NCBI GenBank assembly: GCA_030390025.1
Contig: JASTWF010000327.1
Coordinates: 372,001 to 436,000, forward strand
DNA from: Squalus acanthias
Taxonomy: Eukaryota
DNA length: 64,000 nt
Direction: 5' to 3'
The notes below the pieces were generated by a model. The model saw only the letters and a program-made list of their open reading frames with translations, ran no database searches and was not told the DNA's origin. Positions within the stretch are counted from its first letter, which is position 1. Each line of letters begins with the position of its first letter. Positions 1 through 64,000 of this stretch are shown here, one piece after another. The position numbers were made by a program, and so were the translations under genes.

Positions 1-3000
1 ATACGCACGCACGCATTCAGACATACATAATGGAACTTACGCTCGATCGAACGAACAAACGCTTGAATGAACGAACGAACAATTGAATGAATGATCGAAT
101 GATCGAACGAACAATGCCAGTAGGACTGGCGTAAAACAGGTTTTCTTGGTTTATTGGAATGGATGTTATCTGTGGCATTTGGTTGGATTGTGATGGTGCT
201 GTGTGTTTGTACACTGGTGTTGAAATGGTTTGTTTTATGTGGATAATATTGGTAAATTATTGAACGGACGGTCGCTCGAGTGAACGAATGGACGAACGAT
301 TCGAACGAACGCATTCATGCATATTGGAACTTACACTCGATCGAACAAATGATCACTTGTGCAGTGATAGGACGAACGATTCGAGCGAACGCACGCAGGT
401 GCGCACTTAGACTATGCTACGCATGCACGCATTCAGACATACATAATGGAACTTACACTCGATCGAACAAACGACCTCTTGGGAGGTAGTGGTCGAACGA
501 ACGATTCGAGCAAACGCAAGCATGCACATTGGAACTTACACTCGATCGAACGAATGATCGCGTGGGGAACGATCAGACGAACGATTCGAGCGAACGCACG
601 CAGGCGCGCACTTAGACAACTGATATGCACGCACGCATTCAGACATACATAATGGAACTTACGCTCGATCGAACGAACAAACGCTTGAATGAACGAACGA
701 ACAATTGAATGAATGATCGAATGATCGAACGAACAATGCCAGTAGGACTGGCGTAAAACAGGTTTTCTTGGTTTATTGGAATAAATGTTATCTGTAGCAT
801 TTAATTGGATTATGATGGTGCTTTGTGTTTGTACACTGTGGTGTTGAAATGGTTTGTTTTATGTGGAGTTAACTTTGAGATTTATTATTTTAAATCTAAA
901 AAGTTGTGTGGAATTGCTTAAGATAATTTGTACTGTAAACATTATTGATTATTTGTAAAAGTAATCATTGCATTTATGTTAATTATAAGGCTGTTTTTAA
1001 GGCTTTATTTTTTACTGTGATGGATTTACTGTGTAATGGATTTACTGTGTAATGGATTTACTGTGTAGTGGATTTACTATGTAGTTGATGAGTTGTACAG
1101 GTATTATTGTTTTTGAATAAAAATATTTAAAAGACGGAAAATAAAAGGAGAGTAAAAGACAGAGCAAAGTAATATCAGTAAGGAATGATGAGTATTCTTT
1201 GATGGTTGGGTTCTGTGAGCAATAACAGCAAGCAGAAGAAGATTTGAGTGTTCGGTCTTTTTACGGGATTTCAGGAAGTGGATGGCTTCTTTTTCCGTGG
1301 AAGGGCTGAAGACTGTGGACAAGGACTATGACTTTACATGGTTCGACAACATCAAATGATATTCATTAATGGATTGCCAATAGGACTGGTGTAGAACTGG
1401 TATTTAATTGTTTTGTTGCGAAGGTTTCAGGTTTTCTGTTTGAAAGCAGTTTACTTGAAGCTTAATTGATTTTCTGATAAGGACTGTGGGAATTTGCACA
1501 TGGTGATGTATTGGTGGTTCTGTAGGAACTTATTTTGAGGTTATTGTTTAGTGTTGGTGTGGCTGAAAAGATAAAGTAAATTAATATTGGTAAATTATTG
1601 AACGAACGGACGCTCGAGCGAACGAACGGACGAACGATTCGAACGAACGCATTCATGCATATTGGAACTTACACTCGATCGAACGAATGATCACTTGTGC
1701 AGTGATAGGACGAACGATTCGAGCGAACGCACGCAGGCACGCACTTAGACTATGCTACGCACGCACGCATTCAGACATACATAATGGAACTTACACTCGA
1801 TCGAACGAACGACCTCATGAGGTAGTGGTCGAACGAACGATTCGAGCGAATGCAAGCATGCACTTTGGAACTTACACTCGATCGAACGAATGATCGCGTG
1901 GGGAACGATCAGACGAACGATTCGAGCGAACGCACGCAGGCGCGCACTTAGATAACTGATACGCACGCACGCATTCATACATAATGGAACTTACGCTCGA
2001 TCGAACGAACGAACGAATGCTTGAATGAACGAACGAACAATTGAATGAATGATCGAATGATCGAACGAACAATGCCAGTAGGACTGGCGTAAAACAGATT
2101 TTCTTGGTTAATTGGAATGGATGTTATTTGTGGCATTTGGTTGGATTGTGATGGTGCTGTGTGTTTGTACACTGGTGTTGAAATGGTTTGTTTTATGTGG
2201 ATAATATTGGTAAATTATTGAACGAACAGACGCTCGAGTGAACGAACGGACGAACGATTCGAACGAACGCATTCAGACATAATGAAACTTACGCTCGATC
2301 GAACGAACGAACGAACGCTTGAATGAACGAACGAACAATTGAATGAATGATCGAATGATCGAACGAATAATGCCAGTAGGACTGGCGTAAAACGGGTTTT
2401 TTCTTGGTTTATTGGAATAAATGTTATTTGTAGCATTTAATTGGATTATGATGGTGCTATGTGTTTGTACACTGGTGTTGAAATGGGTTTTATTTTAGGT
2501 GGAGTTAACTTTGAGATTTATTATTTTAAATCTAAAAAGTTGTGTGTATTTAAGGGTATTTGTACTGTAAACATTATTGATTATTTGTAAAAGTAATCAT
2601 TGCATTTATATTAACTAAGGCTGTTTTTAAGGCTTTATTTTTTTTACTGTGATGGATGAAGGTAATGGATTTACTATGTAATGGATTTAATATGTAATTG
2701 ATTTACTATGTAATTGATGAGTTGTACAGGTATTATTGTTTTTGAATAAAAGAGTTGGTTGGGTTCTGTGAGCAATAACAGCAAGCAGAAGAAGATTTGA
2801 GTGTTCGGTCTTTTTACGGGATTTCAGGAAGTGGATGGCTTCTTTTTCCGTGGAAGGGCTGAAGACTGTGGACAAGGACTATGACTTTACATGGTTCGAC
2901 AACATCAAATGATATTCGTTAATGGATTGCCAATAGGACTGGTGTAGAACTGGTATTTAATTGTTTTGTTGCGAAGGTTTCAGGTTTTCTGTTTGAAAGC

Positions 3001-3765
3001 AGTTTACTTGAAGCTTAATTGATTTTCTGATAAGGACTGTGGGAATTTGCACATGGTGATGTATTGGTGGTTCTGTAGGAACTTATTTTGAGGTTATTGT
3101 CTAGTGTTGGTGTGGTTGAAAAGATAAAGTAAATTAATATTGGTAATTTATTGAACGAACGGACGCTCGAGTAAACGAACGGACGATTCAAATGAACGCA
3201 TTCATGCATATTGGAACTTACACTCGATCGAACGAATGATCACTTGTGCAGTGATAGAACGAACGATTCGAGCGAACGCACGCATACATATTGGAACTTA
3301 CGCTCGATCGAATGAACGAACAATTGAATGAATGATCGAACGAACAATTGAATGAATGATTGAATGATCGAACGAACAATGCCAGTAGGACTGGCGTAAA
3401 ATGGTTTTTTTCTTGGTTTATTGGAATAAATGTTATCTGTAGCATTTAATTGGATTATGATGGTGCTATGTGTTTGTACACTGTGGTGTTGAAATGGTTT
3501 TTGTTTTATGTGGAGTTAACTTTGAGATTTATTATTTTAAATCTAAAAAGTTGTGTGGTATTGTTTAAGGGTATTTGTACTGTAAACATTATTGATTATT
3601 TGTAAAATTAATCATTGCATTTATATTAACTATAAGGCTGTTTTTAAGGCTTTATTTTTTACTGTGATGGATGAATGTAATGGATTTACTATGTAATGGA
3701 TTTACTATGTAATGGATTTACTATGTAATTGATGAGTTGTATAAGTATTATTGTATTTGAATAAA
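1..3765. repeat. Complex nested tandem repeat/satellite, running off the window start
   Basis: Sub-unit ggaacttac(a/g)ctcgatcgaa recurs about 12 times. Hairpin gccagtaggactggc occurs at ~116, 738, 2074, 2372 and 3381. An AT-rich block recurs at ~841, ~2490 and ~3500. Confidence 0.85.
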
Positions 3766-3769
3766 TATA

Positions 3770-4360
3770 TTACCCAGACTACAGGAGCCCAGTGCGCAGG
3801 CGCGGTAGCGGCTGGTATATTGAGCATGCGCAGTGCGGTACTGGAGACGGACACGCTGGAGAGGAACAGCAGCTGGAAGCGTGATTCCGCAGTGAGTAAG
3901 AATCCGGGGGCACAGGGGAGTAATGGACCGGCAGGTAGGTGGGGAGGCTTCATAAACAACTGGGGTAGGCCGCAAGCCCCGAATAATAACCTGAAGGTCC
4001 CGTGTTTGCAGCTGCGGGGATTTCTTCCGCTAACAGGCCCAGGTTAACGGCAGTCATCTTTGTAAAGGAGGGCGGAAAGTTTCAGTGCGACGCCATTTTG
4101 ATTCAGTGTGTAACAGAGTGCATGCGCGGCCATCTTAGTATAGGAACTTAGAGTGGGCGGGGCTTCAGTGTCTGCTTCCAACCGGGTCCCAGTGCCCGGG
4201 AGAGACAATCATTGAACATCAGAACACAGTAGGAGCAGGAGTCGGCCAGACGGGGCTTCAGGGTCCCAGTGCCCGGGAGAGAAAATCAAAGTCTCAGTTA
4301 TTTTATTCTCACTCTCCACGCGGGATTCCTCACCATCTCTTCTGAAGGCGCTGGTAAGTG
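3770..4360 (+). promoter_or_regulatory. CpG-island promoter/exon-1 module, paralogous to 45850-46290; no adjacent coding exon
   Basis: NRF1-like gcatgcgc/tgcgcaggcgc, YY1-like gccattttg/gccatctt, GC box gggcgggg and ZNF143-like actacaggagcccag. Candidate donor ctg|gtaagt at ~4354. Long matches to 45895-46270. Confidence 0.6.
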
Positions 4361-4405
4361 CCAAGCTTTGAGTTTACATACCATAGAATTGTAAGAGAAG
4401 AGCCC

Positions 4406-4831
4406 CAGAAGGTTGTGGGTTCAAATCCCACTCCTGAGACTTGAGCGCAAAAATCTAGGCTGACGCTCCAAGGGAGTGCTGCACTGTCAGAGGTGCCGTT
4501 TTTCGGATGAGACGTTAAACTGAGGTCCCGTCTGCCCTCTCCAGGTGGAGGTAAAAGATCCTATGGCACTATTTCGAAGAAGAGCAGGGGAGTTATCCCC
4601 GGTGTTCTGGGCAATATTTATCCCTCAACCAACATCACTAAAACAAAAACAGATTATCTGGTCATTATCACATTGCTGTTTGCGGGAGCTTGCTGTGCAC
4701 AAACTGGCTGCCGCCTGTCCGACATTACAACAGTGACCACACTTCCAAAAAGTACTTCATTGGCTGTAAAGTGCTTTGGGATGTCCAAGGCCATGAAAGG
4801 CGCTATAGAAATGCAAGTCTTTCGTTCTTTC
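4406..4831 (+). mobile_element. tRNA-derived SINE (SacSINE1/DeuSINE-like)
   Basis: B-box-like gggttcaaatccc, Deu-like core (cagattatctggtcattatcacattgctgtttg) and tail gcgctatagaaatgcaagtc. Further copies elsewhere in the window. Confidence 0.8.
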
Positions 4832-4845
4832 AGAGCTGTGCCCTC

Positions 4846-4930
4846 ATGCACAGTCCCAGGGTTGAAATCCTCGTGTACAGTGCCTGGGTTAGAATCCCCA
4901 TGTACAGTGCCTGGGTTGAAATCCCCATGT
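4846..4930. repeat. About 3 degenerate copies of the 27-bp unit amplified at 50124-50808
   Basis: gggttagaatccccatgtacagt variants. Confidence 0.8.
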
Positions 4931-5312
4931 TTTGTCCCTTTGATTCCCCTAGAGTCCAAAAATCTATCTGTCTCAGCCTTAAATATACTCAAGCATCCAC
5001 AGCCCTCTGGGGCAGAAAATTCCAAAGATTCACAACCCTCTGAGTGAAGAAATTCCTCCTCATCTCTGTCTTAAATGGCCTACCCCTTATCCTAAGACTG
5101 CCCCCTAGTTCTAGACACTCCAGCCAGGGGAAACAACCTCTCAGCATCTACCATGTTAATCCCCTTCAGAATCTTGTATGTTTCAATGAGATCACCTCTC
5201 ATTCTTCTAAACGCCAGAGAGCATAGGCCCATTCTACACAATCTCTCATCATAGGACAGCCCTCTCATCCCAGGAATCAATCTAGTGAACCTGTGGTCAG
5301 GGACAGGAAGGT

Positions 5313-6011
5313 GTGACTACGAGTGAGGCAGGTACAGGGATCCAGGAGGTAGTGTTGGAGGAGCCGCAGCCCTTGCTCTTGTCCAACAGGTTCGAGGCTC
5401 TTACTCCCTGTGTGGATAGGAGCGGGGACTGCAGGGAGGATGAGCAACCTGGCCACAGCACCGTGGTAAGGGGGGCCATTCAAGTGGGGGGAGTAAAAAG
5501 AAATGTTGTAGTGGTAGGGGATAGTATCATTAGGGGGATAGATAGGGTTCTTTGCAGCCAAGAGCGAGAGTCCCGAAGGCTGTGTTGCCTGCCCGGTGCC
5601 AGGGTTAAGGACATCTCCTCTGGGCTGGAGAGAAACTTGGAGTGGGAGGGGGAGGATCCAGTTGTCGTGGTCCATGTTGGTACCAATGACATAGATAGGA
5701 CAAGGAAAGAGGTTCTGCTGAGGGAGTTTGAGCAGCTAGGGGCCAAATTAAAAAGCAGAACCTCGAGGGTAATAATCTCTGGATTACTACCTGAGCCACG
5801 AGCAAATTTGGCTAGGGTAAATAAAATCAGGGAGTTGAATGCGTGGCTCAAAGACTGGTGTGGGAAAAATGGGTTTTGCTTCTTGGGACACTGGCACCAG
5901 TACTGGGGCGGGAGAGAGCTGTTCCGTTGGGACGGACTTCACTTGGCCAGTGCTGGGACTAGTGTCCTGGCGAATCGAATAACTAGGGCTGTGGAGAGGG
6001 CTTTAAACTAA
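5313..6011 (+). CDS. CR1 ORF1 C-terminal SGNH/GDSL esterase domain (5'-truncated)
   Basis: Motifs VVVGDSIIRG, HVGTND and DGLHL. Confidence 0.85.
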   Translation: MTTSEAGTGIQEVVLEEPQPLLLSNRFEALTPCVDRSGDCREDEQPGHSTVVRGAIQVGGVKRNVVVVGDSIIRGIDRVLCSQERESRRLCCLPGARVKDISSGLERNLEWEGEDPVVVVHVGTNDIDRTRKEVLLREFEQLGAKLKSRTSRVIISGLLPEPRANLARVNKIRELNAWLKDWCGKNGFCFLGHWHQYWGGRELFRWDGLHLASAGTSVLANRITRAVERALN

Positions 6012-6049
6012 TTAGTGGGGGGGAGGTTTCAAGAGAGCAAAAAATAAAA

Positions 6050-8999
6050 ATGACAACAGAGAGGGTCATAGACATAGGTAGCAGTAGGGGAATCACAAAT
6101 CAGAGCGTGGCAGGAAGGGACAGAGTGTGTGGAGTAAAAGGTAAACTGGTAAAAAGTGAAAAAGCAGGAACTAAGTGCCACAAAGCATATTTGAAAGTTC
6201 TCTATCTGAATGCACGTAGCATTCGTAACAAAATAGACGAGTTAATGGCACAAATAACTACATATGGTTATGATATTGTGGCCATTACAGAAACATGGCT
6301 GCAGGGCGACAATGCCTGGGAATTAAACATACCAGGTTATTTAACGATCAGGAAGGACAGGCAGGAAGGAAGGGGAGGTGGGGTGGCTATGTTAATAAAG
6401 GAAGGAATCACTGTAATACAGAGTAATGATATTGGGTCAAAAAATCATGATAATGAAACAGTTTGGGTGGAGATAAGGAATAATAAGGGGAAAAAAACAT
6501 TAGTGGGCGTAGTCTATAGGCCTCCGAACAGTTGCAACTCTATTGGATGGAGTATCAATCAGGAAATAGTTGAGGCATGTAATAAGGGAACATCTATAAT
6601 TATGGGGGATTTTAACTATCATATTAATTAGACAAATCAAATGGGGCAGGGCTGCCTTGAGGATGAGTTCATTGAGTGTATTAGGGATGGGTTTCTTGAG
6701 CAGTATGTAACTGAACCGACCAGGGGGCAAGCAACCTTAGATCTGGTCCTGTGTAACGAGACAGGATTAATTAAAAATGTCCTAGTAAAGGATCCCCTTG
6801 GAATGAGTGACCATAACATGGTTGAATTCCATATTCAATTAGAGGGTGAGAAGGTTGGATCTCAAACAAGCGTGCTAAGCTTGAATAAAGGAGACTATGA
6901 AGGTATGCGAGCGGAATTGAGTAGAGTGGATTGGGAAAATAGATTAAAGGGTAAGACGACACATGATCAGTGGTGTACATTCAAGGAGTTATTTTACAAC
7001 TTCCAAAAAAAATATATTCCACTGAAAAGAAAAGGGTGTAAAAGAAAGGACAGTCATCCGTGGCTAAGTAAAGAAATTAAGGATAGTATTCGACTAAAAA
7101 CAAGGGCATATAAGGTAGCGAAATCTAGTGGGAGGACAGAGGATTGGGAAAACTTTAAAAGGCAGCAAAAAATAACAAAAAGATTGATTAAGAAAGGGAA
7201 GATAGATTATGAAAGTAAATTAGCAAAAAATATAAAAACAGATAGTAAGAGTTTTTATAGTTATATAAAAAAAAAGGGTGGCTAAAGTAAATGTTGGTCC
7301 CTTAGAGGATGAGACTGGGAAATTAATGGTGGGAAATATGGAGATGGCAAAAACACTGAATGAATATTTTGTATCAGTCTTTACAGTAGAGGACACTAAG
7401 AATATCCCAACACTGGACAAACAGGGGGCTATAGGGGGAGAGGAGCTAAACACGATCAAAATCACTAAGGAAGTGGTACTCGGTAAAATAATGGGACTCA
7501 AGGCGGATAAATCACCTGGACCTGATGGCTTACATCCTAGAGTCTTGAAGGAAGTGGCGGTAGGGATTGTAGATGCATTGGTAATAATTTTTCAAAACTC
7601 CCTGGATTCCGCTAAGGTCCCGGCAGACTGGAAAACTGCTAATGTAACACCCTTATTTAAAAAGGGCAGTAGACAGAAGGCTGGTAACTATAGACCGGTT
7701 AGCCTAACATCTGTGGTAGGTAAAATTTTGGAGTCCATTATTAAGGAAACAGTAACAGGACATTTGGATAATCATAATTTAATAGGACAAAGTCAGCATG
7801 GTTTTACGAAGGGGAAGTCATGTTTGACAAATTTGCTGGAGTTCTTTGAGGAAGTAACATATAGAGTGGATAAAGGGGAACCAGTGGACGTAGTGTATTT
7901 AGACTTCCAAAAGGCATTTGACAAGGTGCCACACAAAAGATTATTGCTTAAGGTAAAAAATCACGGGATTGGGGGTAATATTCTGGCATGGATAGAGGAT
8001 TGGCTATCTAACAGAAAGCAAAGAGTTGGGATAAATGGTTCATTCTCAGACTGGCAATCAGTAACTAGTGGTGTTCCACAGGGGTCAGTGCTGGGTCCCC
8101 AACTCTTCACAATCTATATTAACGATTTGGAGGAAGGGACCAAGTGTAACATATCAAAATTTGCAGATGATACAAAGATGGGAGGGAAAGTAGTGAGTGA
8201 GGAGGACATAAAAAACCTGCAAGGGGACATAGACAGGCTAAGTAAGTGGGCAGAGATTTGGCAGATGGAATACAACACTGGAAAGTGTGAGGTGATGCAC
8301 TTTGGCAGGAAAAATCCTAGAGCAATTTATTATCTTAATGGCAAGAAACTGGAGAGTACTGAAGTGCAAAGGGATCTGGGGGTCCTGGTGCACGAAACTC
8401 AAAAGGTTAGTATGCAGGTGCAGCAAGTGATTAAGAAGGCAAATGGAATGTTGGCTTTCATTGCTAGGGGGATAGAATATAAAAATAGGGAGGTATTGCT
8501 TCAGTTGTACAAGGTATTGGTGAGACCGCACCTGGAATACTGCATACAGTTTTGGTGTCCTTACTTAAGGAAAGACATCCTTGCTCTCGAGGCAGTGCAA
8601 AAAAGGTTCACTCGGTTAATCCCGGGGATGAGGGGGTGGTCATATGAGGAGAGGTTGGGTAGATTGGGACTCTACTCATTGGAGTTCAGAAGAATGAGAG
8701 GCGATCTTATTGAAACATATAAGATTGTGAAGGGGTTGGATCGGGTGGATGCGGGGAGGATGTTCCCGATGACGGGTGAGACGAGAACTAGGGGACATAG
8801 TCTTAGAATAAGGGGCTGCTCTTTCAAAACTGAGATGAGGAGGAACTACTTCACTCAGAGGGTGGTAGGTCCATGGAATATGCTGCCACAAAAAGCTGTA
8901 GAAGCTACAACATTAATTAAATTTAAAACAGAAATAGACAGTTTCCTAGAAGTAAAGGGCATTAAGGGTTACGGGGAGCGGACAGGAATTTGGACATGA
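6050..8999 (+). pseudogene. CR1 ORF2 (APE endonuclease + reverse transcriptase) with one stop (6629) and one frameshift (~7270 poly-A)
   Basis: [56 protein letters not shown]. Confidence 0.9.
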
Positions 9000-9395
9000 G
9001 TCTAGGTTCGGATCGGTCATGGCCCTGTGGGTAGTGGAGTGGGCCCAGGGACTGTGTAGCCTGATTCTGCTCCTATTTCGTGTGTGCAATTCTGTTAGAT
9101 GCAGGAGATGGTTCTGTGATAGATAGTAGATTGGCGGTTAGGATCAGATCAGCCATGATCTTATTGAATGGCGGAGCAGGCTCGAGGGGCCGATTGGCCT
9201 ACTCCTGCTCCTATTTCTGATGTTCTTATGTAACCTTCGTTGCACTGCTTCCAAGGCAAGTATATCCTTCCTTAGATAAGGAGACCAAAACTGTGTACAG
9301 TACTCCAGGTGTGGTCTCACCAAGGCCATGTACAATTGTAGCAAGACTTCCTTACTCTTGTACTCCAACCCCGTTGCAATAAAGGTGAACATGCC

Positions 9396-9991
9396 TCTTA
9401 CTGCAATTATATAGGGACCTGGTGAGACCACACCTGGAGTATTGTGTACAGTTTTGGTCTCCTTACCTAAGGAAGGATATACTTGCCATAGAGGGAGTGC
9501 AACAAAGGTTCACCAGACTGATTCCTGGGATGGGGGGATTGTCCTATGAGGAGAGATTGAGTAGACTAAGCCTATATTCTCTAGAGTTTAGAAGAATGAG
9601 CGGTGATCTCATTGAAACATACAAAATTCTTACAGGGCTTGACAGGGTAGATGCAGGGAGGATGTTTTCCCTGGCTGGGGAGTCTAGAACCAGGGGTCAC
9701 AGTCTCAGGATAAGGGGTCGGCCAGTTAGGACTGAGATGAGGAGAAATGTCTTCACTCAGAGGGTGGTGAATCTTTGGAATTCTCGACCTCAGGGGGCTG
9801 TGGAGGCTCAGTCTTTGAGTGTATTCAAGACAGAGATCGATAGATTGTTGAATATTAAGGGAATCAAGGGATATGGAGATAGTTCAGGAAAGTGGAGTTG
9901 AGGTAGAAGATCAGCCATGATCTTATTGAATGGCTGAGCAGGCTTGAGGGGCCGAATGGCCCACTCCTGCTCCTATTTCTTATGTTCTTAT
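9396..9991 (+). mobile_element. 5'-truncated CR1 inserted into the minus-strand CR1
   Basis: ORF 9422-9901 is the ORF2 C-terminus. The ttcttatg tail joins the host through atgcc microhomology. Confidence 0.85.
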
Positions 9992-10842
9992 GCCATTTGC
10001 CTTCCTAATTGCTTGCTGTACCTGCATGCTAACATTGTGTTTCCTGTATGAGGACAATAAATCTCTCTGAACACCAACAGTTAATAGTTTCTCACCATTT
10101 AAAAACATATTCTGCTTTTCTATTCTTCCTACCAAAGTGAATTATACTCCATCTGAACCTTACTGCCCACTCACTTAGTCTATCTATATCGCTTTGCAGA
10201 CTCTTGGTGTTCTCCGCACTGCTTACTGTCCCACCTAGCTTTGTGTCGTCAGCAAACTTGGATACATTACACTCGGTCCCTTCATCTAGGTCATTAATAT
10301 AGATTGTAAATAGCTGAGGCCCCAACACTGATCCTTGCAGCACCCCACTAGTTACAGCCTGCCAACCTGAAAATGACCCGTTTATCCCTACTCTCTGTTT
10401 TCTGTCCGTTAACCAATCCTCTATCCATGCTAATATATTACCCCAACCTCATGAACGCTTATTTTGTGTAACAACATTTTAGGTGGCACCTTATCGAATG
10501 CCTTTTGGAAATCCAAATATACTACATCCACTGGTTCCCCTTTATCTACCCTGCTAGTTACAGCAAAAACTCAAATAAATCATCAAACACGATTTCCCTT
10601 TCATAAAACCATGTTGACTCTGCTTAATCATATCGTGATTTTCTAGGGAAATAGGAATGGGAATCGGCCATTCACCCCCTCTGGCCTGTTAGGAACATAG
10701 CAATAGGATGAGGCCCTTCAGTCCCTTGAGCCTGTTCCACCAGACAGTTCGATCATGGGCTGATCTGTATCTGAACTCCTTCTACTCGGCTTGGTTCCCG
10801 AACCCAACAACATCCCATCCAGTTTAAACAGAAATGTCTACC

Positions 10843-11590
10843 TGGGATGTGGGCGTCATGGCAAGGCCAGCATTTATTGCCCATCACTAATTGCCCTTGA
10901 GAAGGTGGTGGTGAGCCGCCTTCTTGAACCACTGCAGTCCGTGTGGTGAAGGTCCTCCCACAGAGCTGTTAGAGAGGGAGTTCCAGGATTTTGACCCAGC
11001 GACGATGAAGGATCGGCGATACATTTCCAAGTCAGGATGGTGTGTGACTTGGAGGGGAACTTGCAGGTGGTGGTGTTCCCATGCGCCTGCTGTCCTTGTC
11101 CTTCTAGGTGATAGAGGTCGCGGGTTTGGGAGGTGCTGCCGAAGAAGCCTTGGCGAGTTGCTGCAGTTCATCTTGTAGATGGTACACACTGCAGCCATGG
11201 TGGTGGAGGGAGTGAATGTTTAAGGTGGTGGATGGGGTGCCAATCAAGCGGGCTGCTTTGACCTGGATGGTGTCGAGCTTCTTGAGTGTTGTTGGAGCTG
11301 CACTCATCCAGGCAAGTGGAGAGTATTCCATCGCACTCCTGACTTGTGCCTTGTAAATGGTAGAAAGGCTTTGGGGAGTCAGGAGGTGAGACACTCGCTG
11401 CAGAATACCCAGCCTCTGACCTGCTCTTGTTGCCACTGTATTTATGTGGCTGGTCCAGTTAAGTTTCTGGTCAATGGTGACCCCCCAGGATGTTGATGGT
11501 GGGGGATTCGGCGATGGTAATGCCGTTGAATGTCAAGGGGAGGTGGTTAGACTCTCGCTTGTTGGAGATAGTCATTGCCTGGCACTTGTG
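10843..11590 (-). mobile_element. 3' fragment of a second non-LTR family (CR1/L2 group); smaller pieces at ~22730-23000, ~35325-35375, ~61570-61655
   Basis: Peptide AGQRLGILQRVSHLLTPQSLSTIYKAQVRSAMEYSPLAW, then SWNSL; distinct 3' UTR. Confidence 0.7.
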
Positions 11591-11594
11591 TCTG

Positions 11595-11825
11595 GCCTAT
11601 CTCCATCAGCAGGGGCGCAGCACGCAGGCGCGGTAAGGGCTGGTCCCCGGAGAACGCCTTCCTGCGCGGAGCATGCGTGGTGCGGCTCCAGGAAACTGAG
11701 CGGGGGCGAGCGCGGCCTCAGCAACACCGAGTGCGCGTCTCAGGCCCTGAATCAGAGCGGCCGGGCCCGGCGGACGTGCGGCCAGGGCCCCGGCACCAGG
11801 AAACCCAGGGTGCAGCGCCTCCCCC
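11595..11825 (+). promoter_or_regulatory. CpG-island promoter/exon-1 module of ZNF gene A
   Basis: Near-identical in reverse orientation to 23485-23712; gcatgcg and cgcaggcgcg motifs. Confidence 0.7.
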
Positions 11826-11829
11826 AGAC

Positions 11830-14167
11830 AGGAGAAACCACAACTGGCATTGACACAGCAGACCCATAAACAACGATGTAGAACGACAATGGAAAACATT
11901 TAAAACAGGGTTCAACAGAGTGCAGGAAAAATATATTCCACTAAAAGGAAAGAGCATACTAAACACTAATGAGACTCCATGGATGAATAAAGACATAAGG
12001 AAAAAATTGATGGTAAGGACAGAGGGATACGTCAAGTACATAGACAGCAGGGGAGTGCATGATAAGAGAGAATACAAAGTGATGAGGAGAGAAGTCAAAA
12101 AAACAATTCGGAAGGCAAAGAGCAACTATGCAATTAAATTATCAAGGAACATAAAACTAAATAGTAAAGTATTTTACAGGCACGTCAATAAAAAAGGAAG
12201 GTTGGGATGGGAATAGGGCCATTAAGTGATGGACAGGACAATACCACAGGTAACAATAGGGAGATGGCAGAAATATTAAATCGTTATTGCGCTTCGGTAT
12301 TTACCAGGGTGATAGAACAGGTGGACATGACATTGGATGATGAGATGAGTAATGAGATAAGTGCATTTAAAATAAAAAAGGGGAGATATTAAATAAACTA
12401 ATCAAACTCAGAGGATAAAAAATGGATTGCATGCACGTATTTTAAAAGAGTCTAGGGAAGAGTTAGCAGAGGCATTACTACATGTATTTAATAATTCGTT
12501 CGAAAATGTTGTAGTGCCAGAGGACTGGCGGATAGCTAACGTAATACCTATTTTTAAGAAGGGGGATAGAACGTGTCCAGGGAATTATAGACCAGTCAGC
12601 TTAACATCGGTGGTAGGAAAAATAATGGAATCCCTACTAAAGGAGAGAATAGAAGAACATCTAGAAATGAAAAATATAATAATAAATAGTCAGCATAGAT
12701 TTCAAAAGGGAAAATCTTGCTTGACCAACCTTACTGAATTTTTTGAAGAGGTAACAGAGAGAGTAGACAATGGTAATGCAGTAGATGTAATTTATCTAGA
12801 TTTTCAAAAGGCCTTCGATAAGATACCCATAATAGACTCATGAATAAGGTCAGAGAATGCAGAGTCAGGGGACAAGTAGCAGAATGGACGAAAGGTCTTC
12901 GACCTGAAACGTTAACTCTGTTTCTCTCTCCACGGATGCTGCCTGGCCTGTTGAGTTTTTCCAGCGTTTTCTGTTATAGCAGAATGGATTGCTGGCTGGC
13001 TTCAAGACAGAAAGCAGAGAGTCAGGGTAAAGGGCAGCTATTCACAGTGGCAGAAGGTGGGTAGTGGTGTTCCACAAGGATCAGTGCTGGGACCACTGCT
13101 GTTCACAATTTATATTAACGATTTAGACTTTGGAATCAAAAACACAATTTCTAAATTTGCGGATGATACCAAATTGGAGGGGGGGATAGTCAATACTGAG
13201 GAGACTGCAACAAATTACAGGAGGACATTAATAAACTTGCAGAATGGGCATATAATTGGCAAATGAAGTTCAACACAGACAAATGTGAGGTATTACATTT
13301 TGGTAGGAAGAATAGGGAGGTCACTTATCACTTGGAGGGTGCGAGTCTAGGTGCGGTAGAGGAACAAAGGGAGCTAGGAGTACAAATACACAAATCACTA
13401 AAAGTTGCGACACAAGTTAGCAAGGCCATAAAAAAAGCAAACCAAGCACTAGGGTTTATTTCTAGAGGAATAGAATTGAAAAGTAGGGAAGTTATGCTAA
13501 ACCTGTGTTGAACCTTGGCTAGACCGCACTTGGAGTACTGCGTACAGTTCTGGTCGCCATATTATAAAAAGGATATAGAGGCACTGGAAAGGGTGCAGAG
13601 AAGATTTACAAGGATGATAGCAGAAATGCGAGGGTATACATATCAGGAAAAGATGAACAGGCTGGGTCTCTTCTCTTGTAAAAAGGCTGAGGTGTGACCT
13701 AATAGAGGTCTTTAAAATTCTGAAAGGTTTTGATAGAGTGAATACAGAGAGAATGTTTCCACTTGTGGGGAAGAGCATAACTAGAGGCCATCAATATAAG
13801 ATAGTCACCAAGAAATCCAATAGGGAATTCAGAAGAAACTTCTTTACCCAGAGAGTGGTGAGAATGTGGAACTCGCTACCACAGGGAGTGGTTGAAGCGA
13901 ATAGTATCGATGCATTTAAGGGGAGGCTGGACAAGCAGATGAGGGAGAAGGGAATAGAGGGTTATGCTGATAGAGTTAGATGAGGAAAGATGGGAGGAGG
14001 CTCGAGTACAGCATGGACTGGTTGGGCCGAATGGCCTGTTTCTGTGCTGTATATCCGATGTAACCCACCAATCCTATTGGATTTCTTGGTGACTATCTTA
14101 TATTGATGGCCTCTAGATATCAAAACTCTATCAAAACCTTTCATCATTTTATAGACCTCGATTAGGT
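11830..14167 (+). mobile_element. Decayed 5'-truncated CR1 in the 5' region of gene A, plus a short inverted CR1 piece (~14070-14167)
   Basis: Broken ORF2 peptides from 11920 to 13983; 3' tail near 14060. Confidence 0.85.
12889..12976 (+). mobile_element. 88-bp Penelope-like insertion with a partial hammerhead motif
   Basis: 12-bp target-site duplication tagcagaatgga at 12877-12888 and 12977-12988. Contains (ga)cga-a-aggtc-ttc-gacct-gaaacgttaac. Confidence 0.65.
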
Positions 14168-14686
14168 CACCGCTGGATGCGGAAGTCGGTCCCTGGCCGC
14201 CTGTGTAGGTCTTTTTGTTGCTTCAGTTTGAGCTGGAGTGGAGATGGAGGAGAAGCTGCTGGGTTTAACCCCCAGTACTTCTGAGCTCTTTTCCTTCTGG
14301 GCAGTAGAAGTCGTGGGAGAGGTAGGGTGGCAGGTTCCCTTCCATAAGAACACAAGAATTAGGAGCAGGAGTGGGCCATATGTGATCCCCATATCCCTGA
14401 GGGACATGAGTGAACCAGGTGGGATTTTAATGACAATCCGGCAGCTTTCATCGTTACTTTCTTTCTATTACCGGCCCCACAAATTCCCAGATTCATTGAG
14501 CTCAATTTCATAACCTGTCTTTGTGTTTTTGTGGGTTCTCTCTCACACTCCCTTTTTCCTGTTTTATATTCATTTTACAGGGTATTGGAAGGGAAGGATT
14601 TGTAGACGGGAAATTTAACTCAACATCACATCAAGATCTGACAGAGTCACTCATTTCATCGAGACCTGAATATCATCAAACATAAC

Positions 14687-15892
14687 ATGGAAGCAAAAAG
14701 CACCGTTCACAGCGGGGAGAAACCGTACACGTGTTCTGTGTGTGGACGAGGATTCAGTCAATCCTCTGGCCTGTCGAGACACAAGCGCAGTCACACCGGG
14801 GAGAAACCGTGGAAATGTGGGGACTGTGGGAAAGGATTCGATTTCCCGTCTGAGCTGGAAATTCATCGGCGCACTCACACTGGGGAGAGGCCGTTCACCT
14901 GCTCTGTGTGTGGGAAGGGATTCACTTCTTCATCCCACCTGCTGACACACCAACCTGTTCACACAAACATGAGACCTTTTAAATGTTCTGACTGTGAGAA
15001 GAGCTTTAAAAGCAAAAGGGATCTGTTGGCACACCAGCGAATTCATTCTGGGGAAAGGCCATTCACCTGCTCTGAGTGTGGAAAAGGATTCACGAATTCA
15101 ACCACACTTCTGACACACCAGCGAGTTCACACTGGGGAGAGGCCGTTTACCTGCTCCGAGTGTGGGAAGGGATACACGAATTCAACCAACCTGCTGAGAC
15201 ACCAGCGAGTTCACACCGGGGAGAGAACGTTCACCTGCTCCATGTGTGGGAAGGGATTCACTACTTTATCCGACCTTCTGACACACCAGCGAGTTCACAC
15301 TGGGGAGAGGCCGTTCACCTGCTCCGTGTGTGAGAAGAAATTTGCTTGTTCATCCAGCCTCACTGATCATCAACTTGTTCACACCGATAAGAGACCTTTT
15401 AAATGTTCTGACTGTGAGAAGTACTTTAAAAGCACAAAGGATCTGCTGATACACCAGCGCACTCACACTGGGGAGAGGCCATTCACCTGCTCCATGTGTG
15501 GGAAGAGATTCACTCAGTCATCCAACCTGCGGAAACACCAGCGAGTTCACTCTGGGGAGAGGCCGTTCACCTGCTCCGTGTGTGGGAAAGGATTCACTCA
15601 GTCATCCAGCCTGCTGAGACACCAGCGAGTTCACACTGGGGAGAGGCCGTTCACCTGCTCCGTGTGTGGGAAGGGATTCACTCAGTCATCCAGCCTGCTG
15701 AGACACCAGCGAGTTCACACCGGGGAGAGGCCGTTCACCTGCTCCGTGTGTGGGAACGGATTCAACAGTACTTCCCACCTTCTGACACACCAGCGTGTTC
15801 ACACTGGGGAGAGGCCGTTCATCTGTTCCGAGTGTGGGAAGGGATTCACTCACTCATCCAACCTGCTGAGACACCAGCGAGTTCACAAGTGA
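14687..15892 (+). CDS. ZNF gene A: tandem C2H2 protein, 14 fingers, 401 aa, intact, no effector domain
   Basis: CxxC-12-HxxxH repeats with TGE(K/R)P linkers. Acceptor ttttacag|G at 14580/14581. Family 3' UTR follows and is truncated at ~15970. Confidence 0.92.
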
Positions 15893-17584
15893 CGGCAGGG
15901 GTTGGATTCTGCTGTTATTGCTGCTGTTAATCACATCCAGGACTGAACTATGTTCATTCTGACAGTTGGGATCACTCCTGCTGTTGAACCCCACCACTGA
16001 CCCTGCTGAAGGTTGTAGGCTCAGGGAGTGGGGCCTCCAGGAGTGGACGGTAAGAAAGCTGGGTTTCGGTATCCTGACAAATATGTGGCGAAGAACCAGA
16101 GAAATCCTTACTGAGGAAATGACTGGGGTTTCACCGGCCAGCGTAGGTCTAGGGGTGAATGATGCCTGACTCCCTGAACTGTCTTACATTGAACCCAGTT
16201 GAGGTCAAGAGGAATTCAGTTTACAGGAGAATAGAGAGAAATATCACCCACAGTTGAGGGAGACAAAAGCAGCCATTAGAGAAGCTCAGCGATCTTTGGA
16301 AAAGAAGATGGTGTCAATTGTGGTAAAAATGGGAAAATCTTTCCCAGCTCCGTCAGGAGGCAGAATCCCGTTAAAGATGGTTTTGGGCAGGGCTGGGCAA
16401 TGATTGGGGCTGGAGGGCCACTTAACAAGTTGTGGTGAGCTGTTGAGGGCCGCACACCAATGTTGCCCCTGAGGTGCGCGGCTGCACGGTGGCGCAGCAA
16501 TGGCGAGGCCCCGCGCAGGCCGCTCACCAGTTCCTGCCGCTGAGAGAGAAACCGCGCAGCACATTTAAAGGGACCGCGCACGTTGGTGAGAGCAAAGTGT
16601 TCAATTGGTGAATCGGAAACAGTCCGACTCTTAGTGTTGAGCATCGCACCACTTCTACCCTCCCAATAATTTATCAACATCAATTCAGATAGTCCTCAGA
16701 TACTATCTTAAATACACAGAATGTGGTGTAAGATAGTAAAATCTGCCGTTACTAAATGAATGAAATGAGTGATCGATCGATCGATGGATTATATGTTGGA
16801 CTGAAAGTCCACGTGGCTGTTTGGCCGAGCGGCTCGAGTCTTTTGAAGCACAAGTAGCTCTTTGTGGACACTGTTTCTGCTTCAAAAAACTGAAGAACAT
16901 CAGAAGTCATTAACGGAGACTGGCACAGCATGCCAGCTCAACAAATGGCACCAAGGAATGGTGGATGTGGGTTTATGCCCATTCTCCCTCACACAGCAAA
17001 TCCTTAATCCCCACTGGACTGTCGGGAAGAAAGAGGGGGGTCAACAGAAAGTGAGCCTGTCCCCACAAGGAAGTACATTTGGAGGGTGAGAGCCCACGGG
17101 TCACAGTAGAACGGCAGGGTCAGAGCAAGCTGCCCACCTGTTCCCTCAGCTGAGAATGCTTTGGTTGTGTGCAGGGACCTAAAGAGAAAAAAACACACAC
17201 AACAAAAAGTAAAAGGCCAAAGAAAACTTCAAAGGGTTTGCTTAAAGTAAGAAAATACTATATTTGTAAAATAACTGCAGGTAGTTCTTTGGCTAAACTC
17301 TTACTTAGTCAAACAATCATATTCCAATAAGTGATATTGCAGCTTGCTGTTGATGATAATTAGAGATGTACTTTGTCGATAAATAGTGTACGAGGTTAAA
17401 AAGCAGAAAGCTTCCCATTTGGGGATTCATGTTGCTGCGGAACTGCTCAGGCTGTTTCCATCGTTATTTTATTGTCCTTTTGGCCATTTTTTAGTAGTTG
17501 TCCTTCTAGTTCAGATATGCTGGGGGTAATTTGAACCTCCCCCACCTGACGGGATTGAATTTCCTGCCCGTTTTACACCTTCAC

Positions 17585-18460
17585 CCTCCATTACCTCATC
17601 AAAAAACTCAATCAACATCGTCAAACACGATTTGCCTTTAACAAATCCGTGCTGGCTCTCCTTTATTAGTCCATACTTACCCAAGTGGCTGTTAGTTTTC
17701 TCCTGGATTATTTCTAAAAGCTTCTCCACCACCAATGTTAAACTGACTAGCCTGTAATTGTCAGATTTATCCTTCTCCCCTTTTATGAACAAGGGTGTAG
17801 TATTTTCAGTCCTTTGGTCCCACCCCTGTATCTAAGGAGGATTGGAAGTTTGTGGCCAGCACCTCAGCAATTTCTACCCTTCCCTCAGCTACCTCGACTG
17901 CATCCCATCCGGACAGGGTGACTTATCCACTTTAAGAACCGCCAGCCTTTCTAGTGCCTCCTCTTTATCTATTTTTATCTCATCCTGTATCCCAGCAACC
18001 TCCTTGTTTACCATAGCTTTGGCAAAGTCCTCTTCCTTGGTAAACACCGATGCAAAGTATTCATTTAGTACCTCAGCCATGCCTTCTGCCTCCACCAATA
18101 GATCTCTATTTTGGTCCCTAATCAGCTCCACCATTCCTCTGACTACTATTTTACTGTTAATATGCCTATAGAAGACCTTTGGATTCCCTTTTATGTGAGC
18201 TGCCAATCTATTCTCATACTGTCTCTTTGCCCCTCTTATTTTCTTTTTCACTTGTCCTCTGTACTTTTTATATTCAGCCTGATTCTCCCTTGTATTATCA
18301 AGCTGACATCTGTTATACGCCCCTTTTTCTGCTTCATCCTACTCTCTAACTCCTTCCTCATTCAGGGAGCTCTGGCTTTGGTTGCTCTCCCTTTCCCCCT
18401 TGTACCAAAACTGTACCCGAACCACCTCCTCTTTTAAGGCCGCCCATTGCTCCATTACTA
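17585..18460 (-). mobile_element. CR1 ORF2 internal fragment
   Basis: Peptides MAEVLNEYFASVFT, KSPCPDG, NYRLVSLT, GKSCLT. Confidence 0.8.
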
Positions 18461-18714
18461 GTTGACGATGGCAGAAGAAGCTTCGCCCAGAAGAAGTCAT
18501 CCAAACAGAAGAAGAACCTCCAGTGCGACAAGAGCTGATCGCTCTCCCGCCTTAACGCTGAGATCCTTGGTCTTCACATTTATCTATTGCTTGATGCTTG
18601 TGTGAACTGTTAAATGATTAAAGGTAATTTTTGATTAACTAAAGTCCAGAGCAGTGTGTCTTTCTTTGACTGCCGAATGTCCAGTTCCACTAAATCACTG
18701 GAATATCTGTATCC

Positions 18715-18972
18715 CTACACCAGTGGGTGTAGAACTGAACCCAGCCAGAGTAGTGGGACAGTTTGGAAATGGTGCGATGGGTTTGGATTTCAGCACAGGG
18801 ATGAGGGAGAGTGTGTGCGACTGGGATTTAGTTTTAGAGGAACAAGAGAAAGTAATGTTCCATATAAATGCGAATTGTCTGTTCTGAATTTCTATCCTGT
18901 ACTTCCAGTGATGACTTTTGTAAACTCCTTTTACAGGGGATTAGAAGGGGAGGATTTACAGACCAAACAAAC
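18715..18972 (+). pseudogene. Remnant of a ZNF-gene intron end and coding-exon start, with no fingers
   Basis: Matches 46810-46945 and 55910-56000, including ctccttttacag|gg; cut off by CR1 at ~18975. Confidence 0.65.
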
Positions 18973-18974
18973 TC

Positions 18975-20115
18975 CACACCTTGGTCATCTTGTAGATTGT
19001 ACAAACTGTTATGGATAACAAGCTGGTTACAAACAGAAAACAGAGTAGGGGTTAGGAGTGGCTACTCCGACTGGCAAAAGGTGGGAAGTGGTGTTCCACA
19101 GGGATCGGTGCTGGGACCACTGTTGTTCACCATTTACAGAAACGATTTGGACTTGGGAATCAGAAGTACAATTTCAAAATTTGTCAATGACACCAAATTG
19201 GGGGGTATAGTTAATACTGAGGAAAACTGCGAGAAAATGCAAGAAGACATTAATAAGCTAGCAGAATGGGAGGGTAATTCGCAAATAAATTTCAATATAG
19301 CCAAGTGTGAGGTGGTGCATTTTGGTAAGAAGAATAAGGAGGCCACACACTACTTTAACATAAGAATCTAAATGGGGGAGAAGAGCAAAGGGATCTCGGG
19401 GTCCAGATACACAAATCACTAAAAGTAGCGACGCAGGTTAATGAGGCCATAACAGGAGCAAACAATGGACTGGGGCTCATTTCTAGAGGGATAGAATTAA
19501 AAAGCAGAGCAATTACATTAAACTTGTATAGGACATTGGTTAGACCACACTTGGAGTACTGTGCACAGTTCTGGTCTCCATATTATAGAAAGGATATAGA
19601 GAAACTGGAGAAGATGCAAAAAGGCTTTGCAAGGATGATCCCAGAACTGAGAGAAATATATTTATCAGGAAAGCCTGAACAGGCTGGGGCTCTTTTCTCT
19701 AGAATAAAGAGAAGGCCGATGGGTGACCTGATCGAGGTCTTTAAGATTATGAAAAGGTTATAGAGGGTGGACCTGGAGAAAATGTTTCCACTTGTGGGGG
19801 AGTCCAAAACTACAGGTCATAAATATAACACAGTCTCTAATAAATCCAATGGGGAATTCAGGAGAAACTTCTTTACCCAAAGAGAGGTAAGAATGTGGAA
19901 CGTGCTACCACAAGGAGTAGTTGAGGCGAATAGCACAGCTGCATTCATGGGGAAGGTAGATAAGCACATGAGGGAGAAAGGAATAGAAGGATATGCTAAT
20001 AGGGTTCGATGAAGAGTGGTGGGAGGAGACTCGTGTGGAGCAGAAACACCGGCATTGACCAGTTGGGCCGAATGGCCTGTTCCTGTGCTGTAGACTCTGT
20101 AATTCGATGTAACTC
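18975..20115 (+). mobile_element. 5'-truncated decayed CR1
   Basis: [17 protein letters not shown] and RRNFFTQR peptides; 3' tail. Confidence 0.85.
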
Positions 20116-21198
20116 TGTGTAACTATGTCTTCTGACTCCTGACACAGCTGGAAAAGCTTTTACTATTATTTCCATAATTGTGCAGCATCTTCTTTCCAAA
20201 GATCTCTTAGCTTCTCTAATGGCTACTTTTGCCTCACTCAATTGTGGGTGATATTTGTCCCTATTCTCCTGTAAACTGAACTCACCTTGATCTGAACTGG
20301 GTTCCCCGTGGATGTTCCGGGTCGTGTATTTTTAGTTATCCTGGTGTCTAACACACACACATCAATAAAACAGGGAGTTCCTGGAAACACGCTGCAGGTC
20401 CTTCTTTATCTGGAGATCAAATGTCTGTTGTATAATTGTACCAGCAGTTAACAGGCTCCTGTGAACTCCTCCCTCTGCTATTTTAATGCAGACTTTAACC
20501 AATTTATTTTAAATGGGTTTATTTTAAATGAGTTAATGCCTGCCTTAAAATGGTAGACTCAGGACTGTCCCATAAACATGTTAAATCTTTGTGGAATAAT
20601 TACCAGTCATTTTTAGAATGGAAACTTAACCCTGCCGTGTCACTTTCTGTCAGGAACAGATCGCAGTTTGACACCAATCTCTGATTTGACAGCACGTTTC
20701 CAGCATTCACCGTTGTTCTTCCTGACTCTAAACACAGTTGTAAAGGAGCCTTCTGTTCCGTGCCCAGGAGCTCTGACCCATGGGAGAGAGCGGCTGGGAC
20801 ACATTTCTTACAGGCCTCAAGATTAACCCACACGGGAACTTTGCTGTCAGTGAAGAGAGACGAGAAAGACCAAAGTGCCGTTTGCCCCTCTCAGTGTGGC
20901 CCTGAAGGACTGTGTCCAGGCTGAAGTTCTGTTCCTGCCGTACGATCCTCCCCCCCAGATTGTCCTTTCTGAGCTCCAGCCCGGTGATGCTAAACACTCA
21001 GGTGGGAAAGACAAACATCTACAACAATGTGTTTAACACAAAGCTGATTTATTTGACATATATCCAGAATATTAAACTCCAGCCCAGTTATAGGGGTTAT
21101 TAACATCAGCAGAAACAAACCCCAACTGTCAGAATGAACATGGTTCAGTCCTGGATGTGATTAACAGCAGCAATAACAGCAGAATCCAACCCCTGCAG

Positions 21199-22320
21199 TC
21201 ATTTGTGAACGCGCTGGTGTCTCAGCAGGTGGGATGACCGAGTGAATCCCTTCCCACACACGGAGCAGGTGAACGGCATCTCCTCAGTGTGAACTCGCTG
21301 GTGTGTCAGCAGGGAGGATGACAGAGTGAATCTCTTCCCACACACAGAGCAGGTGAAAGGCCTCTCCCCAGTGTGAACTCGCTGGTGTATTAGAAGGTCG
21401 GATGACTGAGTAAATCCCTTCCCACACTCAGTGCAGGTGAACGGCCTCTCCCCATTGTGAACTCGCTGGTGTTTCAGAAGGTTGGATGACTGAGTGAATC
21501 CCTTCCCACACATGGAGCAGGTGAACGGCCTCTCCCCAGTGTGAACTCTCTGGTGTATCAGAAGGTAGGATGACTGAGTGAATCCCTTCCCACAGATGGA
21601 GCAGGTGAACGGCCTCTCCCCAGAATGAGTGCGCTGGTGTACAGTGAGTTCAGATGATCGCCTGAACCCAGTGCCACAGTGAGAGCACCTGAACGGCCTC
21701 TCCCCAGTGTGAGTGCGCTGGTGTACAGTGAGGTCAGATGACTGCCTGAACCCAGTCCCACAGTGAGAGCACCTGAACGGTCTCTCGTCAGTGTGAACTC
21801 GCTGATGGCACGTCAGTTCCCTGGAACTTTTATAGCACTTCCCACAGTCCGAGCATTTAAAAGGTCTCTCGTCAGTGTGAACTTGCTGGTGATTCAGCAG
21901 ATTGGATGACTGAGTGAATCCCTTCCCACAGTCAGAGCAGGTGAATGGCCTCTCCCCAGTGTGAATGCGCTGGTGTGCCAGCAGGGTGGATGACTGAGCG
22001 AATCCCTTCCCACACATGGAGCAGGTGAACGGCCTCTCCCCAGTGTGAACTCGCTGGTGTGTCAGTAGGTGGGATGAACGAGTGAAACCCTTCCCACACA
22101 CGAAGCAGGTGAATGGTCTCTCCCCAGTGTGAACTTGCTGGTGTGTCAGGAGGTGGGATGAATTAGTGAAACCCTTCCCACACTCAGAGCAGGGAAACGG
22201 CCTCTCCCCGGTGTGACTTCGTTTGTGTCTTTCCAGGTTGGATGATCGGCTGAAGCCTTGTCCACACACAGAACACGTGTACAGTTTCTCCCCGCTCTGA
22301 ATGATGCTTTTTGCTTCCAT
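21199..22320 (-). CDS. ZNF gene B: tandem C2H2 protein, 13 fingers, 373 aa, intact
   Basis: ATG at 22320 (MEAKSII). Acceptor near 22430, family 3' UTR, AATAAA at 21048-21053 (- strand). Confidence 0.92.
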
Positions 22321-23244
22321 GTTCAAAGGCTGATGATATTCAGGTCCCGATTAATCAAGTGACTCTGTCAGATCTTGATGTGATGTTTTGTTTGAGTTTC
22401 CCATCTTCAAATCCTCCCTTTCTAATACCTTGTAAAATGAATTTAAAACAGGAAAAAGGGAGTGTGAGAGAGAACCCAGAAAAACTACAAAGGCAAGTTA
22501 TGAAATTGAGCTGAATGAATCTGGTCATTTGTGGGGCTGGCACCAGAAAAAAGTGACCATGAAAGCTGCCAGATTGTCGTAAAAACCCAACTGGTTCACT
22601 AATGTCCTTCAGGGCAGAGAACCCGCCACCCAGTCTGGGCTGACACAAGACTCTGGCCTCCATGGGAGGAGAGAGAGAAATGTGGGATGGCGAGGGTTCG
22701 AAGGAGAGAGACTTTATACATCTGCAGCTCGACAACTTTGCCAAAACCTCCCAAACCCACGACCTCCAGCTTGTAGAAGGACAAGGGAAGCAGGTGTTTG
22801 GGAACACAATCACCACCAAGTTCCCCATCCTGACCGTTCGTTGCTGGGTCAAAATCTGGTAACTCCTGGCATTGTGGGAGTATCTTCACCACACAGACTG
22901 CAGCGGTTCAAGAAGAAGGCCCACCACCACCTTCTCAACGGGAAATTGGGGATTGGCAATATATGCTGGCCTTGCTAGCAATGCCCATATCCCAAGAATT
23001 AATTTTAAAAATCTGTATGTAAAACGGATTAAAAGCCTTTACAGAAATACTTGTTCCTAAAACAATACTTTTTTGCATTGTACGGACAGTGTCTATTTAG
23101 CCACCTAATCTCCCCTAGAATCCACCTCCCTTGACAGTCTCACATTGAGCTCAGGGGTACTCGGGGTTAAAATGAGCAGTTTCTCCTCCATCTCCACTCC
23201 AGCTCAAACTGATGAAACAAGAAAGACCTACACAGGCGGCCAGG

Positions 23245-23760
23245 GACCTACCTTCCGTCAGCCTGCAATAAAACACTTCCCCACAGCCGCTGATTAATGG
23301 CGGCCGCAGCTCCCACAATTCCCCGCGCCCCAGAAACCGCTCTATCTAACGCGCTGATTTCCCCGCTGAGAGTGCGCATGCTCCCCGGGGCCGCGGGCCA
23401 TTCTGGGAGCCTGGCTCCTGTCCTTTGTCCCGAGTCGGACTCGGTGGAACCGGCTGAAGAAACCGGGAAGCGGCGGCTCGGATGGGGGAGGCGCTGCACC
23501 CTGGGTTTCCTGGTGCCGGGGCCCTGGCCGCACGTCCGCCGGCCCGGCCGCTCTGATTCGGGGCCTGAGACGCGCACTCGGTGTTGCTGAGGCCGCGCTC
23601 GCCCCCGCTCAGTTTCCTGGAGCCGCACCGCGCATGCTCCGCGCAGGAAGGCGGTCTCGGGGAACAGCCCTTCCCGCGCCTGCGCACTACGCCCCTGCTG
23701 ATGGAGATAGGGCGTATTCACCTGCGCGGGCCACTCTGGGTAAGGGCATCCGCCATGTTC
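23245..23760 (-). promoter_or_regulatory. CpG-island promoter and non-coding exon 1 of gene B
   Basis: GC/CpG-rich with gcgcatgc sites; donor aag|gtaggt at ~23251; homologous to 11595-11825 and 14180-14270. Confidence 0.7.
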
Positions 23761-23849
23761 ATCAAAGCAGATTAAAACAACGCAGAAAGCGGCCTATCGA
23801 GCCTGTGCCGGCTCTTTGGTAGAGCTATAGAATTAATTCCACTCCCCTG

Positions 23850-24190
23850 CTCCAGAGACTTGAGCACATCAATCTAGGCTGACGCTCCAGTGCAGTGCTG
23901 AGGGAGTGCTGCATTGTCGGAGGTGCCCTCTTTCAGATGAGAGGTTAAACCGAGGTGCCGTCTGCTCTCTCAGGTGGACATAAACGATCCCAAAGCACTA
24001 TTTCGAAGAAGAGCAGGGGAGTGTCTTTGCCAATATTTATTCCTCAATCAACATAACAAAAACAGATGATCTGGTCATTATCACATTTCTGTTTGTGGGA
24101 GCTTGCTGTGTGCAAATTGGCTGCTGCATTTCCTACATTACAACAGTGACTACACTTCAAAAAGTACTTAATTGTAAAGTGCTTTGGGAT
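23850..24190 (+). mobile_element. SacSINE1/DeuSINE-like SINE
   Basis: Homologous to 4430-4780. Confidence 0.8.
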
Positions 24191-24815
24191 CTTGGGCTTC
24201 ATAATTAGAGGCATAGTGTACAAAAGCAAGGAAGTTATGATGAACCTTCATAAAACGCTGGTTCAGCCTCAACTAGAGTATTGTGTCCAATTCTGGGCAC
24301 CGCACTTTAGGAAGGATGTGAAGGTCTTAGAGTGGGTGCAAAAAAGATTTACGAGAATGATGAGGGACTTCAGTTACGTGGATAGACTAGAGAAGTTGGG
24401 GGGGGTTGTTCTCCTTAGAGCAGAGACAGTTGAGAGGAGATTTGATAGTGGTGTTCAAAATCATGAGGGTTCTGGACAGAGTAGATAGAGAGAAACTGTT
24501 CCCATTGGCGGAAGGGTCGAGAACCAGAGGACACAGATTTAAGGTGATTGGCAGAAGAATCAAAGGCGACATGAGGAAAAACTTTTTTACGCAGTGAGTG
24601 GTTAGGATCTGGAATGTACTGCCTGAAAGGGTGGTGGAGGCAGATTCAGTTGTGACTTTGAAAAGGGAATTGGATAAGTAACTGAAGGAAAAAAATTTGC
24701 AGGGCTACGGAGAAAGGACGGGGGGAGTGGGACTAGCTGAAGTGGTCTTGCAGAGAGCCGGCACGGGCTTGACAGGCAGAATGGCCTCCTTCTGTGCTGT
24801 AAACATTGAATTCTA
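24191..24815 (+). mobile_element. CR1 3' fragment
   Basis: QPQLEYCVQFWAPH and MRKNFFTQ; 3' tail. Confidence 0.8.
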
Positions 24816-24844
24816 CTCGAGGGACACATGATCTGGGGCCCACA

Positions 24845-25040
24845 GTGTGATTGACGGTAGCTTCCAACCAATAGGGAGCGAGCGGGGCGGGGCTGGAGGA
24901 GCGAGCCGGCGGGTCCTCCAACCAATCGGGGAGCCCGAGGGGCGGGACTAGCGCCGGCTGATTGTCTGATCCGCAGGGCAGCGAGTTTCTCCAGTCCCTT
25001 GTTCAGGGCCCGGGGCCAGGGGAGGCTGTGGGCCTTTATT
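24845..25040 (-). promoter_or_regulatory. CCAAT/GC-box promoter core, paralogous to 38520-38700 and 54836-54940
   Basis: tgattgacgg..ccaatagg..ggggcgggg..ccaatcggg..ggggcggga. Confidence 0.7.
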
Positions 25041-25189
25041 CCCCTTATTGGACACAAGGCTCTTTATTTCACAACGGACTGTCTCAGTTTTAAATATCGG
25101 GTTTTTAAAAGTGTTTCATTCATCAGAAAAAGACAAAGTACTGGTCATACTGGTCACCTTAACAGAATCTCCTCATATTTATTAAAAAA

Positions 25190-25845
25190 AACTTGCATTT
25201 TTATAGTGCCTTTCACAATCACCAGACGTCTCAAAGCGCTTTACAGCCAATGAAATACTTTTGAAGTGTAGTCACTGTTGTAATGTAGGAAACGCAGCAG
25301 CCAATTTTGCGCACAGCAAGCTCCCACAAAGGGATATGGGGATCTGGCAGGAAAGTGGAGTTGAGGTCAAAGATCAGCCATGATCTTATTGAATGGTGGA
25401 GCAGGCTCGATGGACCATATGGCCCACTCCTGCTCCTAATTCTTATGTTCTCAGATAAACGAGAGGTGATCTCATTGAAACATACAAGATTGAGGGGGAT
25501 TGACAGGGTAGATGCTGAGAGGTTGTTTCCCCTGGCTGGAGAGTCTAGAACTAGGGGGCATAGTCTCAGGATAAGGGGTAGGCCATTTAAGACTGAGATG
25601 AGGAGGAATTTCTTCACTCAGAGGGTTGTGAATCTTTGGAATTCTCTACCCCAGAGGGCTGTGGATGCTGAGTTATTGAGTATATTCAAGGCTGAGTTAG
25701 ATCGATTTTTGGACCCTAGGGGATTCAAGGGATATGGGGATAGTTCAGGAAAGTGGAGATGAGGTCAAGGATCAGCCATGATCTTATTGAATGGAGGAGC
25801 AGGCTCGAAGGGCCATATGGCCGACTCTAGCTCCTATTTCTTATG
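25190..25845. mobile_element. SINE 3' piece (-, 25190-25329) followed by two CR1 3' ends (+)
   Basis: Reverse complement of the SINE tail; two gatcagccatgatcttattgaatgg..ttcttatg tails. Confidence 0.75.
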
Positions 25846-25846
25846 T

Positions 25847-28093
25847 AAAACCACGTGCTCTAAATGCAGTAAGTCTGGTGACTAGAGATCTATCGCTTGC
25901 CACTCTGCCAAATGTAAAGGCAGCACGCTGCCGAAACCAGACGGCATATTCTCTTGCACGGATTGTGAGGCCATGTTTTCAACACAGAGAGGACTCAGCC
26001 AGCACAAGAGGCACAAACATCCCACCCTGAGGAATGAGAATGAAATAAGAGCACTCGTGTCCCAGAAGAGAGCCGGCAGGAAGGACTATGTCTGGTCGGA
26101 GGAGGAGACAAAACTCCTACTGGAGCTAGAAGTACAGTTCCAGGGCTGCCGAGATGTTAAAAAGAAAATCGGTAGCATTCTGAAATCTAAAACTAACAGA
26201 GGTGCCAGAGGACTGGAGGACAGCTAACGTAGTACCATTATTCAAGAAGGGTAGTAGGGATAAACCAGGGAATTACAGGCCAGTGAGCCTAACATCAGTG
26301 GTAGGGAAATTATTGGAAAAAATTCTGAGGGACAGAATTAGTCTCCACTTGGAGAGGCAAGGATTAATCAAGGATAGTCAGCATAGCTTTGTCAGGGGGA
26401 GATCATGTCTGACCAATTTGATTGAATTTTGAGAGGGGGTGACTAGGTGTGTGGATGAGGGTAGTGCAGTTGATGTGGTCTACATGGACTTCAGTAAGGC
26501 TTTTGACAAAGTCCCACATGGGAGACTGGTCAAGAAGGTAAGAGCCCATGGGATCCAGGGCAACTTGGCACATTGGATCCAAAATTGGCTTAGTGGCAGG
26601 AAGCAGAGGGTGATGGTCGAAGGTTGTTTTTGTGACTGGAAGCCTGTGTCCAGTGGTGTGCCGCAGCGATTGGTGCTGGGTCCTTTGCTGTTTGTAGTGT
26701 ATATTAATGATTTAGATATGAATGTAGGAGGTATGATCAGTAAGTTCACAGATGACACAAAAAATGGTGGGGTGGTAAATAGCGAGGAGGGAAGCATCAG
26801 GCCACAGGATGATATAGACGGGTTGGTCAGATGGGCAGAACAGTGGAAAATGGAATTTAACCCTGAAAAGTGTGAGGTGATGCATTTTGGGAGGACTAAC
26901 AAGGCAAGGGAATACACAATGAATGGTAGGACCCTAGGAAGGACAGAGGATCAGAGGGACCTTGGTGTGAATGTACATAGATCCCTGAAGGCAGCAGGAC
27001 AGGTAGATAAGGTGGTTAAAAAGGCATATGGGATACTTGCCTTCATTAGCTGAGGCATAGAATATAAGAGCAGGGAGGTTATGATGGAGCTGTACAAAAC
27101 GCTAGTTAGGCCACAGCTGGAATACTGTGTGCAGTTCTGGTCGCCACACTACAGGAAGGATGTGATTGCATTGGAGAGGGTGCAGAGGAGATTCACCAGG
27201 ATGTTACCTGGGCTGCAGCGCTTCAGCTATGAAGAGAGACTGGACAGGCTGGGGTTGTTTTCCTTAGAGCAGAGAAGGCTGAGAGGGGACCTGATTGAGG
27301 TGTACAAAATTATGAGGGGCATAGATAGGGTAGATAGAAAGGAACTTTTCCCCTTAGTAGAGGGGTCAATAACCAGGGGGCATAGTTTCAAGGTAAGGGG
27401 CAGGAGGTTTAGAGGGGATTTGAGGAAAAACTTTTTCACCCAGAGGGTGGTTGGAATCTGGAACTCACTGCCTGAAAGGGTGGTAGAGGCAGGAACCCTC
27501 ACAACATTCAAGAAACATTGAGATGAGTACTTGAAACGCCATAGCATACAAGGCTACGGACCAAGTGCTGGAAAATGGGATTAGAATAGACAGGGCTTGA
27601 TGGCCGGTGCGGACACGATGGGCCGAAGGGCCTCTTTCTGTGCTGTATAACTCTATGACTCCATGAGATTTCAGTTAAACGTCGTGTTCTCCAAAAAGCG
27701 GCTGCAAAAGCGACAACATTGGCCCCAAACAACCCCAATAGCGGGGGTGACGATCCTGGGCCCTCGGCCCCGGAGACAGATGGTGACACTGACCAACCTG
27801 TCCGGCAGAAACGGGCACTACGCCCACCAGGGAGCGCCCCAAGCACAGGGAGCTCGATGCCCAGCTCACAAGAGCTGAAGAACTCCTACGCCACAGGAAA
27901 GGCCCGGATAGCAAGGCCTTGGGCTTGGGTTTAATCGAAGGAATAACGGAGCAAGTGATCGGTAAATCTAAACCACGGAACATCACAAGATCAAAAACGG
28001 GTAGTGAGAAAAAGCATAAAGGGCGGAACATCTTAGAACTCCGGCGCCACAAAGAGATGGGCCGCTAAGAATGCGGAGTATAAACGGGTCCAG
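25847..28093 (+). mobile_element. R2 (R2A-like) retrotransposon 5' ORF fragment, pieces 25847-26201 and 27665-28093, interrupted by CR1
   Basis: CSKC..H..KC (CCHC), CTDCEAMFSTQRGLSQHKRHKHP (C2H2), WSEEETKLLLELE..KTNR|EISVKRR (Myb), then EYKRVQ. Confidence 0.75.
26202..27664 (+). mobile_element. 5'-truncated CR1 (RT to tail) inside the R2 fragment
   Basis: ORFs at 26202, 26439 and 27081 are RT pieces; tail ctctatgactccat. Confidence 0.88.
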
Positions 28094-28109
28094 AGTGTGT
28101 CCGGGATAG

Positions 28110-31100
28110 TTTTCTACAATATGTCCTAGAACCAACAAGGGGGCAGACCATATTAGATTTAGTAATGAGTAAAGAGCCAGATTTATTTAACAGGCTAACT
28201 GTGCGTGAACATTTCTCCAATAGCGATCATAACATGATCGAGTTCAATGTAGTGTTTGAAACGGAGAAACACGAAACAACTACTGAAGATTCTAGATTTA
28301 GGTAAGGCTGACTTCAAAGGGATGAGGCCGAGACTGTCCGCAGTAAACAGGGCAAATCTGTTAATGGGTAAAACGACAGAAGATCAGTGGGAGGTGTTCA
28401 AAAAAGAATTTAATGTGATACAGAACCAGCTTATACCCCCGAGGGGCAAGAGCTCTACTTGCCAAAAAAAGCCATGGACGATTAAAGAGGTAAGAGACAG
28501 CATAAGACTAAAAGAAGCATACAAAAATGCAAAAAATAGCACAGATCCTGGCGAATGGGAAAGATACAAAGAACAGCAAAGGGTAACAAAACAGATAGTA
28601 AGAGCTACAAAAAGGGAGTATGGAAAGAAACTTGCAAGGAATGTCAAAATCAACAAAAAACATGTTTACAATTATATCAGGAAAAAGATGGTGGTCAGGA
28701 GCAATGTTGGCCTCTGAAAACTGATACCGGTGATATTGTCAATGATAATAAGGAAATGACGGACATTACTTTGTGTCAGTAGAGGAAGAGGATAGCATGC
28801 CGGAAATCCCAAGGAAACTAATATTGAATCAGGGACAGGGACTCAATAAAATTAACTTAAGTAAAATAACAATAATGAAGAAAATAATGCCACTAAAGAG
28901 TGACAAATCCCCAGGACCAGTTGGTTTACACCCCAGTGTTTCAATGTAGGTGTGCACATTGCAGATGCCCGAACTATAATCCTCCAAAGTTCTCTGGATT
29001 CAGGAACTGTCCCTTTAGATTGGAAAATTGCGCATGTCACTCCACTATTTAAGAATGACAAGAGGGGGAAACCAGGGAGTTATAGACCAGTTAGCCTAAC
29101 ATCTGTTGTGGGGAAATTGCTAGAGTCTATAATTAAGGATAGGGTGACTGAACACCTCGAAATTGATCAGAGAGAGCCAGCATGGATTTTTGAAAGGGGA
29201 GGTCATGCCTGACAAACCTGATTGAGGTTTTTGAGGTGACTGAAGTAGGGGACAGGGGAATTTTTTTTGTATTCATTCCTGGGATGTGGGCATTGCCCAT
29301 CCCTAATTGCCCATCTATGGATGTTATTTATATGGACTTCCAGAAGGCATTTGATAAAGTCCCTCATAAGAGACTGTTAACTAAGGTTGAAGCCCATGGA
29401 ATTGAAGGCAAATTATTGACCTGGTTCGGAAATTGGCTGAACAGCAGGAAACAGAGTGGGGATAATGGGCAGGTACTCTTATTGGCAGGATGTGACTAGT
29501 GGTGTCTTGCAAGGATCTGTGTTGGGGCCTCAACTATTCACAGTATTTATTAACGACTTAGATGATGGCACAGAAAGCCACATATCTAAATATGCCGATG
29601 ACACAAAGATAGGCGGCATTGTAGGCAGTGTAGATGAAAGCATAAAATTACAAAGGAATATTAATAGATTAAGTGAATGGGCAAAACTGTGGCAAATGGA
29701 TTTCAATGTAGACAAATGTGAGGTCATCCATTTTGGACCTAAAAATGATCGAACAGGGTATAGAACATAGAACATAGAACAGTACAGCACAGTACAGGCC
29801 CTTCGGCCCTCGATGTTGTGCCGAGCATTGTCCGAGACCAAGATCAAGCTATCACACTCCCTATCACTCTGGTGTGCTCCATGTGCTTATCCAATAACCG
29901 CTTGAAAGTTCCTAAAGTGTCCGACTCCACTATCACAGCAGGCAGTCCATTCCACACCCCAACCACTCTCTGAGTAAAGAATCTACCTCGGACATCCCTT
30001 CTATATCTCCCCCCATGCACCTTATAGTTATGCCCCCTTGTAACAGCTGCCTCTACCCGAGGAAATAGTCTCTGAACATCCACTCTATCTATCCCCCTCA
30101 TCATCTTATAAACCTCTATTAAGTCGCCTCTCATCCTCCTCCGCTCTAAAGAGAAAAGCCCCAACTCCCTCAATCTTTCCTCATAAGACCTCCCCCCCAA
30201 ATCAGGCAGCATCCTGGTAAATCTCCTTTGCACTCTTTCCAATGCTTCCACGTCCTTCCTATAGTGAGGTGACCAGAACTGCACACAATATTCCAAATGT
30301 GGTCTCACCAAGGTCCTGTACAGTTGCAGCATAACCTCACGGTTCTTAAACTCAAACCCTCTGTTAATAAACGCCAACACACCATAGGCCTTCTTTACTG
30401 CTCTATCCACTTGAGTGGCAACCTTCAGAGATCTGTGGATATGAACCCCCAGATCCCTCTGCTCCTCCACGTTCCTCAGAACCCTGCCGTTGACCCTGTA
30501 ATCCTTATTCAAATTTGCCCTACCAAAATGAATCACCTCGCACTTATCAGGGTTAAATTCCATCTGCCATTTTTCGGCCCAGCTCTGCATCCTATCAAAA
30601 TGGTACTTTCTAAATAGTGAAAAGCTAGAAACAGTGGAGGTCCAAAGAGACTTGGGGGTCCAGGTACATAGATCATTAAAATGTCATGAACAGGTACAGA
30701 AAATAATCAAAAAGGCTATTGGAATGCTGGCCTTTATATCTCGAGCACTAGAATACAAGGGGGTAGAAGTTATGCTGCAGCTGTACAAAGCCCTGGTTAG
30801 ACCACACCTGGAGTACTGTGAGCAGTTCTGGGCACCACACCTTAGGAAGGATATATTGGCCTTGGAGGGAGTGCAGCGTAGGTTTACCAGAATGATACCT
30901 GGACTTTTACGGGGAGAGATTACACAAATTAGGGTTGTATTCCCCAGAATTTCGAAGGTTAAGGGGTGATTTGAGCAAAGTTTAAGATATTAAGGGGAAC
31001 AGATAGGATAGATAGAGAGAAACTATTTCCACTGGTTGGGGATTCTAGGATTTGGGACATAGTCTAGAAATTAGAGCCAGACCTTTCAGCAGTGAAGTTA

Positions 31101-31540
31101 GGAAACACTTCTACACACAAAGGGTGGTAGAAGTTTGGAACTCTCTTCCGCAAACGGCAATTGATGCGAGATCAATTGTTAATTTTAAATCTGAGATCGA
31201 TAGATTTTTGTTAACCAAAGGTATTAAGGGATATGGGGCAAAGGCAGGTGTATGGAGTTAGGTCACAGATCAGCCATGATCTTATTGAATGGTGGAACAG
31301 GCTCAAGGGACTAAATGGCCTCCTCCTGTTACTATGTGGGTGGTGGCGGTCTGGAACTCACTGCCTGAAAGGGTGGCAGAGACAGCATTTAAAAAGTACT
31401 TGGATATGCACTTGAAGTGCCGTAACCTACAGGGTTACGGACCAAGAGTTGAATTAGGCTGGATCGCTCTCTTTCGACCTGCACAGACATGATGGGCAGA
31501 ATGGGCTCCTTCTGTGCCGTAAGTTTCTATGATTCTAGAC
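28110..31540 (+). mobile_element. Decayed CR1 ORF2 (28110-29760 and 30600-31335) plus a further CR1 3' end (31335-31540)
   Basis: SDH, SPGP, YRPVSLTS, YADD and RPHLEYC peptides. Confidence 0.8.
29761..30597 (-). mobile_element. Young 5'-truncated CR1 with an uninterrupted 248-aa ORF2 C-terminus
   Basis: ORF 29844-30590; tail (ttctatg)n. Confidence 0.88.
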
Positions 31541-33316
31541 TGCTCACTGCTCTTTCACCTCCTGGCCCTGAATGTGCTGTGAGTGTCTATGATTCTAGAC
31601 TGCTCACTGCTCTTTCACCTCCTGGCCCTGAATGTGCTGTGTGTTTCTATGATTCTAGACTGCTCACTGCTCTTTCACCTCCTGGCCCTGAATGTGCTGT
31701 GAGTTTCTATGATTCTAGACTGCTCACTGCTCTTTCACCTCCTGGCCCTGAATGTGCTGTGAGTTTCTATGATTCTAGACTGCTCACTGCTCTTTCACCT
31801 CCTGGCCCTGAATGTGCTGTGAGTTTCTATGATTCTAGACTGCTCACTGCTCTTTCACCTCCTGGCCCTGAATGTGCTGTGAGTTTCTATGATTCTAGAC
31901 TGCTCACTGCTCTTTCACCTCCTGGCCCTGAATGTGCTGTGAGTTTCTATGATTCTAGACTGCTCACTGCTCTTTCACCTCCTGGCCCTGAATGTGCTGT
32001 GAGTTTCTATGATTCTAGACTGCTCACTGCTCTTTCACCTCCTGGCCCTGAATGTGCTGTAAGTGTCTATGATTCTAGACTGCTCACTGCTCTTTCACCT
32101 CCTGGCCCTGAATGTGCTGTGAGTTTCTATGATTCTAGACTGCTCACTGCTCTTTCACCTCCTGGCCCTGAATGTGCTGTGAGTTTCTATGATTCTAGAC
32201 TGCTCACTGCTCTTTCACCTCCTGGCCCTGAATGTGCTGTAAGTTTCTATGATTCTAGACTGCTCACTGCTCTTTCACCTCCTGGCCCTGAATGTGCTGT
32301 GAGTTTCTATGATTCTAGACTGCTCACTGCTCTTTCACCTCCTGGCCCTGAATGTGCTGTAAGTTTCTATGATTCTAGACTGCTCACTGCTCTTTCACCT
32401 CCTGGCCCTGAATGTGCTGTGAGTTTCTATGATTCTAGACTGCTCACTGCTCTTTCACCTCCTGGCCCTGAATGTGCTGTGAGTGTCTATGATTCTAGAC
32501 TGCTCACTGCTCTTTCACCTCCTGGCCCTGAATGTGCTGTGAGTTTCTGATTCTAGACTGCTCACTGCTCTTTCACCTCCTGGCCCTGAATGTGCTGTGA
32601 GTTTCTATGATTCTAGACTGCTCACTGCTCTTTCACCTCCTGGCCCTGAATGTGCTGTGAGTTTCTATGATTCTAGACTGCTCACTGCTCTTTCACCTCC
32701 TGGCCCTGAATGTGCTGTGAGTTTCTATGATTCTAGACTGCTCACTGCTCTTTCACCTCCTGGCCCTGAATGTGCTGTGAGTTTCTATGATTCTAGACTG
32801 CTCACTGCTCTTTCACCTCCTGGCCCTGAATGTGCTGTGAGTTTCTATGATTCTAGACTGCTCACTGCTCTTTCACCTCCTGGCCCTGAATGTGCTGTGA
32901 GTTTCTATGATTCTAGACTGCTCACTGCTCTTTCACCTCCTGGCCCTGAATGTGCTGTGAGTTTCTATGATTCTAGACTGCTCACTGCTCTTTCACCTCC
33001 TGGCCCTGAATGTGCTGTGAGTTTCTATGATTCTAGACTGCTCACTGCTCTTTCACCTCCTGGCCCTGAATGTGCTGTGAGTTTCTATGATTCTAGACTG
33101 CTCACTGCTCTTTCACCTCCTGGCCCTGAATGTGCTGTGAGTTTCTATGATTCTAGACTGCTCACTGCTCTTTCACCTCCTGGCCCTGAATGTGAGGTAA
33201 GTGTCTATGATTCTAGACTGCTCACTGCTCTTTCACCTCCTGGCCCTGAATGTGCTGTAAGTTTCTATGATTCTAGACTGCTCACTGCTCTTTCACCTCC
33301 TGGCCCTGAATGTGAG
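31519..33316. repeat. 60-bp minisatellite, about 30 near-identical copies
   Basis: Unit gtgagtttctatgattctagactgctcactgctctttcacctcctggccctgaatgtgct. Confidence 0.97.
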
Positions 33317-33403
33317 GCCAGCTCTAGACGAGCAGTCTCTCCTCAGTGTGATAGCGCTGGGACGTGTTCACCTTCTTGGGAGCTTAGAAAGCCCATCCCA
33401 CAG

Positions 33404-35181
33404 TCAGGATGTTAGAACGGGTCTCAGTGGGATCTCGCGGGTGTCTAAAAGGTTGGACGAGGAAGCGAACGGCTGCTCGCCAGTGTGAACTCGCTGGTGT
33501 CTGAGCAGGTTCCATGACCGAGTGAATCCCTTCCCACACTGGGAGCAAGTGAACGATCTCTCTCCAGTGTGAACTCGCTGCCGTATCAGCGGGCTGGACA
33601 ACGGAGTCAATCCCTTCTCGCCTGTGGAGTCGGTGAAAGGCCTCTCCCTGGTGTGAACTTGCTGGTGTCTGAGCAGGCTGGAGGACTGAGTGAATCCCTT
33701 CCCGCACTGGGAGCAGGTGAACGGTCTCTCTCCAGTGTGAACTCGCTGTTTCAGCTGGCTGGATGACTGAGTCAATCCCTCCCCACCTGTGGAGTCGGTG
33801 AAAGTCCTCTCCGTGGTGTGAACTTGCTGGTGTCTGAGCAGGCTGGAGGACTGAGCGAATCCCTTCCCACACTGGGAGCAGGTGAACGGTCTCTCCCTGG
33901 TGTGAATACTCTGGTGTCTGAGCAGCCTAGATGACAGAGCGAATCCCTTCCCGCACTGCGAGCAGGTGAACGGCCTCTCTCCAGTGTGAACTCGCTGTTT
34001 CAGCTGGCTGGATGACTGAGTCAATCCCTCCCCACCTGTGGAGTCGGGGAGCTGCCTCTCTGTGGTGTGAACACGCTGGTGTTGCAGCAGGTTGGAGGAC
34101 TGAGCGAATCCCTTCCCACACACGGAGCAGGTGAACGGCCTCTCCCCAGTGTGGACCCTCTGGTGTGTCAGCAGGGTGGACGAGTGACAGAAGGCTTTCC
34201 CGCACACTGAGCAGGTGAACGGCCTCTCCCCAGTGTGAACTCGCTGGTGTTGCAGCAGGTTGGATGACTGAGCGAATCCCTTCCCGCACACGGAGCAGGT
34301 GAACGGCCTCTCCCCAGTGTGGACCCTCTGGTGCGTTCGCACGTGCGACGTCTGGGCGAATCCCTTCCCACACACGGAGCAGGTGAACGGCCTCTCCCCA
34401 GTGTGAACTCGCCGGTGCGTTCGCACATGCGACATCAGGGCGAATCTCTTCCCGCACACGGAGCAGGTGAACGGCCGCGCCCCGGTGTGCGTGCTCTGGT
34501 GCATCAGCAGCTCGGACAAGCGCAGGAACCTCTTCCCGCAGCAGGAGCAGCTGTGCGGCCTCTCGTCGGTGTGAGCGCGCTGGTGCCTCATCAGGTACTG
34601 GGAGCGCTTGAAGCTCTTCCCGCAGTCGGCGCACTGGAACGGCCTCTCGTCGCTGTGAATCTGCCGGTGGGTCAGCAGGTCGGAGGAGCGAGCAAAACCT
34701 TTCCCGCACACGGGCAGACGAACGGCTTCTCCCCGCTGTGACCGCGCCGGTGGGCTTCCAGCTTGCAGGGGTGAACGAAGGCCTTCCCGCAGTCCCCGCA
34801 CTTGTAACGCCTCTCCCCGCTCTCCCTGCGCTTGTGGGCCGCCAACTGCGACGGGTAAACGAAGCCCTTCCCGCAATCCTCGCATCTGTACTGCAGGTCG
34901 CCGGTGTGACTGCGCTCGTGGCCGGCGAGCTGGTGGGGGTAAACGAAGCCCTTCCCGCAGACCTTGCACCGATGCGGCCTCTCCCCCGCGTGATCCACCC
35001 TGTGCCTGGACAGGGAGGACATGTAAATGAATCCCTTCCCGCAGTCCTCACATTTATACCGCCTCTCCCCAGTGTGGCTGCCCATGTGGCTCTCCAGACT
35101 GGAGGAGCGTCTGAACCCGCGGCCGCACACTGAACACGTGTGTGGTTTGTCTGCGCTGCGATCGCCGCTCTCTCCTTCCAT
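33404..35181 (-). CDS. ZNF gene C: about 20 finger units (~592 aa if repaired); 1-bp deletion at ~34712 makes it a pseudogene or a sequencing error
   Basis: ATG at 35181 (MEGESG), acceptor ttttacag at 35269. ORFs 34672-35322 and 33404-34969 join at FVCP|VCGKGF. Confidence 0.8.
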
Positions 35182-35376
35182 GTGCGAAGGCCGATGGTCT
35201 TCAGGTTCCTGATGAATCGAAGCGACTCGGGTCAGATCCTGACGTGATGTTTGGTTTGAGCTTCCTGTCTGTAAAATTATTTCAGAAAGGATAAGAGGGA
35301 GATTGCTTTGTTTTAAATTCATTTGCGGGATGTGGGCGTCGCTGACAAGGCCAGCATTTATTGCCCATCCCTAATA

Positions 35377-35800
35377 CTGGGCCCATACTCTCTGGAGTTT
35401 AGAAGAATGAGAGGTGATCTCATTGAAACATACAAGATTCTGAAGGGGATTGACAGGGTAGATGCTGAGAGGTTGTTTCCCCTGGCTGGAGAGTCCAGAA
35501 CTAGGGGGCATAGTCTCAGGATAAGGGGTCGGCCATTTAAGACTGAGATGAGGAGGAATTTCTTCACTCAGAGGGTTGTGAATCTTTGGAATTCTCTGCC
35601 TCAGAGGGCTGTGATGTTGAGTCTTTGAGTATATTCAAGGCTGAGAGAGAGAGAGATTTTTGGACTCATGGGGAACCAAGGGATATGGGGATTGGGTGGG
35701 AAGGTGGAGTTGAGGTCGAAGATCAGCCATGATCTTATTGAATGGCGGAGCAGGCTCGAGGGGCCGTATGGCCCACTCCTGCTCCTAATTCTTATGTTCT
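35377..35800 (+). mobile_element. CR1 3' end in the intron of gene C
   Basis: MRGDLIETYKILKG; ttcttatg tail. Confidence 0.85.
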
Positions 35801-36059
35801 TAATTGCCGCTACCTTTCTTCAAAGAGCTATCATAAAGCTTTCTACAGGCACATTAGTAGGAAGAAAAGTCACGATAGGGGTAGGGTTGCTAAGGGATGA
35901 AGGAGGCGAGTGTGTCGTGGAGAGTCAGGGAATGACAGAGATAGTAAATAAGAACTCGGTCTCAGTTTTCACCCAGGAGCTGGATATTGGGATTGTAGAA
36001 GCACCAGAGGTGGCTGGAGAACGGTTAGTGGAGGTTATCATTGAAAGAGATCGTAGGAT

Positions 36060-36238
36060 GGAGTGTACCTGTAGAATTTAGTACACATCTGAGTGTACCT
36101 GCAGCATTTAGCAAACATCTGAGTGTACCTGTAGCATTTAGCAAACATCTGAGTGTACCTGTAGCATTTAGCAAACATCTGAGTGTACCTGTAGCATTTA
36201 GCAAACATCTGAGTGTACCTGTAGCATTTAGCAAACAT
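36060..36238. repeat. 30-bp tandem repeat, about 6 copies
   Basis: Unit gagtgtacctgtagcatttagcaaacatct. Confidence 0.95.
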
Positions 36239-37119
36239 TAAGATTCTATAACCATTATATAACTATAATATGTGAAATTGTATGTTAAAAACCTAAAAAG
36301 CCTGTATAAAATGGCGAATGGCTGAGACCAAAGCAGGATGGGAAATGATGCCAACCTGACTAAAACCCTGTGTTTTAAATGACTGAAGTAATGGAATGTG
36401 GTGCTAAGTAAACACGGAGACTGTCGGGGACATGGAGTTCAGTGATGTTATGGAAAAGAGATCAGAGCGAGAGAAGAGAGAGAGGAGTTGGAGCCTTCAT
36501 TTTAGAAACTGCAGAATAGACAAACTGTTTAGAAAACACCTCAAGGATGTTCTGTAAAGTGAAGTTCTTCGATCAGGGTATTCTGTTATGCACAGAAAGA
36601 GGCCGAGTGGAACTAACGAGGTCATAAGATGATTGGCAAGGAGAGGAGGGACATTTACCAGGTGTCCGAGAGCTAATTACTGCCACGTAGGCAAAATGGG
36701 AGAAAAAGGGAATAAAAATGCAGATATTGAACATCGAAAGCAGCGCGAAACCAGAGGAGGAAGAAGAAGCTTCAGTCAACAGAACACAGCAAGAGAATAA
36801 AGAGAACGCGCCACAGTCACTGGGAAGGAACGCCGGGGTTCGATGAACAGACTGCGACTATCTTCTTGTTAATTATTACTTCTTTGTACCGGATGTTAAA
36901 TGTTTAATAAACCTGTTTTACTGATACACAATATACCTGAACCCAGAGAGGTTTGTGTCGTCACGGACAAATTATTCTAAAGAGCTTTTAAAAGCTACAA
37001 GATACGGGACTGAAGACGTTCCTCAAACGGAGGGGGGACAAATCCCAGGGACATGATGGTTTCCATCCGAGGATTCTGAGGGAAGCCGGGGGAAGGAATA
37101 ACAGAGGGTCCCCGAGTAT

Positions 37120-37462
37120 AAATTGGCTGGCGCCTTTCCCTACATTACAACAGCGACAGCAATTCAAAATCAATGAATTGGCCGTGAAGCACTTTGGGCA
37201 TCCTGGGGTCGTGAAGGGCGGCGAATAAATGCACTCTCACCTCTGAGTCAGAGGTCGTGGGTTCAAGTTCCACTCCAGAGACTTGAGCCCAAAAATCCAG
37301 GCTGACATTCCAGTGCAGTACTGAGGGAGTGCTGCACTGTCGGAGGTGCCGTCTTTCAGATGAGACGTTAAACCGAGGCCTCGTCGGATGGACGTAAATT
37401 ATCCCATGGCACTATTTCGAAGAAGATATGGGGAATTATCCCCGGTGACCTGGCCAATATTA
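37120..37462 (+). mobile_element. SINE pieces (a 3' part followed by a 5' part)
   Basis: Homology to 4406-4831; ctctgagtcagaggtcgtgggttcaag. Confidence 0.75.
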
Positions 37463-37529
37463 CTTTAAGTTCTTTGTTTCTCTTTTTCGCTCTATTTTGA
37501 CCCAGACTGTTTAACAATGGAGGGGTTAT

Positions 37530-37905
37530 CATAGAATCACAGAAATTGAGGGCAGGGAAGGCCATTCGGCCCATCGTGCCTGAGCCTAATCTCATTTTCC
37601 AGCTCTTGGTCCGTAGCCCTGTCGGTTACAGAACTTCATGTGCACATCCAAGTACTTTTTAACTGAGATGAGGGTTTCTGCCTCTACCACCCTTTCAGGC
37701 AGAAAGTTCCAGACCCCACCACCCTCTGAGTGAAAAAGTTCTCCTCAACTGCCCTGTAATCCTTCTACCAATTACTTTAAATCTATGGCCCCTGGTTATT
37801 GACCTCGCTGCTAAGGAAAATAGGTCCTTCCTACCCACTCTATCCAGGCCCCTCATAATTTTATACACCTCAATCAAGTCTCCCTCAGTCTCCTCTGTTC
37901 CAAAG
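37530..37905 (-). mobile_element. CR1 3' fragment
   Basis: IEVYKIMRGLDRV..TRGHRFK. Confidence 0.8.
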
Positions 37906-38049
37906 AGCAGTTAGTAACAGAGATTGGAGAAGTTTGGGGCTTTTGTTTGCACTGAAGCAGCGAAGGATCAGGGCCAGCCTGATGGAGGTCCTCAAGACCA
38001 TGAGGGTTATTGATCAAAGGCAAATGACAGATTCCTCTCCGGGCACCTC

Positions 38050-38700
38050 AAAGTCCGCATGCGCCGCTCTTGTTGGGGTTTAGAACGCGCATGCTCGCGA
38101 GCAGCAGTGTCCCAGACCAGCTGCTAGTGCGCATGCTCGGGGACAGCAGAGTCCCAGACCAGCTGCTAGTGCGCATGCTCGGGGGCAGCAGAGTCCCAGG
38201 ACCAGCTGCTAGTGCGCATGCTCAGGGGCAGCAGAGTCCCAGGACCAGCTGCTAGTGCGCATGCTCAGGGGCGACACACTGGGTAACGGTCGAAGAGTCG
38301 GAATTACCGGCGGAAAGCGAGTTTTCTCAGCTAGAGGGACGAGCGGAGAGGGAAGGAAATAAATAACGGTAAACACAAACCTGGGAGTCCGAGGGTCCCG
38401 GGAAGCGAACGGAACGGATTCAGCCTCGCGGAGCGGGTCAGACTTCCTCAGCGACACGTGACCGGGGCCCGCGGCCTCAGTGACGTCATCGCATCCGGGA
38501 CACGTGACCCGGTCCACAGCCTGATTGACGGGCGCTTCTGACCAATAGGGAGCGAGCGGGGCGGGAGCAGCGAGCCGGCGGCGAGTCCTCCAACCAATCG
38601 GGGAGCCCGAGGGGCGGGACTAGCGCCGGCTGATTGTCTGATCTGCAGGGCAGCGAGTTTCTCCAGTCCCTTGTTCAGGGCCCAGGGGAGGCTGTGGGCC
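38050..38700 (-). promoter_or_regulatory. CpG-island promoter/exon 1 of gene C
   Basis: 42-43-bp repeats containing gcgcatgc (38085-38270). E-boxes cacgtg at 38455 and 38501, CRE tgacgtca at 38481, CCAAT/GC core at 38520-38700. Confidence 0.7.
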
Positions 38701-38719
38701 TTACTGGTGTTTGTGGGAT

Positions 38720-39352
38720 CTCTCTGTATCCACTCTATCAAAGCCTTTCATAATTTTAAAGACCTCTATTAGGTCACCCCTCAGCCTTCTCTTTTCAAGG
38801 GAAGAGACCCAGCCTGTTCATCCTTTCCTGATATGTATACCCTCGCATTTCTGGTATCATCCTTGTAAATCTTCTCTCCACCGCCTCGATATCCTTTTTA
38901 TAATATGGCGACCAGAACTGTACGCAGTCCTCCAAGTGTGGTCTGATGAAGGTTTGATACAAGTTCAGCATAACTTCTCTACTTTTCAATTCTATTCCTC
39001 TAGAAATAAACCCTACTTTTAGTGATTTGTGTAGTTGTACTCGGAGATCCTTTGCTCCTCTACCCCACCCAGGCTCGCGCCCACCAAGCAATAAGTGACC
39101 TCCCTATTCTTCCTACCAAAATCTAATACCTCACATTTATGTGTTGAAATTCATTTACCAATTATATGCCCATTCTGAAAGTTTATTAATGTCTTCCTGT
39201 AATTTGTTGCAGTCCTCCTCAGTATTGACTATACCTTCCAATTTGGTGTCATCCACAAATTTAGAAATTGTGTTTTTGGTTCCAAAGTCTAAATCGTTAA
39301 TGTAAGTTGTGAACAACAGTGGTCCCAGCACTGATCCTTGTGGAACACCACT
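38720..39352 (-). mobile_element. CR1 RT/3' fragment
   Basis: RPHLEDCVQFWSP; reverse complement of the [10 protein letters not shown] region. Confidence 0.8.
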
Positions 39353-39354
39353 TA

Positions 39355-39740
39355 TTAACGCAGCGGCAGTGGCGAGAGGATAAAGAGCGGCCCGAGAGCG
39401 GACCTGAATTAAAGCAGCGGCAGCGCGAGAGGATAAAGAGCGGCCCGAGAGCGGACCTGAATTAAAGCAGCGGCAGCGGCGAGAGGATAAAGAGCGGCCC
39501 GAGAGCGGACCTGAATTAAAGCAGCGGCAGCGGCGAGAGGATAAAGAGCGGCCCGAGAGCGGACCTGAATTAAAGCAGCGGCAGCGGCGAGAGGATAAAG
39601 AGCGGCCCGAGAGCGGACCTGAATTAAAGCAGCGGCAGCGGCGAGAGGATAAAGAGCGGCCCGAGAGCGGACCTGAATTAAAGCAGTGGCAGCGCGAGAG
39701 GATAAAGAGCGGCCCGAGAGCGGACCTGAATTAAAGCAGC
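39355..39740 (+). repeat. 53-54-bp CpG-rich tandem monomer, about 7 copies, at the CR1 5' end
   Basis: Unit gcagcggcagcggcgagaggataaagagcggcccgagagcggacctgaattaaa. Confidence 0.93.
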
Positions 39741-42700
39741 GCGAGGCTCCGATTCAAAAACAGCAACAAAGAGTGACATCACAGGAGAGCAGGTAGGTGA
39801 TTGGTTGATGAGTATTACAGCTCTTTTTTGCTCTCTAAGTTAGGGAAGGGGGTTAAATTAAAAGCTGAGAAACTAACTTGCTAGTACTTAGTAAATTAAA
39901 ACTTAAACTAAATAAAATAATCAAACAATAAACCTAAAATATCGATTGAATAAAATCTTTAACTAATTAATTAATTAATGAAACAAGGTTAGAGATGGCA
40001 GGGCAGGTGGTGTGTCGTAACTGCAGCATGTGGGAGTCTGTGGAGAGCATCACGATCCCGAGCAACCACATCTGCAGTAAGTGTCTGCAACTCGAGGAAC
40101 TTCGGCTCAGAATTGTTGAGCTGGAGTACGAGCTGCAGACATTGCGATGCATCAGGGAAGGGGAGAGTTTTCTGGACACTTTGTTCCAGGAGGCAGTCAC
40201 ACCCTTTAGGTTAAGTAGTACTTTAGAGTTCGTCAGTGGTCAGGGACAGGAGGGTGTGACTGTGAGTCAGGAAGGTATGGGGACCCAGGATGTAGTGATG
40301 GAGGAGCCTCAGCCCTGGACCTTGTCCAACAGGTACGAGGTACTTTCTACCTGTATGGATGAGGAAAAGGACTGCAGGGAGGGTGGGCAAACTGACCACA
40401 GCACTGTGGTACAGGGGCCCATCCAAGTGGGGGGGAAAAGGAAGGAATGTGGTAGTAGTAGGGAACAGTATAGTCAGGGGGATAGATACTGTTCTCTGCA
40501 GCCGCGAAAGAGTCCCGAAGGCTCTGTTGCCTGCCCGGTGCCAGGGTTAAGGATATCTCCTCGCGGCTGGAGAAGAACTTGGAGTGGGAGGGGGAGGATC
40601 CAGTTGTCGTGGTCCATGTAGGAACCAACGACATAGGTAGAACTAAGAATGAGGTTCTGCTGAGGGAGTTTGAGGAGCTAGGGTCTAAACTAATAAGCAG
40701 AACCACAAGGGTAATAATCTCTGGATTACTACCTGAGCCACGTGCAAATTGGCGTAGGGTCAAGCAGATCAGAGAGTTAAATGCGTGGCTTAAAGACTGG
40801 TGTGGGAAAATGGGGTTTCAATTCATGGGGCACCTGCACCAGTACTGGGGAAAGAGGAAGCTGTTCCGTCGGGACGGGCTCCACTTAAACTGAGCTGGGA
40901 CCAGCATCCTGGCGAATCGAATAACTAGGGCTGTAGATAGGGCTTTAAACTAAAAAAGGGGGGGGAGGGGTCAGGTATGGGGAAATTTAGAAATCTAAAG
41001 AGAGGTCAAGGCAATAGAGCAGTGTAGCGATTTGGGTAAAAATAAGCAGAGTGTGACAGGAAGGGACAGAGAGTTTAATGGTAGCAGTGCAGCAGAGAAT
41101 AAGGTCAAAGCAGGGAATAATGGTAAAAAAAATTAAATTAAAGGCTCTTTATCTGAATGCACAAAGCATTCGTAACAAGATAGACGAACTAGTGGCACAA
41201 ATAGAGATAAATGGGTTTGATCTAATAACCATTACAGAGACTTGTTTGCAAGGTGGCCAAGGTTGGGAACTAAATGTTCCAGGGTACTTGACGTTTCGAA
41301 AGGACAGGCAGAATGGAAAAGGAGGGGGAGTAGCTCTAATAATAAAGGATGACATAAGGACAGTAACGAGAAAGGATCTCGGCTTGGAAGATCAGGAAGT
41401 GGAATCAGTATGAGTGGAGATAAGGAATAACAAGGGGCAGAAAACACTGGTAGGAGTAGTATATAGGCCCCCGAACAGTAGCTATACCGTTGGACAGAAT
41501 ATTAATAAAGAAATAGTAGGAGCTTGCAACAAAGGTAATGCAATAATCTTGGGGGACTTTAATCTTCATATAGACTGGACAAATCAAACTGGCAAAGGTA
41601 GTCTGGAGGACGAGTTCATGGAATGCATTCGGGACAGTTTCCTAGAACAATATGCCATGGAACCAACAAGGGTACAGGCTATATTAGATCTTGTATTGTG
41701 TAATGAGACAGGGTTAATTAACAATCTCATAGTGAAGGATCATCTGGGGCAGAGTGATCATAATATGATAGAATTTCACGTTAATTTTAAGAGTGACTTG
41801 CCTAAGTCCAAAACTAGAGTCCTAAAACTTAAATAAAGCCAATTACATAGGTATGAGGGGTGAGTTGGCTAAGGTAGATTGGAAAAATAGATTAAAAGGT
41901 ATGGTGGTAGATAAGCAGTGGCTAGCATTTAAAGAAATATTTCATAATTCTCAACAAAAATACATTCCATTGAGAAACAAAAACTCCACGGGAAAAGTGA
42001 TCCAACCGTGGCTAACTAAAGAAGTTAAGGATAGCATTAGATTGAAAGAAGAAGCTTATAATGTTGCAAAGAATAATAATAAGCCTGAGGATTGGGAGAG
42101 TTTCAGAAACCAGCAAAGGTTGACCAAAAAATTGATGATAAGGGAAAAAATAGAACATGAGAGAAAACTAGCAAGAAATATAAAAGCAGATTGTAAGAGC
42201 TTCTACAAGTATGTAAAAAGGAAAAGAGTAGCAAAAGTAAACATCAGTCCTTTAGAGGCTGAGACAGGAGAAATTGTTATGGGGAATAAGGAAATGGCAG
42301 AAACGTTAAACAAATATTTTGTTTCTGTCTTCACAGTAGAAGACACAAAAAGCATACCAAAAATGGTGGGGAAACAAGGGTCTAATGAGGGTGAGGAACT
42401 TAACGTAATTAATATAAGTATAGAACAAGTACTAGAGAAACTAATGGGACTAAAAGCCAACACATCCCCTGGAACTGACGGCCTACATCCTAGGGTTCTA
42501 AAAGAGGTGGCTGAAGAGATAGTGGATGCATTGGTTTTGATCTTCCAAAATTCCCTAGATTCTGGAATGGTCCCAGCAGATTGGAAGGTCACAAATGTAA
42601 CACCGCTATTCAAGAAAGGAGGGAGGGAAAAATCAGGGAACTACAGGCCAGTTAGCCTGACATCAGTCGTCGGGAAAATGCTGGAATCCATTGTTAAGGA

Positions 42701-44021
42701 AGTGGTATCAAGTCACTTAGAAAATCATAACATGATTAGGCAGAGTCAACATGGTTTTATGAAAGGGAAATCATGTTTGACAAATTAGAGTTTTTTGAGG
42801 AAGTAACTGGCAGGGTAGATAAAGGGGAGTCAGTGGATGCAGTATATTTGGATTTCCAAAAGGCATTCGATAAGGTGCCACATAAAAGGTTATTACACAA
42901 GATTAGGGCTCATGGGGTTGGGGGTAATATAGTAGCATGGATAGAGGATTGGTTAATGGACAGAAAACAGAGAGTAGGGATAAACGGATCTTTTTCAGGT
43001 TGGCAGGCTGTAACTAGTGGGGTGCCGCAAGGATCAGTGTTGGGGCCTCAGCTATTTACAATCTACATTAATGACCTAGATGAAGGGATCGCGTGTAATG
43101 TATCCAAGTTTGCTGATGATACAAAGCTAGGTGGGACAGTAAGCTGTGAGGAGAACACAAAGACTCTGCAAAGACTACGTGAGTGGGCAGTAAGGTGGCA
43201 GATGGAGTATAATGTAGGGAAATGTGAGGTTATTCACTGGTAAGAAGAATAGAAAAACAGATTATTTTTTAAATGGTGAGAAACTTTCAAATGTTGGTGT
43301 TCAGAGAGATTTGGGTGTCCTCGTGCAAGAAACACAGAAAGCTAGCATGCAGGTACAGCAAGCAATAAGGAAGGCAAATGGCATGTTGGCCTTTATTGCA
43401 AGGGGGTTGGAGTATAAGAGTAAGGAAGTCTTGCTACAATTGTACAGGGCCTTGGTGAGACCACACCTGGAGTACTGTGCACAGTCATGGTCTCCTTATC
43501 TAAGGAAGGATATACTTGCCTTGGAGGCGGTGCAACAAAGGTTCACTAGATTGATTCCTGGGATGAGAGGGCTGTCCTATGATGAGAGATTGTGTAGAAT
43601 GGGCCTATGCTCTCTGGAGTTTAGAAGAATGAGAGGTGATCTCATTGAAACATACAAGATTCTGAAGGGGATTGACAGGGTAGATGCTGAGAGGTTGTTT
43701 CCCCTGGCTGGAGTGTCTAGAACGAGGGGGCATAGTCTCAGGATAAGGGGTTGGCCATTTAAGACTGAGATGAGGAGGAATTTCTTCACTCAGAGGGTTG
43801 TGAATCTTTGAATTCTCTGCCCCAGAGGGCTGCGAATGCTGAGTCTTTGAGTATATTCAAGGCTGAGATAGATAGATTTTTGGACTCTGGGGGAATCAAG
43901 GGATATGGAGATCGGGCAGGAAAGTGGAGTTGAGGTCGATGATCAGCCATGATCTTATTGAATGGCAGAGCAGGCTCGAGGGGCCGCATGGCCCACTCCT
44001 GCTCTTATTTCTTATGTTCTT
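39355..44021 (+). mobile_element. Full-length decayed CR1: 5' UTR with 54-bp monomers, ORF1, ORF2, 3' tail
   Basis: ORF1 from 39995 (CxxC..CxxC, leucine zipper, esterase). ORF2 ~41120-43933 has several stops and frameshifts. ttcttatg tail. Confidence 0.92.
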
Positions 44022-44849
44022 ATACTCTGGGTTGAAGCCACAACCGTGAATAAGCTGCACCCTGTGTCTCTTGTCTCTCTTCATCTCCCGGGTGTCTCCT
44101 TGATTATTCTTGAAATCTTGTACTCCTGAAATCTTCTACAATTTGTGCCTCGAGACCCCCTTCCTATACCCTTACTCTCATTCAAAACCTATGGAGTCCT
44201 CTTGAACCAATCACTGGCTGACACCCAGACCCAAAATCCAATCATAAAGATGCCACATTCGTAGCACCCTGGTTTACACAGGCTTCAGTCTGATGACACT
44301 CTTACATCATCTGTTTTTGACCATCAAGACTCATAGCTGGGGTTGTTATGGCAATACGAAAGGAACATGTCTCATTGGTTGCGATACGGCCCTTGAACTT
44401 GGCCTTTGTTTTTAATTCACTGCGGATGTTATAACATTCCACACAGTGGTAACTGCAGCTAACCTTGGTTCCCAGGCTAACTGCAGTCTAATCGACCACG
44501 GCAATCTCTTTCTCACCCCAGGTTGTCTGGTTACAGCTTACTCACAGACTTTTAAGTATAAGAAAAAGGGTTACATGTTTCAACATGTTATACTTAATTC
44601 AGGTTACCATTGCATACAGTTGATGATTACAGACTTATATTTAATTCCTACACATGATTATAAATCCATTACTGATGATTATAAGATACTGATGATTATA
44701 AGATAGTAAAGCAAGTATTCTAAAAACCAACTAATCCATGATAATATTACACTATTGACAACACGACCGACCTGCATCACTTGTGACATCACAATGACTA
44801 ATGACAGCATGGCTGACCTGCATCACCGGTGACATCACAATGAGCATTG

Positions 44850-45035
44850 ACACATATTCAAGAATGAGTTAGATATATTTCTTAAAGCTAAAGGGATCAA
44901 GGGATATGGGGAGAAGGCAGGTACAGGGTACTGAGTTTGGATGATCAGCCATGATCTCATCGAATGGCGGAGCAGGCTCGAGGGGCCGAATGGCCTACTC
45001 CTGCTTCTATCTTCTGTGTTTCTATGTTTCTATGA
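44850..45035 (+). mobile_element. CR1 3' end
   Basis: gggatcaagggatatgggg..gatcagccatgatc..tttctatg tail. Confidence 0.8.
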
Positions 45036-45849
45036 CACTGAACGATTTAGGGTTAGTGGCTGGGGTCTTGGGGTTCGGGGCAGATGTTACACTTAGGGGT
45101 TACTGATTGTCATTACGGGTTAGTGGTTATGCTTACGGGTTAGGATTAGGGATAGGAACAATTATTGACGATGCCAATATCACTGGATGTGTCCTTTTTC
45201 ATTTGGTGTCACAATGTAAGTGGGCCCTGGATTTGGTTTTTCAATGTAAGTGGTCCCTGGATTTGGTGTCTCAGTGTAAGTGGTCCCTGGATTTGGTGTC
45301 TCTGTGTAAGTGATCCCCCCATAGAGCTGGTTCCCAAGGCCCCGCCCCCACATAGAGTGGGTTTCCTCATGTGGCCTGCTGGGTCAGGTTATAAAGAGAC
45401 CGCGCGCTGTTCCTCCTCCCACTGCCTGGGGGAATGGGGCAGATATTTAAATAGACCGTGACCCCTTTACTTTGCATATTTATAGTTAAAGGGACAATCT
45501 GGTTTATCTTGGAGTGTCGGAGCACTTCACTGACAGAGCTCCTATTAACAGTCGCTCCCTTCTGTACTCGTGCAGTGATTGTAAACCTGTCTATTTTAGT
45601 GACTTGAGCCTTTCTAAAATGTCTCACTTTTTGCTTGTTAAATTTTGAAAGACTTCAGAATTTTGCAGTTTAACGAAGGTTTCCTTTAAAGGTGGAGTAA
45701 CATTCCTTTCAAAATATTCTGTTCTAACCCTCCCCCAAATTTTAAAACACTCTGCACAACTGACTGGGAAGGTCCCAAGTTCAATCCTGTTTGTTAATCT
45801 CAGCCAAGACAGCTCAGGGGCTATAATTGGCCTCAGTACCACTGGGCTA

Positions 45850-46290
45850 AATAAGAGTAAAAATCCCCCGCGCGGCAGAATGTGTCCAATCACTGACCAC
45901 AGGAGCCCAGTGCGCAGGCGCGGAGCCGGGCAGTGCTCTGAGCATGCGCAGTGCGAGTGATGGCGTTGGTCTGAAGCAGAAGAGACGGTTCCGGGAGGCG
46001 GTAGGAGATTGTGGGCTCGGGGAGGAATTGGACCGGCGGGTGGGATCGGAAGCTTCATAAACACCCGGTGTAGGCCTCAGGCCCCGAATAAGAGCCCACA
46101 GGCCCCGTGTTTGCCCCGCGGTGACAGGCCCGGCCGCCCGGGTCAGCGGGGTCACTGGCTGCCATCTTGGACAGGGCGGGGTCACGGCGCATGCGCGGCC
46201 ATCTTGGCCAGGAACAGAGAGTGGGCGGGGCTTCAGGGTCTCTGTTCCCAACCGGGTCCCAGTGCCCGGGAGATGGAGCATCCTGGACAA
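45850..46290 (+). promoter_or_regulatory. CpG-island promoter/exon 1 of gene D
   Basis: ccaatc, tgcgcaggcgc, gcatgcgc, gccatctt twice and a GC box; paralogous to 3770-4200. Confidence 0.7.
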
Positions 46291-46324
46291 CAGGTTTTCT
46301 ATTCACCTTCACCCACTCCCAGGC

Positions 46325-46760
46325 CGCACGTGATGTTTGCAGCCTAGAGGAGTCCATGGGCCGTGTATATATTCAGTGTGAGAGGTTGCAGCCCCTGTAT
46401 AGTTACCTGAAGGGGCTGCTCCTCAACTCTTGGTTACACTTTAGCCCCACGCTCCTAATCTTTGGCCGCCCGGTGCGGAGGGGGGTGGGTAAGTCGGAGG
46501 ATCTTCTCCTGGACCTGCTCTTGGGCCTGGCGAAAACAGCAATTTGTAGGTCCAGGATGGGCGGGGCCCATGGGGGGGTCGCTCTGGCTGCCTGCCTCTC
46601 TCCCGCAGTCTTGTTCCTGCCCGGGTGGCCCTGGAGAGGGAGCAGGCGGTGTCCACCGGTTCACTTGATACCTTCCTCGACCGGTGGGCACCTCAGGGTA
46701 CAGAGTGTCTCTCAGACACTGGTAACAACATTCTGATTTAGTTGGGAAGGTTCCCTTTGC
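46325..46760 (+). mobile_element. Tx1/L1-clade ORF2 C-terminal fragment
   Basis: EESMGRVYIQCERLQPLYSYLKGLLLNSWLHFSPTLLIFG; near-identical to 60710-61065 in reverse. Confidence 0.65.
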
Positions 46761-47284
46761 TTTTGGAGGGACTTCGTTGTTTATTTTGGCTTCTTTTAGT
46801 TTGATTGGATCACGTTTGGGGGAACAAGAGAGGAAAGAATGTTCCATAGAAACTAGAATTGTCTGTTCTGAATTTCTATCCTGTACTTACAGTGATGACT
46901 TTTGTAAACTCCTTTTACAGGGTATTAGAAGGGGAGGATTTACAGACGGGAAACTCAAACCAAACATCACATCAAGATCTGACAGAGTCACTCCATTCAT
47001 CAGGACCTAAATATCATCGGCCTTTGAATGTGGAAGGAGAAATGTTTGTCTGTTCTGTCTGTGGGAAAAGATTTCAAACATCAGTGTGACTGGAAAAGCA
47101 CCGAGACCCACACACCCGAGTGAGAGTGTTCCAGGGCACTGACTGTGGAAAGAGCTTTAACCAGTTACACAGCCTGAAAAAACATCGCACCATTCACAGC
47201 GGGGAGAAACCGTACACGTGTACTGTGTGTGGACGAGGCTTCAACTGATCGTCCAACCTGGAGAGACACAAGGACACCCGCGCC

Positions 47285-48045
47285 ATGGAGGAACTGTACA
47301 AATGTGGGGACTGTGGGAAGGGATTCAGCTCCCCGTCCCGGCTGGAAACTCATCGACGCAGTCACACTGGGGAAAGGCCGTTCACCTGCTCTGAGTGTGG
47401 GAAGGGATTCAGTCAGTCATCCCACCTCCTGACACACCAGCGAGTTCACACTGGAGAGAGGCCATTCACCTGCTCCATGTGTGGAAAGGGATTCAGTCAG
47501 TCATCCCACCTTCTGACACACCAGCGAGTTCACACTGGGGAGAAGCCGTTCATCTGCTCTGTGTGTGAGAAGGGATTTGCTCGATTAACCAACCTCACTG
47601 AACACCAACTTGTTCACACTGAAAAGAGACCTTTCAAATGTTCTGAGTGTGAGAAGAGCTTTAAAAGCAGAAAAGATCTGCTGACACACCAACACACTCA
47701 CACTGGGGAGAGGCCGTTCACCCTGCTCAGAGTGTGGGAAGGGATTCACTGATTCATCCACCCTGCTGAAACACCAGCGACTTCACACTGGGGAGAGGCC
47801 GTTCACCTGCTCCGTGTGTGGGAAGGGATTCACTGATTCATCCACCCTGCTGAGACACCAGCGAGTTCACACTGGGGAGAGGCCGTTCACCTGCTCCGTG
47901 TGTGGGAAGGGATTCACTGATTCATCCACCCTGCTGAGACACCAGCGAGTTCACACTGGGGAGAGGCCGTTCACCTGCACTGTGTGTGGGAAGGGATTCA
48001 CTCAGTCATTCCACCTACTGAGGACACCAGCGAGTTCACAAGTGA
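47285..48045 (+). pseudogene. ZNF gene D: 9 fingers, with +1 frameshifts at ~47721 and ~48022
   Basis: Acceptor at 46920, decayed upstream fingers with TGA stops, Kozak gccATGg at 47285, family 3' UTR. Confidence 0.8.
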
Positions 48046-48423
48046 CTGCAGGGGTTGGATTCTGCTGTTATTGCTGCTGTTAATCACATCCAGGACTGAA
48101 CCATGTTCTTTCTGACAGTTGGGGTTTGTTTCTGCTGATGAGAATACCTCCTGTAACTGGGCTGGAGTTTAATATTCTGGATAAATGTCAAATACACAGT
48201 GTCGAGTATTTCTTTCCTCCAAGGTAAGAGGAGACTAATTGATGTCCTGTTACAGACTGCTCCATTTTTGGGCCTTTTCTCCTTTCTAACTCTGGATTAT
48301 CTCAGTTCAAACACCTTCAGTTATTCTCAAGTCCCAGCTCCCCACACCTTCCAGAGAGCCTGTAATAGAAAATGACTGAAGATTTATCCCAGTGCAACTA
48401 TTGCTGTTATCCAAGGAAAAAGG

Positions 48424-48601
48424 CTTGTATTTCTATCGCACCTTTCACAACCTCAGGACGTCCCAAAGCGCTTTACAGACAAGGAAGTACTTTTGAAGTG
48501 TAGTCACTGTTCTAATGTAGGAAATTTCTGCACAGCAAGCTCCCACAAACAGCAGTGGGATATTGACCAGATAATCTATTTTTCAATGACGTTGATTGAG
48601 G
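48424..48601 (-). mobile_element. SINE 3' part
   Basis: Reverse complement of the SINE core and tail. Confidence 0.75.
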
Positions 48602-48643
48602 ATGGAAGGGGATGTGTAAAGAGATGGTCTGTGTATGGAGATG

Positions 48644-48987
48644 TGAAAGAAGGAAACGGTGTGTGTGTGTGATAGTGACACAGCCTTGTGGTCACAGTCA
48701 GAACAATGCACAGATATCCTTGTGGTTATGGTTTGGGCAGGGCCAGGTCAATAATGTAGTAAACAAGTTAAATATAAATATCGCCAGTGTAGTCGCAGCT
48801 TGTTAGAACAGACCTGGGGAGAAGAGAGCTCTGAATCCACTGTATTATCCCTGTTCCCCGGATCGGGTAACTATACTCTGTCTGTATCTTTGCAGTGCTG
48901 TTAATAAAGTCAGTGAAAGACAATCTGTTGTTGTGAGCTTGATTATCTGGTGTCTGAAACCACAAGACTCAATCTTTAGACTCAACA
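48644..48987 (+). mobile_element. Putative solo LTR, 344 bp
   Basis: TG...CA ends, 5-bp direct repeat agatg at 48639-48643 and 48988-48992, internal aataaa at 48903. Confidence 0.5.
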
Positions 48988-49184
48988 AGATGAACAAGTA
49001 AACACATCACGGCCCAATACTCCAGCTCTATATTCACAGGAGAAAGTCTGTTATCACACTCCTCGAGTGGACAGAATAAAGAAAGATCCCAACTCAGAAC
49101 CTCCAGAAGCATTTGTAAATATCTTTCAAATCCTGACTGATATCAATTGTCATTGTACGTTCCATTGAAGACGAGAGAGGGGCA

Positions 49185-49606
49185 GGAGAGTAGGGGTGAA
49201 AGAGGAGTTGGGGTGAGGGGGGTTGGAGAGTAGGGGTGAAAGAGGAGTTGGGGTGAGGGGGGTTGGAGAGTAGGGGTGAAAGAGGAGTTGGGGTGAGGGG
49301 GGTTGGAGAGTAGGGGTGAAAGAGGAGTTGGGGTGAGGGGGTTGGAGAGTAGGGGTGAAAGAGGAGTTGGGGTGAGGGGGGTTGGAGAGTAGGGGTGAAA
49401 GAGGAGTTGGGGTGAGGGGGGTTGGAGAGTAGGGGTGAAAGAGGAGTTGGGGTGAGGGGGGTTGGAGAGTAGGGGTGAAAGAGGAGTTGGGGTGAGGGGG
49501 TTGGAGAGTAGGGGTGAAAGAGGAGTTGGGGTGAGGGGGGTTGGAGAGTAGGGGTGAAAGAGGAGTTGGGGTGAGGGGGGTAGGAGAGTTGGGGTGAGGG
49601 GGGTTG
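49185..49606. repeat. 40-bp G-rich minisatellite, about 10 copies
   Basis: Unit ggagagtaggggtgaaagaggagttggggtgaggggggtt. Confidence 0.95.
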
Positions 49607-49629
49607 GAAGGTTTGTGTGAAAGAGAACT

Positions 49630-49848
49630 TGGCCTTAAGCTCTGGAATTCCCTCCCTAAAACTCTCCGCCTCTCTCCTTTTCTCTCATCTTTTAAGATGC
49701 TCCTTAAACCCTACCTCTTTGATAAAGCCTTTGGTCATCTTTTCTGCTATCTCCTGTCGGTGTCAAACATGTTTTTTTATATTGCTCTTGTTGAGCGCCT
49801 TCGGACGTTTTACTACGTTAAATGTGCGATATAAATGTAAGTTGTTGC
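49630..49848 (+). mobile_element. L2-like LINE 3' end
   Basis: KLWNSLP..SSFKMLLKPYLF; tail gatataaatgtaagttgttg. Confidence 0.6.
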
Positions 49849-49854
49849 TGATAT

Positions 49855-50110
49855 CAAATCAAGGGACCACTTACAGTGTGACATCAAATCCAGGGACCAC
49901 TTACACTGACAAAAACCATCCAGGGACCACTTACAGTGTGACACCAAATCAATAGACCATTTGCACTATGACACCAAATCTAGAGACCACTTATACAATG
50001 ACAGCTAATTGAGGAAACATTTACAGAGACACTAAATCCTGTGACCACTTACACTCTGACACCAAACCCAGGGACTATTTGCACTGCAACACTAAATTCA
50101 GGGCCCACAT
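49855..50110. repeat. Degenerate ~30-bp tandem repeat, inverted relative to 45200-45312
   Basis: aaatccagggaccacttacactgac variants. Confidence 0.75.
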
Positions 50111-50123
50111 GGACATTCCCAGG

Positions 50124-50808
50124 GGGTTAGAATCCCCATGTACAGTCCCAGGGTTAGAATCCCCATGTACAGTCCCAGGGTTAGAATCCCCATGTACAGT
50201 CCCAGGGTTAGAATCCCCATGTACAGTCCCAGGGTTAGAATCCCCATGTACAGTCCCAGGGTTAGAATCCCCATGTACAGTCCCAGGGTTAGAATCCCCA
50301 TGTACAGTCCCAGGGTTAGAATCCCCATGTACAGTCCCAGGGTTAGAATCCCCATGTACAGTCCCAGGGTTAGAATCCCCATGTACAGTCCCAGGGTTAG
50401 AATCCCCATGTACAGTCCCAGGGTTAGAATCCCCATGTACAGTCCCAGGGTTAGAATCCCCATGTACAGTCCCAGGGTTAGAATCCCCATGTACAGTCCC
50501 AGGGTTAGAATCCCCATGTACAGTCCCAGGGTTAGAATCCCCATGTACAGTCCCAGGGTTAGAATCCCCATGTACAGTCCCAGGGTTAGAATCCCCATGT
50601 ACAGTCCCAGGGTTAGAATCCCCATGTACAGTCCCAGGGTTAGAATCCCCATGTACAGTCCCAGGGTTAGAATCCCCATGTACAGTCCCAGGGTTAGAAT
50701 CCCCATGTACAGTCCCAGGGTTAGAATCCCCATGTACAGTCCCAGGGTTAGAATCCCCATGTACAGTCCCAGGGTTAGAATCCCCATGTACAGTCCCAGG
50801 GTTAGAAT
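50124..50808. repeat. Homogeneous 27-bp minisatellite, about 25 copies
   Basis: Unit gggttagaatccccatgtacagtccca. Confidence 0.97.
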
Positions 50809-51309
50809 GCATACGTTGGCAATGAGCTTGGGCCCCAGCACATGCTCACCGTAAAACCCAGGTCAAGGGCCGGCCCACTGTGCCCTCTCTGAACCCGGTT
50901 TGCTGCTCCCTCTGTGCCCAGCACTGCCTGCACCCCCGGCGCACGGAAGTGGAATTTCTGCCTCAGTGTTACAAGTTTCATCGGTTACAGGCTGGAGAGA
51001 GGAATAATTCAAACTGACCCAGAGCTGTGTGATTGGTTCAGTCTGTATATCACTGATGGGCCCTTTTAAATTTGAGTGGTCAGGTATTCAAATTCCCGTA
51101 AACTCTAATCCTGAATATAAAAGAGGGGAGAGCTGTGTTTAAATCAGAGTCCCCTTGGAGATTCTCAGTGAAGGAACTGGTCAGCTTGAAATTCGAATCA
51201 GAAAAATCAGTGAGAAATTTCCAATGAGCAGATTTTGACCATAGAATCAATGGTTCCAGCACAGAAGGAGGCCATTCGGCCCGTCGAGCCCGTGCCGAAA
51301 CAGCGTAGC

Positions 51310-51383
51310 TCATCAGGGCGGGGATTGAACCCGCGACATTAGCGTTATTAGCACCATGCTCGAACCATCTGAGCAAACTGACC
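51310..51383 (-). tRNA. tRNA-Ile(AAT)-like sequence, probably a pseudogene
   Basis: GGTCAGTTTGCTCAGATGGTTCGAGCATGGTGCTAATAACGCTAATGTCGCGGGTTCAATCCCCGCCCTGATGA: AAT anticodon loop and T-loop present; acceptor stem mismatched. Confidence 0.75.
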
Positions 51384-52120
51384 AATATCAACTCCCACAC
51401 GGATGGGGAATTCTAGAATAAGGAGGAACCGGTCACGATTTGAAAGGTATTAAAGTATTCGAGGGGCCCTTACATTTGGGATCTTTCTTTATTTTGTCCA
51501 CTCGAGGAGTTAGATAACAGACTTCCTCTTGTGAATGTAGAGCTGGATTATTGGGCCGTGATGTGTTTCCTTGTTGATCTTCTGTTAAATACATTTCCTG
51601 AGTTAATTTAAATATAAACCAGATTTGCAGGCGTGATGCTCTATTCACACATCGAAGGTGAGAGAGATGCTGTGGGGCAGACGCTAAGTCCAGTAGCTGA
51701 AAGTGATTAACAGACTGGGTTTTGTGTTTATTGATCCCGGGCGTGTTACCGAGACCTTCCCTGGATACCGAGGCTGGGAGAGGCACTCTGGGAGGTATGG
51801 GGAGCTGGGACTTGTCCATGAGAGTAACCAAAGGTATGAGAACTGAAATGATCTAGAGTTCGAAAGGAGAAAAGGCCCCAAAATGGAGCAGTCAGTAACA
51901 GGACATCAATTAGTCTCCTGTTATCTTGGAGACGTCAAGGACTCGACACACTGTGTGTTGGAAACAAAGCTGGTTTATTTGGCATATATCCAGAAGATTA
52001 AACTCCAGCCCAGTTAGGGAGTTATTAACATCAGAAACAAACCCCAACTATCAGAATGAACATGGTTCAGTCCTGAATGTGATTAACAGCAGCAATAACA
52101 GCAGAATCCAACCCTTGCAG

Positions 52121-52280
52121 TCACTTGTGAACTCGCTGGTGTCTCAGCAGATCCCTTGTGCTTTTAAAGCTCTTCTCACATTCAGAACATTTAAATGATC
52201 TCTTATCAGTGTGAACAAGTTGGTGTGCAGTGAGGATGGCAGACTCTGTGAATCTCTTCCCACACACGGAGCAGGTGAAC
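52121..52280 (-). pseudogene. Last two fingers and original stop of ZNF gene E, displaced by the CR1 insertion
   Basis: [16 protein letters not shown], family 3' UTR, AATAAA at 51974-51979. Confidence 0.85.
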
Positions 52281-53104
52281 ATAAGAACATAAGAAATAGG
52301 AGCAGGAATAGGCCAGTAGGGCCCTCGAGCCTGCTCCGCCATTCAATAAGATCATGGCTGATCTTGGGCTCAAAGCCACTTCCCTGCCCTCTCCCCAGAA
52401 CCCTTCACTCCCTTATCTTGCAAAAATTTGTCTATCTCCACCTTAAATGTATTTAATGACCCAGCCTCCACAGCTCTCTGGGGCAGAGAATTCCACAGAT
52501 TTACGACCCTCTGAGAGAAGAAATTCCTCCTCATCTCAGTTCTAAAAGGGCGACCCTTTATTCTGAGACTGTGCCCCCGAGTTCTAGATTTCCCCACGAG
52601 GGGAAACATCCTCTCTGCATCTACCTTGTCGAGCCCCTTCAGTATCTTATATGTTTCAATAAGATCACCTCTCATTCTTCTAAATTCCAATGAGTATAGG
52701 CCCAGCCTGCTCAACCTTTCCTCATAAGTCAACCCCCTCATCTCTGGAATTAACCTAGTGAATCGTCTCTGAACTGCCTCCAATGCAAGTATATCCTTCC
52801 TTAAATAAGGAGACCAAAACTGTACGCAGTACTCAAGGTGTGGTCTCACCAATACCCTGTACAGTTGTAGCAGGCCTTCCCTGCTTTTATACTCCAACCC
52901 CCTTGCAATAAAGGCCAACATTCCATTTGCCTTTTTGATTACTTGCTGTACCTGCATGCTAACTTTTTGTGTTTCATGCACAAGGACCCCCAGGTCCCTC
53001 TGAACTGTAGCATTTTGTAATCTCTCTCCATTTAAATAATAGTTTGCTTTTTTATTTTTCCTGCCGAAGTGGATAACCTCACACTTTCCCACATTATACT
53101 CCAT
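52281..53104 (-). mobile_element. 5'-truncated CR1 inserted in sense orientation into the coding exon of gene E
   Basis: ORF2 C-terminus, 3' UTR and ttcttatg tail joined to gttcacc. Confidence 0.93.
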
Positions 53105-53956
53105 CGGCCTCTCCCCGGTGTGAGTGCGTTGGTGTCTCAGCAAGTGGGGTGAACGAATGAATCCCTTTCCACACACGGAGCAGGTGAACGGTCTCTCCCC
53201 AGTGTGAGTGCGGTGGTGTGCCAGCAGATCATTTTTCCTTTTAAAGGTCTTCTCACAGTCAGAACATTTAAAAGGTCTCTTATCAGTGTGAACAAGTTGG
53301 TGTGTAGTGAGGTGGGATGAAGAAGTGAATCCCTTCCCACACACGGAGCAGGTGAACGGCCTCTCCCCAGTGTGAACTCGCTGGTGTCTCAGCAGATCCC
53401 TTGTGCTTTTGAAGCTCTTCTCACAGTCAGAACATTCTAAAGGTCTCTTCTTGGTGTGAACAAGTTGGTGTGCAGTGAGGTTGGCAGACTCTGTGAATCC
53501 CTTCCCACACACGGAGCAGGTGAACGGCCTCTCCCTGCTGTGAGTGCGTTGGTGTGCCAGCAAGTTGGATGAACGAGCAAATCCCTTCGCACACACGGAG
53601 CAGGTGAATGGCCTTTCCCCTGTGTGAGTGCGTTGGTGTGCCAGCAAAGAATTTCTGCTTTTAAAGCTCTTCTCACAGTCAGAACATTTAAAAGATCTAT
53701 CATCAGTGTGAACAAGCTGGTGTGTAGTGAGGTGGGATGAAGAAATGAATCCCTTCCCACACACAGAGCAGGTGAATGGCCTCTCCCCGGTGTGAATGCG
53801 CTGGTGTTCAGTGAGGTTCCATGAACGAGTGAATCCCTTCCCACACACGGAGCAGGTGAACGGTCTCTCCCCGGTGTGACTGCGCCGATGAGTTTCCAGC
53901 TCAGATGGGCAAGAGAATCCCTTCCCACAGTCCCCACATTTGCACGGTTTCTCCAT
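52370..53956 (-). CDS. Chimeric ORF of gene E: 10 C2H2 fingers fused in frame to 244 aa of CR1 ORF2 C-terminus (528 aa; 551 aa from ATG 54025)
   Basis: Kozak accATGg at 53956; junction HTGERP|MEYNVGKCEV; no stop until 52370. Expression is unknown. Confidence 0.7.
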   Translation of the reverse strand: MEKPCKCGDCGKGFSCPSELETHRRSHTGERPFTCSVCGKGFTRSWNLTEHQRIHTGERPFTCSVCGKGFISSSHLTTHQLVHTDDRSFKCSDCEKSFKSRNSLLAHQRTHTGERPFTCSVCAKGFARSSNLLAHQRTHSRERPFTCSVCGKGFTESANLTAHQLVHTKKRPLECSDCEKSFKSTRDLLRHQRVHTGERPFTCSVCGKGFTSSSHLTTHQLVHTDKRPFKCSDCEKTFKRKNDLLAHHRTHTGERPFTCSVCGKGFIRSPHLLRHQRTHTGERPMEYNVGKCEVIHFGRKNKKANYYLNGERLQNATVQRDLGVLVHETQKVSMQVQQVIKKANGMLAFIARGLEYKSREGLLQLYRVLVRPHLEYCVQFWSPYLRKDILALEAVQRRFTRLIPEMRGLTYEERLSRLGLYSLEFRRMRGDLIETYKILKGLDKVDAERMFPLVGKSRTRGHSLRIKGRPFRTEMRRNFFSQRVVNLWNSLPQRAVEAGSLNTFKVEIDKFLQDKGVKGSGERAGKWL

Positions 53957-54166
53957 GGTGCGGGTGTCCTTGTGTCTCTCCAGGTTGGACAATCGGTTGA
54001 AGCCTCGTCTAAACACAGAACACATATATGGTTACTCCCCAGTAATCTAATTTAATCATGACAATATTTTCATTTTGACAATATTTTCATTTTAATTCCG
54101 GACTTCTAAAACCCCCTTTCCCACACTCGGTCCTTCCCTATAAATTGTCCCCGTGTAATATTTCTC

Positions 54167-54347
54167 CAGGTTATAGTCTAACAGTTTTATTTGAAATCAC
54201 AAGCTTTCTGAGCGCTGCTCCTTCGTCAGGTGAAGGAGCAGCACTCCGAAAGCTTGTGATTTCAAATAAAACTGTTGGACTATAACCTGGTATGGTGCGA
54301 CTTCTCACATTTGTCCACCCCAGTCCAACACCAGCATCTCCACATCA
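54167..54347. mobile_element. Penelope-like insertion with an inverted 5' segment and a minimal hammerhead motif
   Basis: 11-bp target-site duplication taatatttctc (54156-54166 and 54348-54358); ~59-bp inverted arms at 54166-54224 and 54232-54290. Confidence 0.75.
54197..54233 (-). ncRNA. Minimal type I hammerhead ribozyme motif, possibly inactive
   Basis: UCAC CUGACGA A GGAGC AGC GCUCA GAAA GC UU GUGA: core present, stem I UCAC/GUGA, palindromic AAGCUU; one mismatch at the base of stem II. Confidence 0.6.
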
Positions 54348-54371
54348 TAATATTTCTCAGTTTAGGTGAAG

Positions 54372-54580
54372 GACGCTCCCTGACTAGTCTCCACTTCTCC
54401 TCCATTTCCAGACGCTCCCTGACCAGTCACCATTTCTCCTCCATTTACAGACGCTCCCTGACCAGTCCCCATTTCTCCTCCATTTACAGACGCTCCCTGA
54501 CCAGTCTCCATTTCTCCTCCATTTACAGACGCTCCCTGACCAGTCCCCATTTCTCCTCCATTTACAGACGCTCCCTGACT
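54372..54580. repeat. 39-bp tandem repeat, about 5 copies
   Basis: Unit gacgctccctgaccagtccccatttctcctccatttaca. Confidence 0.92.
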
Positions 54581-54677
54581 CACTTCCTGTCTGTCCCGGA
54601 GTTTGGGGCTTTGTTGAGATTCGGGCCGGAGCGAAACGGGAACCCGCGGGTGGAGGCGGATAATGTTCACTGATCTT

Positions 54678-55078
54678 ATAATGGGGCCTGGGGCCGCACT
54701 CGGGGTGTGTGCAGCCCGCGTCCCCCCGGGGTTTATTAACCCGCTCCCTGAGCTCTCTCACCTGATGTGTCAGCGGCTGCTGCCAAGGTCCGCGCATGCT
54801 CAGCTCACCTTCCGTTGTTCAGGTTTAAAGGTCAAGCCCCGCCCCTCACACACTCCGATTGGTTGGAGGACCCGCCGCCCGCTCGGTCCTCCAGCCCCGC
54901 CCCGCTCTTCCTATTGGTCCGGAGCTCCCGTCAATCACCCGGGCAGTGTGAGCTGAGCATGCGCGGACCTTGGCAGCAGCCGCTGACACATCAGGTGAGA
55001 GAGCTCAGGGAGCGGGTTAATAAACCCCGGGGGGACGCGGGCTGCACACACCCCGAGTGCGGCCCCAGGCCCCATTAT
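54678..55078. promoter_or_regulatory. Palindromic promoter between genes E and F: 131-bp perfect inverted arms around a 139-bp CCAAT/GC core
   Basis: Arms 54678-54808 and 54948-55078 are exact reverse complements. Each carries gcatgcgc and a cag|gtgaga donor. Confidence 0.85.
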
Positions 55079-55296
55079 TAAAACACTCAACATTATCCGC
55101 CTCCCCACAACTACCCGCCAGTTTAAGACACAAACTCCGGGACAACCAGGAAGTGCTGGGAAATCCCCAGCGAGTCAGGGTGCCGGACTCTCAGGAGGCT
55201 CCACACCGCTGGCTGCTCCTGTGTCAGTGATCTCCCATCAGATTATGTGCGTCTGCTGTGTGTGTGTGCCCGAAGTTGTTCATAAGGTGAGGAACG

Positions 55297-55910
55297 AGTG
55301 AGTGTCGAACTGAACCCAGTCAGAGTCAGCACATTCAGGGGAGGAGAGGGTGGGGAACCAGTGAGTGTAGAACTGAACCCAGCCAGAGTCAGCACCTTCA
55401 GGGGAGGAGAGGGAGAGGGAGGAGAACCTGTGAGTGTAGAACTGAACCCAGCCAGAGTCAGCACCTTCAGGGGAGGAGAGGGTGGGGAACCTGTGAGTGT
55501 AGAACTGAACCCAGCCAGAGTCAGCACCTTCAGGGGAGGAGAGGGAGAGGGAGGGGAACCTGTGAGTGTAGAACTGAACCCAGCCAGAGTCAGCACCTTC
55601 AGGGGAGGAGAGGGAGGGGAACCAGTGAGTGTAGAACTGAACCCAGCCAGAGTCAGCACCTTCAGGGGAGGAGAGGGAGAGGAACCAGTGAGTGTAGAAC
55701 TGAACCCAGCCAGAGTCAGCACCTTCAGGGGAGGAGAGGGAGAGGAACCAGTGAGTGTCGAACTGAACCCAGCCAGAGTCAGCACCTTCAGGGGAGGAGA
55801 GGGAGGGGAACCAGTGAGTGAACTGAACCCAGCCAGAGTCAGCACCTTCAGGGGAGGAGAGGGAGGGGAACCAGTGAGTGTCGAACTGAACCCAGCCAGA
55901 GTCAGCACCT
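55297..55910. repeat. ~60-66-bp tandem repeat, about 10 copies, in the intron of gene F
   Basis: Unit gtgagtgtagaactgaacccagccagagtcagcaccttcaggggaggagaggg..aacca; single partial copy at ~18720. Confidence 0.93.
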
Positions 55911-56083
55911 AGAATTGCCTGTTCTGAATTTCTATCCTGCACTCTCAGTCATGTCTTTTGTAAACTCCTTTTACAGGATATTAGAAGGGGAGGATTTGCA
56001 GATGGGAAACTCAAACCAAACATCACGTCAAGATCTGACAGAGGCACTCGATACATCTGGACGTGAATATTATCGGCCTTTGA

Positions 56084-56179
<96 letters not shown>

Positions 56180-56230
56180 TGAGGCTTCAACTGATCATCC
56201 AACCTGGAGAGTCACAAGGACACCCGCACC

Positions 56231-56821
56231 ACGGAGAAACCGTGGAAATGTGGGGACTGTGGAAAGAGATTCACTTACCCGTCTGAGCTGAAAACCCATC
56301 GCTACCGGCACACCGGGGAGAGGCCGTTCACCTGCTCCATGTGTGGGAAGGGTTTCACTAATTCATCCCACCTTCTGAGACACCAGCGAGTTCACACTGA
56401 CGAGAGACCTTTTAAATGCTCCAACTGTGCGAACTGCTTTAAAAGCTCTGAGGAACTGATTCAACACCAGCGAGTTCACACTGACGATAAACCATTCAGT
56501 TGCTGTCAATGTGGGAAGAGATTCAGGCAGTCATCCAATCTCATTGTACACCAACGCACTCACACTGGGGAGAGACCGTTCACCTGCTCCGTGTGTGAGA
56601 AGAGATTCATTAAATCATCCAACCTGCTGACACACCAACGAATTCACACCGGGGAGAGGCCGTTCACCTGCTCCGTGTGTGGGAAGGGATTCACTTGTTC
56701 ATCCACCCTGCTGACACACCAGCGAGTTCACACTGGGGAGAGGCCGTTCATCTGCTCCGTGTGTGGGAAGGGATTCAATCAGTCATCCAACCTGCTGACA
56801 CACCAGCGAGTTCACATGTGA
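56231..56821 (+). pseudogene. ZNF gene F: 7 fingers; family start ATG changed to ACG (next in-frame ATG at 56339)
   Basis: Acceptor at ~55976; accACGg at 56231 is in frame and open to TGA 56821; family 3' UTR lacks its AATAAA. Confidence 0.7.
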
Positions 56822-57367
56822 CTGCAGGGGTTGGATTCTGCTGTTAATCACATCCAGGACTGAACCATGTTCATTCTCAGAGTTGGGGTTTGTTTCTGCT
56901 GGTGTTAATATCCCTATAACTGGGCTGGAGTTTAATATTCTGGATATATAGCTGATTGAGTTGTCGGGGCTGCAGTGTCCCTTTACAAACCGTTGTCTGT
57001 GATCTTTTCCCCTTAATTCAGGGACTTTGATCAGAAATTAGTTTACAAAAAAATTATGAATTTTACTTCAATCCTAAATTAATTTTTGGTACAAAATCTA
57101 CAATTCAGTGTCTGAAAGGTGCCACTGATTATCATCTCCAATTAGAAAGTGCTGATTAATCCTCGCCGACAATTCTTACTGACTTGCACATTACACAAAG
57201 TGGCACCTCCATTATCCACCAGAAAGAAGGGGAATGGGAATTGGTGGAGAATCGAGAGTCCCCAAATGTTGCCCCTCCCGTCTGGTACAGCAATCCCCTC
57301 GGCACGGGAATGGAGACAAGTCCAGTTATAGTAACGGGCTGAGTTTAATCTTTCTGGGCCTGTGCGA

Positions 57368-58440
57368 TTGGTTTATATCAGACAGGAGGAGATTGGTGTC
57401 AGTGACTGTGGGGTTGGTTTATATCAGACAGGAGGAGATTGGTGTCAGTGACTGTGGAGTTAGTTTATATCAGACAGGAGGAGATTGGTGTCAGTGACTG
57501 TGGAGTTGGTTTATATCAGACAGGAGGGGATTGGTGTCAGTGACTGTGGGGTTGGTTTATATCAGACAGGAGGAGATTGGTGTCTGACTGTGGGGTTGGT
57601 TTATATCAGACAGGAGGAGATTGGTGTCAGTGACTGGGGTTGGTTGATATCAGACAGGAGGAGATTGGTGTCAATGACTGTGGGGTTGGTTTATATCAGA
57701 CAGGAGGAGATTGGTGTCAGTGACTGTGGGGTTGGTTTATATCAGACAGGAAGAGATTGGTGTCAGTGACTGTGGGGTTGGTTTATATCAGACAGGAGGA
57801 GATTGGTGTCAGTGACTGTGGGGAAGGTTTATATCAGACAGGAGGAGATTGGTGTCAGTGACTGTGGGTTTGGTTTATATCAGACAGGAGGAGATTGGTG
57901 TCAGTGACTGTGGGGCTGGTTTATATCAGACAGGAGGAGATTAGTGTCAGTGACTGTGGGGATAGTTTATATCAGACAGGAGGAGATTGGTGTCAGTGAC
58001 TGTGGGGCTGGTTCATATCAGACAGGAGGAGATTGGTGTCAGTGACTGTGGGGTTGGTTTATATCAGACAGGAGGAGATTGGTGTCAGTGACTGTGGGGT
58101 TGGTTTATATCAGACAGAAGGAGATTGGTGTCAGTGACTGTGGGGTTGGTTTATATCAGACAGGAGGAGATTGGTGTCAGTGACTGTGGGGTTGGTTTAT
58201 ATCAGACAGGAGGAGATTGGTGTCAGTGACTGTGGGGTTGGTTTATATCAGACAGGAGGAGATTGGTGTCAGTGACTGTGGGGTTGGTTTATATCAGACA
58301 GGAGGAGATTGGTGTCAGTGACTGTGGGGTTGGTTTATATCAGACAGGAGGAGATTGGTGTCAGTGACTGTGGGGTTGGTTTATATCAGACAGGAGGAGA
58401 TTGGTGTCAGTGACTGTGGGGTTGGTTTATATCAGACAGG
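57368..58440. repeat. 46-bp minisatellite, about 23 copies
   Basis: Unit tggtttatatcagacaggaggagattggtgtcagtgactgtggggt. Confidence 0.96.
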
Positions 58441-58825
58441 ATATACTAGTCAGAGTTGGAGATATATATTATATAATGTGTCAAGAAGTTGATTAACAGA
58501 GTGGGGAATCATCTCCCTTTGATTTCTATTTCTGACACCAGGCAACAGAAAAAGGTCATTACAACACGACATAAACAGACTCTTCAGGTGTGAGACATCA
58601 GACTTCAGAACAACACGTCTGCCAGCTCTGGCCACAAACCTCAGTACACTCAACCTTTCAGCAGCTGCAGCCCTGATTAAATAACTAGTAGTTTAACATG
58701 TCTAGTAGAGCTTTTGTATTTATATTCAAAATAGAAAAATAACTGCTCATTGCTGCTCATCAACATCCAAACAATGGGAATGGACACATTTAAATTCCAA
58801 GATATTTCACTGATTTTTGAGAGTA

Positions 58826-59682
58826 GGTTCCCCTCCAAGGAGGACACACACCCTCTTTACCTGGTTCCCCTCCAAGGAGGACACACACCCTCTTTACCTG
58901 GTTCCCCTCCAAGGAGGACACACACCCTCTTTACCTGGTTCCCCAAGGAGGACACACACCCTCTTTACCTGGTTCCCCTCCAAGGAGGACACTCGCCCTC
59001 TTTGCCTGGTTCTCCAAGGAGGACACTCACCCTCTTTACCTGGTTCCCCAAGGAGGACACACACCCTCTTTACCTGGTTCCCCTCCAAGGAGGACACTCG
59101 CCCTCTTTACCTGGTTCCCCAAGGAGGACACTCGCCCTCTTTGCCTGGTTCCCCAAGGAGGACACACACCCTCTTTGCCTGGTTCCCCAAGGAGGACACT
59201 CGCCCTCTTTACCTGGTTCCCCAAGGAGGACACTCGCCCTCTTTACCTGGTTCCCCTCCAAGGAGGACACTCGCCCTCTTTGCCTGGTTCCCCTCCAAGG
59301 AGGACACACGCCCTCTTTGCCTGGTTCCCCTCCAAGGAGGACACTCGCCCTCTTTGCCTGGTTCCCCTCCAAGGAGGACACACGCCCTCTTTGCCTGGTT
59401 CCCCTCCAAGGAGGACACTCACCCTCTTTGCCTGGTTCCCCTCCAAGGAGGACACACACCCTCTTTGCCTGGTTCCCCTCCAAGGAGGACACTCGCCCTC
59501 TTTGCCTGGTTTCTCTCCAAGGAGGACACTCGCCCTCTTTGCCTGGTTCCCCTCCAAGGAGGACACTCGCCCTCTTTGCCTGGTTCCCCTCCAAGGAGGA
59601 CACACACCCTCTTTACCTGGTTCCCCTCCAAGGAGGATACTCGCCCTCTTTGCCTGGTTCCCCTCCAAGGAGGACACACGCC
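58826..59682. repeat. 34/37-bp minisatellite, about 24 copies
   Basis: Unit ggttccc(ctc)caaggaggacacacaccctctttacct. Confidence 0.96.
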
Positions 59683-59984
59683 TCAGTCCGTCTCCACCAC
59701 TCGCACTGCACATGCTCAGAGCACAGTCCAGTGATGAGCCGGCGCACTAGGATCGGGTTGTCATTGATAGGGCCCATTCTGCCGCGTCGCGAATTCTGGG
59801 TAAAGAACTAAAAACCTGAATTGGTGAAGAGAAAATTCATTTATTTGTCGTCCGATTGAGATTGGGCCATTTTTCACTGCCTGTAGGGGTGACACTAAGT
59901 TGCCCCAGTGACACCAGACGGGAGCAAAAACCATTAAGGCAAGTGCCCCAGTGCCCCACAGATATTAAACACACAATAACGGGT

Positions 59985-60612
59985 TACTTGGGTTTAGAAA
60001 CAGAGGAATAGAATATAAAAGCAAAGAGATGATGCTGGAACTTCATCAATCACAGGTTAGGCCTCAGCTGGAGTGTTGTGGACAATTCTGGGCCCCACAC
60101 TTGAGGAAAGGTGTAAAGGCCTTAGAAAGGGTCCAGAGGAGGTTTACCAGGATGTTACCAGGGATGAGGGACTTCAGTTATGAGGAGAGGTTGGGAAAGT
60201 TAGGACTGTTCTCCTTGGAACAGAGAAGGTTCAGAGGTGACTTAATAGAGGTTTTCAAGGTGATGAGAGATTTTGATAGAATAAATAGGGAAAGAAACAT
60301 TCCCTCTGGTGAGTGGGTCAATAACTAGAGGTCAAAGATTCAAAAATATTGTCAAAAGATCTGGAGGAGAGATGAGGAGAAATGTTTCCTCTCAGAGAGT
60401 TGTGGGGATCTGGAACGCTCGACCTGAAAAGATGGTGGAAGCTGATTCCGTTAATAATTGTAAAGCAGAGTTGGACGGGAACTTGAGCAACTGACAGGGT
60501 TACGGACAGAAAGTGAGGATGTGGGACTAAACACGACGACTCTTTCAAAGAGCCGGCACAGGCACGACGGGCCGAATGGCCTCCTTCTGTGCTGTAAGTT
60601 TCTATGAATCTA
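59985..60612 (+). mobile_element. CR1 3' fragment
   Basis: RPQLECCGQFWAPH; 3' tail. Confidence 0.8.
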
Positions 60613-60709
60613 TTCGATGAATAATAACTGTGTACAATACAGCGACACTCACAAATAATAATTCAATCATAATGTGATTGTGAGGATCGATTATCGCCTC
60701 TTTAACCTG

Positions 60710-61345
60710 AGCTGCCCACCGGTCGAGGAAGGTATCAAGTGAACCGGTGGACACCGCCTGCTCCCTCTCCAGGGCCACCCGGGCAGGGACAAGACCACGG
60801 GAGAGAGGCAGGCAGCCAGAGTGACCCCCCCATGGGCCCCGCCCATCCTGGGCCTACAAATTGCTGTTTTCGCCAGGCCCAAGAGCAGGTCCAGGAGAAG
60901 ATCCTCCGACTTACCCACCCGCCTCCGCACCGGGCGGGCAGAGATTGGGAGCGTGGGGCTAAAGTGTAACCAAGAGTTGAGGAGCAGCCCCTTCAGGTAA
61001 CTATACAGGGGCTGCAACCTCTCACACTGAATATATACACGGCCCGTGGACTCCTCTAGGCCGCAAAAAACACATCTGGCCTTGGAGTCCGGAAAGGAGC
61101 TTAAACTGTTACACACGACAGCTCCCTGCAACAGTCTCCACCCCAGATCCCCAATGGTGCAGGGAAGGACCCCCGCGTAGACAGCCCTCCACTGGGGAAC
61201 CTCGCCTCTGCCAGACGGCAAGATGACCCACCAGTCTGATTGAGATTGGGCAATAAACTAAATTAATCAATAAATGATACAGAAACCCGAGTGCCCGGGT
61301 CCTCAGCCCTGGTGTGAAGTACGCTGGCCACCAATTTTCCATCAT
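60710..61345 (-). mobile_element. Tx1/L1-clade ORF2 C-terminal fragment (zinc-knuckle region)
   Basis: PQWRAVY..DLGWRLLQGAV..CVFCGLEES..IQC. Confidence 0.7.
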
Positions 61346-61809
61346 TAACTCGCACCTCAGGCCCCGCCCAGTCTGGTTTAATTACTAAATGTTTTCTAAC
61401 TCGAGTTCAGGCCTGTCATTCTGAGGGAAACTTACGAGGCCTCAATTTTTTTGTGTGACCTTCCCGAGAGGCTTTACTGAACTGGCAATAAGATTTTTAT
61501 TTTAAAAGCAGGAAAGAGGTGAAAAACACCACTAGCGATGCCTCAAAACTCACGGACAGAGAAATCCACTTCATCAGCGCCCCTGCCACAGGACTCAATA
61601 TCCACCCCCTCCACCACTGGTGCACTGTGTCTGCAGTATGTACGGTCTACAAGATGACCATAGTCAGGCCGTGTGGAGTCAAGGGCCAGACAGCAGAATG
61701 GATGGAAAGATCGCAACAAACTTCCCTTAACTCCAACCCTCTGATTTCTGTTTTGTAGCCAGCTTTCCATCCATTCTGCTGCCTGGCCCTTCACTCCACA
61801 CGGCCTGAC

Positions 61810-62932
61810 CTGGGTCATCTTCTAGATCTTACAAACTGTTATGGATAGCAAGCTGGTCACAAAACAGAAAACAGAGAGTAGGGGTTGGGAGTGGCAAAAG
61901 GTGGGAAGTGGTGTTCCACAGGGATTGGTGCTGGGACCACTGTTATTCATAAACGATTTGGACTCGGGAATCAGAAGAACAATTTCAAAGTTTGTCGATA
62001 ACACCAAATTGGGAGTTAGAGTTAATACTGAAAGAAGACAAAATGCAAGAAGACATTAATAAATTTCAGAATGGGCGTGTAATTGGCAAATGAATTTCAC
62101 TGTAGATCAGTGTGAGGTGGTGTGTTTTGGTGGGAAGAATAAGGAGGCCACTCACTACTTGGAGAAGGGGGTGAAATTGGGTTGCTTTGTGCCTCCCGCG
62201 ATATTCAGCGGGAGGTTAGCGGCGGCGGTAGCCGGTAGCTCCCCGCGGCACTGCACCGCCAGCAATGACGTCATCGCCATGCGCAGCACCCCGGCTGCAA
62301 CCTTGGGTTGTGACCCCTGACCTATCGCCGGACGATATGTCCGACAGGGTCAAGGGTCGTTCCTGCAGCCGCGGCGACGCCACTTAAAGGGCAGGTGTCG
62401 GGCGGCAACTTTTTATTTTGGCCGACTGCCAGCACCTGCCCCCTTCCCCTTTCTTCTTCGGGGTGTCGGCCACGATCGCTCAGCCCGGCGCTCCTCTTGA
62501 TCCGACACCCCGCTCCCCGGTGGTCCAGCAGGGCCCCGGTGTGAGCAGTGCTAGGCCCCTCCCCTTTAATCAGGGAGGGAGGTCTGCTATGACACGGTGC
62601 TATGTGCCGACGGGCGTGGTGCTGTTGCACGAAGTGTGCGAAATTCACTGGTAGCGCCCCAAGAGGGAGGGCAGCGCTTCCAATAGCACCCCGCCTCCTG
62701 CTTGGGGCGCTACCACTGAATTTAATGCGCAGGGGCGCTAACTTTTTTGGGGCGCTAAAATTAGCTCCGGCGACGTTAGCGACCCAAAGGGGGCGCCACC
62801 AAATTTCTCCCCCTGAGAGTCTAAATGGGCTGGAGGAGCAGAGGAATCCAGGGATACAGATACACAAATCACTAAAAGTAGCGACACACGTTAATAAGGC
62901 CATTAAAAAAAAAAGCACTGGGGTACATTCCT
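61810..62932 (+). mobile_element. CR1 fragment paralogous to 18975-19490, interrupted by a MITE
   Basis: Shared junction caaactgttatggata; KVGSGVPQG. Confidence 0.8.
62167..62813. mobile_element. GC-rich non-autonomous DNA transposon (MITE), PIF/Harbinger-like termini
   Basis: Terminal inverted repeats gggggtgaaattgg and ccaaatttctccccc; absent from the paralogous site near 19360. Confidence 0.7.
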
Positions 62933-63387
62933 AAAGGAGCCTTCTGTTCCGTGCCTAGGAGCTCTGAACCATGGCAGAGAGCGGCTGGGACACGTTTCTC
63001 ACAGGCCTCGAGATTAACCCGCACGGAGACTTTGCTGTCAGTGAAGAGAGACGAGAAAGACCAAAGTGCCGTTTGCCCCTCTCAGTGTGGCCCTGAAGGA
63101 CTGTGTCCAGGCTGAAGTTCTGTTCCCGCCGTACGATCCTCCCCCAGATTGTCCTTTCTGAGCTCCAGCCAGGTGATGCTAAACACTCAGGTGGGAAAGA
63201 CAAAAATCTACAACAATGTGTTTAAAACAAAGCTGATTTATTTGACATCTATCCAGAATATTAAACTCCAGCCCAGTTACAGGAGTTATTAACATCAGCA
63301 GAAACAAACCCCAACTGTCAGAATGAACATGGTTCAGTCCTGGATGTGATTAACAGCAGCAATAACAGCAGAATCCAACCCCTGCAG

Positions 63388-64000
63388 TCACTTGTGAACT
63401 CGCTGGTGTCTCAGCAGGTTGGATGACTGAGTGAATCCCTTCCCACACACGGAGCAGGTGAACGGCCTCTCCCCAGTGTGAACTCGCTGGTGTGTCAGCA
63501 GGTTGGATGAACGAGTGAATCCCTTCCCACACACGGAGCAGGTGAACGGCCTCTTTCCCAGTGTGAACTTGCTGGTGTTTCAGCAGGGTGGATGACTGAG
63601 CGAATCCCTTCCCACATACGGAGCAGGTGAACGGCCTCTCCCCAGTGTGAACTCGCTGGTGTCTCAGTAGGTTGGATGACTGAGTGAATCTCTTCCCACA
63701 TACGGAGCAGGTGAATGGCCTCTCTCCAGTGTGAACTCGCTGGTGTACAGTGAGTTCAGATGACTGCCTGAACCCAGTCCCGCAGTGAGAGCACCTGAAC
63801 GGTCTCTCGTCAGTGTGAACACGTTGATGGCACATCAGTTCCCCGGAACTTTTGTAGTACTTCCCACAGTCCGGGCATTTAAAAGGTCTCTCGTCAGTGT
63901 GAGTGCGCTGATGATTCAGCAGGGTGGATGACTGAGTGAATCCCTTCCCACACACAGAGCAGGTGAACGGCCTCTCCCCAGTGTGAACTCTCTGGTGTGT
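63388..64000 (-). CDS. ZNF gene G, 3' part running off the window; +1 frameshift at ~63554
   Basis: C2H2 array closely similar to gene B; family 3' UTR; AATAAA at 63237-63242. Confidence 0.8.

Follow-up and report, generated by a model that had tools for sequence, protein, structure and literature searches.

Identical inverted arms around a promoter-like core between divergent shark zinc-finger genes: a probable inherited head-to-head cassette

Can a promoter that lies between two divergent genes be turned around in a vertebrate genome? The question is raised by a 64-kb stretch of DNA (hereafter the window) that holds a cluster of poly-C2H2 genes amid LINE fragments and minisatellites. Between two of these genes, E and F, a pair of inverted arms encloses a short promoter-like spacer. 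The first-pass annotation of this DNA had proposed that the arms were made identical by a recent conversion, that the core of the spacer points toward F, and that flipping it would offer a choice between two zinc-finger (ZNF) genes with identical first exons. The features on which our analysis is based are the following (positions are those of the window; a slash marks the cut of a splice-like site).

24847..24949, minus strand: paralogous core upstream of gene B, inverted, 84% alike, armless
38522..38621, minus strand: paralogous core upstream of gene C, inverted, 83% alike, armless
52370..54031, minus strand: gene E, a 553-codon open frame with C2H2 fingers; 9 zf-C2H2 stretches (Pfam); ATG at RTMEK (53956)
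54372..54579, minus strand: 39-bp minisatellite, 5.3 copies, beginning just behind the donor-like site at 54584
54580..54677, minus strand: E-type outer flank; donor-like GAA/GTGAGT after 54584; contig cover in sequencing runs X2, X9, X13 and X17
54678..54808, minus strand: left (E-facing) arm, 131 bp; NRF1-like site at 54792-54799; donor-like CAG/GTGAGA after 54762
54809..54832, minus strand: E end of the spacer, subfamily-specific, ending in a donor-like AAG/GTGAGC at the arm boundary
54809..54947, no strand assigned: whole spacer, 139 bp, with two CCAAT boxes, two GC boxes and TTTAAA
54833..54947, plus strand: family-wide CCAAT/GC core, high-copy in all three DNA runs
54948..55078, plus strand: right (F-facing) arm, 131 bp; NRF1-like site at 54957-54964; donor-like CAG/GTGAGA after 54994
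55079..55290, plus strand: F-type outer flank; donor-like AAG/GTGAGG after 55286
55291..55910, plus strand: 63-bp minisatellite, 9.7 copies, beginning just behind the donor-like site at 55286
55969..56821, plus strand: gene F, C2H2; 6 zf-C2H2 stretches (Pfam); acceptor at 55976/55977; open frame 56195-56821

The exact reverse complementarity of the arms over all 131 bp, noted in the first-pass annotation, was borne out at the same coordinates by a computation of inverted repeats, and the match ends abruptly on both sides (0 bases of extension inward or outward). In a census of exact inverted repeats of at least 20 bp with arms within 3 kb of each other, taken over the whole window, this pair was the longest of 12; the runner-up measured 44 bp, and the chance expectation of an exact inverted pair of 131 bp is ∼1e-65. 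We found no second close copy of the arm elsewhere in the window. The near-identical inverted repeats enclose the segment 54809-54947, a geometry of the inversion type. Both arms carry the NRF1-like and CAG/GTGAGA donor-like sites that had been annotated, with GCATGCGC at 54957(+) and 54799(-) and CAGGTGAG at 54992(+) and 54764(-). The outer motif of the arm is common to the promoters of genes A, B and D, with weak scores. Beyond the arms, homology continues in the patchy, diverged form described earlier: an alignment of the outer flanks gives 80% identity across 88 columns, with one patch identical at 16/16 positions (54652-54667 and 55089-55104) and another 87% alike (54581-54611 and 55125-55155). 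Three further donor-like sites, absent from the first-pass annotation, accompany the arms. Two lie beyond them, at 54584(-) and 55286(+), and one falls exactly on the E arm boundary (54809/54808), where the F-side counterpart reads only AGT/GTGAGC. The 39-bp and 63-bp minisatellites are unrelated to each other, yet each starts a few bases from a donor-like site.

Does the core point toward one of the two genes? The CCAAT boxes of the spacer lie on the minus strand (54858-54862 and 54913-54917), the GC boxes at 54837-54845 and 54895-54903, and TTTAAA at 54826-54831; an ETS-like GGAAG is also found in the core, and the NRF1-like sites flank it. Read toward E, the elements follow a tidy order of CCAAT, CCAAT, GC box and TTTAAA. 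Divergent gene pairs are enriched in NRF-1, CCAAT, Sp1 and GABP motifs (PMC2077898); the motifs of this core make up most of the divergent-promoter set, and the predicted divergent 5' ends lie less than 1 kb apart. The core had also been placed upstream of genes B and C, and positions 54835-54938 are indeed common to these promoters (84% and 83%), although neither has the 26 bp of the E end. The B and C cores have 87 further bases in common, on the side pointing away from their genes. As to the annotated direction toward F, the F-facing join is in fact the majority form in the family; directionality of the core itself is unsupported, because its motifs are those of the divergent-promoter set and because the extra 87 bases of B and C face away. 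Firing of the CCAAT/GC core in both directions, which the first-pass annotation had named as the simpler alternative, is likely, and we prefer it to a one-way core. The spacer folds no better than its shuffles (z 0.20). The F junction resembles the promoter of gene D and the E junction that of gene C (each likeness was equalled by 1 of 400 shuffles, with 12 tests made), a pair of likenesses that hints weakly in both directions as to which junction is ancestral. Metagenome scans returned 0 matches with an arm motif and 1 match with a core motif, L001, which spans only 22-23 bases and was dismissed as chance.

We then considered the two genes themselves. E and F have C2H2 frames on opposite strands and are 77% alike in their 5' coding parts or exons, and E is nearer to gene D (82%) than to F. 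Judged by these identities E and F are old paralogues, and a recent whole-gene inverted duplication is ruled out by the 77% exon identity. The fingers of gene E run in frame into a LINE 3' fragment (HTGERP followed by MEYNVGK, junction near 53105), which is 81% alike to 43197-43933 and which we take to be of CR1 type. The idea of a useful choice between two ZNF genes is doubtful: the family acceptor motif, present at A, B, C, D and F, is missing at E, and the leader of F has in-frame stops and reads RTTEK (ACG) where E has RTMEK (ATG), so that both genes look damaged. Nor could we establish that the first exons are identical, since a stronger donor-like site lies on the E arm boundary; if transcription of E started inside the spacer, the arm would be an intron for E. 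Between the E flank and the E coding part lies a hairpin (54166-54290) with 29-bp perfect arms and 91% identity over 125 bp, which we presume to be an inverted Penelope-type tail. All five Rfam matches, each under the gathering score, fell on this hairpin at 54154-54302 (miRNA); the same search gave no match on the arms or the spacer.

Is the arrangement peculiar to this locus? Contigs of four runs, chosen from 21, were aligned to 54580-55290: X2 and X17 (organism A, the closest), X9 (organism D) and X13 (organism E). X2 was taken as DNA and X17 as RNA, both of which are guesses, and the raw-read run X21 was left out because low single-locus cover was expected from its 2,000 million letters read. 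The contig view listed 32 of 3,490 pieces. Pieces that reach at least 31 letters to either side of the left junction were present in X9 (record 25, 54744-54862) and X13 (record 2, 54754-54895). The right junction was bridged in X9 (record 31), X13 (record 4) and X17 (record 15), and the E flank-arm boundary in X13 (record 1). X2 showed depth at both junctions, neither of which was bridged by 31 letters on both sides among the pieces listed. No listed piece of X2, X9, X13 or X17 spans flank, arm and spacer together, or both arms; a flip of the whole spacer would leave no trace in contigs shorter than flank, arm and spacer combined. For organisms D and E, we infer from overlapping pieces of different copies that a single molecule carries the two arms.

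The summed depth of arm and core reached 1e4 to 1e5, compared with 4.5-11.7 for the longer low-depth contigs listed, and the summed depth of the E end was ∼290-2950 times that of the same contigs. Depth is not copy number; a rough floor, assuming up to 31-fold overlap, would be ∼9-95 copies. The F end of the core was deeper than its E end by 5.0, 4.8 and 8.8 times, and the E-end depth of the spacer was of the same order as in the E-type flank, at ratios of 0.27-0.76. In X2, X9 and X17, loose ends ahead of 54833/54834 show that the core also has other left neighbors. The 5-9-fold excess of depth at the F-facing end makes most copies look one-armed, with the mirror arrangement as a subfamily. 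Taken together, these contigs suggest a very large subfamily whose standard 5' module consists of the core and the right arm, the mirror arrangement being an old subset present in many copies.

Several other features of the contigs were recorded. Cover in X17 has gaps at 54796-54819 (the left junction) and at 55108-55179, to which we gave no evidential weight. Record 16 of X17 (54966-55078) runs continuously across the CAG/GTGAGA site and neither confirms nor excludes a donor there. The end of X17 record 9 at 54584 was considered as a hint of splicing and rejected, given that DNA record 18 of X2 stops at the same place. In X13, many contigs step back by ∼34-36 bases within the arm (54720-54755 and 55001-55038), a short tandem duplication variant of organism E. 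One contig of X9 (depth 15, 64 letters on its shorter side) switches strand within the spacer, from 54816 to 54896, near the inner GGAGGACC/GGTCCTCC hairpin. Unless the alignment is to blame, the core of this copy in organism D has been inverted in part, and the module does rearrange.

Why, then, are the arms identical? Identity of 131/131 in the arms, compared with 80% in the flanks and 77% in the exons, defines a sharply bounded tract, and the probability that 131/131 identity survived from the gene duplication, at the identity of the flanks, is ∼1e-13. Since E and F are old paralogues and their flanks are 80% alike, the arms must have been homogenised later. Of the recent conversion between arms proposed in the first-pass annotation, it is the homogenisation that stands. 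A recent, local event is not supported, given that the arm is near-uniform in X2 and the junctions are shared with two other organisms. In X2, 10 places vary at ≥5%, none of them in the arms and 6 in the spacer, a contrast that is modest (P 0.02), and at 2-3 sites, all outside the arms, the window departs from the majority letter of X2. A recent event at the locus is not required, because arms of the family would match by descent alone with a probability of ∼0.16-0.30.

Organisms D and E offered a further view of the arms. Other letters were found at arm sites 55022 and 55046, with depths of 113,884 and 105,862 in X9, 319,755 and 53,215 in X13, and 0 and 1,543 in X2. Because a contig lying wholly within the arm matches two places, and the rule by which it is assigned is uncertain, the shares of these letters in X9 and X13 may be only ∼40-60%. 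The letters at 55022 and 55046 are species-biased, as homogenisation or turnover in each lineage would make them, but left and right arms are indistinguishable in the contigs. Their lower word shares suggest that D and E are successive outgroups; in that case both arms of the window would carry derived letters and would have been homogenised after the split, subject to the ambiguous placing of contigs that fit both arms. Selection on the 5' leader together with recent amplification could alternatively produce uniform arms.

We therefore weighed what kind of element this is. Our preferred reading, which we hold to be probable, is an inherited, multiplied head-to-head ZNF cassette with converted 5' ends, a two-way promoter and a mostly fixed orientation. 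Gene conversion from arm to arm, or template switching, would have made the 5' ends of two old paralogues identical; the mirror layout would then have been multiplied by duplication, both of its junctions recurring in organisms D and E; and the CCAAT/GC core between the genes would drive transcription both ways. In this reading the mechanism and date of conversion, the two-way transcription and the mostly fixed orientation are what we infer. Rare heritable flips of the core are plausible beside it. In a tentative alternative, which we consider plausible yet unlikely as the main account, crossover or template switching between the arms occasionally flips the spacer in germ cells, as an unregulated polymorphism among copies, individuals or species that may bias E/F output. 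Against it stands the need of vertebrate crossover for roughly ≥200 bp of identity. Such flips are permitted by the arm-spacer geometry, and the many copies provide many chances, one rearranged spacer having been seen in X9. Template switching in yeast homogenises arms and inverts spacers where both are far shorter (PMC8604942), and inversion recurs between homogenised inverted repeats in yeast, in the FF region (PMC9731477), and in humans (PMC3961182). However, the arms are short compared with the 4-kb FF arms, and with a two-way core a flip would matter little. We regard as rather improbable the wider proposal of a flipping bank, in which tens to hundreds of shark cassettes carry an asymmetric 139-bp core that flips between homogenised first-exon arms, in germ line or soma, with promoter-orientation alleles as the outcome.

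A regulated gene switch is unlikely, and its programmed somatic form, in which a one-way core is flipped in cells to choose E or F, seems barely credible to us. All that speaks for it is the geometry, together with the fact that the core is joined to the F side in the majority form. No recombinase was recognised by eye among the 62 frames of at least 150 codons in the window, where only zinc-finger, LINE and repeat-derived frames could be made out (the Pfam scan covered genes E and F), and the arms consist of gene 5' sequence rather than short recombinase sites. The damaged look of both genes and the two-way character of the core motifs also count against such a switch, and the term "invertible promoter" was not found in the literature searched. 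Could the 401-bp unit instead be a promoter-carrying transposon of the fold-back or MITE-like kind, its arms being long terminal inverted repeats? Target duplications of TTA/TAA are typical of PIF/Harbinger elements, and a TTA is present on each side if the arms are taken from 54679 to 55077; the high copy number would also suit a transposon. But the flanks are inverted homologues of each other (80%) rather than an interrupted target, the outer motif of the arm recurs in promoters A, B and D (if weakly), and the two ends are unequal, most copies being one-armed, all of which makes a transposon very unlikely. We consider it just as improbable that the perfect identity is an artefact of assembly or polishing, one arm having been replaced by the sequence of the other or of the family consensus. 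A high-copy family can mislead polishing, but both junctions and both flank types occur in independent runs, and the window retains letters absent from the X2 majority at 54813 and 55219, which argues against a plain consensus overwrite.

Among known systems, the closest case is that of primate SIGLEC11 and SIGLEC16, head-to-head paralogues in which gene conversion in each lineage keeps the upstream region and the first exons nearly identical (PMC5701461). The likeness lies in divergent paralogues with converted 5' ends and a diverged remainder. The SIGLEC genes lie ∼9 kb apart, with converted tracts of ∼2 kb at one locus, whereas in the shark cassette the gap of 139 bp is itself a promoter-like core, the tract measures 131 bp, and the junctions are multi-copy across species. 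The Saccharomyces FF region, in which inverted repeats of gene copies are homogenised within species and 4-kb arms surround 24 kb with demonstrated inversion (PMC9731477), resembles the cassette in having an inverted repeat made of gene copies and provides a model of recurrent, unregulated inversion; the shark arms are 30 times shorter, and inversion is only a candidate. Human inversions of the HsInv type are alike in that a crossover between the arms would swap the upstream sequence of two paralogues, but they involve larger repeats (7-kb duplications, a 782-bp near-identical block) and are genotyped polymorphisms. Vertebrate bidirectional CpG promoters (NRF-1, CCAAT, Sp1, YY1, GABP; PMC2077898) share most motifs with the cassette, whose predicted starts likewise lie less than 1 kb apart. 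In bacterial systems such as fimS and hin, as in the cassette, a promoter-like element lies between inverted repeats; unlike those systems, the window shows neither short recombinase sites nor a recombinase. The bacterial invertible promoters rely on short recombinase sites and a dedicated recombinase, and vertebrate bidirectional promoters normally join unrelated genes without mirror arms. A description of this cassette was not found in the literature searched, which included parts of the whale shark genome paper and lay mostly outside subscription journals.

The modest point of these data is that a huge shark zinc-finger family can apparently spread by pairs of genes that stand back to back, share one tiny promoter and keep their 5' ends alike. 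Short-spaced 131-bp inverted repeats in many copies would also provide a natural test of short-arm conversion and inversion in the vertebrate germ line. Should flips that affect expression exist, vertebrates would have one of their few examples of a promoter inverting between paired genes. If a flipping bank existed, orientation alleles, heritable and perhaps somatic, would shift output between paired transcription factors, and vertebrates would possess an equivalent of invertible promoters that works without a recombinase.

Other parts of the window showed related sequence. The promoter region of gene C (38087-38272) contains a 43-bp tandem repeat of 4.4 copies, each with an NRF1-like GCGCATGC. 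Promoter-like copies akin to the promoter of gene D lie at 3777-4203 (66%) and 59680-59786 (77%); they face no nearby finger exon and are possibly orphan promoters. At 18929(+), the family splice-acceptor motif and the bases that follow it occur without a finger exon behind. Finally, an imperfect 84-bp palindrome (76%) is located at 62641-62723, within the CpG-rich block 62100-62800.
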